Assembly (NCBI RefSeq): GCF_030684315.1
Contig: NC_081396.1
Location: forward strand, 4,216,001 to 4,280,000
Reading direction: 5' to 3'
DNA: 64,000 nt
Source of the DNA: Stegostoma tigrinum
Taxonomy: Eukaryota
This document shows, piece by piece, positions 1 to 64,000 of this stretch. The position numbers and the translations under genes were made by a program. Below the pieces are notes generated by a model that was not told the origin of the DNA, did not search any database, and was given only the letters and a program-made list of their open reading frames with translations. Numbering within the stretch: position 1 is the first letter of the stretch; each line of letters begins with the position of its first letter.

Positions 1-873
1 GATAGTGCCGAGGGATGCTACAGGTTGCAGAGAGACATAGGTGAGCTGCTGAGCTGGGCTGAGAGGTGGCAAATGGAGTTTAATGCAGACAAGTGTGAGG
101 TGATGCACTTTGGTAGGAGCAGCCAGAAGGCAAAGTACAGGGCTAATGGTAAGATTCTTAGTAGCGTAGATGAGCAGAGAGATCTCTGTGTCCATGTACA
201 CAGATCCTTGAAAGTTGCCACCCAGGTTGACAGGGCTGTTAAGAAGGCATACAGTGTTTTAGCTTATGTTAATAGAGGGATGGAGTTCTGGAACCAAGAA
301 GTTATGGTGAAGCTGTACAAAACTCTGGTGCGGCCGCATTTGGAGTATTGTGTACAGTTCTGGTCACCGCATTATAAGAAGGATGTGGAAGCTTTGGAAA
401 GGGTGCAGAGGAGATTTACTAGGATGTTGCCTGGTATGGAGGGAAGGTCTTACGAGGAAAGGCTGAGGGACGTGAGGCTGTTTTCATTAGAGAGAAGAAG
501 GTTGAGAGGTGACTTAATTGAAACATATAAAATAATCATAGGGTTAGATAGGGTGGATAAGGAGAGCTTTTTTCCTAGGATGGTGAGGGCGAGCACGAGG
601 GGGCATAGCTTTAAATTGAAGGGTGAACGATATAGGATAGATGTCAGAGGTAGTTTCTTTACTCAGAGAGTTGTAAGGGAATGGAACACTTTGCCTGCAA
701 CAGCAGTAGTTTCACCAACTTTAGGTACATTGAAGGCGTCATTGGATTAGCATATGGACATACGTGGAATAGTATAGGTTAGATGGGCTTGAGATCGTTA
801 TGACAGGTCGGCACAACATCGAGGGCCGAAGGGCCTGTACTGTGCTGTAATGTTCTATGTTCTATATTCTATG
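1..873 (+). mobile_element. CR1 LINE, 3' part (RT C-terminus, 3' UTR and (GTTCTAT)n tail)
   Basis: ORF 25-750 contains WQMEFNADKCEVMHFG, LYKTLVRPHLEYCVQFWSP and TRGHSFKL, typical of the CR1 ORF2 C-terminus; it ends in ATGTTCTATGTTCTAT repeats at about 850-873. Confidence 0.95.
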
Positions 874-1062
874 AAAAGCCCACAGATCAGGCAGCATCTG
901 TGAAGGGAAAGCAGAGCGTTAATGCTTCGAGTCTTTAGAATTCTTCAGTACTGAGGAAGGGTCGCGGGGCCAGAAACGTTAGCTCTGTTTATTTATTTAG
1001 TTCTTTCCCCCTTCACAGATGCTGTCTGACCTGCTCGGCTTTTCCAGCAATTTTGTTTTTCG
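874..1062. mobile_element. Palindromic Penelope-derived short element with hammerhead-like cores
   Basis: Arms gaaaagc..caggcagcatctgtgaaggg and cccttcacagatgctgtctgacc..gcttttc are inverted; the centre cttcagtactgagga has CTGAGGA(951-957)..GAAACGTT(973-980). Confidence 0.7.
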
Positions 1063-1364
1063 AATTCCGACTCCTGTCCCCTAACAATTAAACTGGAGTT
1101 TAGAAGCACTGGTCCAGTGGTATTTCCACTGCCAAACTGAAGCTGTCAATGCAGTCAGCATGTAGAGAAAGCTGCCACAAGTTGAAGTGCAATAAAAGTG
1201 TCACTTTAAGCCAGGAATAAAATTTCGAATCGATGACTGATGAAAATTCTCTTGATGTTTGCAAGAATATCACGGAGACTTTTCATCCATTCACTGGTCT
1301 AAAATCTATACCTGATTCTCTCTCTGCAGAACCTCACTCGCCAACTCATGTTTCCAGCGTTTAA

Positions 1365-1630
1365 CAAAGAATAATAGAATCCCCACAGTCTGGAAACAGT
1401 CCATTCATCCAACAGGTCCATACCGATCCTTAGCGCATCCCTTTTAGACCCATCCCCAGTAACCCACCCATTCTACTCATACCTGAACACCTACAGGCAA
1501 ATGAGCATGACCAATTCACCAAGCGTGCTAATCGTTGGGCTGTGTTAAGAAACCAGATCACCCTGGGAAGACCCACGCAGTCGCGGTGAGGGTGGAATCA
1601 AACCTGCCAGCACTGCTCATCACTGAGAAA
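1365..1630 (-). mobile_element. Decayed tRNA-derived SINE (HE1-like)
   Basis: Reverse complement resembles the SINE copies at 19117 and 41240; this block is absent from the duplicated copy near 11280. Confidence 0.6.
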
Positions 1631-2149
1631 CCATCTATTCTGGTATTCTCTCACATTTCTTTTCCCCAACACACTTCTCACTTTTAGTATAATTCGTTGA
1701 AATTTGAAAAACTTTCGCTTCATATCCAACAATGTGATCGTCACTGACCGTTTTGAAATGCTGCTGACCTGCATGGTTTACCTTTCTAAAGAAGGTTTAA
1801 TACAAATGATGGGTTTCTCAGTCAGGTTCAGGACAGGAAAGCAACAGTTGGCGTATTGTGGAACAGGTTCGGCATGCCAGGTCTTAAGGACAGGTCTCCT
1901 CCTCTGAAGGATAACACTGAATCATGTAGGTTCTTCAAATCTTCAGAAAGACTTTGATTATTGGTAATTAGGGTAGCATTTCATTTTAGATTATTTGAGC
2001 AATTGAAGTTAAAATGGCACAATAGGATTCTGGGACTTCACTTGAAAATTTTTGAATCCTTGCCAAGTATTCACTATGCCTCCTTCTGTACAATATGAAA
2101 TGTTTTGATAGGTTAAAGAGCTACACTGAGTTTGACTTCTCAAACAGGG

Positions 2150-4680
2150 GTGTCGTTGTTTCCTCCTTCTCGTTGGACTTAAAAAGATGGCTTTGAGCTG
2201 TATTTCTGAAATGAGGGATCCAAAGTGTCTGCAAAAGAGACTGCCAGAATTTTGACCCTGTTCCTGTGATGAATAAGTTACACATTTCCAAGTGATAATG
2301 GCAAGTGGCTCTAACAGAAGCTTGAAAATTTTGCCAATCCGATATATCTGCTGCTGCTGTCCTTCAAGATGGACGTGTGGGGCGTTAGTAGCCTGCTGTC
2401 TATGGGTATTAATAAATGAAGAAAATATATCTTATATATAGTATGTACTGCAGCTACCCAGTGTTATATTTGGACGTAGTGGATGCTTGTGGATGTACTG
2501 TCAACAAAGAGTGCTGCGTTGCCTGGATGATGTCAATCTTCTTCAGGGTAATTGACACTACACCCATTCAGACAGGTTTGCAGACATGACATTGCACTCT
2601 TGGCTTCTGCCTTTTAAACGATGGATGTTTACGGGAAGTCACAGGCGTGAGCTACTCGCCACTGGATCCCTAGCTGCTGGCCTGGTATTGTCACCACTGA
2701 GTTAATTTCAGGTTCCATTTCTCGGAAATGGTAAATCCCAGGAAAGTCACAGTGAAGAATTCAGTGAAGTCAACACAGTGAATGGAAAGGGGCCAGTCGT
2801 ATGTGATGTTCTTTAATTGGTGGTATTAGTTGTCTCGCCACTTTCTGGTGTCAATGCTACTTGAATATTCTTGTCTCAAGTCTGGATATTGTACAGACTT
2901 TGTTGCACGCTATTATGGACTGCCTTCATGTTTGAGGAGTCATGATTAATGCTCAATATTGCACCAGCATCGGTATCCATTTCACGTATGATCGTAAAAT
3001 AGAGCAGTGGTCACTGATGAAGAAGCTGATGACGATTGAACCGATGGCACGATTTTCACGAACCTGGATAGACACGTCCCGGAAGGGAGTTGACTGACCT
3101 CCAACAACCACACTATTTTCGTGTGTGTAAGCTACGTCTTTAGGCAGCGGGCAGTTTGTCACCTGATACCCATTAATTCTCATTTTGCCTCACTGGATGC
3201 CACGCTCTGTCGAATGCTTCTATGCAGTCAAGGGCTGTGATTCTCCCCTCACTTGTTGAACTCAATTCTTTGTTCATGTTTCAACCAAAACTGTAATTCG
3301 GTCAGCAGCTACGTTGGCCTTGAATAACGCAGAGTATGTTTCACTGAGCAGGTTATTGATGAACTGTACTGCTTGAATGCACAACCGATGGCGCCTTCCA
3401 ACACTTGTCTGATGCTTGAGAATAGACTGATTTGGCAGTAATTCACCAGTTTGGTCTATCCTCCGTTCTGGTTGATTTTCAACACTGTTGGTTAAGTATC
3501 AGAACATTGGATGCACTGGAAATGCTTGGCTGGCAGAGTGACAGGTTGGGAAGACATGCCATCAGTATTATTGCTTCAATTTTGTCAGGTCTCAGAAATG
3601 TTGCAGTATCTGGTGTCCCCAAACATTTGTTCATATCACGTGAACAGAATCGAATTCACTGAAAAAGTGATCTGTAATGTGACCACTAGAGGAGGCCAAA
3701 ATGGATCAATAACTTGACACTTGTGGTTCATTATTGCTGTCAGTTATTCAGCCTTGACGTTTGCACTGATGTGCTGGGTTCTTCCATCTTTGACAATGGT
3801 CGTATCCTACGAAACTTCCTCCTCCGATGAGTTCTTCAGCTATACCCCTCCATTCATGACTTGATATGGCAGCACTGCGGAGTTTAGATCTCATCCGTAT
3901 TTTTTTGTAAATTCACTGAAATCTGTCCATCACGTGCTTCCTATGCTATTTGATATGATAATAGTCACTCAGTGGTAGCTTCACCAGGTTTTAATCTCTT
4001 CTCTACTGCTGTTCCAGGGATAGCATCCTACACTTTCCATTAAACCAGGGCTGCTTCCCTCTCTTGGCCATACATTACGAGTGGGGAATATGCAGAACAA
4101 TACCATTGTTCACTGCGTTGGAGAATAATTCTGATTGTGTTGATGGTCAAAGCAACTCATTTCTGCCAGGTGTTGGATGACTTCAAATATCCCATTTAGA
4201 ATGCTGATTGTGCCAAACTACGCAATGGAGAGTATTCTCAATTTGAAGTGAGATTTCGTCCACCCAGTGGTCTTCTGATGATCATTTTTGTTTGATCTTG
4301 CCATGGGCAGATGCGTCTGCAGCCGGGGAATTGGGAATGAAGAGCCCAAATATACATTTTCTCTCTTGTTCGTTACCCCACCAGCTGCTGCAGGCTCAAA
4401 TTAACAGCAATGTCCAACAGGACCCAAGCAACTCGATGAGCAGTGTTGCCCTGCCTTGCGGTAGGCATTGAAGACACCTTCCAGGAATACATTCTGCATC
4501 CTTGCCACCTTCAGTAGTGACCCCAAATGTTGTTCAACGTGGAGGAGTTCTTATTCATCAATTGATGGAAGTTGACCCTTGGCCTTCATAAAGTGTTTTC
4601 TTTGGCTACGTTTAAACTGAAGACATGAAACTTCATGCTTTCAGAATCAACTTTGAGGGCTTGTTGTAGTTAAACATGAC
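2150..4680 (-). mobile_element. Decayed non-LTR retrotransposon (CR1/L2/Jockey-group RT), second family
   Basis: Minus ORF 2953-3183 has RT-like VVVGGQS..DVS; collinear with 11800-14520 and 19520-20930. Confidence 0.7.
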
Positions 4681-5780
4681 TAACCCATCAGGCTGTTAAT
4701 TGAAAAATATGTGAGAAAGTTTTAGGAAGAATATTATCAGGTTGGAGCGTGCATAGGAAAGTTTTATTAACATGGAAGGTTTTCCTCATCGGGAAAGGCT
4801 GAATACGGTCAGAGAGACGAACACAGAAACAGACTCTTCCAACGAATTCGTCTGTGTCGACCAGATGTTCGAAATTAATCTAATCTCAATTGCCAGCATT
4901 TGGTCCACATCCCTGTAAATCCTCCTGATTCGCAGAAGCTTCCAGGTGCTTTTTATGTATTTTAATTGCACCAGCCGCTATCACTTCCTCTGGATTTTCA
5001 TGCCATATAATCGCCATCCTTCCCGCGAAATATTTGCCCCTTATGTCTCTTCCAAATCATTTTGCTGCCAAAGTCAACCTATGCCCGCTTCGTTTCCTCT
5101 CCCCTACTCTGGGCAAAATATACTTTGGATGTTCACCTTATCCATGGTCGTCACGATTTAATATATTTCTGCAAGGTCACAATTCAGCCTCCAACACTCC
5201 AGGAAAAATAGTGCCAGTCTGTTCGTAATCTTGCTATCGCTGTAACTCTCGAAACTTGGCAACAAACTTAGAAATATTCTGCAAAAAAAATCAATTCAAT
5301 GACACATTTTCTCAGGCAGGGAGACAGAAATGAATGCATTTTCCAAAAGTGGCTGAAACAATGTCCGGTGCAAGTACACAACTGTAACATGACATCCCAT
5401 TTCCCATCCTCAGTGCACTGACCAGGAAAGACACTAAAAAGCTTCTTCACTGTTCTGTCTTACAAGTTATTCCACTATTGCCAAAGTACGAATCTGCACT
5501 CCAAGGTCTGATTGTTCAGCAGCACACCTTTGGATCTTTAGTAGATGAATTCCACCCAAGGTTGACCTATCAAAACGCAGAACCGCACATGTATCTAAAT
5601 ATGCTCAATCTGTCACTTGTTGACATCTTTTTTTCCCATTTGAGCATGATTTGGTCTTTCTCTGAGGAAACCATTTTGGCTGTCCATTTCGTGATGAATT
5701 TTGGTATCTCCAGATACTGACTAAAATTATACTTGCTATATTCACATTCAAATCATTTCTGTAAATGATGATAAAACAAT

Positions 5781-6145
5781 ACCACCCACTGCACCCCAAA
5801 ACCAGTCCAACCTGTCTCTGCCTCCCTAACCGGTTCTTCCTCTCACCCATCCCTTCCTCCCACACCAAGCCGCACCCCCAGCTACCTACTAACCTCATCC
5901 CACCTCCTTGACCTGTCCGTCTTCCCTGGACTGACCTATCCCCTCCCTACCTCCCCACCTATACTCTCTCCACCTATCTTCTTTACTCTCCATCTTCGGT
6001 CCGCCTCCCCCTCTCTCCCTATTTATTCCAGCTCCCTCTCCCCATCCCCCTCTCTGATGAAGGGTCTAGGCCCGAAACATCAGCTTTTGTGCTCCTGAGA
6101 TGCTGCTTGGCCTGCTGTGTTCATCCAGCCTCACATTTTATTATC
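5781..6145 (+). mobile_element. 3' fragment of Penelope-like element with hammerhead core
   Basis: C-rich tract followed by CTGATGA(6054-6060)agggtctaggcccGAAA(6074-6077); closely similar to the 3' end of the PLE at 56670-57036. Confidence 0.85.
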
Positions 6146-6149
6146 CCAT

Positions 6150-8000
6150 TTACTAAGCTGCATTTACAATTCAAATCACTTCCTGCTTTTCCAAAAAATT
6201 GTAAATCGTTTCATTCAGAATCCCTTCCAAAACCTTGCTCACAACTGATGTCAGTCTCACCACCCTATGAATCTCTGACTTTTCCAGACCATTTTTATTA
6301 AATAATGTCATCATGGTACCCAACCTCCAGTCTTCTGCCTCCTTGGCTGCAGTTTTTGATGATGCAATGATCTCAACAAGGGGTCCAGCAATCACTTCCC
6401 AGGTTACCCAATAATTTCTAGGCCACACCAGATGGACTTAAGGAGACGTATCCAACTTAAAGCTTATTGAGACGTACAACACCTCCTCTGTCGCATGGAC
6501 ATTGTTCAAGCTATCACTATTCATTTCCGGAAGATCCTGAGCTGATATAACCTTCTCCAATGTATACACTGACGCAAAATCCTCGTTTAGTGTTTGATCC
6601 ATCATCTGCCGTGTCGCGTGTAGATGGTGGTGCTGACCTTTAGGGGGACGTCTTCTCTCTCTTGTTACTATTTTGACTTTAGTACATTTGTAGAATAACT
6701 TTGGGTTCTCCGTAATTGTATTTGACGAAGTTATTTCATGTTCTGGGAGTGGAGAGTTTATGGGATGGGCGGAATAGACCGATCGTTTTTTTTATCCCTT
6801 GAGCATAGACGTTTGAGAAATGATCTTATGGAAGTTTTGTTTTTAAATCATGAAAGATATAGATAAAGTGAATAGCAGGATTTTTTCCCCTGAGGTGAGG
6901 GTGTTTCATGACGAGTTGTATATCTTTGATGGGAGAGGACAAAGAGCTATGAAGGGCAAGTTGGACTTTACTTTATCCAGATTGTTTCGTTCGTGGAATG
7001 AAGTTCCAGAAGAAGTTGTCGATATGAGCACAGTTACTGCATTTAGAAATAGCAGTTGGAGAACGAAAATAGGAAAGGATTGGAGGGATAGTACCCAAGT
7101 GCAGGCATGGGTGCTGGTTTAGTTCACGATTATGCTAGGCATGCATTAGTTGGCCATCGAGTTTGTTTCCTTGGTGTATGACAATGCAATTCGGTGATTG
7201 TCAGTTGGGGTTTAATTCATAGAATGTGAGCTGTTGCATTTTAGCCAGACACAGAAGATTAGGGCTTATATAGATAACAGAAGAGTTTCATGAGTGTTGC
7301 GAATCAAAGAGACCTGGAGTGCAGGCGCATAACTCCTTGAAAGTGCAGTCACATGTAGAGAGAGTCGTGAAGAAGAAATTTGGTCCGTTTGGCTTCATTG
7401 GCCATAACTCCGAATATTGGAGTTGGGAAGTCATGTTGCCTCTTTATGGAATATTCGTGAGTCCACTTTTGGAATACTGTGCAGAAATCTAGTCGCCCGT
7501 GGATAGGAAGGATTTTGTTAAACTTGAGAGGGGGAAGAAAATATTTGTAACGATGATGCCAGAATTGGAGTGTTCTCGTGTTAGGCAGGGCTGAATAGAC
7601 TGGGGTTTTCTTTCCCCTACACCATTGGAGGCTGAGATGACGTTATTGAGTGGCAATACCATGAGGAGCCCTGACAGACTGAATACCCAAGAACATTTTC
7701 CAGGGATGGGCGAAATACAATACTACACAATATGCAATTAAGGCAACGGGGAAATGATTAACAATGAACTGAGAATGTAATTTCTTTTCGTGAGGTGGAC
7801 GTTGTGTTTGTGAAACAGGTTGCCAGAGGACGTTTTGGAGGCATTCACAACTGCAATATATAGAACACATCTGGATTGGTATATCAGTGGGAAGAGTTTA
7901 CAGGAACCGGACAAATGCTGCCAAATGTAAGTGGGCCAAATTGGGATGTCTGATTGGCACAGATGAGTCGGAATAAACGGTGTTATTTTACTCAAGACGG
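6150..8000. mobile_element. Mosaic of decayed CR1 fragments (minus 6150-6740, plus 6750-8000)
   Basis: ORF 6171-6428(-) IAGPLVEIIASS..EDWR..LTSVVSKVLE and ORF 6850-7122(+) IDKVNSRIFSP..WNEVPEEVV. Confidence 0.75.
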
Positions 8001-9100
8001 ATCCTGTGAATCCTAAAGTTTTTTTTAAAAAAAACGTTACAAACACGAGTCACACATAAGCTGAAATACTGCGAATTGTTCCAAGCCTCGTATCGAAGGG
8101 AAGGTACACTGAAAATCGAGACGATCTTTACTGGGTTCAGTACAGTAATCCTGAGTGTGGAGGGTATGTCTTGTGAGTGGAGATTGTCTTTTTGACCTGT
8201 CATCATTAGAATACAGTATATTGAAAAGTGACATTTTGAAGCAGGTGTTGTTTTTCGGGTATTTGATAGTTTAAATGCTGAAGTGATTCCACATGGGGCT
8301 GATTTCACGAGCAAAGCTTATATTCTCGGAATTAAAGGTCGAAATTTTAAGGCAGAAGAGAAATTCTTCTCACAGAATGCAGTGAACCTGTCGAGTTCTT
8401 TGCCACGGAAAAATTTCGAGATTGCTTCCTTCAGTATTTTCATGAGTGCAGTGGAGAGATTTTTTTAAAAATTCAGGAGCAATCAATGCTCATGAGAATA
8501 AGATTGACAAATGGAGGTGAGGGTCATCAATTCAATTGTTATGTCATTGAACAGAAGAACGAATTACATTGGCAGAGAGCTTACTTCTGATTCCTGTTCT
8601 TTTTGACATTAAAGTTGACTTCTGCTTTAAATTATTGACTTCAGAAATATTGCAAGCCACATTAATGCTTCCCATCAACTGCATGTTTTCCAAGAACAGC
8701 ACAGGCGCTTCAATGTCTTCTCCTCGTCAACAAAAAAAAGGCAAGTCATCACACCATCATCCGTAGATCTCCACTTAAAAAAACAGATTAAAACAACATT
8801 TCAACCACAGTACCAAACACACCATTGTCATGGTAATTGTGGAAGTTACACACGGAACACATATCACATATTTTCTACCCCTACATACACAACATAAATA
8901 TGGATCCAAAATTTCAATGGAGGAATTCGTTCCCATTTTATTCAGGAATTAATAATTCCTTAATCACAAAGATAATAGTGGGAGATGAAGACCCCTTGCA
9001 CAATTGAATCGGACATTTAGAGCCCTTTCAAAGCTCACACTATTTTCAGAATAAATCTCCCACGACATTGGTCTCACCAAAACAGTATTGTCAAATGCAG

Positions 9101-9319
9101 AGATAGTTGCAAGTGCAGATGTTGGAGAGTCTAAGATAACATGATGTAGAGCTGGATCAACATCACATGCCAAGCAACAGCAGAGTAGCAGGAAAGCTCA
9201 CGTTTCGGCCCTAGACCCTTTCTCAGAAAATTAATAAGTGTCTAGGCCCAAATCATTAGCATTTTGTTTCCTGTGACGCTGCTGCGCCTGCTGTGTTTAT
9301 CCAGCTCTGCACTTTGTCA
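9101..9319 (-). mobile_element. Palindromic Penelope-derived short element with a 12-bp TSD
   Basis: Flanked by TGTCAAATGCAG at 9089-9100 and 9320-9331; inverted arms (agagctggat / atccagctct); minus-strand hammerhead-like core at about 9200-9227. Confidence 0.8.
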
Positions 9320-9787
9320 TGTCAAATGCAGCAGGTTGAAGATGCTGAAGAGGTCTGCATTCAAGTTTCCCTGAAAATGTTCACACTCTCAGCATATGTA
9401 CAATGTCGAAGCAGAGAAAATCTCCCTCCTCACTTTCATGCCGAAGATTCCATGAAATGTGCATTAAAGATTAATTACATACTGAATGTGCACTGCACAG
9501 TACAATCAAAGTTCTTCAGCCATGAGCACTACTGGTGAGATACAATGAAAATTCCATTGAAAACAATAACAGTAAATCCTCACAGCGACAATACAAGACA
9601 GTGCTCATGCTGTTTAAAGACTCTTCCATCAGTTCCCGTCAAGCCCTTCTCGGTCACTGAATATTTAAAAAATGCATTTTCAAGAAAACCTTGCTCGACG
9701 GGTTCAAGTGCCTCTATATAGAAACACATTAGTTGGACAAGAGGAGATGTTATTGAGACGTTGACTTCAAGTGATGGAGGGGATGGA

Positions 9788-9965
9788 NNNNNNNNNNNNN
9801 NNNNNNNNNNNNNNNNNNNNNNNNNNNNNNNNNNNNNNNNNNNNNNNNNNNNNNNNNNNNNNNNNNNNNNNNNNNNNNNNNNNNNNNNNNNNNNNNNNNN
9901 NNNNNNNNNNNNNNNNNNNNNNNNNNNNNNNNNNNNNNNNNNNNNNNNNNNNNNNNNNNNNNNNN
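9788..9965. other. Assembly gap (178 N)
   Basis: Run of n. Confidence 1.
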
Positions 9966-11799
9966 TCCGAGAAAGAGACAGAAAAAGAAATCTTGGTTGT
10001 GTCAATGTACTTCACAATTATGGTTTCTATACACAATAACTGAAATCACTCTGGTTCCATAAACTTATAAGTTAACGTTTAAAAAGGCCTCACATCAATG
10101 ACGATTGGAATCCATTCAGTCATTTGCATTTTTGCCTCTACATTTCTGCTGTGTCTGTGGGCGAAAATAAATTGCATTTTTGCTGTTCTATAATTTATTC
10201 TGAGAGATCTATTTCTGTTCTTATTTGCATAAATGCTTAGTTGGTTTCAAAGGAGAGTTGATGGTTATAAAGCCAGATGGTTGAAGTTATTTATTGATTA
10301 GTTTCAAATCAAAACAAGTTTATTTTAAGAATGTTGACAGTTCGCAGAAATGAATACCAATGTTCTTAAAATCACTTCAGACAGACATTACTTATTTTCA
10401 AAATATACTGAAAAAAAAAAGTTTAATTTTGGTTATGAATTAAGTCATGGAAATTCTGCAGTCGCTGTAAATGACACGTTTCTCTCCAACTAGATTTAGT
10501 CGAAACGTCTAATTGTTTTATATGTTAACCCATTTTGACAAGCACATATCTAAGAGCTCAACACAGCTCAAAATGCGTTTCAGCGCCTTAAAAAAAGAAA
10601 TAAAAAACTTGAAACAGACATCAGGAACTACCACAACAATTTAAATTAATTGTTATAGTTAAGTGTGCTTTAGACACACTTCTATTTTATTTTATTCATT
10701 CACAGAATGTCGATGTTACTGGCTCGGACAGCAATGAGTCACTATCCCAAGTCCCCATTCAGTAGGTAGCCAGTGCTACTCCAGAAGGCAGTCAATTACA
10801 ATACATTGCTTAGGGAGTCACATGAAGTTCAGAACAAAGAAAGTGTGCAGATTTCCTTTCCGAATGGACATGAACAAACCACTGCTTTTGGATTTTCGAC
10901 TGATTCTCATTACACTGTCATCATGAGACTTGCTTTTCCATTTCAGGTTTTCTTTGAATTAAGATTTCACTCACAACAAAAAGTGGGATCCCATGTCCTG
11001 TCAATTAAGCGTCAAATTAGAGTTGAGAATTACTGGGTCAGTGATGTTACCACAGCGATCTTGATTGCAAAAAATGTCGTTGACATGCACAGAAAGCTGC
11101 CACAAACATAAGAGAAATAAATCTGACATTTTATGTCTGAAATAAATTGTATAAGAATACATGTGAAAATTCTTTCTCGTTTACAAGATCACAGGAGACT
11201 TTGCATCCAATAATCGACCTAAAAACTGTTTCTGACTTTCTCTCTGGAGAACCAGAATTACCAACAGCGTGTTTCTAACATTCCTATTCTGAATATGTTT
11301 CAGATTTGTATTCTCCAGCACACTTCACACTTCATGAATTCTTGCTTGAAATATGAACTTTTTAATCACGTATCACAAGAATGTGGTCATCGCTGACCGT
11401 TTTGTGATGCTGCTGTCCTTGCAAGACTAACTTTGACAGATCTTTCTGAAGAAGTTTTAAAAGAAGCGATTGTCTTCATATTCAGGTTCAGGAATCTAAA
11501 AGAACAGGCACCGTATTGTGGAACAAGTAGGCCAGGCCAGGGAGTAAGGGCAGAATATCTCTTCTGAAGGACAGTACAGAACCATGTGGGCTTTTCCAAA
11601 ACTTTGGTAAGTGTGTGATTATCGCTGATGAGGCAAATATGTTCGTTTCCGTTCCTTGAACAAATTGAAGCTATCATGGCAGAAATTGAAATCTCGCCTC
11701 TGGGAATTTAAATAAGCTTTTGAATGCCTATCAAATGCTCACAATGCCTCCTTAATCACGTTATCAAACTGTCAAGTTAGTTTCAAGGATTTTTTATGA

Positions 11800-14520
11800 G
11801 GTTGACTGCTGGAATAGTGGTTCATTATTTCCCGTCACTCGTTGTACTCAAACAGATGGTGCAGTGCTGCCTTTCCGAAATGCAGGTTCCATAATGGCAC
11901 TCACGGAGGAAATTCCAGGCTTTTTATTCAGTCACTGTGATGAAACAGTGGTGTACTTCCAAGTCAGGATGATGAGTGGCATGGTGGGGAGATTCAGGTG
12001 TAGCCTTTCTGGGTATCTGATTCTCTTATCCTTCGAGAAAGAAGTGGTAGTGGGTTAGGAAAATGCCGTCAAAGGATATTGATAATTCTCCACAGTATAT
12101 CTTGTATCAGCTACTTACGCAAGCTGCTCAATGCCACATTTGGAGAAACTGGATGCTCGTGAATGCACTGCCATTCAAGTGAGCTGCTTTGTTCTGGTTG
12201 ATGGCAAGCTTCTTGATTGCAATTGACGCAACACCCATTCAGGCACTTGGGAAGGCATGCCATTCCACTCTCAGGTATTGCGTTTTCGATGATGGATGGC
12301 TATGGAAAGTTACAAAGGTGGGCTACTTGTCACAGTATTCCTGGCTACTGGTCTGTTCTTCTCACCATTACGTTTGTACGTTGTTTCCATTTCAGTTTCA
12401 ATTGGATAAGAAAATCTACAGTGTTGAGTTTGTAATAGTCAGTGACAGCGGCACCATTCAGTGTCAAATGGCGGTGGTTGGATTGTCTCTAATTGTCATT
12501 ATTCATTGTCTACCAGTTTTGTGGGCTGAATGTTACTTGCCAATTGTCAGCCCACGTCTGAATATTGTACAGATCTTGTTTTATTACAAGATAGATTTTC
12601 TCTATATCTGACGAGTTGTGAAAGATGGTGAGTATTGTGCCATCAACAATGGTGACCATTTCACATCTCATCTAATGGTAGAGGGGAGATTATTAATGAA
12701 GTACCTCAAGATAATTGCACCAGTGAAGGTACTGAAGATAATTGAGCCAAGGAAAATACCTTCACGAACACTGATCGAGATGTGCTGGAGCTGAGACTAA
12801 TGACCGCCAACAACCATATCAGTCTTCCTATGTGCAAGTTACGTCTCAAGGTAGCAGACAGTTTGTCAGCTGCCATGCATTGATTTCAGAGTCCCCAAAG
12901 ATCCATCGATGCCACAGTCAGTTGAATGAGACTTTGATGAGAATTGTTGTCACTCGCCCCTCATTTGTGAAGCTCAGTTTTTGTTCATCTTTGAACTCAG
13001 GCTGATATTCAGTCAGAAGTTGACTGGCCCTTGAATAACCCACACACTGCGTCACTGAGCCAGGACTGCTTTGCCGCAATGTCAATGGCAATTCAAACAC
13101 CTTACTGATGGCTAAGAGTAACATGATGGGCAGTAATTCGCTGAGCTGGATTATTCTACTGTCTGGCCAATTTTCCACATTGTCCGGTCAGTACTCGTGT
13201 TGTCAGTTCATTGGAAGTGCTTGGCTAGTAAAGTGGCGGATCTGAACACATGTAATCAGTATGGTAGACAGAATTTTGTCATGTTCCATAACGCTTGCAT
13301 AATCCAACGCCTCCAATCGAATGTTAAGATCCTTGGGGAGAATCGAGTTGGCTGAAGACTGATATCTAAAATTTTGCTAACCACAGGAGAAAGCCAAGAT
13401 GGATCACCCATTTGGAACCTCTAGCTGATAATTGCTGTTAATTCTTCAACCTTGATGTTTTCACTGATATATTGGGCTCTTCCATCTTGAAGATGGGAGT
13501 ATCTGTGGAGATTCCTCCTCCAAAGAGATGTTTAATTGTCCTTCTCAAATAATGACTTGATGTGGCACTACAGAAGTGGTTATGTCTGATCTGTTCACTG
13601 TCAGTTCACTTAGCTCTGTCAATCGCATGCCATTTATGTTGTTTGGCATGACAATAGTGCCTTTGTGATAACTTCACCAGGTTCAAACCTTTTTTTTCCG
13701 GTGCTGTTCCTGGGTTGGCATCCTGCACTTACCATTATACCAGCGCTGATTCGTTCTCATACTTGTAATGTTCGAATCGGGAATACGCAGAACCATGAGC
13801 TTGGGACATTGTGCAGGAAAATATTTCTGACCATTTTGGTGGCAAATCGCCTGAGTAATGGCAGATGTTGAGTTAGTTTATGTAAGCCATTAAGCGTGCT
13901 TTCAGTATCAAGCAACACAACGAACAGTGTTCTCAATGAGAAGTTAAGGCTTCTTCTCCAAAACATTTGTCTAGTGGTCACTCTCAGTGATATTGTCATT
14001 TACGGATGCATCTGCAGCCGGACGATTGTGAAGGATGAATTCAACTAGATGATATTCTCTCTTGTTAGTTCCCTCAGCAGGTGCTACAGAACCAGCCTAA
14101 CAGCTATGTCCTTCAGGTCCCGACCAACTCGATCAATAGTGTTGCTATGCCCAGTGGTAGACATAGAAATCCCCTCCGGGAGTACATTCTTATCCTTACC
14201 ACCTTCAGTGCTGACCCCAATTGTTGTTCAGCATTGAGCTATACTTATTTATGAGCCGAAGAAAAATGACGCACAATAATCAAAAGGTGTCTTCCTTTCC
14301 CGTGTTTAACGTGAATCCATCAGAATTCATGGGTCCAGAAAGAATATTGACGGCTATGAAAGTATGCTCCTTCCGTCTGTATTTCATAGTGTTGCCACCT
14401 GTGGTGGATACGTCCTGCTGAAGGAACATGACATATTCAGGGACAGTGATGTTTGTGTTATTTTCGTTTAACCATGAATATATGACCAGGCTGTTGCTTG
14501 ACCATTCTCTGAGAATGCTT
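11800..14520 (-). mobile_element. Decayed non-LTR retrotransposon, same family as 2150-4680
   Basis: Collinear similarity to 2150-4680; ORF 12918-13178(-) has remnants LPIMLLLAISKVFE. Confidence 0.7.
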
Positions 14521-14999
14521 TCCTAAGTTTGGCACTAGCTGCTAGATATTTTTAAACGGGATTTTGCAAGCTTGACACAACATGCTGTGCAAACATCTCT
14601 TCGAGCACCTTGGTCAATGTCAGATTATCCATCTACTTTCACCGAATGTTTGCTATTTTGCAGCAGTTGGTAAAACTGAGTGGCCTTCTCAGCCGTTTGA
14701 GAGTCAACCACTTTGCTTTGTGGCTGGAATGACATGTCCCCCAGACGACGTGAGTCTGGCCATCTTTCTTCCCTGAATGACATTACCAATGTTTGTTTTT
14801 CTGACAATTGATAATGATGCCATGGCCTTCAGTAGACTATGTTTTCAAATTTAAATTCCACCATTTAATGCGATTTGAAAACGAACTCCTGAACGTTAGC
14901 TGAATTTCCAGAATTAATCGCATTACGTTTGGCAATAATACCTTCCCGATGAAATAGTTATGTGCAGCATGAAACCAATAATGCTTTGTATTTCATAGA

Positions 15000-16480
15000 G
15001 ACGAACCTTGCCTTACTTATACTCGTCACTTGATAGTCCTGTAAAAATGCTTTCTTCACAAGTTTTGGCACAATATTCTACTTTTTTTTCTTTGTTCTGC
15101 CATCGATAACATACCTTAGTCTCAGGCTTTCCTCCTCATTAATCACAATACTGCACGTTTTTGCCTCAGTTGTGAAATCACTGATCAAAATATCTACATT
15201 TGTTACTCGATCGTTCATATCCACAACAAACAGCAAAGGATGCAGCTCTAAAATGTTGCAATGCACCACTGAACATAGGATTCATTTTCAAAGGCTGCCT
15301 TTGGCCATTACCCTCTCCCGAATTTAATTTGGTCCCGTGATTTCTTAAATGATTTAAGATGCAAGATCTTGCCAGAAACCTTGATGATTTCAACGTGATT
15401 ATTTCCACTATTTTCCACCCTCAACCACACTTCATGCCACTTCCTTCGAAGATGGTCTCACATTCGTAAGGGATGATGTCACTTGCATCAAAACCATGTT
15501 AATATTTTTAATTTAAATCTTATATTTGCAACTTATATTGAATGCTGTCTCTCAGATTTCTTTTCCCAAATCTTTCTCTAGCCCTGATACTGGACTAATA
15601 GCCGTTGATATAGTTTCCAGGATGATCCAAACAGCAATTCTTGAGCAATTATTGAATCATCATTCTAGCTGAGCATTCGTGCTTTGGCATTTGCCGGTTC
15701 GACAGAGACGATGTGAGTATTAATATTCTGGTCCCTACAATTCATCCCCTTGTCCAGGAGACAGGGCTCCTACCTTTTGCAGTCTTATGTCCACTAAAAA
15801 CGCAAATTCTTCTTTCAGCTCAATTGTAATTTCTGAAAATACCACAATTTTCTTCCTGAATTCTTAGCTCTATATTGCTCTTCACGTTAAGAGACACGTA
15901 AAGTACAATATCAAAGTGTGCCTAAGTCGTCCAGCTCCACAATAGTTGTCCAGTTAGTTCCTGCATCAGTCCCAATTTTTTCTCATTTTATTCTTCCTCC
16001 TTATATACTCCGAAAGTGCCTTTTGATTTCCCCACATTATTCCCATTGTCTTCTTTAAACATCGCCACGATTTACATTCTTAAATCTTTTTGAAGCAACT
16101 TCCCGCAGCTTCTGCAGTTTTCTTGGCCTACTGCTATACTGAGCTTCGACATTGCCTATAAATTTGGATTCTTCTTTTGTCTAATTCTTTGCTTACTGCC
16201 ACGTTTAGAAACATATAGAATTCTTCCTTTCAGTCTTCACATTTAAGGACTATTTTGGACCTTCGAATACATTACCTTTGAATTGGAAAATCTTCCACTG
16301 GTCTGAAATAAGTCTTCTTCGATGCAGTTGCTGTCATAACGAAATTGGCCAGATTGAGTTTTATCACGACAAAATCGGCCTTGACACTAATCAAAACCTT
16401 TATTTCATGTTGATCATTGTCACTTTCTATAGATCGGTAATATCTGACAGAATTGCATTCACTTGAAAGAAGGACCACCC
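15000..16480 (-). mobile_element. Highly decayed CR1
   Basis: ORFs 15078-15408(-) show PLLFVVDMND..ISDF and LARSCILNHL remnants of CR1 RT. Confidence 0.6.
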
Positions 16481-19116
16481 TCCTATCTCTCCATGACTGA
16501 CTGGTGGTCCAGGGAACACCCCCAGCAATTTTCTGCAAAGTTATTTACTCTCAACTAATTTCTGGAATAACCCAAATAGCTTTTCAACGTATCGCGAGTT
16601 AGAGATGGTTCACAAATTCTAGTTACGACAGCAACATCTACATCAGCTGAAAGCATTCCTTCAATGCAGTTGAATATCCAAATACACAGGCGGGAGTTTT
16701 TGATTTGTTGCTTTGCTCCAGGAAAGAGCTCCGAGTACAAAATGTGACTTCATTTAACATTTTGTTGTATTACCTCATGCTCATTCATGACTGAACATAG
16801 CAGTATTTGGCCTGAGAACATAATGTACTTTCAAGATTCTCTTTCATTTGTTAATGCAACAGGTGTTAATAAGGTTGACTGCAATATAAAATACAAGGAG
16901 AGAGATAAAAAGAAAATGTGTGTTGGTTATATAACATTTCTTCATTAATGTAAACAAAAACATGTAAATGCAGTAAACTCCAACTATCCCAATCCGTAAT
17001 GCTGATCAGCCATTTAGTTCACATCACCGAAGCCATCCAATTCATTACCTCGTTTGATAAGAATAGACCTACCACGGCCTTGAAAACAATTCTTAACAAA
17101 TTCTGCATCAATGCCCTTTGATCAATAGAGTTCCAAAGGCTAAAAGCTAGCTGATAGCCATACATTTGCCTTCAATAGGCAAGTACTGATTTCACAACCG
17201 TGACCAGGAATTGCAAAAGAGGAAAAATGTTTTCCCGATTTATTATGACTGGATGATTTATGATCTTATGTGTTTGAATGAAACATCCAACGCTTGTTCA
17301 AATTCAACCCTGTGCAAGCCTACCCTGTCGAATTATTGCTCTTTACTAGTCTCATAAATCTTCCCTGAACTTTTGCCAACACAATTCCCGCCTTCCTTAC
17401 TTTTGTTTTCCTGATTTACCCATTATTTCTGATATGTCACTGATATCTGCTATCAAAAGGGTTGCAGTAGATTCCCTTTTCAATTAATTGTCTGCGTCCT
17501 CATTTTTACCAGTTTTGCTGACTCATTTTGAGCAGGAGCAACATCCATATTGTTCACGATATTTTTAAAGAGAATAAATATTATCTCTGTATGTTTTATC
17601 TTCTCAGTTATATTTCATTTCTAACTCTGATACGTTCCTTTTTATTCAACTTTTAACCTTCAAATTTTCCATATTCTTTCCCAAAGTGTATTCTATCAAG
17701 TCTCCAACAATGTAGATTTTCTTTTAGTTTGGTGTGTTTTTAATTTCACATTCGAGTCTGACCCTTTCCCTTGGGTTTTCTTTTCTAACTTCACAGAAAT
17801 TACCTGCGCACTACATTATGAAATGTGGTCTGAAATGTCTCTTACTGCAACTTTGTTGATAATTCTTCTAAATACTTTATCATCTCAATGCAGTTAGTTC
17901 TGTTTTCGTGCAATCACAGTTATCCTTATTTAATTTGATAATATTCATCTTAAGCCCATTATTTCCGACCTCAGAACAAATAGAAAATTCATGAAGTGTT
18001 CGCTGCTACCTGAGGTTATTACTTAGTACAGTTTTGTGGGGTGGCATCAGGTCCAGGAACTCTTTGCTGTTTCTGTCAGAAATGTACCTGTTACATTTAA
18101 TCAAATAGAGAGGGTCTTTTTAAACCTAAAATACAACAATATCTTACTTCTGCTTGAAATCATGTACGAATAGAAAAACAAAATTTCCAGAGGAATTCAA
18201 CGGCAAAAAGACCTGATCACTGACGCAACCTCGCCTTGCTTTTTACAGACACAGCGCCAAACTTTAAATTGTATATTTTTAAAATGTAGTTTTTGTCCGA
18301 AACCCACTATCATTTAGGCCTTTTTACCAGTGATAACGCTCAGCTTTTTGTTTTTCACTCACAGTTACCATTGTGTGGTTTAAGTACTGTCATGTTTTTA
18401 ATGCTGAACTCTTAAAAAAGGGAATGGAATTGCATACAATGTTGAAACCAACAGCAATCTGCACGTTTCTTCATCAGGCTGACAGTGTGCATTCTCCCTC
18501 ACAGGCAGCAAGTTTGTTTGCGCTGATAGCATGCAAGTGTACTCCCATTGTATATTTTCTCATCTGACGCACAACTTCCTCTTTCTCTGCGCAAGTGGCA
18601 AGCCACACATGTCACATTTGAACAGAAAATAAAGCTGAAGAACAATCTGGAGGAAACATCTGCCAAGGTGATCTTTATCTGGACAGAGAGTGGGCAGTCA
18701 TCGATCACACTGAAGTGGCAAACACAAATCGACATTTTGTGGTCTGTTTAACGTTCGATTCCAGAATGTCGTTGCATGAGTCTCAGGACCATGTAACGAA
18801 AGCATTCAACTCTCTGTATTATAAAACACATCGTTTGCACATTTACTGTTTTGATCATAGTAATTTTTAAAAAACTTTTTTAATGATTTCATGTTTATTT
18901 CATCAGTTTTAGATTCGTATCCATCATGTCCCCATCCAGATACATTCTATTTGTTATAATGCTGTGATTTTAATGAACTGGAAAAATGCAAAGAATACAT
19001 TCATTTGCACAAATAGTTGTGGCAGTGCTTCAGATAACAGAATTAGTATGCACAGAGAGCCCCTTTTCTGTGCCTACTTTGAGCATCATTGTATTCAACA
19101 AAAGCCACTGGGGAGG

Positions 19117-19370
19117 GTCAGTGGCTCGGTGATTAGCACTGCCAGAAGTGCCAGGACCCCACATTCGATTCCATGTTCAGGCGACTGAGTGTAGAGTCTG
19201 CACGTTTTTGCCATTTCTGACAGCTGCGCCAGTTTGATTCCACAGTTCAATGACATACAAGTTATGTGGATAAGCCATTCCAAATTGCCATAATGCCCAG
19301 GGATGTGTAGGTTATCGTGTCAGCCAAGGGAATAGTCCGGGTGGCAAGCCATTTGGACAGTTGCTGTGGT
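19117..19370 (+). mobile_element. Decayed tRNA-derived SINE (HE1-like)
   Basis: A-box-like TGGCTCGGTGATTAG and B-box-like ATTCGATTCC, followed by gtgtagagtctgcacgtt body. Confidence 0.7.
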
Positions 19371-19519
19371 CTCTATAAATTGCTTCTAGCCAAAGATTTA
19401 AACGCTAATATCTCCAAGTGACCTGTTGTGGCCCTTGTGTGTCTATAAAAATCCCAATCTGTTCATAAGAACCAGAATGAACAGATTGTTTTTTTTCTTC
19501 CTGTGTCATTAAATATTTT

Positions 19520-20930
19520 TTGGAAATGGACGTCTCTGTTTGGCCAGCAATACTGCCCAACCTCAGTTGACTTTGAGAGGGAGATGGTGAGCTGCCCGTT
19601 TAAACCACTGCAGTGAAAAATGCCAATAACAAGGTAATTTCAGGATATTGACCCACTGGCATCAAAGGAACGGTGATATATTTACAAGTCATGATGGTTA
19701 GTGGATTCGTGGGAAAATTGAAGGTAGTAGCATTCCTGCTCTTGTCTTTCTTGATGGGAATGGTCGAGGGTTTGAAGGTGGTGTCTGAATTTCTTTGGGA
19801 AATGTTTGCAGTTCTCCTTGTAGATGGCATGTGCTGATGCGACTGAGCTTCAATGGCGGTGAGAATGAATGTTTGTGAATACAATATCAAACAAGTGTGT
19901 CGTTTTGGCCTGGTTGGGTGTAAAACGTCTTGAGTGTTGCTGAGGTTGCAATCATCCAGGCAAATGGGGAGCATTCAGAAACACTTCTCCATTGAACCTT
20001 ACAAATGTTGGAAAGGCTTTGAGAAGCAGGGAAGTGAGTTACTCGGTATTGCATTCACTTCTTCTCACCTGTCTTTGTAATCCCATTGTTTCTTTTGTCA
20101 GTTCAGATGTAATTTCTGGTCAATGATAAGACCCAGAATTTTGATTTGATGTATTTAATGATGGTAAAACCATTGAATGCCTGGGGCCAGGAGTTAGATC
20201 GTGCTTTATTCGTGACAGTCACAACTTAATAATTGTGTGGTGCCAAAGTTACTTGCCACTTATCAGCACACACCTGCATACTTTTCAAGTCTTTTTGCAT
20301 TTGAACATGATCTGCCTCAGTGCCTGAAGATTTCCAACTGGAACTGAACATGTGCACCAATCGGTGAACATCCACACTTCTGACTTTATGATGGAGGGAC
20401 GGTCATTGATGAATCTGATGAAGATGTTTGCGCTGAAGATTCTACCCTGAAGACCTCCTGCAGAGGGGCCATGGAGCTGAGATGACTGATCTTCAAAAAC
20501 AATGACTATCTTCCGAAATGTCAGGTGGGTATCCAACTTCCAGAAATTTAACCCACTCATGTGCATTGATTTCAGTTTTGCCAGGGCTCTTTGGTGCCAA
20601 ATTCTAACGAAAGCAGCCTTGAAGTTAAAGGTGGTCACAATTACCTCACTTTTGGAATTCTTTCTTTTGTCCACATTTGGACCAATGCTACAATGGCGTC
20701 AGGAACTCAATGGCCTTGGCAGAGCCAAACTGGGCATAACTAAGCAGTTTAGTACTGAGCAGGTGCTGCTTGATAGCATTGTCGATACCCCCTTACACAA
20801 ATTTGCTGATGATCGACTGCAGACTGATGGGGTTATAATAGGCCAGACATGCCTGTTTCTGTGCATGATGTACTTGTGCAATTTTCCGCATTGTCTGAAA
20901 GCACAAATCTTTAGTTCTGTTGCCCAAATG
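19520..20930 (-). mobile_element. Decayed non-LTR retrotransposon RT region
   Basis: ORF 20285-20674(-) FNFKAAFVRIWHQRALAKL..SAGGLQGRIF..FINDRPS..MFTDWCT corresponds to RT motifs A, B and C (DIKAAFDRVWH, GVPQGSVL, FADD). Confidence 0.85.
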
Positions 20931-23900
20931 TTATCACATGGAGCCTAGGAAAAGGTGAAGATGGCAGATTTCCCTCCCAGAAGGACATTAGTGAAAGACA
21001 TTGTTTTTTTTCGACAATCAGCAATTAATTCACTGTTATCAGTCGATTATCATTCCAGATTGTTTCAAATTCAATTCAATTTCTACCATATTTCGGGTCG
21101 GGATATATTCTTAGATTTCATAAAGTCCAAGAAACCTCGAGGTCTGTTCTCCAGTTGTAGGATAAAAACAATTCTGATGCATGTTGTGTCAATTCTAACC
21201 ACAGCAGTTATGAGTCTCTCACTCAGTTTGGGCCATTTCATGAGACCTCTGTCACTCACTACAACACTGTGCTCGGCCTTAAACTGTCAAATCCTTCTTG
21301 CCCTTTAATTTCCTTCTAAATTCGAATGTATGTAATGTTCACTGCTCACTAGATGCAACATCAGTGGCTAATCGACACTAGATCCTGCCGTGGCTCTTAT
21401 TGTAGGAGTTAGCATCACTTGTTACAATAAGCGAGATTCATTTCCATTGAATACAGAATTCGCCTGTGTCTTCCTTGATATCAGACCAGATTCTATTGTT
21501 TTATGAGCATGTTGGCAAGCCTTTCTGTTCATCTTACACCGGAGCCAGACCTGATAAACCAAGGATTGCACAGAACAGACAAGAACAGTTTAGTCAATCA
21601 TTAACACAAATGTGGAGTACTTCTCATTGATATTCCGAATACTGGGGTCATAATAACATAAACGGTACAGTGTAATATAAAATCTGCCAAAAACAATCAA
21701 TATGAGAAATAACTGAAGTAAAGCCTCTTGGAAGAGAGCGTGATGGGTATGACATACAAAAGGCAGAGGGTGATTCAGTTTTAGATTTCAGAACTTCATA
21801 TTGTAATATTACCCACGGCATGATTCAGCACAGTCTTACATAAGGATGGTGAATCAAATATAAAGAGGATTTTGGTTCAACGCTGTATGAACTGAGACTG
21901 AGCTGACAACAGAAACAACTGAGAAATGACCTGCTATCACATGATCAAAGTCAAGGCCTGGTGGAATGCATTGTTTTTGTCAATGCTGTTAAAACCACCC
22001 ATGTCAGTTATATCATGTGGCATTTGTGTAGCATGAATGGAATTACAGTGTGTTTGGAACACATTATGAGACATCCGGCCCTTCTTGTCTTCTTTAATCC
22101 TCTGTAAAGTCTATTGCGTTCTCTTTTATTGAGTTATTGAGCACATTCCTTCTTGGTATGTAAAGTTCCTGCTGCCAGTGCGATATTTTCGATCAGTAAT
22201 TCCAGAACAGAGCTGCATACTGTTTCATGATATTTAACTTCTTTTTATTCGCATTAGCTCTTTTAACAATTACTTTATTTCTGTGCGTTGTACTTGCGAT
22301 CATGACACAAAGGGGAACATTTCCCATTTATCATTTTGTAAAAGCCCCTCATTATTTTGAACATATCTATCAATCACATCTCACCCATTTCTCTCCCAAA
22401 GAAAACTGCCCCAACGTTTACAACACAGCATTTAATGAATGCTCCTTGAGATGATGCGCACTCTTGAATCTTGAAAGCATGCTCTATACTTTGACTTGAA
22501 TTTCGGCCCAAATATGAATCGTTGTTTCAAGTGAGGTCCAATCCATGTGCAAGATAGGTTTTAAATATCTTCCTTGCTTTTACGTGATATTACATGTATA
22601 TTTGTGTACATTGTTATGTATTGCATCTCCACGCTCTTCCTCCATAAATTAACCAAGGGATAAACCTCTGCGCTAAATTTCATTTCTCGCCCATCGGCCC
22701 AATCCACAAAGCTCAACAGATCCTTATAAAAATATGAACTGTCTCTCTTCGGTTCAGAAATGTTGCAAGATTCTTGTTGCAGCAAATTGTGAGATAATGC
22801 ACTTTACGCAATATCTTCGTCAAAAACATAAATGAAAACATTCACACGTCAAAGCATTGACACCTGCATAATAGTGCTTTGAACCTCCCTTGAATACAAA
22901 ACACACATAACTGTCCCTTTTGATACATGATTTCTTCAATTTACTCGGATGTTTTCAAATAAGTTTTGAAATACACATGGAAATAAAAATCAGACTAGGA
23001 CAACAACGCGTGCGTTAATCCACATGAAAAAGCAAGCAAATTTGTTCACATGAGTGGCGCTGAGAAATCCATAAACGATAGTTTGAACAAAATAATTTCC
23101 AATGATATGATGGCTCATCCATTTTCTGTGCAGTGTTTTAAACCTTAAGTTACACTTAATTGCCGATGATCTGAGCTTACCTGTGTCAAAATAAGTTGAC
23201 TGCTGTCAACTTGGCTCATTTTGTTTTGCTCTTCTTCGCTGAATGAAGGGATGTTGCCCTGGGCATCACCTGGGGAACATTAGATCGTGGATTTCTTGAA
23301 CAGTCAGAGTGTAATTTTGTTGAAATGTGATATGATTGAAACGAAATGTAGGGACATTTCCGATATAAATCAGAGGAAATAGAGACTCTGAATTTGACAA
23401 GCATGTAATTAGAATTATGGAAGATGTTGCCACAGCGAGAAATCACTCTTCCCATTCAGTCTGTATAAACCAAAAACAAAACCTTCAAGCTTATGCATGT
23501 TGTGTTGCATATTGTCCATAAGACTGAAGATTATAGCACTTGAAGTACATCTTCAAATACATTTGACTGTCCCTGTCTTCACCATTCCTTCAGTAACTAA
23601 GCTTCTTGAATAAGTCCTGCCATTTCACTGCCAACCACTGATACGTAAAGGCATTATCTACCAAGCTCTCCCCTCTGTCATTGAGGTTTTTCTCATATAT
23701 TTTATCCTCCATGAAATCAGTGTACTTCTCAGGAAAAATTCGCCGAAAATTCCTGTGTTCAGCCACAAGCAAATCCACCTGAACTGAAATGTCCTATTTG
23801 TTTGTTTCTTTTTCACAGTCTTCTCATAATCCTCCGAATCTCACCAAAAAATAAAAAGACGTTCGGTCCATAATGATGTGTGTGGCTGTGCGTATGTTCA

Positions 23901-25180
23901 CACAATTTCTGTGTTGGTGCGTTAATTTATTTCAATTGTTATTGTGCTTACTTGTTCTGGCAAAACATTAATTGATAGATCATTGGCTAATCCTTCATGA
24001 GGAATGGTGGCAATGATTCGTAGTTCCCGTGTATTTTTGTCAAAATATGACTAAAAACAGGTCAGAGAAAATGAACAAACATTGCAGTTAGAATAACTTA
24101 AAGTTTGTCGGGTATAATCCATTTTTCATCACAGGTATGATCTCCATTGCTGGAAATTCTAGTTTATGGGGAAAATGAGTGGGCTATCATTGCTTGTGAT
24201 AAACTAGACAGATATTCCAAACAGTTCGTGTAGCCCTGAGAAACTGAATGGTCCGTCTCTAAACTTGGTTTCTCCAGTCATCCAGCTATTCCAGACTTAC
24301 TTATCTCATGAACCTGACATAGAAATTAATCTTCGTATATTCCCCAGATACACCACCAGCAATATTTCTTTATTCAACAAAAACCAGGCTCATAAATTAA
24401 GAAAGATAAATATACGTGCCTTTCAGTGATTTAATATTGACAATGAAGCTTTCTTATAGTACAAATCAATTTGAATGTTTCACAGTTCCCTGGTGTCACC
24501 TTGTTCTTGTGAGCAAGAGATGCTTTGCAAATTATATTCAGTATGTCACTGCAGGTATTTCAACAGGCACTGTGTAGTCAAAGATCTCCCAAACAACAAA
24601 ATCAGCAATGTGATCATGACACGATCATCTACTTTTGTGATCGTGGTGGAAACAAAATCAAATTGGCCATTAACAGAAGGGCAATTCCCTTTCAGGTCTT
24701 TGAAATAGTACGACCGGGTCATTTATGCGCAACTGGGATGGCAGGGCATATTCAGTTTAACAACACCAGGGAACATCAGGGAGCATTGTCACGGTTGGAA
24801 ATCCAGATAATTGCTAATTTCTTGTTGCTACTTAGGCCTGGTGAAAAACTGGAGAAGGGCGAATTGCTTTGTAATATGATAGACAATGAAATAATGATGA
24901 ACTGGAATTGTGCCTTTGCTCGTATTTTCCACCCGCTAATATTCATTTGTTGCCAAAACAGTTATTGCTGGTAGTTGCTTTATGAAGGCAAATTTCAACT
25001 GCGCACAAATTCATTTGACAATTTCAGGATATGGGAGAGAGCCTTTGAAAGTGAGGAGCAATTAGTATTGATGAGGTTTGCAGCAATTCCCTAAAAGAAA
25101 ACCCTTCATATGTGCCTGATCAATAAAAAAAATGTTTATTTACGTTTACCCTGAAACATTCAAAAGGATGGCCAATTTTC

Positions 25181-27930
25181 ATAGAACGTAAAACATAGAA
25201 AAGTACAGCACAGTACAGGCCCTTCGGCCCACGATGTTGTGCCCTGGAATATTCCTAATCCAAAAATAAAATAACCTAACCTACATTCCCCTCAATTCAC
25301 TGCTGTCCATGTGCATGTCCAGCAGTTGCTTAAATGTCACTAATGACGCTGCTTCCACGACTACCACTGGCAAACTATTCCATGCGCTCACAACTGTCTG
25401 GGTGAAGAACCTCCCTCTGACATCTCCTCTATACCTTCCTCCGGACACTTTAAAACTATGACCCCTCGTGGCAGTCAATTCTGCCCTAGGGCAAAGTCTC
25501 TGGCTATCGACTTTATCCAGGCCTCTCATTACCTTGCACACCTCGATCAGGTCACCTCTATTTCTCCTTCTTTCCAGAGAGAAAAGTCCGAGCTCAGTCT
25601 ATCTCTCCTCATAGGACAAGCCTTCCAGTCCAGGCAGCATCCTGTTAAAGCTCCTTTGCACCCTCTCCAAAGCGTCCACATCTTTCCTGCATCAGTGCGA
25701 CCAGAACTGGATGCAAAATTACAAGTGTGGTCTCACTAGGGTTTTGTAGAGCTGCAGCATAACCTCGCGGCTCTTAAACTCAATGCCCCTGTTAATAAAA
25801 GCAAAAACACCATATGCTTTCTCCACAACCTTATCCACCTGGGTGGAAACTTGGAGGGAACTATGCACTTGAAAACGAATATCCTGCTGTTCCTCCACAC
25901 TGCCGAGAATCCTGCCTTTAACTGTATATTCAGAATTTATGTTCGACCTTCCAAAATGCATCACTTCGCATTTATCGAGGTTGAACTCCATCTGCTATTT
26001 CCCAGCCCAGCTCTGCACTCTGTCAACGTCTCGCTAAAGCCTGCAATAGCCTTTGATACTATCAACGGCACCTCCAACCTTTGTGTCATCAGCAAACACA
26101 CTAACCCACACCTCAAGATAATAAAATGTGAGGCTGGATGAACACAGCAGGCCAAGCAACATCTCAGGAGCACAAAAACTGACGTTTCGGGCCTAGACCC
26201 TTCATCAGAGCTGCTTGGCCTGCTGTGTTCATCCAGCCTCACATTTTATTATCTTGGAATTCTCCAGCATCTGCAGTTTCCATTATCTCTGATACTATTT
26301 TAACCCACACCTCAACCTCCTCATCCAAGTCATGTATAAAATTACAAAGAGCAGAGGCCCAAGAACAGAGCCCTGCGGGACAGCACTCAGCACTGACCTC
26401 CAGGCAGAATAGTTACCATCTACCACCATTCTCTGCCTCCTGTCAGCCAACCAATTCTGAATCCAGACAGCGAAATCACCCTGTACCCCATACCTCCTGA
26501 CTTTTTGAATGAGCCTGCCGTGGGGAACCTTGTCAAATGCCTTACTCAAGTCCATGTACACCACATCCACTGCTCGACCCTCGTCAACCTGTCTCGTGAC
26601 TTACTCAAAGAACTCAATAAGTTTTGTAAGGCATGACCTGCCCCGAACAAAGCCATGCTGACTCCCTTGAATCACGCTATGCTTTTCCAAATAGTCATAA
26701 ATCCTATCCCTCAGAATTCTTTCCAAAAGCTTGCTGACCGCAGACGTAAGACTGACTGGTCTGTAAATTCCTTGGATTTCCCTATTCCCTTTCTTGAAAA
26801 GAAGAACAACATTTGACTACCTCCAATCTTCCGGTATGACTCCCGTGGAGAGTGAGGATGCAAAGATATTCTCCAGCAGCTTAGCAACCTCCTTTCTCGC
26901 TTCCCGGAGCAAACAAGGGTAAATCTGGTCAGGCCCTGGGGACTTATCAATCTCAATGTTTGCCAAAATTTCCAGCACATCAACTTCCTCAATTTTGATT
27001 TGATAAAGGCTGCTTTCCTCCTCCGCAAAGTTCTCATTCACAACGAGGCACCTTTCATTCGAGAAAACAGAAGCAAAAAACTCACTGAGTGCTTCCCCTA
27101 TCTGCTCAGACTCCAAACACAAGTTCCCTACGCTATCCCTGATCGGCCCTACCTTCTCCCTGATCATTCTCTTATTCCTCACGTATGAGTAAAATGCCTT
27201 CGGGTTCTCCCTAATCCTTCCTGCCAAGCCTTTTTCGTGCCCCCTCCTGGACCTCCTCAGTTCACTTTTGAGCTCCTTCCGAGAAAGCCTGTAATATTCT
27301 AAAGCTGTGCTAGACCCTTGCTTCCTCCACCTTATGTACGCTGCCTTTTGCTTTTTGACAAGAAGCCCCACTGTACCCGTCATCCGAGGCTCTTTAATCT
27401 TACCCCTTCTTACCTGTCTCAGAGGAAAAAATTTAGACATCACTCGCAACAACTGCTCCTTAAACAGCCTCCACATGTCTGCTGTGCCCTTTCTGTTGAA
27501 CAATTGCTCCCAACCTGTACTTCCCAACTCTTGTCTGATAACATCATAGTTTCCTTTACCCCAGTTAAATATCTTCTCCTGGTAACTGCTCCTTTCCCTT
27601 TCCATGGCTATGATAAATGTGTGGCTGTTGTGGTCACTGTCGCCAGAGTGTTCTCCCACCACGAGATCTAACACCTGTCCTGGCTCATTGCCAAGCACCA
27701 AATCCAAAATGGCCTCAGCCCTGGTCGGCCTGTCCATATACTGAGTAAGGAAGCCCTCCTGAACACACCTGACAAAAACGGCTCCATCCAAACCATCTGC
27801 ACTAAGGAGGTTCCAATCTATATTGGGAAAGTTGAAGTCACCCATAACAACAACCCTGCGGCGTTTGCACTTTTCAACAATCTGCCGGCCAATGAGTTCT
27901 TCGACCTCCCTACTGCTATTTGGGGGGCCT
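25181..27930 (-). mobile_element. 5'-truncated CR1 LINE (end of APE endonuclease plus RT), frameshifted and interrupted by an insertion
   Basis: ORFs 26817-27953 (VMGDFNFPNIDW, LDLVL, SDHN), 26295-26570 (VYMDLSKAFDKVPH, VPQGSVLGP), 25719-25991 and 25281-25541; (ATAGAAC)n tail at 25181-25200. Confidence 0.95.
26117..26300. mobile_element. Palindromic Penelope-derived short element inserted into CR1, with a 15-bp TSD
   Basis: TAACCCACACCTCAA at 26102-26116 and 26301-26315; near-perfect inverted arms; intact minus-strand core CTGATGA..GAAACGTC at 26181-26208. Confidence 0.9.
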
Positions 27931-28569
27931 GAAATCAAACCAAAATCCGCCAAACAGTTTATTTCTCAATATTTTCGTGTTGATGCCTTGTTGGAGGCAT
28001 GCCCCATCAACATACCAGGCATGCGATGCTCAAAATAAATCTCAAAACAGAGGGGCAATTGCATGAAAAGAAGTAAATTGATCACTCACATGCCAAAGAA
28101 TCAGTACCAGTATAACAGGCATCGTTCTAATCACGTGCACTATTTTTGGTGTGAGAAGAAAAGTGGGTGAAGATATGTTGAGTGTTCTGTTTCATACAAT
28201 GGAACCACATATTTACGTGGGTCCTCCTGAATCCAGAAAAGTGCCCGATTTGTATCTCTCAGATGAAGATTTACAATCAGCAGTGAGCAATCATGAGTAC
28301 CATTTGGCTATATTTCAGTTGCTATGAATGAAGTTCAATTTATCACTTCCAGAGGTATGCAAGATTTTAATTTTCATCGTTCTGGGGCAGAACAGAACAT
28401 AAGAAAGTGATATATTTTTAATAATTGACCTGCCTCAAGTCATGAAGCCAGCAAACAAAAATTTGTGTTTTGAAGAACATTTCTTTTTTATATATCCATA
28501 AATCATTCAATCTATCGATTTGTGCAAGCATTCATTGTGTCTGTCTGTCTGAAATTTTATTCGTCTATC

Positions 28570-29290
28570 TAGATCACATGGCTTTCAGGACGAGCTTGCC
28601 AATTGGATGCACAATTGGGTAAACGGCAAGAGACAGTGGTGATGGATGGTTCTTTTTTACGACTGGTGGCTTGTTTCCATTGATTGTTGTTGGGTGCACT
28701 TTTGTTTAACATTTACGTGAAAAATTTCGATTTGAAACTCGGAGATATTGTTAACATTTTGATGGTTGTGATCAGAATTGTGGGGATAATGGACAATGAA
28801 GAACATTATTTAAGATTGCAAAGTGATCTTGATCAATTCGATCAATGGGCTGAGGAGTGCAGATGGAGTTGTATAGAAGAGGCAGACCTAGTGGTTCAGG
28901 AACATAATACTTTGGCGGTGGCATCATAGGATGTTTAAGAAAGCGTGTAGTAGGCTTGCCTTCATTGATCAATCATTTGAGTATCAGAGTTGGGAAGTCA
29001 TGTTCAGGACATTGTCGAGACCTCGTCAGAACTAATGCGTCCATTTCTAGTCTACTTGTTACGGGAAACAAAATATTATTTATTTGGTGAGACTTGGGAA
29101 ACTATTTTCCAGGATTTTGCTCGGAATGGAGGATGTGAGTCATCAGGAGCACTTGTGCATAACGACATAAATCAGAAAGGTTTTGAAGGATATTGGCCAA
29201 GCACAGGCAGGTGGATCTCGTTCAGTTTGGGATTATGTTCAGCATGGACTAGTCAGACTGAAGTGCCTGTTCCTGTACTCTTTTACTATC
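28570..29290 (+). mobile_element. Decayed CR1 RT fragment
   Basis: ORF 28684-28929 LLGALLFNIYVKNFD..LRLQSDLDQFDQWAEEC. Confidence 0.75.
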
Positions 29291-29295
29291 TGAAT

Positions 29296-29352
29296 ATCTA
29301 TCTCTTGGTCTGTCTGTCTGTCTAACTATCTATCTATCTTTCTATCTGTCTG
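29296..29352. repeat. (TCTA/TCTG)n tetranucleotide microsatellite
   Basis: Direct reading. Confidence 0.85.
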
Positions 29353-30206
29353 TCTATTTATCTATCTATCTACCGACCTACTGATCCATCTCAAAATGAT
29401 AATGTGCTGTTGCGATCCTCCAGTGAATTCAAATTTCCATAGTGTCTGAAATTCTGCAAATGCTTCCTTTCATGATAAAGGCACACAACTGAAATATAAA
29501 CTTTGTTTTCCCATCATTGCTGGTTGGTATATTTGTTGATACACGTGTGATGGCTATGTTTTGAAGCTGTTTTGAAGCCAAGCGGTCAACAGTGAGGAAA
29601 AGTATTTTTTGATTTACTGCTGACACTCCAAATGCTTCGATACATGAACATTTGAACTCTAGGATATTTTCTGCAATTGGCTTGATTGCTTTCAGACATT
29701 GTGCCTCACAGATTAAAGGAATATGAATCAATTAAAACGAAACTTCACCAAACTCACTTCTTTTTTTTTTCTTTTCCAATTGCACACAAAGGATGGACAT
29801 CACTTGACATGGCTTCCTTGAAAGAGTTCACTGAGTACAGCTTTTACTGCGTGACTTTGAAAAAAAAATGAAATTCACTTTGCACTAGTAATTTCTATTA
29901 CTTCTAAATAATAGTCATTCTAGTTGGTTGTTTATAAATTATTTAGCTGTTATTGACTATTTTAAAGCTCTAGGGCGTGAAGTCAACGGATCCAAATTTG
30001 CTTTGCAGTGATACTTGTTATCATCTCAAACTAAATTTACAAAATTTAATTTGTTTGAACTCGCATAGATTGTTGCATCATTCTCCTATCGTTTAAACTG
30101 TGTGAACAATTTTTAAATGGCTGGCGCTGATTTCGTGTAATGCTTAATTTCTGCCAATGTCTCTTTTTTAACAGTGCCTGTCAGAGCTACCAATGAAGAG
30201 AGAAAT

Positions 30207-30385
30207 AGAGAACAAAGTGTGGAGCTAGATGAACACAGCAGGCCAAGCGGCATCTCAATAACACAAAAGCTGACGTTTCAGGCCTGGGCCCTGTGCTCCT
30301 GAGATGCTGCTTGGCCTGCTGTGTTCATCCAGCTCCACACTTTGTTATCTTGGATTCTGCAGCATCTGCAGTTCCCATTATCTCA
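30207..30385. mobile_element. Palindromic Penelope-derived short element, 15-bp TSD with 1 mismatch
   Basis: AATGAAGAGAGAAAT (30192-30206) and AATGAATAGAGAAAT (30386-30400); inverted arms aacaaagtgtggagct..gatgaacacagcaggccaagc; central ribozyme core partly deleted. Confidence 0.85.
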
Positions 30386-30843
30386 AATGAATAGAGAAAT
30401 GATCTGTTTATGACCTGCGTCAGTGGCAATCGTTGGAATACTCTCGAACTGACCATACACACATGGTATACCTACACAGTTACCGACAATTATTTGGTTG
30501 CTGGGCATATTTGGTTTTTTTTTTGCTTATCGACTGGCCAGTTCTGATTCATGAGATTCTCTTTCAAAAGTTTATTTGAATGTCACTTTTTTCTGCCAAT
30601 TCACTGTTTATTTATTGGTCATGCAGTTTTCCATTAACATGCATTTTCAAATGAGTATGTTGGGCCAAACCAATTTGAAAAACATTACACGAGAAATGTT
30701 CTTCAATGTAACAAAGTTTTTTCTCATCCCAGGAGTTCAGCCTGTTTCATCACATACACCTACATTTTAAACATGGTCGTATCGGGCGCATTCTGTATTA
30801 AGTTGCCGAAATTAAATTTAGAAACGTCTGATATGAATTATGC

Positions 30844-30844
<1 letters not shown>

Positions 30845-30898
<54 letters not shown>

Positions 30899-30908
30899 CG
30901 CGCGCGTG
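30845..30908. repeat. (TG)23(CG)8TG compound microsatellite
   Basis: 64 bp of uninterrupted purine-pyrimidine alternation. Confidence 0.95.
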
Positions 30909-31277
30909 GTGTGCAACAGAGACTTGGATAGTGCCCAAAAAGCAATTTTATTGGCTGACAATATTCATAAACATTTTAATCGTTTTATCCGCTTGTCAAT
31001 GAAGTTCACGAAATAAAGTGAGTTCATTTCGAATTGGAAATTTTACTGTCTTAAGTAAAATAATGAAAACTGTCATCTGATCAATACCTCTGGCTGCTTA
31101 ATTGCACATTCGCCACTAAAAATATGCGAATAAGTCTCATCTCTCAGTGCAACAAAACAAATAACAAAAGACAGAAAAATGTCCATGTTAAAGAGTAACC
31201 TTGCATAAATATATTAGCCCATCTGTGAGGACTATAGAAGGTCGCATGAGGATTCAGTAGCAGCCTCCAGCAGGAAT

Positions 31278-31325
31278 CCAATGGGCGGAGTCTGTGAACC
31301 TTCCACCTCTGATGGGCACATAAAT
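31278..31325 (+). promoter_or_regulatory. Putative VH promoter core: CCAAT box, GC box, TATA-like
   Basis: CCAAT 31278-31282 abutting GGGCGG 31283-31288; CATAAAT 31319-31325, about 90 bp before the leader ATG. Confidence 0.55.
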
Positions 31326-31413
31326 TCTGGTCACTGCACTGTAATTCAACACTCCTCGACTTGGGGTTTGTTTCGAAAGGTCTTGGCAGAATCATCTTCC
31401 CCAAGCTTTCAGA

Positions 31414-31462
31414 ATGGTGACGACGACAATTTTTCTGAGTTTGTTCCTGACTCTCTTATCCA
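31414..31462 (+). CDS. IGHV: IgM VH leader exon (MVTTTIFLSLFLTLLS)
   Basis: ATG at 31414, hydrophobic signal peptide, phase-1 donor A|GTGAGT and a 125-bp intron. Confidence 0.93.
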
Positions 31463-31587
31463 GTGAGTACTTATTCTTCAAGTTTCTGTTTGTTATTATC
31501 CCAGTGTCAGTCTCCATCTGTAATGTAAAAGATTCAGGAACAGTTCATCAGTAAAAATTGTCATTTTATTTTGCTTTATTTCTGAAG

Positions 31588-31892
31588 GTGTCCAGTCGGA
31601 GATTACTTTGGTTCAACCACAGGCAGAGACTGGCCATCCTGAAGGCTCCATGAAATTGACCTGTAAAACCAGCGGATTCAGTCTTGCCAGCTACTGGATG
31701 TATTGGATCCGACAGGTCCCTGGACAGGGGCTGGAGTGGATCGTTAGCTACTATAGTTCATCGAGCAACAACTATGCGCCAGCGATTAAAGATCGATTTA
31801 CTGCGTCCAAAGACACTTCAAGCAATATCTTCGCGTTGGAAATGAAGAACCTGAAGATCGAAGACACTGCCATCTATTACTGTGCAAGAGAC
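31588..31892 (+). CDS. IGHV: IgM VH exon (leader part 2 SVQS plus [45 protein letters not shown])
   Basis: AAG| acceptor at 31587; canonical Cys, Trp and YYCAR; open frame; resembles shark IgM VH. Confidence 0.97.
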
Positions 31893-31931
31893 CACAGAGC
31901 GAGGAACAGTGGCTGGAGAACTACAAGAACA
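31893..31931 (+). other. VH 23-RSS
   Basis: Heptamer CACAGAG 31893-31899, 23-nt spacer, nonamer ACAAGAACA 31923-31931. Confidence 0.92.
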
Positions 31932-32272
31932 GCTCGACGAGACACTTTCTACATTCCAAAGTAAAATGAAGGTTAGTACTTGGTTTTCACGACTATATTG
32001 TGAAGTAGACCTCAAACTGCTTCTGATAACACAATCGCAAAGGAAATCAACCGTTCAAACTGACAAGACAATCAATAAAATAAGGTAATGTTTTGGGCAT
32101 GTCTTATTGCTCCATTAATTAAAGACTTGGACACAATGTCAATATGTCTGACGCCTCAATAAATCTCGGTCAATGGTCTTTTGTAAAGTAAAGCATTAAC
32201 TCCACAATGATCAGTACTAAATATCTATTTCACAACAAAATTGAGACAGAATATTGAAGAGAAATTGAGTGC

Positions 32273-32352
32273 AGCTTCTGTGTGGGTTCACATCACTGTG
32301 ATACTACAGTGGGTCACAGTGATGTGCACACTGACATCCTCATTCAAAAACC
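32273..32352 (+). other. IGHD: D1 segment ATACTACAGTGGGT (32301-32314) with 5' 12-RSS and 3' 22-RSS
   Basis: AGCTTCTGT-12-CACTGTG[D]CACAGTG-22-TCAAAAACC. Confidence 0.93.
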
Positions 32353-32683
32353 ACTGACAAGTGTTTCATTCAAATTGGCGATTAGGGCCGCAGCAGGAGA
32401 GAAAAAAATAAAGTGAGACTTCATTAAAATGCAGTCCAGTCACAATCATTTCTGGAAATGTATAAAAATATTTTACTTCTTTTCGTGTTGATAGCCAAGT
32501 TCAATGTACACCAAACTTTAAATAATCTTCCAAGCAACATTAAACATATAAAGGGGAGTAAGCACTGAAATACTTCACTGAATCATTATTAGAGGAGTTC
32601 AAACCAGCATTTCTCTTTTGCTTGTTTTTGTTTTAGGAAGCAATGAAATTAAGTATCTGCATTTTACAGTATTCAGTCACAAT

Positions 32684-32752
32684 AGTATTTGATATCATGT
32701 ATCTCACAGTGACATACTGGGATACACTGCAATTATGATCAATTCAAAGGCC
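32684..32752 (+). other. IGHD: D2 segment ACATACTGGGATA (32712-32724) with 12-RSS on both sides
   Basis: AGTATTTGA-12-CACAGTG[D]CACTGCA-12-TCAAAGGCC. Confidence 0.88.
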
Positions 32753-33117
32753 CGTCCAGCTCTAATTGTTAGAAACTGAGTTAGTGCTTAATATCACAAA
32801 ACTTGTTAACGTGCAGTGCAGTATTATTTGTGTGGAGTATTCCTCAATTATCACGATTTGATTAGTAATAATGAGATAATTATTGATAACCAGTTGGTGA
32901 TTTTGACAGTCAGTTCATGAATTATTCTGTGAAGTGTAAAACATTAGAATCATTTATCAAGAATGAGTAGAATGCACTTGCTCAATATAAACGTACTGAA
33001 AATTTGACATGATTTTATTTTGCCTGTGATGAAGAATTTTTGAAATAATAACAGTTTTTATTTGTTTGGTGCACAGCCACTTACTGCGTGACATCGTCCA
33101 GGGAATGTAACATTGTG

Positions 33118-33165
33118 ACTACCTTGCTTACTGGGGACAAGGAACCATGGTGACCGTGAATTTAG
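33118..33165 (+). CDS. IGHJ: JH segment (YLAYWGQGTMVTVNL)
   Basis: WGQG motif; upstream heptamer CATTGTG 33111-33117; donor G|GTAAGA. Confidence 0.96.
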
Positions 33166-36100
33166 GTAAGAAACTTGAGTGTTCTTAACAACCAGTATAT
33201 TTGTTTTAACTGTCTACTGACTTGAGTAATTTATGAGTTAAATGAAACTCGGATTCTGAGTTGTGTTCAGTTTGTTTCCAATTGACTTTTCAGCAAAGTG
33301 ATGATAAACTACATTTAAGTCTCAGCAAATAAATAAAGTGCTGGTGAGGGATTCAGTTACTCAGGGTTTCTGTCAGTTGTATTAAACAGCAAATGTTTCT
33401 CTTTGACTATGACGTTGAGACAATGTTTAATGCCATTGACATTGTTATCTGCGAGATATCATCCACAACAAACGTTCAGAATTTGAAGATGTTAAAATAT
33501 TCCCAAGCATTAAGCAAATGTGCCAAATTATTACGAAAAATTTCTTGAAAGTATTCCATGTGTAAAATTCTGTGCTTGTCGTGACTGCATTGTGTCCTTT
33601 AGTTTGTTATTTTAGTTGATGACAAGCACCATCGATTCTGTATCGACTTTTTTCCTGCCTGTGCTGCAGTTCATTTTGTTGATTTGAAAGTTAATCAGTT
33701 TGATTAACACAAAGGATTTTAAACATTTCAATCGATTGATTCAAGCTGATTGGATTCTGAGTTTGTTTTACTTGTCTCTGTTGAATTTCGTTGCTTTAAT
33801 TCTGATTTTGTTTCATTTGATTTTGTTGAATTCAGTTGATTGAAATCTGTTTCTACTTCATTTGAATCTGTTCTGTTGTATTGATTGCATTCCGATTATG
33901 CTTGACTTGACTGTTGAATTGAGTTGTGTGGGTTTTCATAAACTTTGTGAAAGAGAGCTCTGTTTTGATTGAGTTTCATGCTTTCTGTAATTGGTGTTTT
34001 CTTATTTCTCTGCTGACGAGGCTCTCCATATGCATTTTTTAAATTATTAATTTTTTGAAGTTCTTTGCTTTCCCTGCAATCTTTCTGCACTGGCTGAACT
34101 CAATTGGTGACATTCAGCATACTGATTAATTCAAAACATTATATCCGTTTGCAATTGGCTGAATAACCGTCTTAAGACAGAAACACAAAAGATTTGAAGA
34201 TTAAAACAAAAATACAGCATTTTAGTGCATTGTTTTTAATTAAATTCAATTGCAGTAAAATTTAAGTTAAAGTGAATCTGTAATATTTGACATGGATTGA
34301 ACAGATTTATTGACGAGGTTCAAAACTGTTGCACAGTTTGTGCCTCTGCAATTTCTGACTGCCTTATCAAGTGGTCTTAATCTTTTTCAATCCTTTGCTT
34401 TGGTCTCCCGTAACTGAAGCAGTTCAATTCAACTGGTCCATCAAAAATTATTTTATCTGCCATTAATAAAATATTTACTCGACACGTCAGAAATGAAAAC
34501 CCTGTCGAAATCACTAAAATCTGAACCAACAATTCAGAAATGAAAGACAGACTGCAGGTGTTTTGAAATAGGTTGTTACAAATAATGCGTCTACCTTTGA
34601 GCTTTTTTTTTGAGTGAGGCGGTTGAAATAGCATGTGATTTAATTCATTCTTCCCACAGTTTTCCGTGAACATATTTGGGGGTACAATGCAGAATCAGAA
34701 TTTAATATGCATCTTATTATTGGAGTACATTTCGTTGGTTGTTCATGTTACTGGTAAAGGTTAAATTATGCTTCAAGGGATTTTACTGCTTTTGCATTCG
34801 AGAGGATCATCTGGTGCAGCAACACACATTATTCTATTGGAAAGGGGCTTCCCCAGGTTTGAAATCTAATAATGCTTTTGTTTTGCAATGGAATTGTTAG
34901 TTTTATTCCATAGTAGTTGCTTAACAGTTTGTATGATTCAGGAGGACTGTCAAAGTGCATTTAAATAATTTGTGCAATATTCCTTCTCCCGTGAAATGAC
35001 TCTGTAACTATCCGTGGTTGCTGAAAAGTTTTAACAGTTAACATGGTTTATGTATTGTCAAACAGTTGGTCTGTGTTGTCCTAGTTAGTGTCGAGGTGAT
35101 TGTATTCTTGTCTCTTGTGGTGCAGTGGTGGTCTCCCTGACTTTGAGATATGTGGCCCTTGTTCAATTTCAATCTGTTGCAGTGGTACATAATACCATCT
35201 AAAAACACTTTAAATTGTAAATTAAAAACAATTCAATTTCTGTGGGTGTTGTTGGAATTCCAAAAATAGATGCCTGATTCAATCGCTGACTTACATGGCA
35301 GATGGAATTTGTGTGGGGTGGGCAGAAATGGGGTGTTAGTTTTATATTAAATTAAAACAATGTTTGGCCATGGGATTTGGGCGTCACTAGTGGGTTAATT
35401 CAGTTACACCCGACAGAAATTCCAGCTTCTAACTTGCTCTTCTATCAATTGCAGTATTAACAATCCCAAAATTAGTCGTCTCAAAGAATACTTGAGATGA
35501 CATTACTGAGCTTGATTTATTTTATATCAAACGAGCATTGTACGAGATCAGGAGTGATTGATTGCTCAGGAGGATAAGGTTTCCACTGCATCCATCACTT
35601 GCAGCAAATAGTGGCAGATATTCAGTTAATCTTCAGTTTATGTCTCAGTTCGTCCAGCACCTCTACTAAGAACACTTTTCCAGCAGAAACCATGCTAACA
35701 CATTCAGAGTCGAGATGTGAGTTCCCATGCCAGGAAAGATGAAAACAATTTGCTGAAGCAAGGTGTACTGGGCTCGAAAGTGTATCTTTGCGTTCTCTGT
35801 TTAGGAGCCGCTGGAACTGCTGAGTTTCTTCAGCAATTAGTTTATTTTTGTTTCGGACGTCTAGCATTCACAGCTTGTTTGTCTTTTTCTCATGAAAAAT
35901 TCTGTGCTGCCAGTGAAACGAGGTCAGTTGTTCAAAGAGCAAATGTGTGATAATACACTAAGCATTTTCAGTGATATTTCATATTTGATAATCATTGAAA
36001 GTAAGTAACCTATTGTGGAACCATAGTTTCAGAAGGAATATTATCAGAAAGTAGCAGAGGGCAGCAGCTGCTATAATTGTACATGAGTTATTTTGACCAC

Positions 36101-37349
36101 TTAAATGGTGAATGTCGATGCTACTATTCCAAATAATCAACAAGACGTTTCTTTTTTGACAAAATGTTTTCAAGCATTATTTCGTGGAAATGTTTTCACA
36201 GAAATTCTGACTGCCAGTGAAAAGCTAATGTATGACACAAGGACAGGAGGATAGTGACAGATGTAGGGCAAACAAACCCTCGAAAACATCCACCATTTAA
36301 TCAAATCTTGTTGGACTTGAGTCCAAACTACATATCCCTGCGGATTGCCAAAAAAAATTAACACATTTGATCATCAAAAAAATCCATCCGAAACTTATTG
36401 ATTAGATTGCAATTAACAGAGTGTAGTGCCATTTCTAAAAGACAATCCTGTGGTCATTTAATTTTCCATCATGAGGGTCTGTTTAATTGCTCATGAGAAG
36501 AAACTTTAAATTTTTGACAATTTCCAAATTTAACATCACAGTCAAGTTCGTCAGGCTATTTTCATTCAACATTGTATTTCTTTATTCCTGGCAACAGTAC
36601 TATGTGGTTACAAGGCCAGATACGAGGAAACCTTCGTTCCCATTAAAGAATGAAGAAACAGTTCTGTTATTTCAGTGAAAACATAGCGAAACCGCACAGA
36701 AGGAAACCAAATAGCGCGTCATCCTTGAATGGGCATTCAACAAATCCCTCAAATACGTTTCAATCTTCACAATGCGTATTTGTTTCTCTTGATAGACGTG
36801 GAAGTGCCAGAACTCTTACATCTCCTTGAAAAGTTTGTAGTCAGCAGCCGACGTAGAATTGCTGCTCTTCATGTGGCAAGAATCTGTCTGCAGCACTGTT
36901 AGAAAGTGAGTTCAATAACCGTGATCCTAAAATAGGAAATATCAGAGAAATAGCTGCAAGTTAAATCAAGATTGATTTCGAAGTAAGCTTTGAAGTGAAG
37001 CACCTACTTGCTTGTGCTCTCTTGTCCTAAATGTTGGCAGCTTTGAGGCGTGCTGCCAAAAGAAGATGTGGAAATACTAAGAAGTCGATGAAGGCCTCTT
37101 AGATCCTTCAGAATTCCAATCATTTCATAAGATCATGATACTTCTTGTGCTCAGAAGTCCTTCTAATACCCTATACAATTTAAAGTAGTTGTTTACCATT
37201 CGACGTTAGTATTGTGAACCTCTGGAATTTTCTGCCACAGAAAGTGTTTGAGGCAAAAAAAACGATGAAATACATTCAAGAATGATTTTTTTAAGAGATG
37301 AAAGAAACAGGGCGTATGAGCTCAAATATGAAACATAATGTTGAATAAT

Positions 37350-38260
37350 GAAACTTGAAAGCATTGAGTGATGAGAAAGTTTGGAATGACAGCAATATTA
37401 GTCATAAAGTGAGGAGTGAAGAATATTCTCGAAAAGTTCAAAAGGATATTGATTAGCAGCATCAATAGGCTGAAGAATGACAGGCAGAGATTAACTTCGA
37501 TGAATGCGTGGTGTTGTATTATGATGAGAAAAACTAGGGCACGAATAACACAGTTACTGGTCGGGTATTGAGGCGTGTAGTCGAAAAGCGGGAACGAAGA
37601 GTTCAGGTACATCGTTCCTTGGAAGTGGTGGCACAAATAGAGTGGCGAATAAGGCACTTGGCATGCTTGTGTTCACTGGTCCGCACATTGTCTATCAGAG
37701 TCGAAGTGTCAAGTTAATGCTGTACCCGACAATCGTGAGGCCACATTTGGAGGACTGCAGTTAGGACTTGTCGCCCTGCTGCACGAATAATCTTGGTAAT
37801 TAAGAAAGAGTGCAGAACAGACTTGCCAAATGTTACTTGAGGTTTTGAGAGATGGGAAGAGGTTTTTCACTCTGGATGTTTCTTTTAATCCCTTGGTTTT
37901 GGAGGATTAATTTGTGGGTCTATAGAGGATTGTATAATCATGAGGGAAACAGATAGGGGGAACAACAAAGGTTTTCCTATTCTCCTATTTCAGAGGAGAT
38001 CAAAACTACATGCCATAGTTTTAAGTTGGAAAATAAAGTTTTCAAAGGGATCTGTGGGAAACTTTTTCACACAGAGGTTGGTACGTATTTAAATGAACTT
38101 GTAGAGGAAGTGGAAGATGCAGGTACAGTTACAACATGGAAAAAAACAGTTCGACAACACATGCACCAAATGCACGCAAACGGAATTCCTTTAATTTGTG
38201 AATGCTGTCGGCATTAGTGATTTGGACTGCAGGGTCGGTTTTTATGCAGTATGTCTCCAT
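37350..38260 (+). mobile_element. Decayed CR1 in the J-C intron
   Basis: Remnants such as aatcgtgaggccacatttggaggactgc and ORF 38026 KLFHTEVG..NELVEEVEDAGTVTT. Confidence 0.7.
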
Positions 38261-40832
38261 AATTCTGTGACTCAATTGTGGGCCTGGCTCGAAATTCGAA
38301 GGTGGTGAGCCAGTGAATGGATACAGTGTGAGCTGGGAGGCATTGATGTGTTGAGTCGCTACCGGATGAGCTGGCACCCACATAGCTTGGCAGTTTAGAA
38401 TCCATGCAAATGATTATGATTATGAGGAAATGGTTTCGCTGAATAGTGCTTGGTAGGTGAGGAGTCGATTTAGTGGAAATCTTGTCAGTGTGTAATGTGC
38501 CAGATTGGTTGCTTGACAGATCAGCAGTTTGCGGGATTGTTTGGGTGATAGATGAAGGCAGTAATGAAATAGCAGGAGGTCATCATGCACAATATAAAGC
38601 TCGCAGTTTGACAAAGTGGCAGGTTGTAAACAACGGAAGAAAAATGGATGAGAAGGAAGGTGGTTTGGAATGTTCACAGCTTGATTGGCTAAGATGATAG
38701 TTAAATTTTAGAGGCCTTGAGGTCATGCATAAAGGAGTTGTGTCCTCACGACGGTGACAGGTACTGTAAGGGTCAGATACAAATGATCCATGTGCAGAGT
38801 GGCAGGAGGGGAATTGATTTTAAGGAACCATATGTCCATGCCCAGCTAGAATAACGATTATCTTGGAATGCGTGATATACTCCTGGAAAGGATTTCTTGC
38901 ATTCCAGAGTGAGTAGATGCATGACGGTGTGAGGCTTATACATGTCAGGGTAGGTTTAAGACAGAGTGAGAGAGAGTGGTGCTCAGACTGAGAAATTAAG
39001 AGTTTTGCGGTGATTTGGGTGTCAAGTTGATAGTTCAAGCACACTTGTTAATTTCTTGAATCATTCCTTGCAAAATATTTAGCAGTAAACCATCGTTCAC
39101 CAAAGACTCTGATCCTGAATAGAGGAGCACATATTTTCAGAGGCCTCCAGAGTACAGATAATTGCCCATGATCACTTTGAACTTCCATTCATTTGGCATG
39201 AGGTCAACTTTGATATACGTTCTCACAGTTCTCATCCTCCGCTCCTCTGGGCACTGATGGAGCAATGCTCTTCCGCGAGAAAAATATTTTGACTTATATT
39301 GACAATGGATAGTGAGTTTCCCAACGCACTTGTGCCAAGTATATTCAATCTCCCAGAAGAGTGACTTTTAATATTTCTCTTCATAACGTTATTGTCGCTG
39401 CTGAAGCCGACATCGTCGAAATGCTACGGGCTGTCATTAAAAAAAAAGAACTTGACTTACTCTGCAAATACTATGACGATAAGAGCAAAACATATGCCAG
39501 ACATTTTCAGATAGTAATTTATCTGCTGTCTCCAAATACCTGGTCAGCATCGACAAGACACTGGACAGCGGTGTGATGGGATACTGTCCACTCCTCTGGA
39601 TGAGTGAAACTTGAATAGTATTTAATAAACTTGGCACCATTCAGCACAAAGGAATGCATTTGTTTGGCATCTCATTTATCATGCACAATATTCATTTCTT
39701 TTCTTCAAATGCAGTGGGACCGTTAGGATATCTGCGAGTTAGAAAGCAGAAAATCAGTTAGCTTCCTTACCCTGCAGATTTTGAGCCCACCACCGAGAAC
39801 ACCATGAAGAATGGGGCAGCAAACGAAAGACATCACAACCAACTGTAACATATTCTCTCCGTGTAACAATATTTGCGCTTCTTCACAACTGTTAGGCCTA
39901 ACATTCTACTACACCCTTCCAAGAAATTATATGAGTACCTGCTTTGTAAGGTCTATAATGGTGGAAGAAAGCAACTTTCCTGCACACACCCATGGATAAA
40001 AAGAAACTTGCAAAGACTGTGACTGGAGACAGCAATGCCGACATCACATGTACAAATCTAATCAAACAATATAAGGGCGATTTTTTTTTTCTTTTTCAAA
40101 CTCGGCAGTTGTTTGTCCTTCATTGCTTGTCTGGTGATGCACTTTGAAGTCTCTAATATGAGGGCATATACTGCCAAAACTATATTCTCTACCTACTGCA
40201 CCAGGTGTTCAAACTGGAAGGACGTGAAATTATCAGTCATGATTCTGTGACACGGCAGCATCAGACAACAGAAAGGGCGCGGCATCACTGATTTACTTCC
40301 TTAATCCAAGACACGTCATGGAGTCAGGAGTCAATGATGATCACTGCCTTGCAACTCAACCCCAAATGTCTGGCAATGCCCTACCACTTCAGATGGATCT
40401 GCTGGCAGCTGGAATGGGATTTTTCAAATGGTGAAACATATGAAATTTGTTGGCTTGCAAAGTCCTAATTTCCTTCCAGACAAATCACTTTTCTGTAATG
40501 TTAGACTGGAATTATTCGGAATGTGTTCACTCTGAGTCCCAAAACACAGGAAATCAGGAAAGTCGCTTAAAATTCTTACAGGCTTTTGTGATTGTTTCAT
40601 TGTAATCCTGTAATAGGGATTACACAGTCACTTTTCAATTTAGTCAATCAAAAATCTTTGGGCGCATGGGGAATCTGATGTGGCATGAGATGGCAGCGGT
40701 CAATTTTCGTGAACCTATTTACACAAGCACAGTCACAGAAAGGACAAGACAATTTATCTTTCAAAGAGCTCTTTTGATTGAGAAGTATGGAAGTCTCTCT
40801 CTCTTTCTCCATCTCTCTCTCTATTTGCCAGA

Positions 40833-40835
<3 letters not shown>

Positions 40836-40882
<47 letters not shown>
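40836..40882. repeat. (AC)n microsatellite
   Basis: Direct reading. Confidence 0.95.
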
Positions 40883-40884
<2 letters not shown>

Positions 40885-41239
40885 TCTTTGGAGAATAATC
40901 AAAGTTCTGAGGAAGGATCACTGGACCAGAAAATTTAAGATCTCTTTCCTTGGATGTTGCCAGAGCTGCTGAGAATTTTCCAGAAATTTCTCGTTTTGTT
41001 TCTCATTTACAGCACCTGTCATGTTTTGGGTTCTATTCATTTGAACTCCTCCTCTATTCAGCTGTCGTCCATCTGAAATATCAAACTTAATATTGGCAAA
41101 ATCTTTAAAAACTGAATGGTGATGGGATTAAAGTATTTTTATTCCTTAGTTAAAACAGATAAGACGTGCTCCTGGAGAGCAAAGTAACAGATCATGACCA
41201 ACAAAAGACAGAAAGCAAAACTAAGCTGAATTTATGCTG

Positions 41240-41545
41240 TTCAAAGGACCCAGGTTCCCTTTCATCCTCGGGCGTCTGTCTGTGCTGATTTTGCACATTC
41301 TCCCCATGTCTGCGTGTGTTTCTGCCGGGTGTTCCCGTTTCCAACCACAGTCCAAAGTGTCCAGGTTAGCTGGAATGGCCATTCAATATTGCTCAAAGTG
41401 CAAAGGGGTATGTATGTTCGGTGGATGAGCCATGAGAAATTCAGTGTTAATGGGGAGGGGACTGATTCTAGTTGTGCTGCTGTTCGGAGCGGCAGTGTGG
41501 ATGTGTTGGACTGAATGTCTGTTTTCACACTGTAAGGATCCTATG
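41240..41545 (+). mobile_element. HE1-like SINE immediately upstream of Cmu1
   Basis: ggacccaggttc..ttgcacattctccccatgtctgcgtg..acactgtaaggatcctatga body and tail. Confidence 0.75.
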
Positions 41546-41588
41546 AATTAATAGAGTCTAACTTGCTTAATCTGACATTCTTTCCCAG

Positions 41589-41885
41589 TGACTCCATCTT
41601 CCCCGACACTTTATGGTCTAGTCTCCTGTCGTGAACACAGCACTGATGACTCTGTGATTTTTGGATGCTTGGCGATGGACTACTCCCCTGATGTCACTAC
41701 TGTGACCTGGAAGAAAGATGGGACGCAGATCACGAATGGATTTAAGACATACCCATCGGTGAGAAACAAGAAGGGAACTTATACCCTGAGCAGCCAGTTA
41801 GCCCTGACCGGTGCAGATGCGCATTGTGGAAAAGTCTACTGTGAGGTTCGACACAGCGGGTCCGACAAGAGCAAAGAAATACAAT
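41589..41885 (+). CDS. IGHM: IgM Cmu1 exon
   Basis: CAG| acceptor; (V)TPSSPTLYGLVSC..FGCLAMDYSP..TWKKDG..YTLSSQL..YCEVRH; donor T|GTAAGT; 297 nt. Confidence 0.96.
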
Positions 41886-42199
41886 GTAAGTGTTGTGGGA
41901 ACGTGGTAGACAGATATGTGTGCTTTACATAAATACGGTCTTATTCATAACAACATTTCACAGAATCCTAGATCTTTACATCAGAAAAAAAGCCCGTCGG
42001 CCTATCTCGTACATACAAAAGAAAACTACCCATCTATTCCAGCCCATTTGCCCACACAGAATGAATTGCCTTGTTGATTTGACATTGCAAGTGTAGGCTT
42101 CAATATTTTTGACATGTTATAAAGTTTTCAGCTTCAACATGACTCACAGGCATGCGGCTCCAATTCCAACATTGTCTGGATGATTTATTCCATTCAAAA

Positions 42200-44200
42200 C
42201 ATCTTAGCTTTATCTAAAAACGATGTAACTGATTGCGAAGTTTGGATAATTTAAGTTACCGGGAAAGGCTGAGTACGATGCATTTAATTTCCCAAGAGAT
42301 TCAAAGTCTGGAGTCCTGACAGAAGTTTTTTAAAAAAAAATCATGAGCAATGTGGACAGAGTGAACAGTCAAAATTTTTTCGCCATGGTCGGGAAATCCA
42401 AAGCTAAAAAGCATAGGCTTAAGTTCAGAAGGCAAAGATTTAGCAGGGACAATGCAAATAGTGATATATGAATGGATTGAGGTGCCAGAGGAATTGGTGG
42501 AGTGCAATGAGATAATTTAAAAGTTAGCTGGATGGGAACATGAATAGGAAGGATTCAGATGGATATGAGCCAAATGCTGGCAAATGTTACTAGATTACTT
42601 CGGGATATTTGGTCGCAACGGATCTGTTACACTGACGTGGCTGTTCCCATGCTATACACGTCTACGATTCTGTGACTTTTTGGCAAGTTATAGCGCTACA
42701 AACGGTAGGTGGGCATGCACACGAAAGAATTTCAGGCATCTCAGGATTCCACTCTTTGTAGTGTTAAACATTGCATGTTCTTTTCAGGATGCATGGATCA
42801 CCTCAAACTAGGTCAGAATGATTTCCATTTGCCATAGGCAGCCCATCGAGCCAGTCCTTCTTTATTCTACTCAACCGTACATTCTTCGAATTCACGACTT
42901 ACAGCTCAACAATTTTTATTTCACCTGTGAAACCTCTGATAAACACTTCCAGATTCAAGTCTAAATATTTTATAGACATCACGCACAGGAAGAATATTTT
43001 TATTGATCCCCACAGAGGATCATTCGGCACAGAGCTCCAGTTGCATAAACACATCACGACCATCGGCCTCCAATTCCTACCACTCAGCCAGTTCTGGAAC
43101 CAATTAGACATTTTTTTTTAGAGATTCTATTTGCGCTTAGTTTTTCTGTCATCTCCCCAACTGGCAACTCTTTGAAAACTCCTTACGAGTTCGTTCGGCA
43201 TGATTTCCCCTGAATGAAAAAAATGCCGAATATGTTTGATTAAACTCTTCCAAATGAAGATTAATTGTATTCCTAGGAATTGCTTCTGAAATTTTCCTTA
43301 CAACTGAGCTGAGTTTGACTGTCCTTTGGTTCCATTGTTTATTCTTTGTTTCATCTTGCTCCATGGTATAACATTGAATGACTGACAGTCATTTGGGATA
43401 TACCCCGTGGCTAAAGAGGAAGTCAAACATATTGCTATCACCTCATGCACTACCTTTTGTTCCTCACTAAACAGCCCTGGATATTTTTAATCTGCCCTGT
43501 AATATAAAACGTGAGCATCCACTCATCTAAAGCAGGTTTTTGAAAGCAAATCACGACTGTTCCCCATGATGTTCAGGGCGCATTGCATTTTTCATCACAT
43601 GTCATTTCTTTGTTGGAACAGGTTGGCCTTTTCGTCTTTCTATTTCCTCCTTGAATGCGTCCAACTGTTTTGACTCAAAATTGAAATTAAGGGTCGATCT
43701 TAGTTCACTCTGGTCAAAGTGTACCCTATCATATTAAATTTGGCCTTCCCATATTTCATAACTTTGGTTCGGATCTTTGCCTATTGCTTTCCAGAACAAT
43801 TATGAATCCAATGGATTTGTGATCAATCTCTGGTAAATGTTTCTCCTTTCATACATTAAGCACTTTGTCAGCCTCAATGCCTAAAGTTAAGCCGAGGTGC
43901 AGTGTCTCTTGCAAGGCCTTTTACAGGCTGAGTTTAATATCTCAATTTCTCAATTCTGCTCCTTCTGGACATTTGAAATGATGAATTTGAAGAAGTTGAA
44001 ATCCTTACAATGATGACCCTATTTACGTACACTTGTCTGAAAATTTGCTGGAGGTATCCAGACTCATATCTCTCGGACCGGTCGAGGAGCCTTTCTTGCA
44101 CTCCTGACAGACATTTTGCTTTATTTTGGTTTTTAAGTACTTTTCAATTGCCTTCATTTGAGGATGTACCTACGATTTCATTCCTCTTTACTACTGAAAA
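42200..44200. mobile_element. Decayed CR1 fragments in the Cmu1-Cmu2 intron (plus about 42200-42670, minus about 42800-44200)
   Basis: ORF 42899-43111(-) WFQNWLSGRNWR and ORF 43149-43364(-) VKLSSVVRKISEAI. Confidence 0.7.
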
Positions 44201-44611
44201 CATCCTGCTCAATATGGCAACAGACACCACCACCTCCCAACCGCTCCCCACCCCGCGTCCATTTTATAACTTCCCACAATTCGTCTGAAGGCGACATCTC
44301 CAGGAATAATGTGCCCTGTCCCTCTCTCAACATATCTCCGTGATGTCACTACTTATTTTCCTCATTATTCTCTTAAACTCGTCGGAATCTTTTCATTGAT
44401 TTGAATGATGTATAATTTCTGCACCATATTTCGGACTTGCTATTTCTTCCAATTTTGGCACTTGTTATCAACCTTCTTATTTTTCTGCCTGAATTCCAGA
44501 TATTGCTGTACTATTTCGGCAAACAGCGACTAAACACAATGAACACTGAAAGAAAATTGTTGACTCTATTTTTTCCCAAATCAGATAACTTGCACGATCT
44601 GTTTTCTTAAG

Positions 44612-44926
44612 GTCCAAACGGTGGTGTCCCTCCGACTGTTCTCCTTACTGTGAGTTCCAGTGAAGAAATCGAGAGCGGGAAAGTTGCAACCTTAGTCTGC
44701 TCAATCTTTCACTTCAATCCAAAGGAAATCTCCGTGGTTTGGTTGAAGAATGGAAGAGTGGTTAATTCTGGTTTCTTCACTTCTCCTGTGTGTGAAGCGA
44801 ATGGAAACTTCTCAACGACCAGTCAGCTGAGAGTGCCTCATGGTGAATGGTTCGACAGAGCAGTCTACACATGCCAGGTCGAACATGAAGGGCACAGTCA
44901 AAGTCACAACATCACCGGACCTCAGG
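44612..44926 (+). CDS. IGHM: IgM Cmu2 exon
   Basis: AAG| acceptor; (C)[48 protein letters not shown]; donor G|GTAAGA; 315 nt. Confidence 0.95.
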
Positions 44927-46823
44927 GTAAGAGATGCATTCTGACAGAAAGGATACAAATTGTGACCACTGGTGCAAAACAAAACACTTAATTTATCAAG
45001 CGGAGTGAAAGCATGAAACAAGTTCTAATTGAGATCATGCAGTGTGTAACTCAATTCATTGTGAGTTTTCACGAAGCATTGTTCAGAATTCAAATCAGAG
45101 AAAGGTGCTTCCCTCTATATTGACGACACATGAGAGTTAACGAGATGTATTTGTTGTTTGACAATACTTGGAGAGGGAGTGGAATGGCAGAATGCATTGC
45201 TGGTAACGGCCTCAAGGATAAAGGGGCTTGTGGAGAGGGGAGCCATCGAGAAGTGATCTCATTGAAACGTAGGAAACACAGAGAGATCGAGACAGGTTGT
45301 GTATGGAGAAGTTGTTTTCACGAATAGGTTGACTAGGACCCGACAACAAACCCTCAGAGCCAAAGGGAGGACCATATAGAACTGAACCAAAGAGGAGAAT
45401 CTTTATCCAGGGAGTGATGAATCCATGGATCTCTCTGCCCCAGGGAGCTGTGGAGGTAAAGTCATTGAGATCATTTACGATAGGGGTAGATTGACTGGTG
45501 CTGAGTACCGGGAGAAGCCGGGACAATGTGTTTGAGAAACACATCAGCCATGATCGAATGACACAGCAGACTTGATTGAACCTTGTGATTCTGCTCCGAA
45601 ATCTTTCGCTTTTGTGGTCGGAAGATGACATAGTAATATGTGATGTTAGTAATATTTGAAAATAAAACATAATGTGTTCACTACTTTGTTCCAAGATCAG
45701 GAATTACCCGTTGGCCTTGAGCATTGGGCTACAATTTTTTACGTGTTATGGGGCTCTTTAACTTCAATCATAGCATCAAAACAGAGACCATTTGAGAAAA
45801 AAAATTTGATTAACAGAGATAAACTTGTTCTCATCGAGCCGACTTTCGACGTTTTCTGCCACTAATTGATGTGGCAGCACGATAAATTCTGGTGGTAATA
45901 AAGTGAATCAACTAAGCATTAGAGCGACAATACTTTAGCTTGATTTCAGGATGGATCTGTTTTCGCAATGAGTTGTGGGAGCATGAAAATTAACAGTGCA
46001 AATATCAGGTGAGTTTGTACCTTCATAGAAATTCTCCCTCATGTTTTTTTTATTCTGTGAGGACATATAAAATTGCAGTTAAATAAAAAAAATGAAAATA
46101 GATCCTATTCATTATCTCAGTGACTCGCACATGGTGGAGGGAAGGCTTGAGGGGACGAGGGTCCTACTCTATTTCCGATGTTAAATTCTGCGTCTGGTTT
46201 TCAGGTCAACTCCAACTTTGGACAATGAGGAATAACATTTCATGAGATACTTTCGAGAACGATCTCACACCAATAATGCAACTTATTTTCCATCGTGTCA
46301 AAGTTCACCGTTCCTTAACATAGGAAAATATCCATAATTACGAAAAGAATAAGAGAATGACTACTTTTGATAACAGGTTTACTGAAATTGCTAATTTTCT
46401 TCGCACTCACCATTACCAGCAAAATTTACACAGATGCCTCATGAAAGTAAAAATGAATTCATTATATTGATTGGAGATTAGTTCAAAAAATCAATAGTTG
46501 GCCTGATGTGAGGTAAGAACTGTGAAAGGAAATAACTCCATGAGTTAAATCATGGTACCATTGATTATTTTCTTTTTCACACAGGATTCACTTGTTGTAA
46601 AGCTTGTTTGCTTCGGTAATAATTACACAGGAAATTTCATAGGCAATCAACAATGTTGTCACAATTCAAAATATATAGACAATAGTAAATATCGTTGCAG
46701 GAATAGTTGGAAGTTGTCCTCTCAAAGGGTTTTTCTATAAATTGTGAGTCAATAGACTGATCACTGATGTTTTATTTCTCAAGAAACATTTCTTCATTGA
46801 TTCTGATATCTGCTCCATTGTAG

Positions 46824-47129
46824 TTTCAGAGTGCCATGATTACACAGTTAAAATACTACCGCCACCAGTTGAACAGGTCTTACTGGAGGCCACGGTGACA
46901 TTAACCTGCGTTGTGTACAACCTTCATTTTGAAGCCAACTTTACCTGGATACACGACAAGAAGACTCTGAAATCAGAACTTGTTGATCAGTCCGGAGAGC
47001 ATTCCGAAGGTGTGATCAGCAATTTAGATATTTCTACTGAAGCCTGGCTGAGTGGGGATACATTTGAATGCGTGGTGAATAATCAGTATCTACCGACTCC
47101 ACTGAGAGACTCCATCCACAAGGAGAAAT
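46824..47129 (+). CDS. IGHM: IgM Cmu3 exon
   Basis: TAG| acceptor; (V)[51 protein letters not shown]; donor T|GTGAGT; 306 nt. Confidence 0.95.
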
Positions 47130-47499
47130 GTGAGTTAAGAAATGAAACCACAAAACATTTATAATTTAGATCCAGTTTCATCGATGGCATGTTTTGATTG
47201 GCATTAACATAGCTCCGTTGATGGCATTGAAGATACACTTGCTGATCAGAAAGCAATAGAAAGAATGAGGGAAAAGGAAAAATTCGATAAACGGATATTT
47301 TGTCGTGATTATATCAAAAATGGGAAGCAAACTGGAGTTTTGTGATATAAATTCCAGCAATGACAAATGTACGAAATTTCCGAGTTCTGGGCTGATGACA
47401 TGCTGATGGCATTTCAACTTGTGTTTTTTTTGTAATGAATAGAATGGATACCATTCTGCTCCTTTAAAAAAAATGGAAGTGAATAAATCCCAAATTAAA

Positions 47500-48757
47500 C
47501 ATGGAATGTTTGTGAGGGGTAGGTCATGCCTTACAAACCTTATCGAGTTTTTTGAGGATGTGACTAGTAAGGTTGATGAGGGTCGAGCTGTGGATGTGGT
47601 GTATATGGACTTCAGTAAGGCATTTGATAAGGTTCCCCGTGGAAGGCTCATTCAGAAGGTCAGGAGGAATGGGATACAGGGGAACTTAGCTGCTTGGATA
47701 CAGAATTGGCTGGCCAACAGAAGACAGCGTGTGGTAGTAGAAGGAAAATATTCTGCCTGGAAGTCAGTGGTGAGTGGGGTTCCACAGGGCTCTGTCCTTG
47801 GGCCTCTACTGTTTGTAATTTTTATTAATGACTTGGACGAGGGAATTGAAGGATGGGTCAGCAAGTTTGCAGACGACACAAAGGTCGGAGGTGTCGTTGA
47901 CAGTGTAGAGGGCTGTTGTAGGCTGCAGCGGGATATTGACAGGATGCAGAGATGGGCTGAGAGGTGGCAGATGGAGTTCAACCTGGATAAATGCGAGGTG
48001 ATGCATTTTGGAAGGTCGAATTTGAAAGCTGAGTACAGGATTAAGGATAGTATTCTTGGCAGCGTGGAGGAACAGAGGGATCTTGGTGTGCAGATACATA
48101 GATCCCTTAAAATGGCCACCCAAGTGGACAGGGTTGTTAAGAAAGCATATGGTGTTTTGGCTTTCATTAACAGGGGGATTGAGTTTAAGAGTCGTGAGAT
48201 CTTGTTGCAGCTCTATAAAACTTTGGTTAGACCGCACTTGGAATACTGCGTCCAGTTCTGGGCGCCCTATTATAGGAAAGATGTGGATGCTTTGGAGAGG
48301 GTTCAGAGGAGGTTTACCAGGATGCTGCCTGGACTGGAGGGCTTATCTTATGAAGAGAGGTTGACTGAGCTCGGTCTCTTTTCATTGGAGAAAAGGAGGA
48401 GGAGAGGGGACCTAATTGAGGTATACAAGATAATGAGAGGCATAGATAGAGTCGATAGCCAGAGACTATTTCCCAGGGCAGAAATGGCTAGCACGAGGGG
48501 TCATAGTTTTAAGCTGGTTGGTGGAAAGTATAGAGGGGATGTCAGAGGCAGGTTCTTTACGCAGAGAGTTGTGAGAGCATGGAATGCGTTGCCAGCAGCA
48601 GTTGTGGAAGCAAGGTCATTGGGGTCATTTAAGAGACTGCTGGACATGCATATGGTCACAGAAATTTGAGGGTGCATCCATGAGGATCAATGGTCGGCAC
48701 AACATTGTGGGCTGAAGGGCCTGTTCTGTGCTGTACTGTTCTATGTTCTATGTTCTA
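47500..48757 (+). mobile_element. Young 5'-truncated CR1 LINE in the Cmu3-Cmu4 intron
   Basis: Uninterrupted 398-aa ORF with VYMDFSKAFDKVP, GVPQGSVLGP and KFADDTK; (GTTCTAT)n tail. Confidence 0.97.
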
Positions 48758-48838
48758 ATCGATTAATGTTGGGTAAAATCCCAATCCTGTTTCCTAACTT
48801 TTTAAAAATAATTCATACTTTTTTCAAACATTTTATAG

Positions 48839-49230
48839 TGATAAATCAACTGGAGCCATCGGTGTCGATCCTCCTGCCAACGACAGAAGAAGTCTCTGCA
48901 CAGAGATTTCTTTCACTCACCTGTTTAGTGAGAGGCTTCAGGCCGCGAGAGATCTTTGTCAAGTGGACAACAAATGACAAGCCAATTAATCCCAGTAACT
49001 ACAAGAACACCGAGGTGACGGCAGAGAGCAACAACACTTCATTCTTCTTGTACAGCCTATTAACAATTGCAGCGGAGGAGTGGGCCAGCGGTGCTTCTTA
49101 CTCCTGTGTGGTGGGACATGAAGCGATTCCATTGAAGATCATCAACAGAACGGTTGATAAATCCAGTGGTAAACCGAGTTTTGTGAATATTTCGCTTGCA
49201 CTGATGGACACCATCAATTCATGCCAATGA
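48839..49230 (+). CDS. IGHM: IgM Cmu4 exon plus secretory tailpiece
   Basis: TAG| acceptor; [40 protein letters not shown]|[20 protein letters not shown] with penultimate Cys and NIS glycan site; internal donor G|GTAAAC after 49168. Confidence 0.97.
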
Positions 49231-49257
49231 AAATTTCAAAGTTACACTTATGAATTA

Positions 49258-49263
49258 AATAAA
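49258..49263 (+). terminator. Polyadenylation signal, secretory mu transcript
   Basis: AATAAA 27 nt after the stop, followed by GT/T-rich sequence. Confidence 0.85.
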
Positions 49264-50379
49264 AGTAATGAAGTGTTTTCTTTCTTCTAATTGTCATTTA
49301 ACTAGATAATCGTTTAATTTATGGTATTCCCACTTTTCATAATATTCCGCCCTTCCAGTAAAAGTCGACAGTCAGCAAGACGAGGACTCGTGTCTGGTGC
49401 AGTTAATGCTCATTACTCAGACCAGTCCTTGTTCAGTGACAGACTAAAGCTCAATCATTGCAGGACTCGGCAAAGCACCTTCCCCATTTTAAATGTTACT
49501 GCGACAAGAAATGACAATGTCTATTCCATCAAAAATGGGCATCACGGATTTTGATCTTGGTTTCCCTGATTCAACAATCGCCCATGTCTTGAAAATTCAT
49601 GCCAGCTTTTAAATTCCCGATGGCACCCGCGTGGAGTATACCCTTTCGTGACATTTCAAACAATTTTTGATTGTGACACACCAAGAAGGAAGTATTGTTT
49701 TTGTTACCAATTATATTGAGTTCAGATCAACTTGAATTTCTCCTTTTATCGGTGCTATGCCAGGGATCTCATACCAGTGCATCAGTTAACAGAATGCATT
49801 CTCAAGTCCATACCTAACAGAAGAGAAAGAAATGTTGTTATTTCGAACAGAGGTAGAGGGGGGTAGAATGATGAATGGATGATATGCGGTCTCCTCTTGC
49901 CTAGAGTTCCCGTTATATGCCCTCTGTAATGTGATTTGTAGCTGACAGGAATAGTCACCTCATTGCTTACTGGCCATTGACTTAAATTTTCCATGCAATA
50001 TAATTCATTTGAAGCGAATTTTGTACACCTGATCCCGTTAATCATCTGTTAACATTGTTTCTGCGTTATCCAAACCAAACTGGCATTATTTCAATTTATT
50101 TTCAACAGTTCTGACTCAAATTCCTGGAACCCGAGGGATCAGTTCTGGGATACAAATACCGGACAACATTTTCTTTCACTTGCTGTGGACATATTTTACA
50201 TACAATTTTCTCAGAAATGTAATTCTCCGTCTGTAGAATGGTCGGAATTTGATCTGAGGAATTTCATTTCAGAGACAGGAATTCGGTCTTTGCAACAAGA
50301 GTTATTCACGTAGCGCTTATCTGTTCAAAAAAGTGACAAATGTTCCCTTCACCATCAGGGGCAGAACTAATCATTGGCA

Positions 50380-51600
50380 AATGATTACAATTACAAAACA
50401 TTGAAAAAACAACACACAGTCCGGTAGAAGAGCAGAAACAAACACAAATCCTCACAAACGCTCTCACGACACAGATATACAAGCTCTCACCAAAAGGGGC
50501 ATAATTATGTACAAACATAACTGCGCATACACATAAGTTGTCACACCTCCATACATATAGAAAGGCATATTTCAATTTGATGTATAAGCTGTCACATAAA
50601 CTCTGACAAAAAGACAAGTGCATTGAAAGAAACACACCCAAATAAACATGGATCACCATGCAAAATCATGAAAAACATAGCCACACGTTCGCACACAAAT
50701 GCTCTTTAATGCATATCCATTTACAACCATGATACTTACAGATATGCATGTGTAAACACACACATACAATATCCAACATATATCCTCCCATGTACGCACT
50801 CACACACACACACGTGCAGAGATAAACTTTAATTCCATTATTATCCCACTAGCAGAAATATAGACATCTGAGCTAAGAGGCAGCTTAGTTATTTATTTTA
50901 CAGAACACTTTAATGAACACATCAGAACGACCACGCATGAACACAATTTCTGACTCTCACAGGCAAACACAGAAGTTTTGATCAATGCACAGTGGAGTAT
51001 TTGCAATAAAGGGGAATAGCACAATATCAAGAAATATTCACACCAATAGCACAAAAAATCATATCAGGAGGTGGGTTAGAATGCATTGAAATGCAAATAA
51101 TAACTTCAAATAAATATAAACATGAATCAATACATGAAGTTACATACGAACATAACATGTTTATGGAACACAAACATGAAAATATTTTCAGTCTGGCAGA
51201 CTCCACAATCGATACTTAATCACACATTTTCAATAGCACTATACAAAAAAAATCACAATGTCATTAAAAAATGTTTTAGCTACGAACGAATGAAGCAGCA
51301 TATTAACATAGCGTTGCTTACACGTTGTGAAATGAACACAATTTACCGACAAAAGCACAAAGATGTCAATGAACATACCGGCACCCATGCAACATGAATA
51401 TGCTTGGCCATGCATAATCTCCAAAGAGTATACATGTGAAGGAAGAGACACTCATAACCACATACCCAAACAATAAAGGGAAAAAATACACACCAAGCTG
51501 CAGACAAAAAAATAACTAAGGGAGAGTTCACAAAATAAAAAAAAAACTTAGCATAGACAGATAATGCAAACAAATATATGAAACAATGATCGTACTCGAG
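50380..51600. repeat. Low-complexity CA/A-rich degenerate microsatellite region in the Cmu4-TM intron
   Basis: Strongly A/C-biased acacat/acacac tracts. Confidence 0.6.
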
Positions 51601-52053
51601 ATCCAAAATATATTCATGCTTTATCGAGCGATTAATCACACGTAAAAATTAAAGATCAGCAGTCACATTTGAACTCATATTCACTGATGACCACAATTTT
51701 CAACTGAAAAGCTGCCACTGCCGATATTGGAAATACAATGCTATAATTAAAATAATCATTCCTAATCAGTGAAATGACAACAGAGATTATATTCTCCATG
51801 AATATTTTAAATAATGAAATGCGTCAGAATGTTCAGACATGGCTACCAATGGAAGAACATGTCCAAATGGGTTAAACAAGTCATTGCTGGCAGGAAATAA
51901 CACAACAATCGATGGAGATCAAAAGTAAAATTTAAGAACAACCTGAGAGCTTGAAGAAGGTGTAACGGTTCCCAATGACAATATTTGGAGAAAGATATAT
52001 CAGACAGGATCAATGTACAAGCTCAACTCGTTGTCTCGCCTTTATATTCATCG

Positions 52054-52181
52054 ACTCGAGAGATCATAATTGGATTGCAGACTCTGAGGATGATAATGGC
52101 CACGTGTGGACAACTGCTTCTACATTCATTACCTTGTTCTTCCTGAGCATTTTCTACAGTGCTGCCGTTACACTGATCAAG
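52054..52181 (+). CDS. IGHM: IgM TM1 exon ((D)SRDHNWIADSEDDNGHVWTTASTFITLFFLSIFYSAAVTLIK); expected acceptor non-canonical
   Basis: Conserved WTTASTF..LF.LS..YS..VTL antigen-receptor TM motif; donor AAG|GTAAGA; the start is inferred and is preceded by CG. Confidence 0.88.
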
Positions 52182-52320
52182 GTAAGACAAATGAAATCAT
52201 TCGCACCTCAAACAGCCCATTGTGCTTTGTGAAATCTGGTTGTGTGTCAATGAATTAAAATTAAAACCTGAATGCCCTGAGCATAAATATTTACATCTTC
52301 ACCTTATCACTCTTTTTCAG

Positions 52321-52329
52321 GTCAAGTGA
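52321..52329 (+). CDS. IGHM: IgM TM2 exon (VK*)
   Basis: TCTTTTTCAG|GTCAAGTGA completes the KVK cytoplasmic tail. Confidence 0.92.
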   Translation, partial: VK

Positions 52330-52834
52330 ATGAATTTTGCACTCCGTGGAATTTCCTCATCTGTTCATCGAGGCCACTGAACTCCAAATGTATAATCAGT
52401 CATGTTGTTGAATGTAGCAGTGAGAAAAATTCAGTTTACGAGTCTGTAAATGAGAAAATCTTTGTTGGGTTTTCTATTCACCTTGCTTGGTAACATCAAG
52501 ATAATTAGTTTTTCAATAATTTGTAGATTCTTAATAGGTTAAGTCAATTTGTTTTGTTGTTGTTGTTCTTATTCCTTATTCAGAATTGTTGTTCGTCTTC
52601 TTTGCTGAGTCTGTATTTTCTTTTTCTGATGACTGTTACCGATGAGTGTGAAATTCAGAGCTCAGATGGTATGTGTCATCGACTGAATGTGGCATCAAAT
52701 CATAATGTTCACTTCTGGTAATTTTAACATAAATATTTTGATGAAATTGCTGTCTGAATCAGGAAATATACAGAGACTGACTATGTACAAACCTTGAGTT
52801 TGCATTATTCTTTCTTCAAAGGTCATCAGTAATG

Positions 52835-53273
52835 ACAGTAGAACAATGGTCATGATTTTTATAATGACTGGGCAAATGGGTGTGACCTGTGTGCATAACA
52901 GGATACAACAATGGACTGTTTGCGCTGAAATCCATCTGCCTCTGGATTATGGCATGAGACAGATCGAGTGAAAAATGGGTTTATATTCATGGGCTGTAAG
53001 ATGGAGAAGCTGAAGATGGAGAATTTTCCTAAATTTTACCGTCCCACTCCGATTCCAGTCAAATGCTTCAGAGTTATATCTGATTGTGTTTCCTGTCGTC
53101 ATTAGGTTCAAGTTTCTCCATCTTGCAGCCCATTTTTCACTCGATCTGTCTAATGACACAATCCAGATACAGAATGATGACAGCGCAAGCAGGCCATTGT
53201 TGTATCCTGTTATGCACACAGGTCACAACCGTTTGTTCAGCCGTTGTAAAAATCACAGCAGTTGTTCTGTTGT
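52835..53273. repeat. Long inverted repeat (arms about 170 bp, loop about 100 bp), MITE-like
   Basis: TGTGACCTGTGTGCATAACAGGATACAACAATGG (52881-52914) is the exact reverse complement of 53194-53227; the alignment extends both ways. Confidence 0.9.
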
Positions 53274-54639
53274 GAACCTGGTGAAGGCAGGCAATGGAGT
53301 CAGGAAGATTACTTTGTTCTGACTAAAAGCACAAAACCTCCAGGATCGTAAGACCTTCAGTTACTCACCGATAAATGTCCACGTAACATGCCCAATTAAA
53401 GGTTCATCAGCCAAGAATGTCACATTCGGTCGCGAATACAGACACATTGAGACCTGTGAGACCCATGACAGAATTCGGCACTAAAAAAAAGCCGTTCTCG
53501 GCATCTGAAACCTGTCCGTTCTGGACACACTGAAGCTTCTTCTGGTAGTTTGATTTTATTTATTCTGGGGGCTACTCATGTAATATGAATCCGTTACGAC
53601 AACATCTGTTTCAAAACACCAAACAATTAAAATGATCCTTGGTCAAATCTGATAAATTGGTCAGCCTGGAGCACCAAAAAAACTATGTACATATGTCAAG
53701 TATTTTCTTTATTTTCTTAATTTGCCATTTAATACTTAAACGTGAATATTATACGTCAACAAGAGACTTATGATCACCTTAAATGCATGCAACCATTACA
53801 CATGTGAAAATTCACAAAATTAAAATGAATTGCACGCTAAATTAAATTGGGCACACACGGAGAATCTTCCAAACTATTGGAGCAAGAGTCGCATTCTTTC
53901 ACAACAGCTGGAATTCTTAAATGTGCAAAATATCTGAAAGAAACACATAAGTAGATTTACAGTGTGGAAATCTAAACGTCAACAGAAATAGATAGTGTAC
54001 AAAGCATTACGTTCACACTGACGACAGAAGCAGTGCTGTTAAATGTGCGAGATGCTCGGACAAATTTACGTGCCTACTCTGTGACAGACACAGAAATTAA
54101 TCTCGATCCATCACAACATTTCTTTCAAAGCATCTCGCCAGGCTCGTATTTTTTGGAATGTCCCGAATAATCCCGAGGCCACGGCACAGTTTACAGGAAA
54201 TTCAATTGATTGAACCACTCGCTACTTAAAAATGAGCTTCACTTTATCTAATTTTGAGTTGTTTCATTTGTCAATTATATTTGACCAGCGTCTGAAAGTT
54301 TTCCAATCCTTCCTCAGTGGAAGTAATTTCTCACTATCCAATTCTACGATAACCATCAGGATTTTCAGAAAATCAGCCATATTGAAAATTGCTGTTCAAA
54401 AGAGGAGAACAGTCCTGAATTTGAAATATCGGTGAGGTGCATCATCCGAGGAAACCTGCTGTGATGTTGACATGCCGCTGTCTCCAGACTTCGTATTCAT
54501 CAAAAAAAGTGTCCTCTGAAACTGGACGCAGTTTTCCAGGTGAGCTGAGCGACTATTTTATTTATGTTTCACGTAATTCCTTTCATTTTTATCTCCAGCA
54601 GTGTTAATGAAGAAATGCATTTACTGCACTTCCCCCCAC

Positions 54640-55260
54640 TTGTCATGGCACATTCACTGATTTGGGTACATAGTCAGGGAGGATCCTCAGCCGATCGGAT
54701 GGCTTGGCAACTCTTTCCCAAATGCTGAACGTTGAATGGATTCTCCCCAGTATCAGTTCGCTGCTGTGTAATGAATTTACAAGACTGCCTGAATATCCTT
54801 CCACAGGTATGGCAGCAGAATTGTTTTCCTTCATTTTGAGATGGAACGTATGACAAGGGGAATGATGGACTTTAAACATTCCTTCCCACACATGAACCGG
54901 AAAAAATGACTTTACCAACATATAGCTGTGATGATGTTTTCCCAAAGAAGAAAGAATCGAATTCTGCAGTGCCCACATTCTCATGGATATTCTGTGGTGC
55001 TGGTCTCCTTATGAGTGTGATCATGATTTGTAAGCCTGGGTGGATAATTAAATACGCTGCCACAAATTTGACATCGCCACAGTTTCTTCATTTAGCTGGT
55101 GTTCTCTTGTGTCTGTCGTTTGAATGATCAGTTGAAGTCTCATATCCACACACTACACTTAGTTTTGTGTCAATGCAAATATTGCATTTGTTTTAATATC
55201 GACAATTGAAACCTTTCTCATATCCAGTGAGGTTGAAATCTGTCACTGAAATGCATATAT
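54640..55260 (-). pseudogene. Decayed tandem C2H2 zinc-finger gene
   Basis: Minus translations MKKLWRCQICGSVFNYPPRLTNHDHTHK (55091-55008) and FCCHTCGRIFRQSCKFITQQRTDTGENPF; stops and frameshifts in between. Confidence 0.8.
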
Positions 55261-55469
55261 GCCTCAGAGAATTTGCAGTCACACTGACCTTTGAACTGTT
55301 ATAACACAGACAGGGCAGGTAAATATTTCACATGTCATATTTAGTGATCAATTACAGTCAGGTCCAGATAATTCAGGCGATTGACAAATTTTAGTGCGTT
55401 GTTTTGTTTGCATTTCCCATCTGAAACTTGCAACACTCTAAAATGAGTTTAGCAAAGACAACAATATAA

Positions 55470-55655
55470 TGCTATGGCTGGAAGAACACAGGCAGCATCT
55501 TAGGAGCAAAAAAGCTGTCGTTCCAGGCGGAGAATGAAGGGTCCAGGCCCGAAACGTCAGCTTTTGGGCTCCGAAAATGCTGCTTGGCCTGCTCTGGTCA
55601 TACAGGACCACAATTCGTTATTTCGGATTCTGCAGCATCTGCAGTTCCCATTATG
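55470..55655. mobile_element. Palindromic Penelope-derived short element (degenerate)
   Basis: gcagcatcttaggagcaaaaaagctg / cagcttttgggctccgaaaatgctgc arms around atgaagggtccaggccccGAAACGTC. Confidence 0.75.
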
Positions 55656-55762
55656 TCGTGAGATAATACTAGTTTATTTCGGTTGAGATCCAAACTCATT
55701 CTAATTATTTCTTTCCTCAAATCTTAGTGTTTTCCCATCATATCCCATGTTTTGTTTCAATT

Positions 55763-57036
55763 CCATCCCCTATTCCCAATTCCTCCACCTCCGCCGCATC
55801 TGCTCCCAGGATGAGGCATTCCATTCCCGCACATCCCAGATGTCTACGTACTACAAAGACCACAACTTTCCCCCTGCGGTTGTCGAGAACACCCTAGACT
55901 GCGTCTCCTGCATTTCCCGCATTTCCCGCAACACATCCCTCACACACCGCCCCCGCCACAACCGGCCCAAGAGGATCCCCCTCCTGCTTACATACAACCC
56001 CACCAACCTCCGGATACAACACGTCATCCTCTGACACTTCCGTTATCTACAATCCGACCCCACCACACAAGCCATTTTTCCATCCCCACCCTTGTCTGCC
56101 TTCCAGAGAGACCACTCTCTCCGTGTCCCCCTTGTCTGCTCCACACTCCCCTTCAATCCCACCACACCCAGCACCTTCCTCTGCAAACGCAGGAAGTGCT
56201 ACACTAGCCCCGACACTTCCTCCCTCACCCCCATCCCAGGCCTCAAGATGACCTTCCATATTAAGCAGACGTTCACCTGCACATCTGTCAATCTGTTATA
56301 CTGTATCCATTGTACATGGTGTGGCATCCTCTACATTGGGTAAACAAAGCTGAGGATTGGGAACCACTTTGCAGAACGCCTCCGCTCATTTCGCAATAAA
56401 TAACTGCACCTCAGAGTCGCGAACCATTTTAACTCCCCCTCCCGTTCCTCAGACGAAATGTCCACCATGGGCCTTCTGCGGTGTCACAATGCTGCCACCC
56501 GAAGGTTACAAGAACAGCAACTCATATTCTGCTTGGGAACCCTGCAGCCCAATGGTATCAATGTGGACTTCACAAGCTTCAAAATCTTCCCTTCCCCCAC
56601 TGCATCCCTAAACCAGCCCAGTTCTTCCCCTCCCCCCACTGCATCATAAAACCAGCCCAGCTGGTTCCTTCCATCCACTGCATCTCAAAATCAGACCAGC
56701 CTGTCTCCGCTTCACTCACCTGTTCTTCCTCTCACCCAGCCCTTCCTCCCACCTCAGAACGCACCTCTATTTCCTACCTGCTACCTCATCCGACCTTCTT
56801 GACCGGTCTGTCTAACCCGTACTCACCTTTCCCATCCCTGACTCTCCACCTCTACTCTCCTCTCTACCTATCTTATTTTCTCTCCATCTTCGGTCTGCCT
56901 TCCCCCTCTCCCTATTTATTCCAGAACCCTCTCCCCATCCCCCTCTCTGATGAAGAGTCTGGGCCCGAAACGTCAGCTTTTGTGCTCCTGAGATGCTGCT
57001 TGGCCTGTTGAGTTCATCCAGCTTCACACTTTGTTA
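55763..57036 (+). mobile_element. 5'-truncated Penelope-like retroelement (RT thumb, GIY-YIG endonuclease, pLTR with hammerhead core)
   Basis: IPYSQFLHLRRICS; FTCTSVNLLYCIHCTWCGILYIG; QEQQLIFCLGTLQPNGIN; CTGATGA 56947-56953 ..GAAACGTC 56967-56974; possible imperfect TSD TTTTGTTTCAATTC / TTTTGTTTTCATTC. Confidence 0.92.
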
Positions 57037-60000
57037 TTTTGTTTTCATTCTGCAACTTGTGGACAGAAAGAAAAATAAATCAATGAGCAAATGATTTTCT
57101 TGTCAGTTCACTGACATCTTAATTGTCTCTTCTCCAGCTCTGCAAACGGACACATTCAAATGGCACAATTTACAAAATGTTTCTTTTTTATTTTCTGTAT
57201 GCCCCTCTCACTACCTGTTCCTATTTTCACAGCACATAGTCTAAACTCAGAGTCGGGTGTCTCAGATTGCAGTTCGGAAACTCGCGCGGTTGCACCGGCT
57301 GTCACAAAGTCATCATGTTGTCATGGAAATGACATTTGACGTTGTTCTCAAACAGGATAGCTGCCAGTTAGCCCCCTGGGCGATACACGTGACCTAGGAC
57401 CCACTGATCCTGGTTCTTTGGCCTCAACCAAATGTTTCCAGGCTTACTTCCTTTGACAAACTCTATCAGTGGAAGCAGTGGATCTTGTCGTTCAGGCCCA
57501 ATGAACTCCCCAGGATATTACTGAAACTTCCCACTTACCTGGATAATGCCATTCATCCACAAAATTCGGGCGCATGATCTGCAACCCTCTGCGCATACTC
57601 CAGTTCACTGTGGGGCTTGGATGATTGATGGCAGCTCCATGCCAAGAGGAAGACCACAGAAGGAAGAGGCCTGAGGGCCAAAGGCTGTTTTGAAACCAAT
57701 CGGGTGCATGAAGGGTGAAGCTGAGCCTGTGTATCGTTCATTGATTTTAATTTTGCCTCATTTGGAGACCTAATTTGCCTGACACTGCATGATAAAATTG
57801 GATCATTCTGTTCGTGGATTTAAAAAGGTGAATGCCGGTGGGGTTGAAGCTAGAATTTCCACAAATGTTATTGAAATGAGGGAACAGAGCGAAATAATTT
57901 ACAAAGAATTAGAATATTGCCTAGAAGAAATAAGCACATAGATAACATTGTTACATCATTCCAACAGAAGTCAAAAATCCAGAAGCAGAAATTGTGCAAA
58001 TTGTCGTGTCAGCGAGATACAGACAAAAGATCGATGAAGTGGGGATTTTCGTTCTGATTTCAAGTGCTGCGGACGAAAGAGCTTTTGCACAATCAGTGTT
58101 ACCTTAATTAGCACTGATATATTTTATCAATGCAAGCTTGCTGAAAACAATTTAAACAATTGATGCTTTGTGCGTTGTCATTGATACAATATAAGGTGAG
58201 TGCTCTTTTTTTCCATCTAGTTTACCTTTCGAGCAGAGCAGCACCGTGACAGAATCTTCAAAAGTCAGATCTGAAGAACATGTTTTAATGGATGAGACTT
58301 GCTCATTTCAACAAGGCAGGCATGAATAGTTTTTTTTAGTAAAATTAAAAATAAAATAAACGAACTGCGATGCTTCTCATCTGTCAGAAATGATCCATTA
58401 ACAAAATTCCCAGCACACCTGAGAGACCATTCAGTGCTGTGCTGTATTTGAGACATCGTGAAATCGAACACAGTCAGTGCCAGTCGAGGAAAAAATAATT
58501 GAAAAAGTGAATAAGAATTATATCCTTAATAAGAATGTTGAACTTTGCATGAGCGCTGACTGTGAAAGCTACAGAATGTATACTATGAAAAGTGAATGAT
58601 ATTTTATTTTCGAGATCAACTAATTTAACAAGCTGCCGTTGTATGTTGTTTGTCTATGTCAACGCCAAATGGTCGGGATGATTGGTAAGATCAATTACTG
58701 AAAGGCCAGGTAGAAACATTGAGGCCAATTATATCCAAATCATCACACCACCTCCCCGGCCACACCCCAAACAACAGCCCAAAGACAAGAGAGACATTTG
58801 TCATTTTGAACAAAAATGGAGTGCAATGCCAAACTCACATGCAGCTTGATATTGCAAAGAGCGATCACAGATGATTAGTGCAATTTAGCTCACTGTTCTT
58901 CTATTGTCTCTGTTATGCCTTTATGTCTGAATTCAATTAAATGACTCTTTCCTTTTCTTTGTTCGCTGGTCGTGTTTCATCGCTTTCGAAATTGTCATGC
59001 CATCAATGAACAGCTAACGCCAAATTGAAATAGTTTGAAATTTCTCTCTTACCATCTGCTGTTAATGTCAGTCCGGAAAATGTGTTCAAATTTTATAATA
59101 TTGAACGATTCGTTGATCACTTCAGATCGCAGATTATTTGCAACAGTCATTATCCATTCAACATCCTGGCTGAGAAATATATCACCACCCTTCATTGTTA
59201 TAGAGTTGTAATCCTGGAAATCTTTCTTGAATGGCATTGAGGGTCGACCTGCAACATTTGTCCACCAGCTGTCAAAGAAGGCAGAAAGCACCATCATCCG
59301 AAGGTGCAACGAGAGACGGGCAATAGATGCTGACCCTGCCAGCTCCATCGAGCTTCCAAAACTGCATTGAAAAAAAAAATAATCAATGTGCTCTGATAAC
59401 AGAGAATGGTGAGAAGTTGTACAGAAACAAAAATTGTGACAGATTCACCAGGACTCTAGGGATATGTCTCATTTGGATCAGTGACGAGTGGAGAGACAGA
59501 GAAAGTATAATTTCCGCAGCAACGGGATGTTTGACTACTTACCATCATAGAGTTTCAGAGCAATGAATTAATTGTCATATGCATTGGAGCCACAGTTCTG
59601 AATACTGGTTTCGGAGCATTGTGATATGTTTACTTAATATGGAAAACCGAGGTAATGTGAGTGAGTAAAGCTGGCAGAAGAACAATCGTCTTATCGAATG
59701 AGAGAGCTGTAAAATCTAGATTTGCAAGTAAAGAATGATATATGTTTTTCGATTATAGAGGTAGGGAGTGAAAAACATCAAAATGGACGAATAGAGGGGC
59801 AAATACTGAAAAAAAACAAGACAGCGACGAAGTGAGAGAGAGAGAGAGAGGAACAGTACTTAACTTATTTCCTCAACAGTAGATGAGATGAATTTGTTCA
59901 GAAATTTTGAAGCCTTCAGCAAGATAAAGATCTGCTCTGGCAGAGACTGATATTAATGCATCAAAAACATTCAGATTTTGAAGATGTAACTTTCCAGAAT

Positions 60001-61699
60001 TTAATAGAAAAGAACAGGAGACATGGAAGAATTATATGGCCATTTCGTACGTCGAGTCGTCTCTACCATTCGAGAATGGTCTAAAATGAAACATTCCAAC
60101 ATTTTTCATTTGTCTCAGTTATAATGCGGTCAACTACAGTGACCCGTGGAAATTGGAAAAAAAAATACTCCTTTGCAAAGTATAAACGTTTCCACTTTCA
60201 AACTACAGAATGTTAGCGCACGAAAGGAGATCACTGTACCTGTTGTACCTTCGCCAGGAACCAATAAGACTGACTGAGCTATCTCCATCGCCAACTGAAC
60301 TCATCACTTTCAAAAGTATCCCCATTTCTCTTTCTTATTGAACCTCCAAAGGAATCCGCCTCCCCGAAATACACTCGACAGCATATTCCAAATCCTAACA
60401 ACTCTCTGAGTTAAAAAAAACCCCTCGTTCTCTTGCTGACAATTTTGCAACTATGAGCCATGATTACTCAACTGCTATCCTCAGAGTTTGAGAGCAATGC
60501 ATCTGTCAACGTTTTTCTCTGTTCAGTAGTTCATTTGGACTACCGATGAACATGTGTTTTTTTTGTAATGTAGCTGCTTAAAGCCCTGTATATTTTGATT
60601 CTGAAAACTCGTGATAATTTCTAATGGAATCGCAAAGGAGGAGAAGAGCTTTTTTTAAAAAAGCAGAATCAGAAGCGTTCTTTTCCTTTCTCTTACTCTG
60701 TTCCTTATAATTTTTGCACTTCCTCACTTCGTCTATTTTTCTCCATCTCTTCCTGGGTGCCAAATGTTCTCTTTGAGAAAACTGTATTGACCGTGGCAGG
60801 GATTGTTCTGCCGATTCATGTCTCACAGAACATTGCTGCCCCTATCATTCTCAGTATTTATAACTGCTGTCATTTATTCTGTTTTTTTTCGGATATTGCT
60901 GCATGTTGACTGATCAAAGATGTCTTTCAGCATCGGTTGACCTGTTACTTTTAATGTAATTGCAGACCAGAAACTGCCGTTTTCAACTTCCAGTGTGACA
61001 CGGACTGAAATGCACTCTTCATGAAGAGATTTACTCCCAAAACTGTTATAATCCAATCATTGACAATTTGTACATGCAGTCTGCACAACTTGTTTCATGG
61101 TGAATATTCTGCTCAAAACACTCTTGCTCATCTGTGCATCTGACAGAATTAACAGTAAGAAACATTCTGATGCCAGGCATATTGAAGATAATCTGCTCCC
61201 AACTCCCTATGTTCTCTGCCCTTCTTCTTCGGAGTTACATTTGATTGCATGCGATCGCAACACACAGTTCTTTGACAAGACCAGAGGAGATCATGTCAGC
61301 AACTGTCATCAGAGAGTGCTCAGGGAATAACAATGCATTCTTTCTCAGACCATGAAAAAGTTGTTGCAGTTTGCTGAAATAAACCAGAATAAGCATGCAT
61401 TTCAGTTAAGATTAAGAAAACAAAGCTTTTTAGACAAGGAAGTCTTTTTTATTTAAATTGCCTTCCTCTGCACTTTTTCTGAAGCGTCGAGCATGCATTT
61501 CCTACTCTTGTTCAATAATTTCTTCAAGCAATCAGACTTAGGACGAAATAGTTTAATATATGTTAAGAGCTGGTCCAGAGAACACGACGTCAGCCGCCTT
61601 CATGCCTCCATTTAGCAACATAATTGCTAATGCATGTATGCTTCAAGTTCCACAAACTCATTTACGAGTAATAGCTTTTTTTGTTTTTGTGTCACTTAG

Positions 61700-62790
61700 A
61701 TTTTACTAAAGACTTTAGCATGCATTTCAGATTGAACTTGCCATTTGCGTACATAGTTAGCTTAACTGCAGAAAATGGCATTAGTAGCAGATCTTTTATT
61801 TCGGCCTCGAGGTTTGTGAATGGCAGTGTTCCACAGGGTTTGGGATCGGGTCTTCTTTTGGTTGTCATTGATAAAATGATTTGTATGAGAAATATAGAAG
61901 GCACAGTAAGTAAGTTTGTGGATGACATGAAATTTGTTGTTTTTTGTGGACAGTGAAGAAGGCTTTCGAATATCACAAAGGGAGCTTGATAAAATGGATC
62001 AATGGGCTGAAAATGACAGATAGAGTTTAGTCTATATGTGTGTGAGGTATGGTGTTTCGTTACAACAAACAAGGACATAGCTGATACAATGAATTTTCGG
62101 ACAATATCGGGGAGAAATCTCGGTGACCAGACACGTAATTCGTGAAAGTTTATGTCACATGCACAAGGATCATTTAAAAAAGCATTTGGCACACTTGCCG
62201 TCATTATTTATTCCTTTGAACATAGGGTTTGAGATGTTGTACTGGACATTGGTGAGGCCCCTGCTGGAAAAAGGTCCCCAGTTCTGGTCACCCAGTGATA
62301 AGAGGATCTTCTGAAACTGGTGAGGCTTGAGAAGAGATTCATCAGGATGTTGCCGGGTGTGGATTTTTTATCATTATTATTATTCACTGGAGGAGAGGAG
62401 GTTGAAATGTGCCATAATAGAAGCTCGTAAAATAATGAGAGGCAAGGGCAGAGTCTTTGGCAGTTCTCATTGCCAAAAGAAGTGGAATTTGGAGACGAGG
62501 CAGCATACTTTCAAAGTGAGACGGGAGATACTTTAAAAAAAAAGTCATGAAGCTTTTTTTTAAACACGAACTTGTTCTCATGTGGAATGAAATTCTGAAT
62601 AAAGTGGTGAATGAGGATCCAATTACAACGCTTAAAATACATTTGGATGGGGATGTAAACAAGAAAGTTTCGAAGAGATATGGTGCAGGAGCAGGAAGGT
62701 GGGACTCGTTCAGCTTGGAATTATTTATGACATGGATTGGCTGGGCCGGAGGGTCTATTTCCATGCTTTATGCTGTACTAATCTATGAGT
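61700..62790 (+). mobile_element. Decayed CR1
   Basis: SVPQGLGSGLLL..VSKFVDDMK; LYWTLVRPLLEKGPQFWSP. Confidence 0.85.
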
Positions 62791-64000
62791 CTCCAGAGCA
62801 AAAAAGCATCTGCCTTCCTACTTCTTTGAGCATTTAATGTTCCTTCCACTACTGTCTTCTGAATCAATGTTCCAAAGTTGAACAACTACCTAGTCTCACT
62901 GCTAAGCAATAGCTGCCAATTTGAAAACCATTGTCCATATTTGTGGATTGATGAAGCAGACAAAATATGCTTTTTGTGCAACACTTATCAAGAGCATCCT
63001 GGAATGTGCAAACTTAAATCAAGTCACTGCTCATTTGTACCAGCTTCATTCCAACCTGTCTTGATCAGACACTCCACTTTGTGAAGGTCAAAATCTTTCC
63101 TGCAGCATTTATACTTACATCCGATGTTAAAGCTGAACGCCAAGCTCCACACAGCTTGTGTGTCATAGCATCATCAATGCCCTCTAGAATTAAAGCACAT
63201 CATTGTTACCTTTCTGTTCAACTCATCTGGCAACAAAGAATAGCATCTCATTTGCCTTCTTGCCAGCTATATGTGCCAGAATACTGACTTTTTGTGATTC
63301 GTGCACATGAACAATTAAATTCTTCTGAAACGACGCAGTTGTTCTCAGTTTTGTAACTTCCGGGTGTTTTCAAATCTTATATTGTTGCACATTTTGCTAT
63401 TGTCTGCAAACTTAACGACAATAACTTCCTTCAGCTCACCAACGTCATTTATTTATATTTTCAATATTTGAGCGTCCAACAAAGTCAGATTCAGCTTGCC
63501 ACATCATTCCAATTCGGAAAATAAATGCCCCCTGATGATTTGCTATATCTTCCTCCGTCAGCCAATCTTGTATTCAACATAGTATCCATTTTCAACTGCA
63601 AAAACTTTGATTTACCGCGACAAACATGACAATAACCTTTGAATGTCGAAGTGCAGTAGCCTTTAGGTTGTCCTTTTCTTCACTATTCATTTTGCTTCTT
63701 CATGAAGTCCAACAAATTGGTTAAACATCATCTCCCATTGAAGAAGCCACGGTGAGCCTTCCCAAGTACTATGGATATTGTCCAACGGCTCAGTGAGAAC
63801 AAAATGGAGAAATGCAGGTGCTGGACATCTGAATCATATACATAGAATAAAAGAGAAACTTAGCATGCCTGGCTGAATTTGTGGGGAGAAAGCAGAATTA
63901 GCAATTCAAGTCTTGTGGCTATTCAGTAAACTGAGCTTTGGGAAAGAATAAATCGACCGGAAAATTTAACATCGCTTTCCACCAACAAATTCACGAAAGC

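Follow-up and report, generated by a model that had tools for sequence, protein, structure and literature searches.

In the nurse shark, 9-12 functional Ig-μ clusters are described together with three pseudogenes and G2C (PMC5192425; PMC2435157). The same accounts give shark IgM miniclusters a VH-D1-D2-JH-Cμ1-4-sec-TM1-TM2 layout and a spacing of about 100 kb, with living, dead and germline-joined copies mixed. Shark B cells are reported to hold mostly one functional VDJ; a stop signal once a viable μ chain has been made was put forward by Malecek et al. as a proposal (PMC2435157). In mice, feedback is attributed to membrane μ and not to secreted μ (PMC2189090; PMC2189689; PMC2195600), and in muMT mice and secreted-only μ transgenes the membrane form is disabled while the secreted form is encoded. 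Two fish systems bear on loss of a membrane form: channel catfish IGHD3, a duplicated Ig locus for the secreted form only that lies beside an Ig-μ pseudogene, and nurse shark IgM1gj, a subclass described as mainly secreted protein (both PMC5192425). Inter-cluster switching is reported in the nurse shark, its direction being called unclear in a review (PMC4279169).

The window, the whole 64,000-nt stretch of Stegostoma tigrinum DNA analysed here, contains a shark IgM minicluster (cluster A), one of about 17 neighbouring copies, that shares the layout, spacing and mixed company of the miniclusters described above. Its single overt lesion is restricted to the membrane splice. As in muMT mice and the secreted-only transgenes, the membrane form would be disabled and the secreted form encoded, with feedback and allelic exclusion predicted to be absent; in contrast to muMT, the change is a natural point change, possibly leaky via cryptic AGs, in one of many redundant clusters rather than in one of two alleles, so that the likeness is a functional analogy and not membership. 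Catfish IGHD3 is described as expressed and as making a V-less IgD, whereas cluster A is known here from sequence alone; IgM1gj is described as germline-joined and without Cμ2, whereas cluster A is unjoined and has four Cμ exons. A literature search, mainly of openly accessible journals, turned up no report of a TM acceptor lesion in a shark IgM cluster, and one may exist.

Cluster A is complete in order (L, VH, D1, D2, JH, Cμ1-4, secretory tail, TM1 and TM2; Table 1), and mapping of all exons found no stop or frameshift in its V or C exons. For the secreted form the frames are open and every GT/AG site is present, the secretory AATAAA (49258-63) is intact, and the six recombination signal sequences (RSS) have CAC heptamers with 12 or 22-23 spacers. 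Cμ4 ends in phase 1, and G+AC opens TM1 with DSRDHNWI...; the original prediction had read this donor and this start, with which the frame at 49168/52054 agrees; it had also called all the other exons intact, which is correct as far as reading frames and GT/AG dinucleotides go. The cluster would pass as intact in a gene model, yet it lacks the TM1 AG acceptor required of a functional minicluster and has lost an invariant splice dinucleotide, one of the marks of an IgM pseudogene cluster. Protein searches returned no annotated product of cluster A, the best matches coming from other sharks (those named being Ginglymostoma cirratum and Chiloscyllium punctatum, with 71-74% identity over Cμ2), and no spare TM exon was found between clusters A and B by own-genome search. 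The Cμ3-Cμ4 intron contains an open frame of about 410 aa (47443-48670) that resembles a LINE reverse transcriptase.

Table 1. Features of cluster A, numbered from the first letter of the window
Feature	Position	Strand	Basis
TATA-like box, CATAAA (putative)	31319..31324	+	comparison with other V-bearing copies
Leader exon, intact	31414..31462	+	exon mapping
VH exon, open; followed by 23-RSS CACAGAG/ACAAGAACA	31588..31892	+	exon mapping, RSS scoring
D1 with 12- and 22-RSS	32301..32314	+	exon mapping, RSS scoring
D2; 3' 12-RSS at 32725-52	32712..32724	+	exon mapping, RSS scoring
JH (WGQG), donor intact	33118..33165	+	exon mapping
Cμ1, intact	41589..41885	+	exon mapping
Cμ2, intact	44612..44926	+	exon mapping
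Cμ3, intact	46830..47129	+	exon mapping
Cμ4, intact; internal phase-1 donor G/GTAAACCG	48839..49168	+	exon mapping
Secretory tailpiece (..INSCQ, then stop), intact	49169..49230	+	exon mapping
Upstream in-frame GAG, would add 21 aa	51989..51990	+	frame count; absent from the original prediction
Mutated TM1 acceptor, CG for AG	52052..52053	+	window letters, paralog alignment, read contigs
TM1 exon, open from canonical start, donor intact	52054..52181	+	exon mapping
Tandem GAG-AG, of which only the second AG is in frame (-3 aa)	52059..52062	+	frame count
In-frame CAG (-9 aa), AAG to CAG by private A>C in cis with CG	52078..52080	+	paralogs, contigs
TM2 (VK, then stop), acceptor intact	52321..52329	+	exon mapping
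Candidate proximal poly(A) signal of the membrane form; A-F have AATATA, H-Q AATAAA	52765..52770	+	paralog comparison
Distal AATAAA site of B-F, H and P; lost in cluster A	53477..53493	+	paralog comparison

At the TM1 boundary (52040-52067) the window reads CTTTATATTCATCG/ACTCGAGAGATCAT, so that, as originally predicted, the dinucleotide is CG where AG is expected. A search of the shark's own genome with the TM1 region gave 26 matches including the window; AG stands at the homologous acceptor in all 24 alignable paralogous TM1 exons among the 25 others (L025, without alignment at that position, was left out of the count), making CG private to cluster A. C at 52052 is present in the short-read contigs of all four DNA-type runs, which represent one sample. 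In each run a 149-nt contig (51986-52134) has a single mismatch to the window, at 52006, and its depth (6.5, 5.8, 11.5 and 15.5) equals the depth that keeps C at both 52052 and 52078; the reads therefore contain the C at 52052, and they have it in cis with C52078. The listed contigs that show A instead have 9-12 other differing letters and, where the pieces are listed, fit paralogs D and E. Error in the assembly at 52052 is thus a highly improbable explanation: the private base at neighbouring 52006 is absent from the same contigs, so assembly and contigs do differ locally, but the contigs of all four runs link C52052 to the other private letters of cluster A. The reads establish the base and not its fixation in the species, since the sample may be the assembled individual.

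All read depth at 52006 is T, and this is the only true difference between reads and assembly; apparent differences at 51800 and 52176, considered as a second haplotype, lie more than 31 nt from other private letters and are explained by contig chimerism. Private changes at 52006-07 and 52020-21 create two out-of-frame AGs upstream of the acceptor, the first of these changes being missing from the read contigs.

Loss of the dinucleotide leaves several nearby AGs. Frame counting from 52054 places those at 52059-60, 52061-62 and 52079-80 at +7 (out of frame), +9 and +27 (both in frame), in agreement with the frames and the shortening of 3 or 9 aa given earlier; that the CAG is private to cluster A had been overlooked. 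In human U2 introns, non-AG 3' sites are reported to be TG only and never the sole site (PMC2374985); 62% of human canonical acceptor variants lead to splicing at an exonic site further downstream (PMC12081236), with cryptic acceptors peaking at +8 nt (PMC1636351). The acceptor checklist in the last of these sets a minimum of nine pyrimidines at -24..-5; both GAGs pass (14 each at 52060 and 52062), the upstream GAG has 11, and the CAG misses narrowly with 8, the range at 42 authentic acceptor positions in six clusters being 13-18. The Cμ4 internal donor is not of the U12 type, whose donor motif is RTATCCTT. GAG is the weakest type of acceptor, and membrane splicing competes with secretory polyadenylation. 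Use of the GAG at 52060 is predicted to shift the frame and give a 28-aa tail with a stop at 52146, 35 nt before the last junction, and TM1 skipping to give a 57-aa non-membrane tail; with hydropathies of 1.45 and 0.92, against 2.05 for the real anchor, neither tail fits an anchor. By human splice rules, much less membrane μ would be expected from cluster A. In clusters J-Q an in-frame TAG (GATAG) that could serve as an alternative acceptor stands 9 nt into TM1; clusters A-H are without it and have GAGAG at the same place.

RNA-type data came from three spliced contig sets of one study (X8-X10). They list two Cμ4-TM1 joints. The joint in X10 is of cluster I type and that in X8 of cluster M type, and each resolves to the canonical acceptor, so for these two types normal paralog splicing at the positions of 52062 or 52080 is ruled out. 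The X10 joint, printed as 49168 to 52061, had suggested that the out-of-frame AG was used; it comes from a canonically spliced paralog, since the seven intervening letters are the first seven bases of cluster I TM1. No TM1 or membrane 3'UTR contig of cluster A type, or of any A-F type, is listed in X8-X10, no contig in these sets is assignable to cluster A, its letters at 48906 and 48972 have little or no depth there, and no RNA data set is listed for 51000-53000 of the window. Because variants are lost in contigs and genes cannot be ranked by depth, the missing cluster A RNA speaks neither for nor against its expression. At private site 48897, X10 has 16% non-C depth, which was rejected as a cluster A signal; it disagrees with A at 48906 (2%), and the position is a CpG in paralogs.

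Cluster A was compared, all exons mapped, with 16 other V-bearing clusters (B-Q), one C-TM unit (R) and one orphan V on the same contig. Five of the 16 are dead (B, C, D, H and Q) and 11 overtly intact. Clusters A-F form a six-member subfamily with support of 100/100 in C and TM trees, in which E is the sister of cluster A and the terminal branch of cluster A in the TM region is 0.033. Three of its five sisters are dead, B and C having a truncated Cμ2 and stops in Cμ3 and Cμ4, and D (L035, G000:C55, about 4.577 Mb) a GG at the Cμ1 donor, a GG at the Cμ4 acceptor and a stop in Cμ4; E and F are intact. The Cμ4 GG of cluster D is an independent acceptor loss in a sister.

The array shows further rearrangement. 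Across 31014-52780 the place of cluster A relative to B-F shifts in mosaic fashion: it is basal in V-J, groups with B/C at Cμ1 and goes with E at Cμ3, Cμ4 and TM, which suggests conversion or unequal crossover. Germline joining is found in G (L042; V-D), H (L049; V-D and D-J), P (L073; D1-D2) and Q (L076; apparently V-D-J). Five extra Cμ4-TM modules (L017-L021; G000:C55, 3.43-3.90 Mb) lie about 15 kb downstream of J, K, L, M and N, and in every one of them a deletion of 11 nt shifts the TM1 frame. The orphan VH (L045; G000:C55:4193963-4194510), 53 kb upstream of the cluster A VH, is a pseudogene with stops and the heptamer AACAGAG, and no D, J or C was found within 20 kb of it.

Cluster A has other private changes, in regulatory as well as coding positions. 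The TATA-like box is TATAAA in 14 of the 17 other V-bearing copies; cluster A has T>C, and the box is otherwise altered only in dead H and Q and the orphan V. The total of RSS mismatches (23) is the highest of 13 clusters, the 12 others having 19-21; the D2 3' 12-RSS nonamer has three mismatches against one in B-F, and the JH nonamer five, the most of the 13 (consensus from PMC212687). These changes to the TATA-like box and to the D2-3' and JH nonamers favour general decay. Against it speak the promoter as a whole, where cluster A, with 19 of 214 columns changed, stays within the 18-20 of B-F, and both weakened nonamers, which retain the purine-A/T-purine core at positions 4-6 described for RSS nonamers (PMC12711392). 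A first count of 7/166, taken as promoter-wide relaxed constraint, disappeared on an unbiased panel. RSS-like matches at 6119, 26143 and 30234 were rejected as TCR V signals; they are copies of a repeat family that carries a near-perfect 22-spacer RSS look-alike, and they have no V exon.

In TM1 two of 27 otherwise invariant residues are changed (none of 25 in E and F); the private residues are E>A at 52078, by the A>C change, and V>I at 52176, the Glu being kept in all 17 other clusters. Among A-F the distal AATAAA is gone only from cluster A. The AATATA after TM2 in the plus-strand subfamily A-F, seen by comparing the window site with the homologous sites of L027-L044 (clusters B-G), may lower the efficiency with which these clusters make membrane mRNA.

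Private C-region changes (nonsynonymous/synonymous) number 5/5 in cluster A, 6/13 in E, 6/4 in F and 9/6 in dead D (few changes; Fisher p=0.70 for cluster A against D and 0.72 against E+F). The pN/pS of the cluster A C region is 0.29 (p=0.053 against neutral), purifying on average; the ratio cannot separate living from dead clusters, since it is 0.44 in both dead D and intact F. TM1 has two nonsynonymous and one synonymous private changes, again few, with introns at about 3%. No other stop, frameshift or splice lesion occurs in 1706 coding nt. Under a rough lesion clock with assumed rates, the probability of no further lesion is 0.34 when neutral divergence is 0.5%, falling to 0.12 at 1% and 0.002 at 3%, so that a wholly dead cluster is expected to show another by 1-2%; any death of cluster A would thus be recent, and the acceptor loss would take up at most about one-third of its terminal branch.

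On balance we favour, at slightly better than an even chance, the view that cluster A is a recently disabled IgM cluster, membrane-null or nearly so, that behaves like a mouse muMT allele. Splicing from Cμ4 to TM1 at 52054 would be lost; most transcripts would be polyadenylated at the secretory site, which is intact, and the remainder would use the GAG at 52060, the GAG at 52062 or TM1 skipping. A B-cell precursor that had rearranged only cluster A would have too little receptor for selection; expression of the cluster would then go no further than that of a secreted passenger or a switch recipient now and then, as with a muMT allele. Since 11 overtly intact clusters accompany it, the loss was likely near neutral, and with half of the subfamily dead as well, recent decay is the most economical reading. 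The intact coding sequence speaks against a disabled cluster. Human downstream-site use, the +8 nt peak and the passing pyrimidine count of the GAG at 52062 speak against a membrane-null one, and it is on these that a living hypomorph would depend, in which that GAG or the CAG gives a working receptor with a shorter spacer. We regard this, the main alternative, as possible and somewhat doubtful. Downstream exonic sites are the usual outcome after acceptor loss in the human surveys cited above, but here the first AG met is out of frame and of the same GAG type as the second. The private A>C may be compensatory: it shares its 149-nt contig with the CG, it alters a conserved Glu, and branch-like yUnAy motifs stand 31 and 37 nt upstream of the CAG. 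That site is nevertheless below the pyrimidine minimum, and an in-frame YAG arises by random change in 3-4% of cases, or 12-15% given four private changes near the site, so the private CAG is not beyond chance. In favour of rescue, both the donor of TM1 and the acceptor of TM2 survive, as does the transmembrane stretch, and the coding sequence has since gained no lesion; a weak acceptor would still have to compete with an intact secretory poly(A) site, with the distal AATAAA lost.

The original prediction went further and proposed that the C region could serve mainly as a secretory isotype. Its expectation of little or altered membrane IgM stands, as the probable consequence of a lost AG where paralogs splice canonically; the secretory isotype finds no support beside dead sisters and a changed TATA-like box and RSS nonamers, and plain decay and functional rescue by nearby in-frame AGs had both been left out. 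We consider a selected secretory-only isotype unlikely. In it the membrane branch would have been shed and secreted Cμ kept for inter-cluster switching or plasma-cell co-expression. Such a natural secretory-only IgM gene, improbable as we judge it, would have shed the acceptor, a spacer residue and the distal poly(A) signal while keeping its secreted C region, which inter-cluster switching, or else an escape from heavy-chain exclusion, would fill; cluster A would perhaps then be the extreme of the whole subfamily A-F, with its membrane poly(A) signal weakened to AATATA. The sole overt lesion, both invariant-residue changes and the lost AATAAA all fall in the membrane-specific part, about one-tenth of the lesion target (21/236 units), while the secretory tail and its AATAAA are intact; switching in the nurse shark (PMC4279169) and a separate catfish gene for secreted IgD (PMC5192425), both as given in reviews, supply precedents. 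Against this, no expression or switching was seen for cluster A, its selection signal is no stronger than that of dead D, and private changes also reach the TATA-like box and RSS nonamers, elements needed for the secreted form. With Cμ4 96-97% identical to its sisters and the tailpiece unchanged, nothing in the sequence points to an effector part of its own; by switching to cluster A a cell would lose its receptor, and three of five sister clusters are pseudogenes. Persistence as a VH donor while the C and TM exons decay, for example through IgH-V to TCR-δ trans-rearrangement, seems very unlikely: VH and its RSS are intact, and elasmobranch IgH clusters are described near TCR α/δ with trans-rearrangements common (PMC12227049), but the VH of cluster A has no distinguishing feature. 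The CG acceptor therefore probably marks early pseudogenisation of cluster A and not a specialised secreted class.

The kind of event is the ordinary birth and death of Ig clusters, and on the likeliest reading the main value of the finding is for annotation, as one more birth-and-death step in the shark IgM array. Should cluster A prove to be retained as a secretory-only target, inter-cluster switching in sharks would gain a concrete function. If it still rearranges, it would be a natural membrane-null control for membrane-μ feedback in shark heavy-chain exclusion, and a second productive VDJ would be expected at a much higher frequency in B cells with a productive cluster A VDJ than in those using E or F.
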